In this document: positions 1 to 32,000 of the stretch, in pieces
Layout of the letters: each line of letters opens with the position of its first letter
Position numbering within the stretch: the first letter of the stretch is position 1
From: Mycobacterium gordonae
GTDB lineage: Bacteria > Actinomycetota > Actinomycetes > Mycobacteriales > Mycobacteriaceae
Assembly: GCF_017086405.1 (NCBI RefSeq)
Contig: NZ_CP070973.1
Coordinates: 2,790,739-2,822,738 of the forward strand
Direction of reading: 5' to 3'
DNA length: 32,000 nt
Translations under genes and position numbers: made by a program
Notes under the pieces: generated by a model
The model's input: only the letters and a program-made list of their open reading frames with translations
Told to the model about the DNA's origin: nothing
The model's database searches: none

Positions 1-2170
1 TGCCGCCGGTGCCGCCGGCGCCGCCGGTGTGGCCGGTGCTGCCGGTGCCGCCGGGCGTGGCGGCGTCGCCACCGGTGATGCCGGCCGCGCCGTTTCCGCC
101 GCGTCCGCCGTTTCCGCCGTTGCCGACCAGGCCGCCGTCACCTCCGTTGCCGCCGGACGCCCCGGTGGCTCCCGCCGTGGTGGCATCGGCGCCGCGTCCG
201 CCGGTGCCGCCGTTGCCGCCGGTCGTGGCGGAGTTGCCGGTGGCGCCTTGTGCGCCGGTGGTGGAACCGCTGCCACCTGCGCCGCCGCTGCCACCTGCGC
301 CTGGGTCGCCGCCGTTACCGCCGGCGCCGCCGATCCCGCCGTTGACCGACGTGACGCCGGTGCCGCCGGTGCCGCCGTCTCCGGCGCTCCCGCCGGTGCC
401 ACCGGTGCCGCCTGCGCCGCCGGCTCCCCGCGTGCCGCTGTGGCCCGTGGCGGACTGGGCCGCGCCGCCCCGGCCGCCTGCCCCACCAACCCCGCCGGAT
501 CCACCGCTGCCGCCGTCACCGCCGCTCATGCCGGCCGAACCGGCTCCGGTGGCGTCGGCGCCTTTGCTGCCGGCTCCGCCGTCACCTCCGGTACCGCCAG
601 TTCCGCCCGCGCCGCCGGCCCCGCCATCGCCGGCCAGGGCGCCGCCGCGCCCGCCGTCACCTCCGGTACCGCCGGCGCCGCCGGTGTGGCCGGTGTGGCC
701 GGTGTGGCCGGGTGCGGCGGCATTGACGCCGGGGGTGCCGGCCGCACCGTTGCCGCCGCGCCCGCCAGTGCCGCCGTTACCGACCAGACCGCCGTCGCCA
801 CCTCGACCGCCGGCCGCGCCGGTGGCTCCCGGGGTGAGGGCGTCGGCGCCGCGTCCGCCGTCACCGCCGTCACCGCCGCTGGTGGGTGTGAGTCCGTGCG
901 CACCCGCCGAAGCGCCGGTGCCGCCGGCCCCGCCCGCCCCGCCGCTGCCCGGGTTGCCCCCTTGACCGCCGGCGCCGCCGGTGACGTTGCCCGCCGTGCC
1001 GTCGCCGCCGGCGCCGCCGTTGCCGGCCACACCTCCGCTGCCGCCGGCCCCACCGATGCCACCGATGGCGTGTCCACGGTCGACGCCGAACAGGCCGCCG
1101 CTGCCGCCCCTGCCCCCTTCGCCGCCTGCCCCGCCGGCCCCGCCGTCGGCACCGTTTCCGCCGGCATGGCCGGTCGCGCCGGCCAGCAGCGCGTCAGCGC
1201 CGCTGCCGCCCGCCCCGCCGGCGCCCCCTTGGCCACCGGCACCACCGGCACCGCCGAAGCCGCCGTTGCCGGCCAGCCAACCACCGGATCCGCCGTCGCC
1301 GCCCGCGCCGCCATTGCCGCCATTGCCCCCGGCCGTTCCGGCCCCGCCGGTACCCGCACCGGCGGCAAGACCGGCGGTCCCGGCCGCGCCGGCGCCGCCG
1401 GTCCCGCCCGCCCCTCCGTTGCCCAACATGACGGCCCGACCACCCTGGCCGCCAGCACCGGCGAGTGCGTCCAGGGTGGCGGCTGTTCCGCCCGCACCCC
1501 CGCCCCCGCCGTTGCCCCACAGCATGCCGCCGGCGCCCCCGGCGCCCCCGGTTCCTCCCACGGCCCCGGCCGTCAGCGCGACGCCGCCGGCGCCACCAGT
1601 GCCGCCGGAACCGAAGAGCAACCCGCCGCGACCGCCGGCACCGCCAGTGGCACCGGCCCCGCCCGGCCCGCCGGTTCCGCCGCGGCCGATCAGGCCCGCA
1701 GCACCGCCCGCGCCGCCGGCCACGCCGTCGGCGACACCGGCAGCTCCGTTACCGCCGTTGCCCCACAGCAGTCCTCCGGCGCCGCCGGCCTGTCCGGGCA
1801 CCATGCCGTCGGCGCCGTTGCCGAACAGCGGGCGCCCCAGTAAGCCCTGCGCGGGCGCGTTGACCAGCTGGGAGAACAGCTGTTCGGCGGCGGCGACTTC
1901 GGCGCTCGCATACGAGTGCGCGGCACCGGTCAAGGCCGCCACGAACCGCTCGTGGACAGCGGCTACCCGGGCTCCGACCGCCTGATACTCCTGACCGAGC
2001 TGGCCGAACAGCGCCGCAATCGCGGTGGACACCTCATCCTGTGCGGCGGCGGCCAACGCGGTGGTCGACATCGCCGCCGCCGCGTTCGCCTCACTGACCG
2101 CCCAGCCGACACGGGTGAGATCTGCCGCAGTCGCCGCCATGAATTGTGGCGCAGCGATCAACAAAGACAT
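1..2170 (-). CDS. PE_PGRS family protein, partial (C-terminus runs off the left edge)
   Basis: Reverse-strand ATG at 2170-2168 with GGAGG (rc of 2177-2181) 6 nt upstream. My translation starts [56 protein letters not shown]...[37 protein letters not shown], a PE domain. It then continues as GGA/GGN Gly-Ala repeats (rc of GCCGCC tracts) to position 2. The ORF track lists no stop-bounded ORF in this frame, consistent with an open frame leaving the window. Confidence 0.9.
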
Positions 2171-2721
2171 GACAATCCTCCACTCCGGTGGGTTCGGCTC
2201 GGCGCCAAATAGTCGTGCGCTGGTTTGCGTAGCGCCCGAGGTAAGTCCGTCACCGGAGTTGCCGGGCGCGGGGGGCGGCGCGATGGCGCCGATTAAGGTG
2301 CCGTAGTCCGGATCACCCGTGTCTCGAAACCTTTGCGGATTCGCTATTCGTGAGCCGGCGTACGGCTACCCCGAAAGCCCCTGCGGTTGAACGCTGATCC
2401 TGACCGCTCGGCGCGTGGGCAACGGACATCCAGCGCCTCGCCAAGGGATCGCGAAGCAGCTGAATTGGTTTGCATGACAACATCATTCGGTGTTGGAATT
2501 GTAGGTGTCAAGGCGGTTAGGGATATCAATAACCGGTGGTGAATTCGATGCCGTCTCGCCGTCTCACGGCGACTCTGCGACCAGTGATTTTGCGGGCAGG
2601 TGGGCTCGACGACGTCTCATTGCGAGACATATTGATCGACAGGCTTCAAGGGCCCGGGATTGGTGCCGGCGACACGACCGCGACGCTATACAACTGCCCT
2701 GACTGGCATTCGAGCGGGGTC

Positions 2722-2736
2722 GTGATATTTGATCAC
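2722..2736. promoter_or_regulatory. Inverted repeat GTGAT-N5-ATCAC, candidate TetR operator
   Basis: GTGATATTTGATCAC read directly. It lies about 45 nt upstream of the GTG at 2780, which is the more plausible TetR start. The function is inferred from position only. Confidence 0.25.
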
Positions 2737-3322
2737 AAATGGCGCCGCCGCGGGGGTTCGAGTCGTTACTATCGGTCGCGTGGATTGGCTGGCCGGAGAT
2801 CGGCATCACAACGCGCGAGAGCGAATCTATGACGCCGCGGGCGCTCTGGTCGAGTCGCGGGGCTTCGACCGGCTCAGCATCGACCTCATTGCGCGCAATG
2901 TCGGGTGTTCGCGGGCCACGGTGTATCGGCACACCGGTGGCATCGAGGCCATCCGGGACGCACTTCTGATCCGGGCGACGACGCAGGTCGCGGAAATGGT
3001 CGCGGAATCGGTCGAATCCATTCCGGCAGAAGAGCGAATGGTCGCCGCGATCCTGATGTCGCTCAAGGTACTTCGTGCGCATCCGCTGTTCGCGGCGGTG
3101 GGTGCGGCCACGGCGACGGCCCGCCTCATCGAGCAGACGCTGATCGGGTCGCCGCGCATCCCGGCGGCGGCCGCCACCATCGCCGGGCTTCCTGGTGATG
3201 ACCCCCTGGCAGCGCTGTGGATGGTGAGAGTGGTGCTCGGTCTGTTGTACTGGCCGGTCACCGAGATCGAGGGTGGGGAAGAGGCGATCGTGCGCCGGTT
3301 CGTCGCTCCGGTGTTCGGCTGA
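2729..3322 (+). CDS. TetR family transcriptional regulator
   Basis: N-terminal HTH signature RERIYDAAGALVESRGFDRLSIDLIARNVGCSRATVYRHTGG. The track start at 2729 is TTG. An in-frame GTG at 2780 (VDWLAGDRHHNARERIY) is an equally or more likely start. Confidence 0.85.
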   Translation: MITNGAAAGVRVVTIGRVDWLAGDRHHNARERIYDAAGALVESRGFDRLSIDLIARNVGCSRATVYRHTGGIEAIRDALLIRATTQVAEMVAESVESIPAEERMVAAILMSLKVLRAHPLFAAVGAATATARLIEQTLIGSPRIPAAAATIAGLPGDDPLAALWMVRVVLGLLYWPVTEIEGGEEAIVRRFVAPVFG

Positions 3323-3360
3323 CCGGATCTCGCGCAGGGAACGCGGGTACGGTCGCAAGG

Positions 3361-4224
3361 GTGGCTGCTCACGTATCCGAAAGTTTCACACTCGGCAGTG
3401 ACCTGACGGTTAATCGACTCGGCTTCGGCGCGATGCGCCTGACGGGTGCGGGCGTGTGGGGCCCGCCCGCCGACCGCGACGAGTGCGTGCGGGTGCTGCG
3501 GCGCGCAGTTGAGCTGGGTGTGAATTTCATCGACACCGCGGATTCGTACGGCCCCTACGTTTCCGAGGAGATCATCCACGAAGCGCTGCACCCGTACAGC
3601 GGGCTGGTGATCGCCACCAAGGCCGGCTTATTGCGCACCGGTCCGAATGTGTGGATCCCCCTTGGCAATCCGAGCTATCTGCGCCAGGAATGCGAGATGA
3701 GCCTGCGGCGTCTCGGCGTCGAGACCATCGACCTCTACCAGTTGCACCGCATCGACCCGAACTTTGCGCTGGCCGACCAACTCGGGGAGTTGGTCAGGTT
3801 GCAGGGCGAAGGCAAGATCCGCCACATCGGTCTGTCCGAGATCGACGTGGATCAACTCAATGCCGCGCGCGAGATTGCGCCGATCGTGTCGGTGCAGAAC
3901 ATGTACAACCTGACGTCGCGCAAGGCCGATCCCCTGCTGGACGCGGCGACCGCCCAGGGCATCGGCTTCATTCCGTGGTTCCCGTTGGCGTCGGGCCCGC
4001 TGGCGGCGCCGGACGGGCCGTTGCAGAAGATCGCCGCCGCGCACGGGGCGACGCCCTCGCAGCTGGCCCTGGCGTGGTTGCTCAAGCGGGCGCCGGTGAT
4101 GCTGCCGATCCCGGGCACTTCGCGGGTGGCGCATCTGGAAGAGAACGTCGCCGCCGCCGAGATCACGCTCAGCGATGAGGAATTCGACGCATTGTCGGCG
4201 GCGGGTGCCGCACAAAGCAATTGA
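3361..4224 (+). CDS. Aldo/keto reductase family oxidoreductase
   Basis: LGFGAMRLTG...GVNFIDTADSYGP...ATKAG...IDLYQLHRID...IRHIGLSE...VQNMYNL...IPGTSRVAHLEENV are typical AKR blocks. The track ORF starts at 3217 but overlaps the TetR gene. I use the in-frame GTG at 3361, just after the TetR stop at 3322. Confidence 0.85.
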   Translation: MAAHVSESFTLGSDLTVNRLGFGAMRLTGAGVWGPPADRDECVRVLRRAVELGVNFIDTADSYGPYVSEEIIHEALHPYSGLVIATKAGLLRTGPNVWIPLGNPSYLRQECEMSLRRLGVETIDLYQLHRIDPNFALADQLGELVRLQGEGKIRHIGLSEIDVDQLNAAREIAPIVSVQNMYNLTSRKADPLLDAATAQGIGFIPWFPLASGPLAAPDGPLQKIAAAHGATPSQLALAWLLKRAPVMLPIPGTSRVAHLEENVAAAEITLSDEEFDALSAAGAAQSN

Positions 4225-4346
4225 ATTTAATTGCATCGACTCGATGTGCTTGATTCGTTTTCACTCCGAAACGTGAACAGATCCATGTGGCGCAGCGCAC
4301 AATACCTCTGCCCGAATTCGGGAACAGGGCGTGATTGGAGGCTGCC

Positions 4347-6155
4347 GTGTCGTTTCTCATTGCCGCTCCGCAGGTGTTGGATACCGCCGCAACGGATCTC
4401 GCACGCATCCGTTCGGCGCTGAGTGCCGCCAACGCGATAGCTTTCACCCCGACCGCCGAGGTGTTGGCGGCCGGGGCCGACGAGGTCTCGACGGCAATTG
4501 CGGCCGTGTTCGGCGTGCATGCGCACGCCTATCAAGCCATTAGTGCGCAAGGGGCCGCATTTCATGCTCAGTTCGTGCAGGCTCTCAATGCCGGCGCCCT
4601 GGCCTACGCAAGTGCCGAGGCCGCCAGCATCGACCAACTCGTCCTCGGCGCGGTGAACGCACCAACCCAGGCACTACTGGGGCGACCGTTGATCGGCGAC
4701 GGGGCTGATGGCGCACCGGGCCGTAACGGCGGCGCCGGAGGATTGCTATACGGCAACGGCGGACGTGGAGGTGCCGGACTGCCCGGCCAGGTGGGCGGCA
4801 ACGGCGGTGCGGCGGGCCTGATCGGAACTGGCGGTGCCGGCGGCCAGGGCGGAGCCGGTGCGGTAGGCGGCAACGGCGGCAGCGGCGGATGGCTGTTCGG
4901 CAACGGCGGCGCCGGCGGGCAGGGAGGCGCCGCTCTCGCCGGCATCAATGGCGGCAATCCCGGCCAGGGCGGTCACGGTGGCAATGCCCTGTTGTTCGGC
5001 GACGGCGGTGCAGGCGGGCAGGGTGGTACCGGGCTGGCGGGGGCCACCGGGGTGAATCCGCTAGTCGGCGGTGCAACCGCTACGGGGGTGCCGGGCTTAA
5101 GCGATTCTGTGAGCGGCAGCGCTCGTGGCACCTCCGGCGCCACCGGCGGTGACGGCGGCCTCAGCTCCACCGGCGGCGTCGGAGGAAAAGGTGGCAGTGC
5201 GCACTCCCTCACGAATTTCGCGCTTGCCGGCAACGGCGGCACTGGTGGCGCGGGTGGTAACGGCGGCGCCGGCGGTGACGGCGGAACAGCCTTCGGCGGC
5301 AACGGTAGTGCCATCGGCGGCCTCGGTGGAGATGGAGCCAGCGCCCAAGCGCTCGGCGGGTTCGGGGGTGCCGGTGGCAACGGCGGTAATGCCGACAGCG
5401 TCGGAGCCGGTGGTTTTGCCGGAGCCGGCGGTAGCGGGGGTGCCGGTGGCGCCGGCAGCGCAGGTGGTGCCGGCGGCGCTGGTGGTGCCGGCGGCGACGG
5501 TGGCCACGGCGGGATGTTCGTTGGTCAGGGCGGCCGCGGGGGCACCGGCGGCCAGGGCGGCAGCGGGGGAGCCGGCGCGGCGGGCGGTGACGGTGGCGAC
5601 GCGGGCGCCGGCGGGAAGGCGACGGCCGTCGGTGGCAGTACCGGCGCGAACGGAGCCAATGGCGGTAACGGCGGCGACGGCGGCACCGGCGGCATGGGAG
5701 GCACCGGCGGATCCGGCGGTCGAGGCGGCAACGGCGGTGCCGGTGGATTCCTGGTGGGCAACGGCGGTGCGGGCGGAACCGCGGGCGTCGGTGGCGTCGG
5801 CGGCGTCGGTGGCGGCGGTGGGGCGGGCGGGTTCGGTGGTAGCGGCGGTGGCGCCACCGGGACCGTCGTCTCCGGCGCCGGCGGTTCCGGAGGTGGCGGT
5901 GGTGATGGGGGAACCGGCGGTACCGGGGGCACCGGAGGCGGCAGCAGCCTCGGGGGCCTCGGCGGTGCGGGCGGTGTGCTGTTCGGCGAAGCGGGCGTGA
6001 ACGGTAGTGCTGGTCAGGGTGGTCTTGGGGGCGGCGGTGGTGTTGGCGGTGCGTCAGGGAAGGGTGGGTCTAAGGGGTTCGGTTCGTCGTCGAATGGCGC
6101 CATCGGCGCGAACGGCGACGTCGGTGACGACGGAGCACCCGGCCAACACGGCTAG
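4347..6155 (+). CDS. PE_PGRS family protein
   Basis: GTG at 4347 with GGAG at 4337-4340. PE domain [30 protein letters not shown]...[12 protein letters not shown]...YASAEAAS, linker [11 protein letters not shown], then about 480 aa of GGAGG/GGNGG repeats. Confidence 0.9.
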
Positions 6156-6309
6156 CTGGTGTGTGGCTTCGAATGGGGCCTGCAGGGCCTCGGAGTGCCG
6201 TGCCGTGTAAGGGGCCTTGTTCCCTATCCGCGTTGACACCCGCGCTGACCGATCGGATGTCGACCGTTCGTGTTTATCCAACCCCTACTCACATTTGCGG
6301 GAGGTTCTC

Positions 6310-8151
6310 GTGTCCTATGTAGTTGCAATGCCGGAGTTGTTGTCTGCGGCGGCATCGGATGTGGACCGAATCGGTCATGCTCTGGCCGGTGCCGGCGCGG
6401 CTGCGGTAGGCCCGACCACCTCGGTACTGGCTGCCGGTGCCGACGAGGTATCGGCAGCTATCGCAGACCTGTTTGGTGGGTACGCGCGGGCGTATCAATC
6501 CGTCAGCACGCAGGCGGCGACTTTTCATGCGCACTTTGTGCAGGCACTGACCGTCGGGGCCGGCACCTACGCGGGTGCCGAGGCCGCCAACGCTTCGCCG
6601 TTACAGGTCGTGGAGCAGCAGATACTCGGAGTGGTCAACGCGCCGACCCAGGCATTGCTCGGGCGACCGCTGATCGGCGACGGAACTAACGGCGGACCGG
6701 GGCAGAATGGCGGCGCAGGCGGTTTGCTGTTCGGTAACGGCGGCCGTGGCGGCGACGGCCTGCCAGGTCAGGTGGGTGGCAATGGGGGACCCGCGGGCCT
6801 GCTAGGCAACGGTGGCGCGGGCGGCACTGGTGGCGCCGGTGCGGCGGGTGGTTCGGGTGGCACCGGTGGACTGCTGTTCGGTAACGGCGGTGCGGGCGGA
6901 ACCGGCGGGGCCGCGACGGCGGGTGTCAAGGGCGGTCTTGCCGGCCACGGCGGCAGCGGTGGCAACGCCTTCTTGTTCGGCGACGGGGGCGTGGGCGGTC
7001 AGGGCGGCACCGGCCTTACCGGGGCGACCGGCACCAACCCGACGATCAGCGGGACCGGCGCCACCGGCACCACCGGGACCGTCGCCATCTCGCAAGGAGT
7101 CAATGGCAATCTGACCGGCGGTCCTGGCGGGGACGGCGGAGACACCGGGCTGGGGTCCACCGGCGGCACCGGCGGCGACGGCGGTTTCGCCGGAATTTTC
7201 GGTGACGCACTGGGGAACGCTTCTGCCGGTAATGGCGGCATAGGAGGCAGCGGTGGAAATGGCGGAACCGGCGGCTTCGGTGGGGTTGCAATTGCCGGTG
7301 CTGGTACCGCTCAAGGGGGTGCGGGCGGCAACGGGAACATCGGCAGTGCGCCCGGTGGTGCCGGCGGTGCCGGTGGTGCCGGGGGTGCTTCGATCAGCAA
7401 CTCTGGTTCGTCCCAAGCATTAGGCGGTGGCGGAGGCCAGGGTGGCGGCGGTGGCACCGGGGCATCAGGCGGCACGGGTGGAGTCGGCGGCACGGGTGGT
7501 AACGGTGGTGCCGGCGGTTTGCTGATCGGCAACGGCGGCGCCGGCGGTCAGGGTGGTGCGGGCGGCGTCGGTGGAACAGGAGCAGTCGGAGGATCCGCCG
7601 GTGTGGGCGGCGACGGCGGATCCGGCGGTGCCGGCGCAGGTAACGGCATCGGAGGTACGGGTGGTGCCGGCGGCGGGGGAGGCGTCGGCGGCACCGGCGG
7701 GCTCGGCGGAATCGGCGGTGACGGCGGCAACGGCGGGCGTGGCGGACTGCTGATCGGCGACGGCGGTGTTGGCGGCAATGCCGGTGTTGGTGGGTTGGGC
7801 GGCACTGGCGGCGTCGGCGGTTCGGGTGGGGCGGGCGGCGCTGGGGGCAGTGGTTCGGGCATCTTCAATGGTGAGGGCGGCCCGGGCGGCGCGGGTGGAG
7901 ACGGCGGTACCGGAGGCACCGGAGGCGACGGTGGTGGCAGCGGGGGTGGGGGCATCGGTGGTTCGGCGGGCATGTTGTTCGGTCACACGGGTACCAACGG
8001 TGCGGCCAGTGGCGGTGGCGCAGGTGGGCAGGGTGGCGCTGGGGGTGCGCTCGCCGCCGGAGGCAAGGGTGGATTCGGGTTATCCGGTGTCGGCGTTGAC
8101 GGCGCCGCTGGAAAGGCTGGTGGGCAGGGCGCCTCTGGCCAACCCGGCTAG
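6310..8151 (+). CDS. PE_PGRS family protein (tandem paralogue of 4347-6155)
   Basis: GTG at 6310 ([28 protein letters not shown]...[12 protein letters not shown]...YAGAEAAN), preceded by [17 protein letters not shown] linker followed by PGRS repeats. The track ORF start at 6217 adds an implausible N-terminal extension. Confidence 0.9.
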
Positions 8152-8186
8152 CCGGCAGCCGGGTCGGGGTCGAATACGGTGTCCTG

Positions 8187-8810
8187 GTGACACAAGACCG
8201 GGCCCCGCACTCCGGCGGGGGTTTCAACCCGCCCGAACCGACCGACAAGGGTGGCCCGGACTACCACCGCTTCATTGAGGCGGTGCGCAAGCTGCAGGAT
8301 CATGCCCGCGCCGTCGACGCCCCCGATGCGGTGATCACCGAAGCCGCTGACCGGCTCGAAGAACTCTCGGCGCTGCTGGCGCCGTTCGACGCCGACGAGT
8401 GGCAATCGCCGTCCGGTCGCCGGATGGACCTGCCGATGCGCGGGAATGTCCTGACCATACCCATGAACGCGCGCCAGACGGATGACGGCCGGATCGAGGG
8501 CTGGGCGCGGTTCGCCCGGTTCCACCTCGGGCGCAACGGCGCCGTGCACGGCGGGTCGCTCGGCATGCTCTTCGACACGGTGCTCGGGCTGACGGCGTCG
8601 GTGCTCACCGGTAGTCGCCGCCAGCGCACGGCCTACCTCAAGATCAACTACCGCAACATCGTTCCGATCGAAAAGGAGTTGCAGTTCGACGCCGGAGTCG
8701 ACAGCGAGGACGGACGCAAGATCTTTGTGTCCGGCCGCCTGCGGGACGGCGACACACTGCTGACCGAAGCCGACGCGCTGTTCGTGCGCCTTAAACCGGG
8801 GCAGCCCTGA
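8187..8810 (+). CDS. Hotdog-fold (PaaI-like) thioesterase family protein
   Basis: Core block GRNGAVHGGSLGMLFDTVLG followed by a beta-rich C-terminus (KINYRNIVPIEKELQFDAGV...IFVSGRLRDGDTLLTEADALFV). This resembles PaaI/DUF4442-type hotdog proteins. The assignment is by motif resemblance only. Confidence 0.55.
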   Translation: MTQDRAPHSGGGFNPPEPTDKGGPDYHRFIEAVRKLQDHARAVDAPDAVITEAADRLEELSALLAPFDADEWQSPSGRRMDLPMRGNVLTIPMNARQTDDGRIEGWARFARFHLGRNGAVHGGSLGMLFDTVLGLTASVLTGSRRQRTAYLKINYRNIVPIEKELQFDAGVDSEDGRKIFVSGRLRDGDTLLTEADALFVRLKPGQP

Positions 8811-8870
8811 CGTCAAAAAACAACGGGACAATCCGCATCTTCAATTGAATATCCTTCAAAAACAATCTCC

Positions 8871-8900
8871 TTGACAAATGATTGCATAGGTGTCGAATAT
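8871..8900 (+). promoter_or_regulatory. Candidate SigA-type promoter (TTGACA-18 nt-GAATAT) for the glycosyltransferase gene
   Basis: TTGACA at 8871-8876 and GAATAT at 8895-8900. They sit inside a 100-nt stretch (8811-8910) that I hand-counted at 38% G+C. Not tested; spacing is 18 nt. Confidence 0.3.
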
Positions 8901-9008
8901 TGATCAGGCTCGATCGGTGGCCGATCGCTGATCGAACTGGGCATCCCACCGCATCGTGCCGGGGTGTGTCTCGGCAATAGACGGCACGAGGGATAGCGGA
9001 TCGCGACA

Positions 9009-9992
9009 ATGACCGAAATCTTCAATGCGGCAAGGCCTACGAATCGTCCCGCCGGTGAATCACCGGTCTCCGTCGCCCTCGTCATTCCCGCCTATAACGA
9101 GGAACGTTTCATCGGCAGGTGCCTCGAATCCTGCCTTCGGCAGACTTCTCCACCCGACGAAATAATCGTCGTCAACAACAGGTCGACCGACGACACCAGA
9201 AAAATTGTGCGCCGGTTCCAAGCCCGAAACCCTCTCGTCGACATTCGGTTGCTGGACCAGGACGCCTGTCAAGGCATCGTGCCCACTCGCAACCATGGCT
9301 TCGATAACGTCCGCAGCACCGTGATCGGCCGCATCGACGCCGATTCCAGCATCGCCGACAACTGGGTCGAGACGATCCGCCGTCGGTTCCGCAATCCCGT
9401 CGTCAGCGCCGTGACGGGCCCGGTGTGGTACTACGACATGCCATTCCAGCAGCCCGTCTTTCGGCTTGATCGCGCCGTTCGGGACCGGTTGTACAGGACC
9501 GCAACAGACCAACGTTTTCTGTTCGGTTCGAATATGGCGATCCGCACGTCGGCGTGGCGCGCTGTCCGTCACCTCACCCAGCTCGATCCCGAAGACCGCC
9601 TGCATGAAGATATCGACCTCGCCCTGGCATTGTTCAAGAACAAATTCGAGATCGAATACGACGCCACGCTTGTTGCCGGTGTATCCGGCCGGCGCATCGA
9701 GGACTCGCCACGCAATTTCTATCGGTACGCCATGCGCTATTTGCGGACAACCAGGGCGCACCACGTCAAGAGCGGCGGGGCGCTGGGCACGATCGCGATT
9801 CTGTTGTTGGGTTACTTCCCGGTCCGCACTTTGCGCTTGTTCTATGACGGCGAAAAGAATCGGTTCACGTTGGCGAAACTGCGCGACAAGATGCGCGGCG
9901 AGCGCGGGCGGGCACCGGTGGTCAGGCAGCTGGTGCCCGCGCGCACCGGGGCCCTGGGCGCCGCCGATCCGCAATGGCCGCCGGCGGCCTGA
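9009..9992 (+). CDS. Family 2 (GT-A) glycosyltransferase, membrane associated
   Basis: VALVIPAYNEERFIGRCLESCLRQTSPPDEIIVVNNRSTDDT is a classic GT2 N-terminus. There are DxD-like IDAD and later HEDIDL motifs, and a hydrophobic segment GALGTIAILLLGYFPV near the C-terminus. Confidence 0.8.
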   Translation: MTEIFNAARPTNRPAGESPVSVALVIPAYNEERFIGRCLESCLRQTSPPDEIIVVNNRSTDDTRKIVRRFQARNPLVDIRLLDQDACQGIVPTRNHGFDNVRSTVIGRIDADSSIADNWVETIRRRFRNPVVSAVTGPVWYYDMPFQQPVFRLDRAVRDRLYRTATDQRFLFGSNMAIRTSAWRAVRHLTQLDPEDRLHEDIDLALALFKNKFEIEYDATLVAGVSGRRIEDSPRNFYRYAMRYLRTTRAHHVKSGGALGTIAILLLGYFPVRTLRLFYDGEKNRFTLAKLRDKMRGERGRAPVVRQLVPARTGALGAADPQWPPAA

Positions 9993-10138
9993 CGCGACGT
10001 TCGCCCGCGGAGCTCCCGCGCTCGCTTCGATACCACTCCGGGCCATCGGCTTGGGCTCGCCTCGGTGGACACCGATAGCATGGTCGCGATCGATTACGCC
10101 ATGCCCCCGCACCTGCCCAAGCCATGGAGAACCACGCA

Positions 10139-12208
10139 ATGAGCGTCCCCGCACAGCCCGTCTCAGGAGCCCGCGAAGCCCCGATCCGGGTTTCTGCCGG
10201 GACCACCGCGGCGGCTGCCGTCGGCGAGGCCGGGTTGCCGAGGAGGGGTGCGCCCGACGCGATCGTGGTGGTGCGCGACCCCGACGGCAAACTGCGTGAC
10301 CTCAGCTGGGTGCCGGACGCCGACGTCGAGGTGATCCCGGTGGCAGCCAACACCGACGACGGCCGCAGCGTGATCCGGCATTCGGCCGCCCATGTGCTGG
10401 CCCAGGCCGTCCAAGACCTGTTCCCGCATGCCAAGCTCGGCATCGGCCCGCCCATCGCCGACGGTTTCTACTACGACTTCGACGTCGCCGAACCGTTCAC
10501 GCCCGAGGATCTGGACAAGCTGGAAAAGCGGATGCGCCAGATCGTCAAGGAGGGACAGCTGTTCGACCGGCGGGTCTTCGAGTCCAAAGACGAAGCCCGC
10601 GAGGAACTGGCGAACGAGCCGTTCAAGCTCGAGCTCGTCGATGACAAGTCCGGGGATCCGGATGTCATGGAGGTCGGTGGCGACGAGCTGACCGCCTACG
10701 ACAACCTCAATCCGCGCACCCGCGAACGAGTGTGGGGCGACCTGTGCCGCGGCCCGCACATCCCCACCACCAAACACATCCCCGCGTTCAAGCTGACCCG
10801 CAGTTCGGCCGCGTACTGGCGGGGTGATCAGAACAACGCCAGCCTGCAACGCATCTACGGCACGGCGTGGGAATCGCAGGAGGCACTCGACACACACCTG
10901 GAGCTGATCGCCGAGGCTCAACGCCGTGATCACCGCAAACTGGGCGTCGAACTCGACCTGTTCAGCTTCCCGGACGAAATCGGTTCCGGCCTCGCGGTTT
11001 TCCATCCGAAAGGCGGCATCATCCGTCGGGAACTCGAGGAGTACTCCCGGCGCAAGCACGAGCAGGCCGGCTACGAGTTCGTCAACACCCCGCACATCAC
11101 CAAAGAACAGCTCTACATCACCTCGGGCCATCTGGAGTGGTACGCCGACGGCATGTACCCGCCGATGCATCTCGATGCCGAGTTCAACCCCGACGGCACC
11201 GTGCGCAAACCCGGCCAGGACTACTACCTCAAGCCGATGAACTGCCCGATGCACCACCTGATCTACCGGGCACGCGGCCGGTCGTATCGCGAACTTCCGT
11301 TGCGGCTCTTCGAGTTCGGCAGCGTCTACCGGTACGAGAAATCCGGTGTCATCCACGGACTGACCCGGGTGCGCGGGATGACCCAGGACGATTCCCACAT
11401 CTACTGCACCCTCGACCAGATGCGCGACGAGTTGACCTCGGTGCTGCGGTTCGTGCTCGACCTGCTGGCCGACTACGGCCTGGACGACTACTACTTGGAG
11501 CTCTCCACCAAGGACCCCGATAAGTACGTCGGCTCCGACGAGGTGTGGGACGAGGCGACCGCGCTCCTGCGCGAGGTCGGCGAGGCCTCCGGTCTGGAGC
11601 TGGTGCCCGACCCGGGTGGCGCGGCGTTCTACGGACCCAAGATCTCGGTGCAGGTCAAGGACGCGCTGGGCCGCAGTTGGCAGATGTCGACACTGCAGGT
11701 CGACTTCACCATGCCCGACCGCTTCGAGCTGGAGTACACCGCCAGCGACGGGTCCAGGAAACGCCCGGTGCTGATCCACCGGGCGTTGTTCGGCTCCATC
11801 GAGCGGTTCTTCGGCATCCTCACCGAGCACTACGCAGGGGCGTTCCCGGCGTGGCTGGCCCCGGTTCAGGTGGTCGGCATCCCGGTGGCCGACGAGCACG
11901 TTCCTTATCTGGAAGACGTTGCGCTGCAACTGAAATCGCATGGGGTTCGGGTGGAGATCGATGCCAGTGACGACCGGATGGCCAAGAAGATCGTCAACCA
12001 CACCAACCAGAAGGTGCCGTTCATGCTGCTGGCCGGTGACCGGGACGTGCAGGCCGGGGCGGTGAGTTTCCGGTTCGGCGACCGCACCCAGATCAACGGG
12101 GTGCACCGGGACAGCGCGGTCGCTGCCATCGTCGACTGGATCGCCCGCCGCGAAAATGCCGCGCCGACAGCAGAACTGGTGAAAATCGCGCAGAGCGATA
12201 GGGATTGA
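10139..12208 (+). CDS. thrS: Threonine--tRNA ligase
   Basis: Full-length collinear similarity to mycobacterial ThrS as I remember it (MSVPAQP...[21 protein letters not shown]...[17 protein letters not shown]...[14 protein letters not shown]...[16 protein letters not shown]...[29 protein letters not shown]). ATG at 10139 is chosen over the track start at 10124. Confidence 0.97.
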
Positions 12209-12220
12209 CCGGGGCCGGCC

Positions 12221-12772
12221 ATGAGTGATGACGACACGATCCACGACCGCGGCGTCGGCCAGCGGGACCATCTGCAGCGGCTGTGGACCCCGTATCGGAT
12301 GAACTACCTGGCCGAAGCGCCCGAAAGCAGGGACAGAGCGAGCCGTGGCGAGCCGTTCACCGACATCCCGCAGATGTCCGACGAAGAGGGCCTCGTGGTC
12401 GCTCGCGGCGAGCTGGTCTACGCCGTACTGAACCTCTATCCGTACAACCCCGGCCACCTGATGGTGGTGCCCTACCGGCGGGTGTCGGAGCTCGAGGACC
12501 TCACCGAGGCCGAGAGCGTCGAGGTGATGGCCTTCACCCAGAAGGCGATCCGCGTGATCAAGAAGGTGTCGCGCCCGCACGGATTCAACGTCGGCATGAA
12601 CCTTGGCACCTCGGCGGGCGGCTCGCTGGCGGAGCATCTGCACGTGCACGTCGTTCCCCGGTGGGGCGGCGACGCGAACTTCATCACCATTGTCGGCGGG
12701 TCCAAGGTGATACCGCAGCTGCTGCGCGAGACCCGGCGGCTGCTGGCCGACGAGTGGGCGAAGCAATCATGA
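12221..12772 (+). CDS. HIT family protein (Rv2613c-like Ap4A phosphorylase type)
   Basis: Histidine triad HLHVHVVPRW near the C-terminus. NLYPYNPGHLMVVP block. Position immediately downstream of thrS, as in M. tuberculosis. Confidence 0.9.
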   Translation: MSDDDTIHDRGVGQRDHLQRLWTPYRMNYLAEAPESRDRASRGEPFTDIPQMSDEEGLVVARGELVYAVLNLYPYNPGHLMVVPYRRVSELEDLTEAESVEVMAFTQKAIRVIKKVSRPHGFNVGMNLGTSAGGSLAEHLHVHVVPRWGGDANFITIVGGSKVIPQLLRETRRLLADEWAKQS

Positions 12773-12779
12773 GGCGCTC

Positions 12780-13433
12780 GTGAGCAAGCTGCCGTTTCTG
12801 TCCCGGGCGTTCTTCGCCCGCCTCACCGACCCGGTGGCCCGGGCCGCCTTGAAGATCGGTCTGACGCCCGACATCGTCACCGTCATCGGCACAGTCGGCT
12901 CGATGGCGGGGGCGTTGACGCTGTTTCCGCTGGGCAAGCTGTTCTTCGGTGGCTGTGTGGTGTGGTTCTTCACGCTCTTCGACATGGCCGACGGGGCGAT
13001 GGCCCGCGCGCGCGGCGGCGGCACCCGCTTCGGCGCGGTGCTCGATGCCACCTGCGACCGCGTCAGCGATGGTGCGGTGTTCTGCGGACTGGCCTGGTGG
13101 ATCGCCTTTCGCATGCATGACAAATGGTTGACCGCGGCGACGCTGATCTGCCTGGTCACCTCGCAGGTGATCTCCTACATCAAGGCGCGGGCCGAAGCCA
13201 GCGGACTGCGCGGCGACGGCGGTTTCATCGAGCGCCCGGAGCGGCTGATCATCGTGCTGGTCGGGGCCGGGGTGTCCGACTTCCCGTTTGTGGCCTGGCC
13301 ACCTGCGCTGCCGATCGGCATGTGGCTGTTGGCCGTGCTCAGCGTGATCACCTGCGGGCAACGCATGTATGCGGTGCGAACCTCGCCGGGGGCCGTCGAC
13401 CGCATCCCCATCCCAGGAAAGAACGAGCAGTGA
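12780..13433 (+). CDS. pgsA1: CDP-alcohol phosphatidyltransferase (phosphatidylinositol phosphate synthase)
   Basis: CDP-alcohol phosphotransferase motif DMADGAMARARGGGTRFGAVLDATCDRVSD (D-G-x2-A-R...G-x3-D-x3-D). Multiple TM segments. GTG start at 12780. Confidence 0.9.
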   Translation: MSKLPFLSRAFFARLTDPVARAALKIGLTPDIVTVIGTVGSMAGALTLFPLGKLFFGGCVVWFFTLFDMADGAMARARGGGTRFGAVLDATCDRVSDGAVFCGLAWWIAFRMHDKWLTAATLICLVTSQVISYIKARAEASGLRGDGGFIERPERLIIVLVGAGVSDFPFVAWPPALPIGMWLLAVLSVITCGQRMYAVRTSPGAVDRIPIPGKNEQ

Positions 13434-14380
13434 TACCGCCATCAGTAGGCCTGAAACTGCCCGGCCGGCCCCGCGATCTGTTGACCGGTAGGGCCACCGA
13501 CTGGGCCTATGCCACCGGCTGGCGGGCCGTGCGGGTGCTGCCGGAGTTCGCCGCGCGCAATGCATTCGACGCCGGCGCCCGTTACGCCGCCCGCAACGGT
13601 GGTCCCGAGCAGTTGCGCAAGAATCTGGCGCGCGTCCTCGGGGTCCGGCCCGCCGCGGTGCCCGACGCACTGATGCGCGCCTCGTTGGCGTCCTATGCCC
13701 GGTACTGGCGGGAAGCGTTCCGGTTGCCGACGATGGATCTGCGCGCGCTGACGCGCCGGCTCGACAGCGGAACCCACGGCCAGGACAATCTCAACGCCGG
13801 ACTGGCGGCCGGCCGCGGCGTGGTGCTGGCATTGCCGCACAGTGGCAACTGGGACATGAACGGTGTCTGGCTGGCACAGACCTACGGCACTTTCGCCACC
13901 GTCGCCGAGCGACTCAAGCCGGAGTCGCTCTACCGGCGCTTCATCGACTACCGCGAGACGCTCGGCTTCGAAGTGATCCCGCACTCCGGCGGCCGGCGAC
14001 CGCCGTTCGAGGTCCTGTGTGACCGGCTGCGCGACAATCAGATCGTGGCCCTGATGGCCGAGCGCGACCTCACCCGCACCGGTGTCGAGGTCGACTTCTT
14101 CGGCGAACCCACCCGGATGCCCGCCGGGCCGGCCAAGCTGGCGATCGCGACGGGCGCGGCGTTGCTGCCGTCGCACTGCTGGTTCAGCGGCGACGGCTGG
14201 GAATGCAAGATGCAGACCCCGTTGGATTGCAGCAACGGCGACGTCGGCGCCATCACCCAGGCGCTGGCCGACGAGTTCGCGCGCAATATCGCTGCCCATC
14301 CCGCAGACTGGCACATGCTGCAACCGCAGTGGCTGGCGGATCTGTCGGACGACCGGCAGGCCTGGTTGAAGGACGGCTGA
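13430..14380 (+). CDS. patA: Lauroyl/palmitoyl (LpxL-family) acyltransferase, PIM acyltransferase PatA type
   Basis: HX4D acyltransferase motif in LPHSGNWDM. GTG at 13430 overlaps the pgsA1 stop (GTGA). The longer track ORF from 13124 would overlap pgsA1 by 300 nt. Position between pgsA1 and pimA matches Rv2611c. Confidence 0.85.
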   Translation: MIPPSVGLKLPGRPRDLLTGRATDWAYATGWRAVRVLPEFAARNAFDAGARYAARNGGPEQLRKNLARVLGVRPAAVPDALMRASLASYARYWREAFRLPTMDLRALTRRLDSGTHGQDNLNAGLAAGRGVVLALPHSGNWDMNGVWLAQTYGTFATVAERLKPESLYRRFIDYRETLGFEVIPHSGGRRPPFEVLCDRLRDNQIVALMAERDLTRTGVEVDFFGEPTRMPAGPAKLAIATGAALLPSHCWFSGDGWECKMQTPLDCSNGDVGAITQALADEFARNIAAHPADWHMLQPQWLADLSDDRQAWLKDG

Positions 14381-15516
14381 TGCGGATCGGAATGGTCTGC
14401 CCCTACTCGTTCGACGTGCCCGGCGGGGTGCAGTCGCACGTGTTGCAGCTGGCCGAGGTGATGACCGAGCGCGGACACGAGGTCAGCGTCCTGGCGCCGA
14501 TGTCCTCGCAGGCCGCCCTGCCCGACTACGTCGTCTCCGCCGGCAAAGCCGTTCCCATTCCCTACAACGGATCGGTGGCTCGGCTGCGGTTCGGCCCGGT
14601 CACCTACCGCAAGGTGAAGAGATGGCTCGCCGAAGGCGATTTCGACGTGCTGCACCTGCACGAACCGGGCGCCCCGAGCCTGTCGCTGCTCGCCCTCGAC
14701 ATCGCCGAAGGTCCGATTGTGGCGACTTTTCACACGTCGACCACCAAGTCGGTGGCGATGTCGGTATTGGGCGGCATGCTGCGGCCCAGGTTCGAGAAGA
14801 TCGTCGGCCGGATTGCGGTGTCCGACCTGGCCCGGCGCTGGCAGATGGAGTCGGTGGGATCGGATGCGGTGGAGATCCCCAACGGTGTCGACGTCGATTC
14901 GTTCGCTTCGGCGCCGCTGTTGGACGGATACCCGCGGCCAGGCAAGACCGTGCTGTTCCTGGGGCGCTTCGACGAGTCGCGCAAGGGCATGGCAACGCTG
15001 CTGTCGGCCATGCCCGCCGTGGTGCAGCGGTTCCCCGACGTGCAGCTGCTGATCGTCGGTCGCGGTGACGAAGACGAATTGCGCAGTCAAGCAAGCCAAT
15101 TCGCCGATCATCTCAGGTTTCTAGGGCAGGTCGACGACGCCGGTAAGGCGTCGGCGATGCGCAGCGCTGACGTGTATTGCGCGCCCAACACCGGCGGCGA
15201 GAGTTTCGGCATCGTCCTGGTCGAGGCGATGGCCGCCGGTACCGCCGTGGTGGCCAGCGATCTGGACGCGTTCCGGCGGGTGCTGCAGGACGGCGAACTC
15301 GGCCGACTGGTTCCGATCGAAGACGGCCTCGAAGACGGAGAAGCGCTGGCTGAGGCGTTGATCGCGGTGCTGGACGACGACGCGCTGCGCGCCCGATACG
15401 TCGCCGCCGGAAGCGAGGCCGTCCACCGCTACGACTGGTCTGTGGTGGCCAGCCAGATCATGCGGGTCTACGAGACGGTGGCCGGCTCCGGCGTCAAGGT
15501 CCAGGTGGCCAGCTGA
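14380..15516 (+). CDS. pimA: GDP-mannose-dependent phosphatidylinositol alpha-mannosyltransferase (GT4)
   Basis: MRIGMVCPYSFDVPGGVQSHV N-terminus and GT4 C-terminal block ESFGIVLVEAMAAGTAVVASD. The ATG at 14380 shares one base with the patA TGA (14378-14380). Confidence 0.92.
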   Translation: MRIGMVCPYSFDVPGGVQSHVLQLAEVMTERGHEVSVLAPMSSQAALPDYVVSAGKAVPIPYNGSVARLRFGPVTYRKVKRWLAEGDFDVLHLHEPGAPSLSLLALDIAEGPIVATFHTSTTKSVAMSVLGGMLRPRFEKIVGRIAVSDLARRWQMESVGSDAVEIPNGVDVDSFASAPLLDGYPRPGKTVLFLGRFDESRKGMATLLSAMPAVVQRFPDVQLLIVGRGDEDELRSQASQFADHLRFLGQVDDAGKASAMRSADVYCAPNTGGESFGIVLVEAMAAGTAVVASDLDAFRRVLQDGELGRLVPIEDGLEDGEALAEALIAVLDDDALRARYVAAGSEAVHRYDWSVVASQIMRVYETVAGSGVKVQVAS

Positions 15517-16538
15517 TGGTGTGGCTCGTCGCCCTGGCCGTTCTGCTGTTCGTGCTGTTGGTCATTCTCGGCGCCTGGGGCTATCAGCGGGCCAATCGCC
15601 TGGACCGGCTCAACGTCCGCTACGACCTGTCCTGGCAGGCGCTGGACAGCGCGCTGGCGCGGCGCGCGGTCGTGGCGCGTGCGGTCGCCATCGATGCCTA
15701 CGGCGGCTCGCCGGAGGGCGAGCGGCTGGCGGCCCTGGCCGATGCCGCCGAGCGCGCGCCCCGCACCATGCGCGAGACCGCGGAAAACGAGCTGTCGGCC
15801 GCGTTGGCGCTGGTCGATCCCGCGTCGGTGCCGGCGGCCCTGGTGGCCGAGCTGGCCGATGCCGAGGCGCGGGTGCTGTTGGCCCGCCGATTCCACAACG
15901 ATGCGGTGCGCGACACCTTGGTGCTGGCCGAGCGGCGCATGGTTCGGCTGTTTCATCTCGGCGGAAGGGCGCCGCTGCCAACGTATTTCGAGATCGCCGA
16001 GCGGCCGCACGCGCAGCGGCACACGGGCGACCGGCTCAACCACCGCACTTCGGCGCGGGTGGTCCTGCTCGACGAGGGCGGTTCGGTGCTGCTGCTGTGC
16101 GGCTCCGATCCGGCTATCGCCCATGCGCCGTGCTGGTGGTTCACCGTCGGAGGCGAAGTCAGGCCGGGGGAGCGGTTGGCCGAAGCCGCCGCCCGGGAAT
16201 TGGCCGAGGAGACCGGTTTGCAGGTCGCGTCGACGGACCTGGTGGGACCGGTGTGGCGACGTGACGAGGTCTTCGAGTTCAACGGTTCGATGATCGACAG
16301 CGAGGAGTTCTACCTCGTGTACCGCACCCGGCGGTTCGAGCCGACGCTGGACGGGCGGACGGCCCTGGAACGCAGCTACATTCACGGTGCCCGGTGGTGC
16401 GGCCCGGCCGACATCGCCGAACTGGTCGCCGCCGGTGAGGTGGTCTACCCGCGGCAGCTGGGGGAGCTGCTGCCGACCGCCAACCGGCTGATCGACTCGG
16501 CCCCGCGTGATGCCGTTGTCCCGCAGTCGATCAGCTGA
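15516..16538 (+). CDS. Membrane-anchored Nudix hydrolase (Rv2609c-like)
   Basis: N-terminal TM helix MVWLVALAVLLFVLLVILGAWGY. Nudix box GGEVRPGERLAEAAARELAEETGL (G-x5-E-x7-REUxEExGU). The ATG overlaps the pimA stop (ATGA-type, 15514-15518). Confidence 0.85.
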   Translation: MVWLVALAVLLFVLLVILGAWGYQRANRLDRLNVRYDLSWQALDSALARRAVVARAVAIDAYGGSPEGERLAALADAAERAPRTMRETAENELSAALALVDPASVPAALVAELADAEARVLLARRFHNDAVRDTLVLAERRMVRLFHLGGRAPLPTYFEIAERPHAQRHTGDRLNHRTSARVVLLDEGGSVLLLCGSDPAIAHAPCWWFTVGGEVRPGERLAEAAARELAEETGLQVASTDLVGPVWRRDEVFEFNGSMIDSEEFYLVYRTRRFEPTLDGRTALERSYIHGARWCGPADIAELVAAGEVVYPRQLGELLPTANRLIDSAPRDAVVPQSIS

Positions 16539-16539
16539 G

Positions 16540-16911
16540 TCAGATATGCCCGGGCATGCCGCCGGCCATCGGCGGCGCCGGAATGGTGGGTGCTAGCGGA
16601 ATCGCCGGCGCGGCCGGGGGCGGTGCCGGTGGCGGTGGCGGTGCTGACGGAATCGCGTAGGGACCGCCCGCGCAAATTGGGTTGGTAGGCACGGTGACGC
16701 AGCTGGGGTCACCTGGGGAGGTGGGTTGGGCATAGGGTCCGCCCTGGCACTGAGGTTCGAACGGCATCGAAATACACCGTGGGTCGTCGGGGCCGTCGGG
16801 GGCGCCGGACCCAGGATCGTCGAGCGGAGCGGGCGTCGCCCACGCGGGTGTCGGCATACTCGCCGTCAGTCCGATAAGCGCAGCCACGACAAGCATTTTC
16901 AGCCAAGTCAT
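16540..16911 (-). CDS. Small secreted Cys/Pro-rich protein of unknown function (123 aa)
   Basis: ATG at 16911 with GAAGGAG about 6 nt upstream. Signal peptide MTWLKMLVVAALIGLTASMPTPAWA|TP. Internal duplication CISMPFEPQCQGGPYAQP / CVTVPTNPICAGGPYAIP. Pro/Ala-rich tail. It lies 25 nt downstream of the PPE gene on the same strand. Confidence 0.6.
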   Translation of the reverse strand: MTWLKMLVVAALIGLTASMPTPAWATPAPLDDPGSGAPDGPDDPRCISMPFEPQCQGGPYAQPTSPGDPSCVTVPTNPICAGGPYAIPSAPPPPPAPPPAAPAIPLAPTIPAPPMAGGMPGHI

Positions 16912-16936
16912 TCATCGCTCCTTCGCCAGTACACGG

Positions 16937-18643
16937 TTACGGTAGCCGCCCCGGGAATCCCAATCCGCCCAGCGCATCATGAATTCCCTGCACCGCACCC
17001 TGCTGTAGCTGCGCGGCGAGGACGGCCGGATCGACCTGGGGGAACAATCCGAAAGGCGTCGGCACGTCCTGGTAGGCGGTCCGGTCGTAGCCCAGCTCGA
17101 CGAGCACCCGCAGGTCCGGCTGGACCAGGTCGGCCAGCGGATTCCCCACCAGCGGGATGGCGCGCACCGGGTTGAGCAGCGGCAGGTCGTGGGTGGGGAT
17201 CAGGATGTAGGTGGTCAGACTGCCCGGGGACACCGGCTGGACGATGCCGGACGCGAACTGGGCGGCTGACAACGAGTATGACGGGTGGATATAGGCGAAG
17301 CCGGCCAGCGCGTTGGCCGTTGCCAGCAGGTTGAGCGGGTAACGGGGGAAGTCGGCGGCGCCGTCGTACTGGATGGCGTAATCCACAGTGGGATAGACGT
17401 TGGCGGGCGTCGCGCCGTTGAAAGTGAAGCCCAGGAACGGGATGGACAGGCCCGTGAAGCGTGACAGCAGGCCGCCGTCAGGCCGGTTGGGGTTGGCGAT
17501 CAGCACAAAAGACAGTTCGTCGGCCGCGGGCCGCAACGCCGGCGGCAGGGACTGCAGGTAGCGCATTTCCAGCGTCGCCACCGTGGCGCTCTGGGACACG
17601 CCGAATACGACTATGTCTTTGCCCGCGGCATGCAGGTTCATGGTGGCGGTGTTGAGCCGATGCATCCCCTCGGCGATCGAGGCGTCGAAGGTCAGGCTGG
17701 TGGGTCCGGTGATGGGAAACATCTTCTGCGGTGTCACCAGAAACTGTGCGTCATAGGACGGATGGGTAGGAGTGATGAAGCTGCTCGGCAGCACCTCGAA
17801 GCCCGACCAGGGCAGAGGGTTGGGTCCGGTTCCACCCATCAGCAGCGCCGTCGTGGTCGAACTGCCGCCCCCGGCCGGGGTCAGCTCGATAAGGTTCACG
17901 CCGACGTTGCCGTCGCCGGGAAGTCCGTAACCGACGAGGTGGTTGCCGATGTTGATGAGCCCGACGTTGCAGTTGCCCTTGTTGTTGACGCCGATGTTGC
18001 CCTCACCACGGTTTCCGACGCCGATGTTGCCGTTGCCGACATTGCCGAATCCGATGTTGTTGGCGCCCTGGTTGCCCGAGCCCAGGTTGAAGGTGCCGTC
18101 GGCCCAGTCGATGCTGAGCCCGGGCAGGCCGGTGGCGGCATGCGTGGCGGACAGTTGCTGCGCCACTGCCGACACCTGCGCGTGGTATCCGGCCATGGCC
18201 GCGACGTCTTGGGCCCACATCTGTTCGTAGGCGGCTTCGGCGGCCGCGATGGCGGGGGCGTTCTGCCCGAACAGGTTGGTCGTCACCAGCGACACCAGCC
18301 CCGACCGGTTGGCGGCAACCAGCCCCGGGTGCACGACCGCAGCCTGCGCGGTCTCGAATGCGCCCGCCGCCACTCGCGCCTGTGCGGCCGTCCGTTCGGC
18401 CTGCGTCGCCGCCGACGTCAACCACGTGGCATAGGGCGCCGCGGCCCGCGTCATCGCCAGCATCGCCGGGCCCCGCCACCCGTCGGCCAGGCCCGAGGTG
18501 ACCGCGGTGAACGAACGCGCCGCGGCATCCAGTTCGACGGCCAGCCCGTCCCAGGATGCCGCCACCGACAGCCAGCTGCGCGGCCCCGCACCGGCGAAGA
18601 TGCGCGCGGAGGTGAGTTCCGGCGGTAGAACGGCGAAATTCAT
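16937..18643 (-). CDS. PPE family protein with C-terminal PE-PPE (alpha/beta hydrolase-like) domain
   Basis: [25 protein letters not shown]-terminus (ATG at 18643; the track start at 18673 adds 10 atypical residues). NxGxGNxG repeats ([24 protein letters not shown]). C-terminal domain with FGVSQSA pentapeptide (17588-17602) and [20 protein letters not shown] tail. Confidence 0.9.
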
Positions 18644-18669
18644 CGCGAGGCTCGTCAGGTTACAACCAC

Positions 18670-20427
18670 TCACAGTTTCGGTGGCACACCCAACGAAGCC
18701 AACGCATCGTGCACACCCTGCACAGCACCCTGATGCAACTGAGCGGCGAGCAGCGCCGGATCGACGTGTGGGAACAACCCGAACGGTGCCAACACGTCCT
18801 GGTAGGCGGTGCGGTCGTATCCCAACTCAACGAGCACTCGCAAATCGGGCTGGACCAAATCGGCGAGTGGGTTTCCCACGAGGGGAATGGCGCGCAACGG
18901 GTACAGCAGCGGCAGATCTTCGGTGGGAAGCAGGATGTAGGTGGCGTGTACGTCCGGCGACGACACCGGCTGAACGATACCTGCCGCCAGATCGTGCGGC
19001 ACCGTCATCAATCCGGAGTGCAGGAAAACGATGCCCGCAACGGCGTTGGCGGTCGAAATGAGATTCAGCGGGTATCGGGGGAAGTCGGCGACGCCATCGT
19101 ATTGGACCGCATAGTCGACGAGTGGGTAGACGGAGGGCGTCGCGCCGGAGAAAGAGATACCCAATTGAGGTATGGCGAGACCGCGGGCAAACAGACCGCC
19201 GTCGGGCCGGAAGGGATTACCGGTCAGCACAAAGGACAATTCGTCTAGCCCCGGTCGTAGGTTTTCGGACAGGGAATGCAGATAGCGGATTTCCATCAGC
19301 GCTATCGCCGCACCCTGGGAGCCACCGAACACGATGACGTGGTTTCCCGCCGCAAGTTGCTCGGTAATCTCGGCATGCAGATTCACGACGCCCTGCGCCA
19401 CCGAGGCGTCGAAGGTCAAGCTGCCCGGCCCGGTGAGGGGGAAAAATTCAGACGGCGTCTTCAAGTACTCGGCGGTATACCCAAGATGGAAGGGAGTGAT
19501 GAAGTGCGCCGCGTACTCCAGTATCGCGGGTCTCGGCAGAGGTAGCGGGCTCTTGGTTCCGCCTATCACCAATGCTGTTACTCCCGGCCCGCCGTCCCCG
19601 ACCACCAGGGCGTGCGGGTAGTCGTCGTCGGGAATCCCGAAACCGATTTGTCCGTTTCCGGTCAAGCCGATGCCGATGTTCCCATTGCCTTGATTCCCCA
19701 AGCCGAAGTTCCTGCTTCCAAGATTATGGAAGCCGATGTTTTCATTGCCGGTGTTTGCGACGCCGATGTTTCCATTGCCGTTGTTCCCGAAGCCGATGTT
19801 GTTGATTCCGGTGTTTGCGCTGCCGACGTTGAACGTGCCGTTTTCCATATTCACGCTGATCACTGGAAGCCCAGCGGCGGCGTACGCGCTGGCCACCTGC
19901 TCGCGCAGATTCTGCGCCAGCTGCTGCCACTGCGGCAGCTGCGTGGCCGCTGACGCGTTGGCGTGGTAACAGGCCATCGCAGCGACGTCTTGGGCCCATA
20001 TCTGTTCGTAGTCGGCTTCGACGGCGGCGATGGTCGGGGTATTCAGGCCCAGGAGATTGGATCTTACGAGTGAGACCAGCTGGCTCCGGTTGGCCGCGAT
20101 CACCGCCGGATGCACGATGGCCGCGCGGGCGGCATCGAAGGCGTCAGCGGCCAGTCGTGCCTGGGCGGCCGTTTGCTCAGCCTGGCTCGCCGCCACGCTC
20201 AACCAACCCACATACGGCCCGGCTGCGCGTGTCATCGCCTGCAGGGCATCGCCCTGCCAGGCCTCGCCTGCCAGCCCGAAGGTCGCCGATGCGACGGAGC
20301 CCGCCGCAGCCTCCAGCTCCTGCGCCAGACCATCCCAGGCGGCGGCAGCGGCCAGCATCGGTGCACGGCCGACACCTGTGCACATGCGAGTCGAATTCAA
20401 TTCCGGCGGTAACACGGCAAAACTCAT
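18670..20427 (-). CDS. PPE family protein with C-terminal PE-PPE (alpha/beta hydrolase-like) domain
   Basis: [19 protein letters not shown]-terminus. NxGxGNxG repeats. Canonical GxSxG in FGGSQGA (19312-19326). The C-terminal 80 aa are nearly identical to the downstream paralogue. Confidence 0.9.
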
Positions 20428-20550
20428 CGCTGCTCGCTCTCTCGGCAGATGAGTTTACGATGGTAACCGCCCGGCGCCGCCACGGCTGGAAAACTGGTTT
20501 GTCGATCACCCTTAGACTGGTGCTCGCATCCGATCCAGCCAAGGAGAGTC

Positions 20551-21489
20551 GTGGACAGTAGCGCCACCGAGCAGAACGGGGGCCGGCCGGCCGCGAAAGA
20601 AACCGGACCCCGAACCGGAACTGCGCGCGTCAAGCGCGGTATGGCCGAAATGCTCAAGGGCGGCGTCATCATGGACGTCGTCACCCCTGAGCAGGCCCGC
20701 ATCGCCGAAGGTGCGGGTGCCGTCGCGGTCATGGCGCTAGAACGGGTGCCCGCCGATATCCGCGCCCAGGGCGGGGTGTCGCGGATGAGTGACCCCGACA
20801 TGATCGAGGGCATCATCGACGCGGTCACCATCCCGGTGATGGCCAAGGCGCGCATCGGTCACTTCGTCGAGGCGCAGATTCTGCAGAGCCTCGGAGTGGA
20901 CTACATCGACGAGTCCGAGGTGCTCACCCCGGCCGACTACACCCACCACATCGACAAGTGGAGTTTCACCGTGCCGTTCGTGTGCGGGGCCACCAACCTC
21001 GGCGAGGCGCTGCGCCGGATTGCCGAGGGCGCGGCCATGATCCGTTCCAAGGGTGAGGCCGGCACCGGCGACGTCTCCAACGCGACCACCCACATGCGCG
21101 CGATCGGTGGCGAGATCCGGCGGCTCACGTCGTTGTCCGAAGACGAATTATTCGTAGCCGCAAAGGAATTGCAGGCACCGTACGACCTCGTCGTGGAGGT
21201 CGCCCGGGCCGGCAAGCTGCCGGTGACGCTGTTCACCGCCGGCGGTATCGCCACCCCGGCCGATGCCGCGATGATGATGCAACTCGGGGCCGAGGGTGTG
21301 TTCGTCGGGTCGGGCATCTTCAAGTCCGGTGACCCGGCGCAGCGAGCCGCGGCGATCGTCAAGGCCACCACCTTCTTCGACGACCCGGACGTGTTGGCCA
21401 AGGTGTCGCGCGGGCTGGGTGAGGCGATGGTCGGCATCAACGTGGAGGAGATCGCCGAGCCTCATCGCCTGGCGCAACGAGGCTGGTGA
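20551..21489 (+). CDS. pdxS: Pyridoxal 5'-phosphate synthase lyase subunit
   Basis: [57 protein letters not shown]... is near-identical to mycobacterial PdxS/SnzP as I remember it. GTG at 20551 with AAGGAGAG upstream. Confidence 0.96.
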
Positions 21490-21518
21490 CCGGCGGCTGG
21501 TGACCAGCGGCTGGTAAG
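21481..21518. repeat. 14-nt tandem repeat (about 2.7 copies) spanning the pdxS stop codon
   Basis: GGCTGGTGACCGGC / GGCTGGTGACCAGC / GGCTGGTAAG read directly. Copy 1 contains the pdxS TGA (21487-21489). Confidence 0.75.
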
Positions 21519-21526
21519 AACATTCC

Positions 21527-22372
21527 GTGGCGATCGAAGAGATCCTCGATCTCGAGCAACTCGAGGTCAACATCTACCGCGGCAGCGTGTTCAGCCCCGA
21601 GTCGGGCTTCCTGCAACGCACGTTCGGCGGGCATGTCGCCGGGCAGTCGCTGGTGTCGGCGGTGCGTACCGTCGACCCGCGCTATCGGGTGCATTCGCTG
21701 CACGGCTATTTCCTGCGGCCCGGGGACGCCAAGGAGCCCACGGTGTTCATCGTGGAGCGCACCCGTGACGGCGGATCGTTCGCCACCAGGCGCGTCAACG
21801 CCATCCAGCACGGCGAGATCATCTTCAGCATGGGCGCGTCGTTCCAGACCGACCAGGAAGGCATCGACCACCAGGACGCCATGCCGGCGGCGCCGCCGCC
21901 GGTGGGACTGCCCGGGCTGTCCTCGGTGAAGGTGTTCGACGACGCCGGATTCAAGCAGTTCGAGGAGTGGGACGTCTGCATCGTGCCGCGCGACCGGTTG
22001 AAACTGTTGCCCGGCAAGGCGTCCCAGCAACAAGTGTGGTTCCGCCACCGCGATCCGCTGCCAGATGACCCGGTGTTGCACATCTGCGCGCTGGCATACA
22101 TGAGCGACCTGACGCTGCTGGGCTCGGCGCAGGTCACCCACATGGCCGAGCGGGAGCATCTGCAGGTGTCCTCGCTGGACCACGCGATGTGGTTCATGCG
22201 GTCCTTTCGGGCCGACGAATGGTTGCTCTACGACCAGTCCTCGCCGTCGGCCGGCGGCGGTCGTTCGCTGTGCCAAGGCAAGATCTTCAACCAGAGCGGT
22301 GAGATGGTGGCCGCGGTGATGCAGGAAGGGCTGACCCGCTTCAGGCGCGGCTACCAGCCGGCCACCCGGTGA
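21527..22372 (+). CDS. tesB: Acyl-CoA thioesterase II (double hotdog)
   Basis: [46 protein letters not shown]...[11 protein letters not shown]...[11 protein letters not shown]...YMSDLTLL...[13 protein letters not shown] blocks typical of TesB. Position between pdxS and pdxT matches Rv2605c. Confidence 0.9.
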
Positions 22373-22962
22373 GTGCGCGGCTGGTCGGCGTGCTGGCGTT
22401 GCAGGGCGACACCCGCGAGCACCTCGCCGCACTGCGCGAAGCCGGTGCCGAGGCGATCACGGTGCGCCGCCGCGCCGAACTGGACGCGGTGGACGGGCTG
22501 GTCATCCCCGGTGGCGAGTCAACCGCGATGAGTCACCTGCTGCGCGACTTCGACCTGCTGGAGCCGCTGCGGGCCCGCCTGGCCGACGGACTGCCCGCAT
22601 ACGGCGCGTGCGCCGGCATGATCCTGCTGGCCCGCGAAATCCTGGACGCGGGCGCGGCGGGACGCCAGGCCCTGCCGCTGGATGGGATCGATATGACCGT
22701 GCGGCGCAACGCTTTCGGGCGTCAAGTCGATTCATTCGAGGGCGACATCCCGTTTGAGGGTCTGGACGGCACGGTGCGCGCGGTGTTCATCCGGGCGCCC
22801 TGGGTCGAGCGGGTCGGCGCGGGTGTGCAGGTGCTGGCCCGGGCCGCGGGGCAGGTCGTCGCGGTGCGGCAGGGCGCGGTGTTGGCGACGGCGTTCCACC
22901 CGGAGGTGACCGGCGACCGGCGGGTGCACAAGATGTTCGTCGACATCGTGACCGGACGTTAG
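22369..22962 (+). CDS. pdxT: Pyridoxal 5'-phosphate synthase glutaminase subunit
   Basis: [13 protein letters not shown]...[11 protein letters not shown]...[13 protein letters not shown]...FIRAPWV...[12 protein letters not shown] are the PdxT/SNO catalytic Cys and His-Glu blocks. The GTG overlaps the tesB stop (GTGA at 22369-22372). Confidence 0.95.
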
Positions 22963-23091
22963 CTCACCGACCGACGCGCCAAGCGTGACGCTCGGCGCTC
23001 GAACGTTGCGCTGCCGTGACGCTCGATGCGCTATAGCGCCCACGTAGACTTGCTAGGCGAACTTTTCCAGCGAAAGAGGTAAGAGGAGCCG

Positions 23092-23847
23092 ATGAGCGGC
23101 CATTCCAAGTGGGCCACCACCAAGCACCAGAAGGCCGTCAAAGACGCCCGCCGCGGCAAGGAATTCGCCCGGCTGATCAAGAACATCGAAGTGGCCGCCC
23201 GCACCGGTGGTGGCGATCCAGCGGGTAATCCGACCCTGTATGACGCCATCCAGAAGGCCAAGAAGACCTCGGTGCCCAACGACAACATCGAGCGGGCGCG
23301 CAAGCGTGGCGCGGGTGAGGAAGCCGGCGGCGCGGACTACCAGACCATCATGTACGAGGGCTACGGACCCAACGGCGTCGCGGTGCTCGTCGAATGCCTC
23401 ACCGACAACCGCAACCGCGCGGCCAGCGAAGTGCGGGTGGCGATGACCCGCAACGGCGGCACCATGGCCGACCCCGGCTCGGTCGCCTACCTGTTCTCCC
23501 GCAAGGGCATGGTGACCCTGGAAAAGAACGGTCTCACCGAGGACGACGTCTTGACTGCCGTGCTGGATGCCGGCGCCGAAGACGTCAACGACCTCGGGGA
23601 AAGCTTCGAGGTGGTCTCGGAGCCCACCGACCTGGTGGCAGTGCGGACCGCCCTGCAGGAGGCCGGCATCGATTACGAGTCGGCCGAGGCCAGCTTCCAG
23701 CCCTCGGTGAGTGTCCCGGTGGACGTCGAGGGCGCCCGCAAGGTGTTCAAGCTCGTCGACGCCCTGGAGGACAGCGACGACGTGCAGAACGTGTGGACCA
23801 ACGTCGATCTGTCCGACGAGGTGCTGGCCGCGCTCGACGAGGAGTGA
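23092..23847 (+). CDS. yebC: YebC/PmpR family DNA-binding transcriptional regulator
   Basis: [37 protein letters not shown]...[14 protein letters not shown] is the family signature. AAGAGGAG RBS at 23081-23088. Confidence 0.95.
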
Positions 23848-24138
23848 GCGGGCTGGCCCGTTAGCCGACGTTCCAGGACGTGGAATTGGGCTGCGCCAGC
23901 CCAGGTCCCGCCAGGTCCGCTGATTGCTCGGCAATCCTTCCCCTACCAGTCAGCTATCACTCGACCACCTGCGTTCCCACTGAACCCGCACCGACAGAGA
24001 CACGGCTAGATGGTCTGGGTGACCCGGCTGGTTCGTGCCCGGGTGGTGCCTGTCGAAACGAATATCGAATGACTGGCGCGAGGGCCCGCCATCGGAAACT
24101 CCGTCGACTCTGGCAAACCGCTACGGCAGACTTGCCGA

Positions 24139-25551
24139 GTGCTTCTGACTGTCACGACCACCCACCAGCCGGCGACCGATCTCGGCTACCTCCTGCACAA
24201 GCATCCGGACCGTGTGCAGGAGTTCAAGCAGTCCTTCGGCACCGTCACCGTCTTCTACCCCGAAGCCACCGCCGAGCGGTGCACCGTCGCGCTGATGCTG
24301 AACATCGATCCGGTCCGGTTGGCGCGGTCCCGGGCTAGGAACACCCCGGACTTCAGCCTGGCGCAGTACGTGAATGACCGCTCCTACGCAGCATCGTCGC
24401 TGCTGGGCGTGGCGATGGCCGACGTATTCAGCACCGCGCGCAGCGGACGCTGCAACTCCAGGCAAGAGCTCGCCGACTCCGCGATCCCGCTTGAGATCGT
24501 TATCCCGGTGCTGCCGTGCAGAGGCGGCCCTGACATCGCCCACCGGTTCTTCGAGCCCCTCGGCTGGACGGTCGAAGCCGAGCCGATCCCACTCGACGAC
24601 GCCTTTGCCGAGTGGGGTGATTCCCGTTATCTCCGTCTCAAGCTGACCGGCACGGTCAAGCTGGCCGACGCCCTCAACCAGGTCCACGTCCTGCTCCCGG
24701 TGCTCGATGAGTCCAAGCACTATTGGCAGGGACCGGACGAGGTCGACAAGCTCCTCCGCTCCGGGGAGGGCTGGCTCGCCGGCCACCCGGACGCCAACCT
24801 CATCACCCGTCGCTATCTCGGTCGCCACGGCGGGCTCACCCGCACGGCGCTGGCCAGGCTCGCCGAGCTCGGCGACGAGCTCGAAGAGGCCATCGAGCCG
24901 GCCGAAGACGAGGAGGTCCTGCAGCCCGAGGCGCAGCGAGTGCCGCTCAACACCCAGCGACACGACGCCGTCTACCAGGCTCTGCTCGATCTCGGGGCAC
25001 GTTCGGTCATCGACCTCGGGTGCGGTCCTGGCCAGTTCCTCGACCGGCTGGTCAAGACCCCGGCGTTCTCCCGGATCGCCGGCAGCGACGTCTCCACCCG
25101 TTCACTCCAGCACGCCGCACGGCGCCTGCGCGTCGAGCGGATGAGTGAGCGGCAGGCCGCGCGCGTCGAGCTGTTCCAGAGCGCCCTCACCTACGAGGAC
25201 GAGCGGTTCGCCGGCTTTGACGCCGCCGTACTCATGGAAGTCGTCGAGCACGTCGACCGACCACGCCTCGAGACCCTCGAACGGGTCGTGTTCGGCGCTG
25301 CGAAGCCTACCGCCGTCATCGTGACGACCCCCAACTGCGAGTACAACGTGCTTTACCAAGGACTGGTCGGCATGCGACACCCCGACCACCGGTTCGAGTG
25401 GAGTCGTGCAGAGTTCGCCGAGTGGTCCGATCGGGTTGCCGCGACCTACGGCTACGGGGTTGTGCGACGGGGAGTCGGCGATCGCGACGACACGCTCGGC
25501 AACCCGACTCAGATGGCGATCTTCACCCGTGAGGAGGGAAACGATGACTGA
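24139..25551 (+). CDS. hen1: Bacterial Hen1, 3'-terminal RNA ribose 2'-O-methyltransferase (RNA repair partner of Pnkp)
   Basis: 470 aa. N-terminus MLLTVTTTHQPATDLGYLLHKHPDRVQ is typical of the bacterial Hen1 N-terminal (ligase-activating) domain. The C-terminal Rossmann methyltransferase has SAM motif I VIDLGCGPGQF (DLGCGPG at 25012-25032). It also has the Hen1 metal-site blocks MEVVEHVD and RHPDHRFEW. It is immediately adjacent to, and overlaps, pnkp. Confidence 0.85.
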   Translation: MLLTVTTTHQPATDLGYLLHKHPDRVQEFKQSFGTVTVFYPEATAERCTVALMLNIDPVRLARSRARNTPDFSLAQYVNDRSYAASSLLGVAMADVFSTARSGRCNSRQELADSAIPLEIVIPVLPCRGGPDIAHRFFEPLGWTVEAEPIPLDDAFAEWGDSRYLRLKLTGTVKLADALNQVHVLLPVLDESKHYWQGPDEVDKLLRSGEGWLAGHPDANLITRRYLGRHGGLTRTALARLAELGDELEEAIEPAEDEEVLQPEAQRVPLNTQRHDAVYQALLDLGARSVIDLGCGPGQFLDRLVKTPAFSRIAGSDVSTRSLQHAARRLRVERMSERQAARVELFQSALTYEDERFAGFDAAVLMEVVEHVDRPRLETLERVVFGAAKPTAVIVTTPNCEYNVLYQGLVGMRHPDHRFEWSRAEFAEWSDRVAATYGYGVVRRGVGDRDDTLGNPTQMAIFTREEGNDD

Positions 25552-28069
25552 TCCGGCAACCCAGCAGCAGCAGCAGATCACCGTTCCCGCCATGGGCCTG
25601 ATCGTCCTCGTCGGCGTCTCCGGAAGCGGCAAGTCCACCTTCGCCCGCACCCATTTCAAGCCCACCGAAGTCGTCTCCAGCGACTTCTGCCGCGGGCTCG
25701 TGGCCGACGACGAAAACGACCAGTCCGCCACGCCTGACGCCTTCGACGTCCTCCACTACATCGTCGGTACCCGACTTCGGCGGGGACTGCTCACCGTGGT
25801 CGACGCCACCAACGTCCAGCAGTCGGACCGTGCCTCGCTGATCAAACTGGCCAAGGGCCACGACGTCCTGGTCGACGCGGTCATCCTCGATGTCTCGGAG
25901 GAGGTCGCAATTGAACGCAACAACCAGCGGCCGGACCGTGACTTCGGCAGCCAGGTAGTCTCGCGCCAGCACCGCGACCTCAAGCGATCGTTTCGGCGGC
26001 TCGGCAAGGAGGGTTTCCGCCGCGTCCATGTCCTGCGCGGTACCGACCAGATCGACGCGGTCGACATCGTCCGCGAACCTGCGTGGAACGACCGCAGAGA
26101 CATCCACGGCCCGTTCGACATCGTCGGCGACATCCACGGATGCGCCTCCGAGTTACGCACCCTGCTCACCCAGCTCGGCTGGCAGATCCGGTACGACGGT
26201 ACGACCGCGATCGACGCCACGCACCCCGACGGACGCCAGGCAGTCTTCGTCGGTGACCTCGTCGACCGCGGCCCGGACAACCCCGGAGTGCTGCGTCTGG
26301 TCATGGGCATGGTCGCCTCCGGAAACGCGCTGTGCGTCTCTGGCAACCACGAGGCCAAGCTCGTGCGCGCACTCAGAGGCTCGAAGGTGACCGTCTCCCA
26401 CGGACTTGCGGAATCGCTTGCACAGATGCAGGCCGAGCCCGAGGACTTCGGCAAGCAGGCACTCGCCTTCATGGAGGGGCTCATCAGCCACTACGTCCTC
26501 GACGACGGCAAGCTCGTCGTCGCCCACGCCGGACTCAAGGAGAGCTACCACGGACGTTCCTCCGGCCGCGTGCGGTCCTTCGCGCTCTACGGCGACACCA
26601 CAGGAGAGACCGACGAATACGGCCTGCCGGTTCGCTACCCCTGGGCCCAGGAGTACCGCGGCCAGGCGATGGTCGTCTACGGCCACACCCCGGTCCCGAA
26701 GGCGGAGTGGATCAACAACACGATCTGCCTGGACACCGGTGTCGTCTTCGGTGGCGAACTGACCGCCCTGCGCTACCCCGAGCGCGAGATCGCCGCTGTC
26801 CCAGCGCAACAGGAGTGGTACGAGCCGGTCCGCGCCCCGCGTCCCCACCCCAGCCGACGCGAGGCGTCGGTTCTCAAGATCGGCGACGTCGCCGGCACCC
26901 GTTGGCTGGAGACCACCCACGCCGGCAAGGTCAAGGTCCCCGAGGAGAACGCCGCGGCCGCGCTGGAGATCATGAGTCGGTTCGCGGTCGACCCGCGCTG
27001 GCTGATCTATCTCCCGCCTACCATGTCGCCTGTCGCGACTTCGCAGGTCGAGGGCTTCCTGGAGTACCCCGAGCAGGCATTCGAGGAGTACGCGGGCTGC
27101 GGCGTCACCCGCGTGGTGTGCCAGGAGAAGCACATGGGCTCGCGCGCCATCGCCGTCGTCACCAAGGACACCGACGCCGCCGAGCGACGCTTCGGTATCG
27201 GCGATGGCACCACAGGTGTCGTCTACACGCGTACCGGGCGTCCGTTCCTCGCGGACGCCACCGAACTCGTCGACCGGCTCCGGCTCGCGGCCGAGCCGCT
27301 GTTCGAATCCTTGGACACCGACTGGCTCGCCCTCGACTGCGAGTTCCTGCCCTGGTCGGCCAAGGCCATCGACCTCATCAAGGCGCAGTACGCCTCGGTG
27401 GGCGCGGCCGCCCGGAGTGTTCTGCCCGAGGCGCTCGGTGTGCTCGAGCAGGCCGCGGCACGCGGTCTCGACGTCGGTGATCTCGCTGAGAGGTCGCGGC
27501 GCCGGCTCGAGAACGCCGTGGCATTCCGCGATGCCTACGCGGTGTACGTCCGGCCCACCGAAGGGCTCGACGGCGTGACCCTTGCGCCCTTTCAGATCCT
27601 CGCCTCGGAGGGCCGCTCGCTCGCGCTTACCGAGTCCCACGAGTGGCACCTCGCCGAACTCGCCAAACTCCAAGGCGATCTCATCACGCCGACCCGCCAC
27701 CACTTCGTCGACCTCGCCTCTCAGGACGAGCGGGACCGGGCCACGCAGTGGTGGCTCGACCTGACGGCCGCTGGTGGCGAAGGCATGGTCGTCAAGCCCG
27801 CTTACCCGACCGAAGGGCGTGTTCAGCCCGCCATCAAGGTGCGTGGCCGGGAGTACCTGCGAATCATCTACGGCCCTGACTACACCGACTCGCTGGACGT
27901 GCTCCGCGAGCGCCACCTCGGCAAGAAGCGTCAGCTTGCGCTCCGCGAGCATGGTCTGGGCATCGAAGCTCTGACCGCCTTCGTCGACCACAAGCCGCTC
28001 TGGACGGTGCACCAGGCGGTCTTCGCGGTCCTCGCGTTGGAGTCCGAGCCGGTCGACCCACGGTTGTGA
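25544..28069 (+). CDS. pnkp: Polynucleotide kinase-phosphatase-ligase (Pnkp), trifunctional RNA repair enzyme
   Basis: 841 aa. 5'-kinase P-loop GVSGSGKST (25613-25639). Calcineurin-type phosphoesterase motifs GDIHG (26126-26140), GDLVDRGPDN, GNHE and GHTP. C-terminal adenylyltransferase/ligase domain has motif I lysine in CQEKHMGSR (Lys529, AAG 27128-27130), motif IV EGMVVKP and motif V-like AIKVRG. ATG at 25544 is preceded by GAGGAGGGA and overlaps the hen1 stop by 8 nt (ATGACTGA). The track ORF start at 25406 lies inside hen1. Confidence 0.9.
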   Translation: MTDPATQQQQQITVPAMGLIVLVGVSGSGKSTFARTHFKPTEVVSSDFCRGLVADDENDQSATPDAFDVLHYIVGTRLRRGLLTVVDATNVQQSDRASLIKLAKGHDVLVDAVILDVSEEVAIERNNQRPDRDFGSQVVSRQHRDLKRSFRRLGKEGFRRVHVLRGTDQIDAVDIVREPAWNDRRDIHGPFDIVGDIHGCASELRTLLTQLGWQIRYDGTTAIDATHPDGRQAVFVGDLVDRGPDNPGVLRLVMGMVASGNALCVSGNHEAKLVRALRGSKVTVSHGLAESLAQMQAEPEDFGKQALAFMEGLISHYVLDDGKLVVAHAGLKESYHGRSSGRVRSFALYGDTTGETDEYGLPVRYPWAQEYRGQAMVVYGHTPVPKAEWINNTICLDTGVVFGGELTALRYPEREIAAVPAQQEWYEPVRAPRPHPSRREASVLKIGDVAGTRWLETTHAGKVKVPEENAAAALEIMSRFAVDPRWLIYLPPTMSPVATSQVEGFLEYPEQAFEEYAGCGVTRVVCQEKHMGSRAIAVVTKDTDAAERRFGIGDGTTGVVYTRTGRPFLADATELVDRLRLAAEPLFESLDTDWLALDCEFLPWSAKAIDLIKAQYASVGAAARSVLPEALGVLEQAAARGLDVGDLAERSRRRLENAVAFRDAYAVYVRPTEGLDGVTLAPFQILASEGRSLALTESHEWHLAELAKLQGDLITPTRHHFVDLASQDERDRATQWWLDLTAAGGEGMVVKPAYPTEGRVQPAIKVRGREYLRIIYGPDYTDSLDVLRERHLGKKRQLALREHGLGIEALTAFVDHKPLWTVHQAVFAVLALESEPVDPRL

Positions 28070-28106
28070 CGTTGAGTCACATGGACCACCGCACCAACCA
28101 CAGGCA

Positions 28107-29687
28107 TCAGTCGTAACCCCGCCGCATGTCCGCCACGACTCGCGGGTTGTCCAGCGTGGACGGCTCCATCGGACGTGGCCGCACGTCCTCGGAGAACACC
28201 GTCGCGGCGTCCAGCACGCGCTGGTCCAGGTAGCGCAAGGAGGGAGCATCGCGCGGCAGCGCCGCCGCCGGCGCGGCGTCGCCGCGGCGGGCCAGGACGA
28301 AACCCCAGTCACCGAAGGTGGGCACGTGCACGTGATACGGGGTGACCGCAAAACCGCCGGACCGGATGGTCGAGACGGTGCGCCAGAACGCCTTCCGCGT
28401 CGAGAACGGGCTACCGGCTTGCACCACCATCAGGCCGCCCGGTGACAACACCCGGTCGACCAGCGCATAAAACTCTGTCGAATACAGGCGGCCCAGCACG
28501 GGCGTGTCCGGATCGGGCAGATCGACGATCACCGCGTCGAACCGGTCGGTCCGCGGGCCGCGCAGCCAGGTCATGGCGTCGTCGATCACCAGCTGCACGC
28601 GTGGGTTGTCCAACGAGCCCCCGTTGGCGTCGCGCATCGTGGTGCGTGCCAGTTCGACAACCGCCGGGTCCAGCTCGACCTCAGTGATCCGGCGCAAGCC
28701 GGGCTGGCGCAGCAGTTCGCGCGCCGCCAGCCCGTCGCCGCCGCCGAGCACCAGAGCCGACTGGGCGCCACCTCCGAGGGCCGGATAGACCAGGCTTTCG
28801 GTATAGCGGTATTCGTCCCGGGTGGAGAATTGCAGATCCCCGTCCAGGTAGAGGCGCATGTCGCGGTCGCGACGGGTGATTACGATGTCCTGATAGGCAG
28901 AGTGCCGGTGGGCGATGATCGGGTCGGCGTAGAGCCGCTGGCGGCTGGAGAGCTCGATCTCCCGGGCGTTTACCAGCAGGATCACCAGCAGCGTCAACGC
29001 CGTCGTCAGTGCGCCCAGCGCCGCCGCCAGCTGGCGCGCCGACACCAGCCGCCGCAGCAGAAACACCGCTACGATCGCCGCGGCCACCAGGTTGACAATG
29101 CCGGTGGCCGCGGCCCCGCGGATCATGCCCAGCTGAGGCAGCAGCAGGAACGGCCAGGCCAGCCCGCCGACCAGGGCGCCCAGGTAGTCGGCCGCGGTCA
29201 AGTTGGCCAGCGTACGTCCGGTATCGGTGGCCAAATCACTGCGCGGGTCCCAGGGCCCCTGCACCCGGCCGCGCTGCAGCAGCGTCATCAACAGCGGCAC
29301 CTCGGCGCCGACCAGGCAACCGATCAGCCCGGTGCTCACCGCCAGCACCAGCGTCGAACCGTTGACGAAAGCGAACGCGACATACAGGGCCGCGGCGGAC
29401 AGTCCGCCGACGATGCCTAGGAGCACCTCCACAGCGATGAAGGTGATCGCGGCACGCGCCAGCAGCGGTTTGATCAGCAGCGCGCCCAGCCCCAACGCGG
29501 CGATGTAGCCCGCGACGATCAGCGATGTCGCCACGATGCCGCCGCCGTTCAGGTTGGTCGACAATGTCAGCATCGCCAGTTCGTAGACGATCCCGCACGC
29601 CGCGCAGGCCGCCACCGCGGCCAGCAGGACGGCGCGCCACCGTCCCAGCGACGGTGAGACCGGTTCGGCGGCAGCGGTCGTCGTCAT
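28107..29687 (-). CDS. speE: Membrane-fused spermidine synthase-like aminopropyltransferase (Rv2601-like)
   Basis: About 230 aa N-terminal polytopic membrane domain. Followed by a spermidine synthase fold with [15 protein letters not shown] (SAM/dcSAM motif), VIVDLPDPD and QAGSPF blocks. Confidence 0.85.
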
Positions 29688-30142
29688 AACAATGCGGCCG
29701 CTGTGACTCCACCGACGGCCAGCAGCATGGCCGCGGTGGCAAAGGCCGCCGGATGCAGGGTCGGTTCCTCGACGTGTTCGTGGAAGTTTCCCGGCACCGC
29801 GATTCTCAGAATGAACAGGGCCAGTCCCTGCAAGATCACACCGATTCCGCCGTAGATCGCCACTCCCAGCAGGCCCTCACCCAGCTGATTGGAGCTGGTG
29901 GTAATGGCCGCGATGATCACGATGGCCAGTGCGGCATACATCGCGGTGGCCAGGATGGCGGCGTTGGGCCGTCGTTCCAAGAACACCAGCCGACGCAGAT
30001 TGCCCGGAGTGAGCACGTCGACCATCAGGAAGCCGGCGATCAGCACGGCGATGCCCACCGCGAAGTACAGGACGGTGGCGACGGCTCCGCGCAAGATGGG
30101 ATCGAGACTGACGCTGCCGAACTCCACCGCGCTGTAATTCAT
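29684..30142 (-). CDS. DUF350-type small integral membrane protein (Rv2600-like)
   Basis: [42 protein letters not shown]..., with four hydrophobic helices. ATG at 30142 with GGAGGACG (rc of 30147-30154) upstream. Its stop overlaps the speE-like ATG (ATGA at 29687-29684). The family name is recalled from memory. Confidence 0.7.
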
Positions 30143-30164
30143 GAACGTCCTCCTTCGCGAATAC

Positions 30165-30596
30165 CTACTTGACACCGCCCGGGCCGCCCGGACTGCCACC
30201 CGAGCCGCCCGATGGGGATCCGGGCGTGAACCCGGGGCCGAGGAAGACATAGGAGCCGTGACCGTATCCCGCGCCCAGGTCTTCGACCCGGATGCTGCAC
30301 GCACGGGTGCCCTCGGGCCCGACGATCACGACATTCCTGCTGTAACGCAGGTACTCACTGCCGCCATTCGACGCGCGCGCCGCGGGCGTCTTGTAGTGAG
30401 CCAGTGTGTCGGCGACCTGCTTGGGCGATCCCGCACAGACATAGCGCTTCGTGCTGGCGTCGTGCGCGTACTCCTGATAGTGACCGGCGATGTACTCGCC
30501 GATATCCCGGCTGAGCAACACGATCCCGGAGACCAACGAGACCGTGGCGGCCAGCGCCAGCCCGCCGGCGATCACCAGCAGACGGTTGCGGCTCAC
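30165..30596 (-). CDS. Single-pass membrane protein, DUF4247-like (Rv2599-like)
   Basis: [30 protein letters not shown] anchor, two Cys, and a Gly/Ser/Pro-rich tail [18 protein letters not shown]. The GTG at 30596 overlaps the upstream gene's stop (GTGA). An alternative start lies at 30605. Confidence 0.65.
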
Positions 30597-31087
30597 GGCT
30601 GCCACCGGCTCGCCGTGTGGACCACCGTGCCGCCCGGCCCGGTGGGGTAGAGGTGCCAGGTCTGCCAGCGCCAGCCGTCGCCGTCGGGCTCGGCGGTCAG
30701 CGCGGTCAGCGCGGCGTCATCGCCCGGGAATACCCCGCCCAGCCAGCCGGGTACGCGGGCGCACCGGTCACGTAAGTCTTTGGCCAGGGTGCGGAAGGCG
30801 GCTTCATCGTGCGTCGCGCTGTGCGATTGAAGTCGGTAGCCGGGCGCATCCGAACGCGCGGGCAGCTCACCGCCGGTGGCGCAGGAGACCTGCTCGGAGA
30901 ACTGGCCGGCGCCGTGTTGCACGGTGACGACATGGGAGGCGCCCAGGACGCCGAGCAGCAGGACACCACCGCCGGGGTGTTCCAGTCGATAGCTGGCCAG
31001 GGGAGGGGGCGCCGCCGCATTGAGCGCCAAAGCCAATCGTGCCCCGGACACGTCGGCAGGAGCTACCGCTAGGTGGTGGAGCGGCAC
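30593..31087 (-). CDS. Conserved hypothetical protein, DUF2617-like (Rv2598-like)
   Basis: 164-aa ORF with GTG start at 31087, 5 nt after the upstream gene's stop. No motif was recognised. The assignment rests on operon position relative to my memory of Rv2597-Rv2601. Confidence 0.55.
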   Translation of the reverse strand: MPLHHLAVAPADVSGARLALALNAAAPPPLASYRLEHPGGGVLLLGVLGASHVVTVQHGAGQFSEQVSCATGGELPARSDAPGYRLQSHSATHDEAAFRTLAKDLRDRCARVPGWLGGVFPGDDAALTALTAEPDGDGWRWQTWHLYPTGPGGTVVHTASRWQP

Positions 31088-31092
31088 CGCGA

Positions 31093-31722
31093 TTAGCCCG
31101 CGGGTGCGGGATAGACGGTGATCTCACCGGTGAGGACGGTCCTGCCCGTGGATATCTCCCACGGCATGTCCGGCGCCCACCGCTCGAACGAAAGCAGCGT
31201 GGCTTTGTCGGCGCCGGAGTAGTCGACGTAATCCATCTCGCCGCCCGCCGGCAGACCCGTCGTGCCCTCGGTGGTGTAGCCGGCGTGCCCACGCTCCACT
31301 TCGTGCATGGTGACGCCGTCGACCGTGGGCGCGCCGCCGGGCTGCAGGTCGAGATCGGTGCGCTTGGACCACATCGCCAGCTCGAGGCGACCGTCGTCTT
31401 CTTCGACGCTGAACCAGACCGGCTCCTCACCGCCTTCGAGCAGGTGCTCCCACCATACGAACGGGCCCTCGCGGTAGGTGACGGAGCCGCGGACCACGTA
31501 ATCGGTGCTGCCGTGGCTGATGATGGCGCCGGGACCGAGTTGGCGAGGCCCGAATTCGGTGGGCAGGCCGGTGAACGCGAGCGGGTCCGGCCGGCCGCCG
31601 GGTTTCCGGGACGCAGGCTTCTTCTTGAAGGCATAGACGAGCACCAGCAGCGACGCGATGAACAGCGCTACCGCGATCACGATCAGCTGTGCTCCCACAC
31701 CAAACCCTTCCCTAGTGCGCAT
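31093..31722 (-). CDS. Membrane-anchored protein, DUF4178-like (Rv2597-like)
   Basis: N-terminal TM helix GAQLIVIAVALFIASLLVLVYAF followed by a beta-rich soluble domain (DYVVRGSVTYREGPFVWWEHLL...WFSVEEDDGRLELAMW). The start codon is uncertain, because internal GTG and ATG codons are also possible. Confidence 0.65.
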   Translation of the reverse strand: MRTREGFGVGAQLIVIAVALFIASLLVLVYAFKKKPASRKPGGRPDPLAFTGLPTEFGPRQLGPGAIISHGSTDYVVRGSVTYREGPFVWWEHLLEGGEEPVWFSVEEDDGRLELAMWSKRTDLDLQPGGAPTVDGVTMHEVERGHAGYTTEGTTGLPAGGEMDYVDYSGADKATLLSFERWAPDMPWEISTGRTVLTGEITVYPAPAG

Positions 31723-31785
31723 AACCTAACTCACGGCCGCGGCGCGTGTCCCTCACCGGCGATGTCGCATCCAGCGGCTAGGCTA

Positions 31786-31801
31786 TCGAACAGCTGTTCG
31801 G
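31786..31801. promoter_or_regulatory. LexA SOS box upstream of ruvC
   Basis: TCGAACAGCTGTTCGG. The core CGAACAGCTGTTCG is a perfect 14-bp palindrome matching the mycobacterial SOS box TCGAAC-N4-GTTCGA. It lies 33-48 nt upstream of the ruvC start. Confidence 0.75.
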
Positions 31802-31833
31802 AACTTCGGTCTTGACAACGTTGGGGAGCTGCG

Positions 31834-32000
31834 GTGCGGGTGATGGGTGTTGATCCCGGCTTGACGCGGTGCGGGTTGTCGCTGGTGGAAAGCGGCCGCG
31901 GGCGGCACATCACCGCGTTGGACGTCGACGTCGTGCGCACCCCGTCCGACGAGCCGTTGCACCGGCGACTGTTGGCGATCAGCGATGCCGTCGAACACTG
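31834..32000 (+). CDS. ruvC: Crossover junction endodeoxyribonuclease RuvC, partial (N-terminus only)
   Basis: [55 protein letters not shown] is the RuvC N-terminal catalytic Asp block. GGGGAG RBS at 31823-31828. The ORF continues past the right edge. Confidence 0.9.

Follow-up and report, generated by a model that had tools for sequence, protein, structure and literature searches.

Analysis of a 32,000-nucleotide stretch of the Mycobacterium camsae genome (the window) indicates that positions 24139-28069 very probably comprise a bacterial RNA repair operon of the Hen1-Pnkp type, intact and canonical, located on a horizontally acquired segment. The first gene, hen1 (24139..25551, + strand), starts with GTG and encodes a predicted 3'-terminal RNA ribose 2'-O-methyltransferase of 470 aa. 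The second (25544..28069, + strand) encodes Pnkp; its reading frame is open already from 25406, and the ATG at 25544 yields a protein of 841 aa. The 8-nt stop/start overlap of the two genes, ATGACTGA (25544..25551, + strand), was read directly in the sequence, as had been noted in an earlier interpretation of the window (the sequence-only reading), and it likely couples their translation. Overlaps of 4 or 8 nt were present at 58 of 76 related loci, and Hen1 was followed by Pnkp at 157 of 165 related loci, with seven of the remaining eight ended by a contig edge. The window thus has the gene arrangement that the literature gives for the Pnkp-Hen1 system (PMC4411300, PMC3675462). The claim that it holds a complete cassette to heal, methylate and seal RNA is supported by profile scores and by aligned catalytic residues. 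Judged from its sequence, the pair is a canonical member of an already known family and, as Pnkp is already labelled "polynucleotide kinase-phosphatase" in the public record, no new system has been discovered. What is new is that the operon is non-native in M. camsae, and its recent horizontal acquisition is its sole unusual feature.

Profile searches, which had been proposed as a check on this claim, placed both proteins far above the NCBIfam equivalog cut-offs. Pnkp scored 1316.6 bits against TIGR04075 (bacter_Pnkp, cut-off 750), its residues 11-841 corresponding to model positions 2-851 of 851, and Hen1 scored 675.1 bits against TIGR04074 (bacter_Hen1, cut-off 340), its residues 2-464 corresponding to positions 1-462 of 462; both are full-length matches. 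Pnkp has the three-domain order of bacterial Pnkp, that is, a P-loop 5'-OH kinase (Pfam AAA_33, 19-153), a binuclear metallophosphoesterase (Metallophos, 190-385) and a C-terminal adenylyltransferase/ligase (PNKP_ligase, 472-836), with PDB domain matches to 4gp6, 4j6o, 4drf and 3ty8. In Hen1, Pfam Hen1_L (PF12623) was matched over positions 1-242 of 242 (E 1.3e-114), and there were PDB matches to 4dqz (E 2.9e-81) and 3jwi (E 1e-57). By similarity, Hen1 is predicted to bind Pnkp and switch on the Pnkp ligase through its N-terminal domain (1-242), and to have a Mn2+/AdoMet methyltransferase as its C-terminal domain.

Every motif quoted in the sequence-only reading was found in the translations: GVSGSGKST at 24, GDIHG at 195, GDLVDRG at 237, GNHE at 267 and GHTP at 380 in the kinase and phosphatase of Pnkp, KHMGSR at 529, EGMVVKP at 746 and IKVRG at 764 in its ligase, and DLGCGPG at 292, EVVEH at 367 and HPDH at 414 in Hen1. 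Since KHMGSR begins at 529, the motif lysine is Lys529, the residue that had been named as the site of adenylylation. K529 stands in a KHMGSR identical to that of Clostridium thermocellum (Cth), in an alignment that runs without gaps from 477 to 529 against 3ty8; we take the adenylylated lysine of Cth ligase motif I to be Lys531, a numbering that includes a construct offset. Alignment to the solved C. thermocellum domains, on which the claim had also been made to depend, showed that all catalytic residues are kept. Kinase residues K30, S31, D47, R50, R125, R129 and R132 are a gap-free match to Cth Lys21, Ser22, Asp38 and Arg41 and to the lid residues Arg116, Arg120 and Arg123 (PMC3902929), and phosphatase residues D196, H198, D238, R242, N268, H269, H328, H381 and D397 match the Cth active site, Asp187, His189, Asp233, Arg237, Asn263, His264, His323, His376 and Asp392 (PMC3675462). 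In Hen1, D292-LGCG, E367, E370, H371 and D416-H417 are aligned with, and identical to, residues of CthHen1; the metal ligands of plant HEN1 are Glu796, Glu799, His800 and His860 (PMC10781085).

The C. thermocellum Pnkp-Hen1 system (Shuman laboratory) is likewise a two-gene, co-oriented cassette and shares the domain order of the M. camsae pair (kinase, binuclear metallophosphoesterase and Rnl-type adenylyltransferase; Hen1_L and methyltransferase). The mapped catalytic residues are all identical and domain E-values range from 1e-53 to 1e-119, although C. thermocellum belongs to another phylum and has a different GC content, and M. camsae Pnkp lacks four residues of the Cth phosphatase domain and has shorter ligase-domain loops. 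The Cth structures were 4GP6/4JST (kinase), 4J6O (phosphatase), 3TY5/3TY8/4DRF (ligase), 4DQZ (Hen1-N) and 3JWG/3JWI (Hen1 methyltransferase). Hen1 also matched PDB 3JWH and 3JWJ (deposited as "Hen1"; E 3.3e-55 and 1.2e-54), which are presumably Anabaena Hen1. The Anabaena variabilis Pnkp/Hen1 heterotetramer (Huang laboratory) is of the same family and has the same presumed reaction order as the M. camsae pair; in that system colicin-cleaved tRNA is repaired and 2'-O-methylated, ligation needs Hen1, and methylation protects the junction from being cut again (PMC4411300, PMC3675462). The Pnkp1-Rnl-Hen1 heterohexamer of the Capnocytophaga type (4XRP/4XRU) shares the four activities, and its ligation likewise depends on Hen1 (PMC4411300), but it is formed of three proteins from unlinked genes and has a T4-like DxDxT phosphatase rather than a metallophosphoesterase. 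Matches to proteins of this type were weak (Rnl E 8e-5, Hen1 E 9e-9), and the variant was clearly rejected for the window as protein number, phosphatase type and gene linkage differ. [quoted passage not shown]

The operon sits on a foreign insertion of ~4.26 kb (23850-28106), flanked by yebC and a speE-like gene that point towards each other. On the left, the vertically inherited yebC gene (Pfam TACO1/YebC family; 23092..23847, + strand) lies in sequence with 90-91% nt identity to M. gordonae-complex loci (L082, L083, L085 and L088), which ends at 23847-23849. On the right, homology to M. gordonae-complex genomes picks up again at 28107 with the vertically inherited gene for a speE-like polyamine aminopropyltransferase (28107..29687, - strand; 526 aa), whose product has 88-90% aa identity to proteins of M. 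gordonae, M. paragordonae, Mycobacterium sp. Z3061 and a Mycobacterium MAG. M. camsae, which itself belongs to the M. gordonae complex, is a skin isolate. The left end of the insert (23850..24056, 207 bp) had no match to yebC-side mycobacterial spacers or to cassette relatives, nor any Rfam match, consensus promoter or terminator. At its right end (28070..28106), homology to the closest cassette relative reaches 28098, so the right junction lies within 28099-28106. The insert borders within the window showed neither terminal repeats nor a target-site duplication, and neither an integrase nor a tRNA was found there. The spacer between yebC and speE is 16 bp in the uncultured Mycobacterium MAG (L088), a clean empty site, and a PE_PGRS gene occupies the same spot in M. 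gordonae, M. paragordonae and M. pumcae Z3061. A separate read-set assembly (Logan SRR14935311 contig, L081) was 100% identical across 23001-29000, which shows that the junctions do not stem from misassembly in a single record. The sequence-only reading had described the cassette as embedded in a mycobacterial housekeeping neighbourhood. Housekeeping genes do lie on both sides (upstream thrS, HIT, pgsA-like, acyltransferase, pimA-like, NUDIX, pdxS, tesB, pdxT and yebC; downstream the speE-like gene, a DUF350/DUF4247/DUF2617/DUF4178 cluster and ruvCAB), but the cassette itself is a recent horizontal insertion.

The cassette was seen, among the matches listed, in one named Mycobacterium species and one metagenomic lineage. 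The latter, represented by contigs L090-L093, is the closest relative among these matches (93.5% nt identity over 24057-28098), and its host is probably another Mycobacterium as the contigs carry a PE_PGRS gene. Next closest among the matches listed were cassettes of Nocardioides-type bacteria. Those of Nocardioides/Nocardioidaceae (e.g., L001, L004, L094, P0004 and P0012) have 84-88% aa and 79-85% nt identity across both genes, and they share with M. camsae the 8-nt ATGnCTGA overlap and a GGCAGACT box ahead of the GTG start; some have RlaP and TROVE (Ro60-like) genes upstream, whereas M. camsae has the two-gene core only. M. camsae was the sole named Mycobacterium among the best 120 database matches (at least 79% identity), in which the other genus- or family-named entries were mostly Nocardioides/Nocardioidaceae, plus other non-mycobacterial actinomycetes. 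In a NJ tree, M. camsae fell inside the Nocardioides/Marmoricola clade.

A region upstream of hen1 was transferred with the operon (24057..24138, + strand; homology with L090-L093 begins at 24057) and is a putative promoter. It contains a conserved GGAAAC block (24094-24099) and a -10-like CAGACT (24127-24132) that stops 7 nt short of the GTG. When 76 actinobacterial loci were anchored on the Hen1 start, enrichment was seen for A at -11 and at -44 to -42 and for T at -7; the start codon was GTG in 73 of them. The conserved -10-like box so near the GTG suggests an insert-borne promoter that would give a leaderless hen1 transcript. A consensus sigma-70 scan found no promoter, so it is conservation on which the leaderless reading rests. 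Both genes have a dN/dS of 0.22-0.23, which indicates purifying selection on the cassette.

We hypothesize that the insert's own promoter (the -10-like CAGACT) would yield a leaderless mRNA, with the two genes translationally coupled via ATGACTGA, and that the predicted Hen1-Pnkp complex would act on broken RNA in four steps. The Mn2+ phosphoesterase (D196, H198, D238, R242, N268, H269, H328, H381 and D397) would take off the cyclic phosphate, the Hen1 methyltransferase (DLGCG; E367, E370, H371 and H417) would methylate the 2'-OH of the 3'-terminal nucleoside, the kinase (K30, S31, D47 and R50) would phosphorylate the 5'-OH, and the ligase would seal the nick once adenylylated on K529 and switched on by the Hen1 N-domain. 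The resulting 2'-OMe junction may resist re-cutting by the same kind of nuclease.

The cassette is a recent horizontal acquisition and not a native mycobacterial trait. The contrary view, of an ancestral, vertically inherited mycobacterial operon lost from most relatives, would fit the conserved housekeeping genes around the cassette, the 93.5% identical copy in a second, probably mycobacterial, lineage, and a host-like composition; no compositional transfer signal was found (cassette GC 0.67, GC3 0.85-0.86 versus 0.86-0.89 in the flanks). That view is largely refuted and highly improbable, as the site is without the cassette in four M. gordonae-complex genomes, one with the clean 16-bp empty site, and the L090-L093 copy lies in other genomic surroundings, among IS and transposase genes. 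Moreover, the Nocardioides-type relatives are at 84-88% while Mycobacteriales copies among the matches listed (Tsukamurella, Rhodococcus plasmids and Nocardia) are at 57-68% identity, and the dS of the cassette to that other order (0.57-0.68, M. camsae versus Nocardioides-type) is about the same as the dS that separates M. camsae from sibling species at the flanking housekeeping genes (0.41-0.51). As the cassette is a recent insertion seen in one named species and one metagenomic lineage, it says little about the genus Mycobacterium. The cassette could also be a silent or decaying passenger, functionless now in M. camsae. The restriction to a single species among the matches listed, the absence of a recognisable consensus promoter and a dN/dS on the mycobacterial branch (0.22) ~2x that of deeper comparisons (0.10-0.15) are compatible with this, but both ORFs are full length against the family models, all catalytic residues are retained, dN/dS is far under 1, and the upstream -10-like box and coupling overlap are intact. 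We therefore consider a silent or decaying state improbable.

With regard to the role of the acquired operon, the sequence-only reading had proposed that it reverses, and immunises against, toxin or ribotoxin damage. Such a role against endogenous toxin-antitoxin ribonucleases of the MazF/PemK type appears unlikely. In the closest relative, Hen1 does have a divergently transcribed PemK/MazF toxin gene (Pfam E 9.4e-26) ~870 bp upstream, itself preceded by a small partner gene, but of 165 related loci only three contigs, from this one organism, have a PemK homologue beside the cassette, and none was found in the window. Within Mycobacterium, it is chiefly the M. tuberculosis complex that is rich in toxin-antitoxin systems, and cuts by VapC (PIN-domain) leave 5'-phosphate/3'-OH ends, for which healing is not needed. 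In addition, the literature describes the specificity of Pnkp-Hen1 in vitro as broad and its substrates in vivo as unknown (PMC4411300). A generic defence against competitor or phage-triggered ribotoxins (colicin-/CDI-type tRNases and anticodon nucleases), with the operon as beneficial cargo of mobile elements, is a serious possibility that we hold tentatively, by analogy with characterised systems, which mend colicin-cleaved tRNA in vitro and for which a generic repair function has been proposed (PMC4411300). Among PADLOC-DB defence models, however, Hen1 had only a weak match to mad2 (E 6.7e-7, methyltransferase domain) and Pnkp had none, and 50,697 phage records contained no full-length copy. 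In favour of mobile cargo, full-length Pnkp was found on 17 plasmid records from several phyla, and the closest-relative cassette is tandemly amplified and lies among IS110 and rve/Mu transposase genes. RNA-repair partners accompany the cassette elsewhere, namely RlaP at 11 loci and TROVE/Ro60 at four.

[quoted passage not shown] Based on these two points, the foreign segment is 23850-28106, ~4.26 kb in length. The nearest relatives of the speE-like neighbor, at 88-90% amino acid identity, are in M. gordonae, M. paragordonae, Mycobacterium sp. Z3061 (M. pumcae) and a Mycobacterium MAG. The content of the yebC/speE junction varies among the M. gordonae-complex genomes examined. In the Mycobacterium MAG (L088) the site is empty, with a gap of only 16 bp. 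A PE_PGRS gene occupies it in three others, coding for 1392 aa in both M. gordonae and M. paragordonae and for 988 aa, alongside small ORFs, in M. pumcae Z3061. In M. camsae the occupant is Hen1-Pnkp (junctions compared: L082 9570-13949, L083 9570-13934, L085 9576-13953 and L088 9570-9585). In M. tuberculosis, the genes between yebC (Rv2603c) and speE (Rv2601c) are presumably vapBC41 (Rv2601A/Rv2602), and Rv2602 was confirmed as VapC41. Given these differing occupants, the junction seems to be a site of recurrent variation.

Horizontal transfer brought the cassette recently into an intergenic site of variable content, a finding additional to what is known of its family. At the borders of the insert, no recombinase was seen, nor were there terminal direct or inverted repeats or a target-site duplication above chance-level short matches. 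The first 207 bp of the insert (23850-24056) had no homology to the sibling yebC/PE_PGRS spacers or to the upstream regions of other cassettes. Tests of GC, GC3 and skew found no compositional anomaly in the cassette; because the nearest cassettes are similar in GC and GC3, this result is uninformative about transfer and does not count against it.

The affinities of the two genes lie mostly outside the mycobacteria. Among the best 120 Pnkp hits in 5.8 billion clustered proteins (identity of at least 79%), the sole named Mycobacterium was M. camsae; the other hits named to genus or family were mostly Nocardioides or Nocardioidaceae, along with Actinopolymorpha, Mumia, Georgenia, Occultella and Ornithinimicrobium. 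Among the matches listed from a scan of species-representative genomes, Pnkp amino acid identity was 72-86% for Nocardioides-type genomes and MAGs, 68% for Tsukamurella and about 60% for Nocardia (both Mycobacteriales), and 57-67% for copies on Rhodococcus plasmids. The relatives of Hen1 followed the same pattern, so both genes travelled together. A neighbor-joining tree placed M. camsae within a Nocardioides/Marmoricola clade, distant from Nocardia. Synonymous divergence (dS) between the cassette and Nocardioides-type cassettes was 0.57-0.68, against 0.41-0.51 for yebC and speE, its flanks, between M. camsae and sibling species; the cassette value is about equal to that of the flanks, though its partners belong to another order. 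A metagenome scan returned no relative above 88% among the matches listed, and as both the genome and the metagenome figures refer to the matches listed, more divergent cassettes may exist elsewhere in mycobacteria. Plasmid records with full-length Pnkp numbered 17 and spanned several phyla; Rhodococcus megaplasmids were among them and Mycobacterium plasmids were not. A phage collection gave partial kinase or phosphatase matches and no full-length Pnkp.

The closest relative of the cassette was found on four contigs (L090-L093) of JGI metagenome samples 3300060280-85, whose Pnkp (P0002) has 92% amino acid identity and which align with 24057-28098 of the window at 93.5% nucleotide identity, from 82 nt upstream of Hen1 to 29 nt beyond Pnkp. 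Since these contigs have a classical PE_PGRS gene, on the opposite strand, their most likely source is another slow-growing Mycobacterium; a 709-aa ORF called on L091 was rejected as a wrong-strand artefact of this gene. Between the two mycobacterial copies, dS was 0.15-0.16 and dN/dS was 0.22-0.23 for both genes, versus 0.10-0.15 in deeper comparisons, which indicates purifying selection that is somewhat relaxed. On these contigs the cassette is flanked on one side by genes for an IS110 transposase, a PemK/MazF toxin and the toxin's small partner, and on the other by rve and Mu-C transposase fragments. The PemK/MazF-family gene and its 77-aa upstream partner (L091 3613-4178, also on L090 and L092; Pfam E 9.4e-26) lie upstream of the cassette on L091 in divergent orientation, adjoined by the IS110 transposase and the PE_PGRS gene. 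In L090 (3121-16432), a 6560-bp unit bearing the cassette is repeated in tandem, with 2.5 copies at 99.96% identity; each unit contains the 5' part of an antitoxin-like gene, Hen1, Pnkp, a 64-aa ORF, and the Mu-C and rve transposase fragments. This repeat represents either tandem amplification or a circular form. The 6809-bp contig L093, slightly longer than one unit, had no exact end overlap.

The sequence-only reading had described a complete Hen1-Pnkp repair cassette, and its account of the genes was borne out. Hen1 runs from a GTG at 24139 to 25551 (470 aa) and Pnkp from an ATG at 25544 to 28069 (841 aa); the Pnkp frame is open already from 25406, and it is the ATG at 25544 that yields the 841-aa product. 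In the sequence aacgATGACTGAtcc, the Pnkp ATG (25544) and the Hen1 TGA (25549-25551) overlap within the 8 nt 25544-25551. Both proteins matched NCBIfam equivalogs from end to end, with 675 bits for bacter_Hen1 (cut-off 340) and 1316.6 bits for bacter_Pnkp (cut-off 750). Pfam models assigned Hen1_L to all 242 of its positions (1-242, E 1.3e-114) plus class I methyltransferase domains in Hen1, and AAA_33, Metallophos and PNKP_ligase (E 9e-158) in Pnkp. The closest solved structures are individual domains of the Clostridium thermocellum (Cth) proteins, which cover every domain at E 1e-53 to 1e-119: PDB 4gp6 (E 4e-53), 4j6o (E 3e-102) and 4drf (E 2e-119) for the Pnkp kinase, phosphatase and ligase, respectively, and 4dqz (E 3e-81) and 3jwi (E 1e-57) for the Hen1 N-domain and methyltransferase. 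Neither protein was found to have a truncation, frameshift or absent part.

All of the motifs quoted in that reading were found, with the ligase lysine at residue 529, and alignment to the Cth and plant enzymes showed the catalytic residues of the kinase, phosphatase, ligase and Hen1 sites to be retained. The ligase K529 sits within KHMGSR and corresponds to Cth K531; the AdoMet motif of Hen1 is D292-LGCG. In the kinase, K30, S31, D47, R50, R125, R129 and R132 correspond to Cth K21, S22, D38, R41, R116, R120 and R123 (roles from PMC3902929), and in the phosphatase D196, H198, D238, R242, N268, H269, H328, H381 and D397 correspond to Cth D187, H189, D233, R237, N263, H264, H323, H376 and D392 (roles from PMC3675462). 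Hen1 E367, E370, H371 and D416-H417 match the E-x-x-E-H ... D-H metal ligands of HEN1 enzymes (PMC10781085). Nothing in its sequence sets the cassette apart from the canonical system. The family and its mechanism were known beforehand, and the cassette is a textbook example of them that was already annotated: the public record for the exact Pnkp sequence is “polynucleotide kinase-phosphatase [Mycobacterium camsae]”. Apart from the transfer and the variable junction, the finding of the cassette is ordinary. PADLOC defence-system models gave no match for either protein except a weak methyltransferase-domain hit, and the cassette is not a catalogued defence system. Our literature search found no paper on Pnkp/Hen1 in mycobacteria.

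Across related loci, Hen1 lies directly upstream of Pnkp on the same strand in 157 of 165 cases, and seven others end at a contig edge. The stop and start overlap by 4 or 8 nt in 58 of the 76 loci analyzed, and the Hen1 start codon is GTG in 73 of the 76 when these are anchored on the Hen1 start. Before this start, the 76 loci share a G-n-C-A-n-A-n-T block, with A enriched at -11 and T at -7; the window version is GGCAGACT. In actinobacterial leaderless transcripts, a TANNNT-type -10 hexamer ends 7 nt before the start codon. Since the conserved box has this geometry, the operon mRNA would probably be leaderless, transcribed from the -10-like box at 24127-24132, and the putative promoter would have been carried on the inserted segment. 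The 76 loci also have an A-rich GAAA/GGAAA block at about -43 (24094-24099 in the window), ~27 nt upstream of the -10-like box, which is too distant for a standard -35 and may be a regulator site. A scan of 23600-24400 for consensus sigma-70 promoters and terminators found none.

The sequence-only reading had further proposed that the cassette reverses toxin or ribotoxin damage to RNA. With regard to MazF, this hypothesis is chemically sound; VapC-type cuts would not need healing. The one new observation in its support is the PemK neighbor in a single organism, and PemK association as a general feature was rejected, as it was seen on three contigs of one organism among 165 related Pnkp loci (174 loci scanned). 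It is conceivable, though we consider it rather unlikely, that the Hen1-Pnkp core is the cargo of a mobile unit that shuttles between mycobacteria and Nocardioides-like soil actinomycetes and is retained by neutralizing a specific transesterifying ribonuclease, such as the MazF/PemK that adjoins it in the closest relative. If this were so, RNA repair and methylation would together confer an “immunity by repair” that can be transferred as a module; M. camsae would then be a natural gain-of-function case for finding the in vivo substrate. Detailed in vitro studies of Pnkp-Hen1 span two decades. By homology to the characterized systems, the cassette would repair RNA as they do (PMC3675462, PMC4411300); the in vivo repair targets are undefined for every member of the family (PMC4411300). 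The recent, clean gain of two genes in one species, with siblings whose site is empty or otherwise filled, provides a natural isogenic-like comparison, and the 4.3-kb unit, with its putative own promoter, is compact and could be moved to tractable mycobacteria for studies of protection from MazF-type or exogenous ribotoxins. The yebC/speE junction is also now documented as a variable spot in slow-growing mycobacteria.

Some Hen1-Pnkp loci have RlaP nucleotidyltransferase genes (11 loci) or TROVE/Ro60-like genes (4 loci) just upstream (L094 5523-8500; also L004, L008, L012, L023, L095, L105, L106, L109, L120, L123 and L161). These larger RNA-repair sets occur in Nocardioides-type and other actinobacterial loci, and are absent from the M. 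camsae transfer. In the best genome-collection match among the matches listed, an Actinomycetales MAG (L001), a sequence resembling a tRNA 3' end and a hairpin were noted by eye at 4300-4400, ~230 bp upstream of Hen1; this cassette may have an island-type location.

The host, M. camsae X7091T, was isolated from a skin infection, grows slowly and belongs to the M. gordonae complex. The cassette is mentioned neither in the species description, which dates from 2025 (PMC12617827), nor in a later phenotypic and transcriptomic paper on the species. The view of the surroundings as a housekeeping neighborhood held, and the gene order around the cassette is the usual slow-grower arrangement. The left part of the window has PE_PGRS genes, thrS, HIT, pgsA-like, acyltransferase, pimA-like and NUDIX genes, followed nearer the cassette by two PPE genes and then pdxS, tesB, pdxT and yebC; to the right, on the opposite strand, are the speE-like gene and a DUF350/DUF4247/DUF2617/DUF4178 cluster, with ruvCAB just past the window. 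Two of the PE_PGRS genes are at 4335-6155 and 6217-8151 (+ strand), and the tandem PPE/PE-PPE genes at 16937-20427 (- strand). Positions 1-2000 are 81% GC with a negative GC skew, which points to a third PGRS gene that exits the window on the - strand. An Rfam scan of the whole window gave no match, and thus no Y-RNA-like or riboswitch element. The pdxT-yebC spacer, only 129 bp in M. camsae (22963-23091), holds an alpha/beta-hydrolase gene in three sibling genomes and an ABC1-kinase gene in M. paragordonae (L082 14706-15986, L085 14710-15989, L088 10342-11674 and L083 14691-16230), and is a second variable spot adjoining the yebC/speE one.
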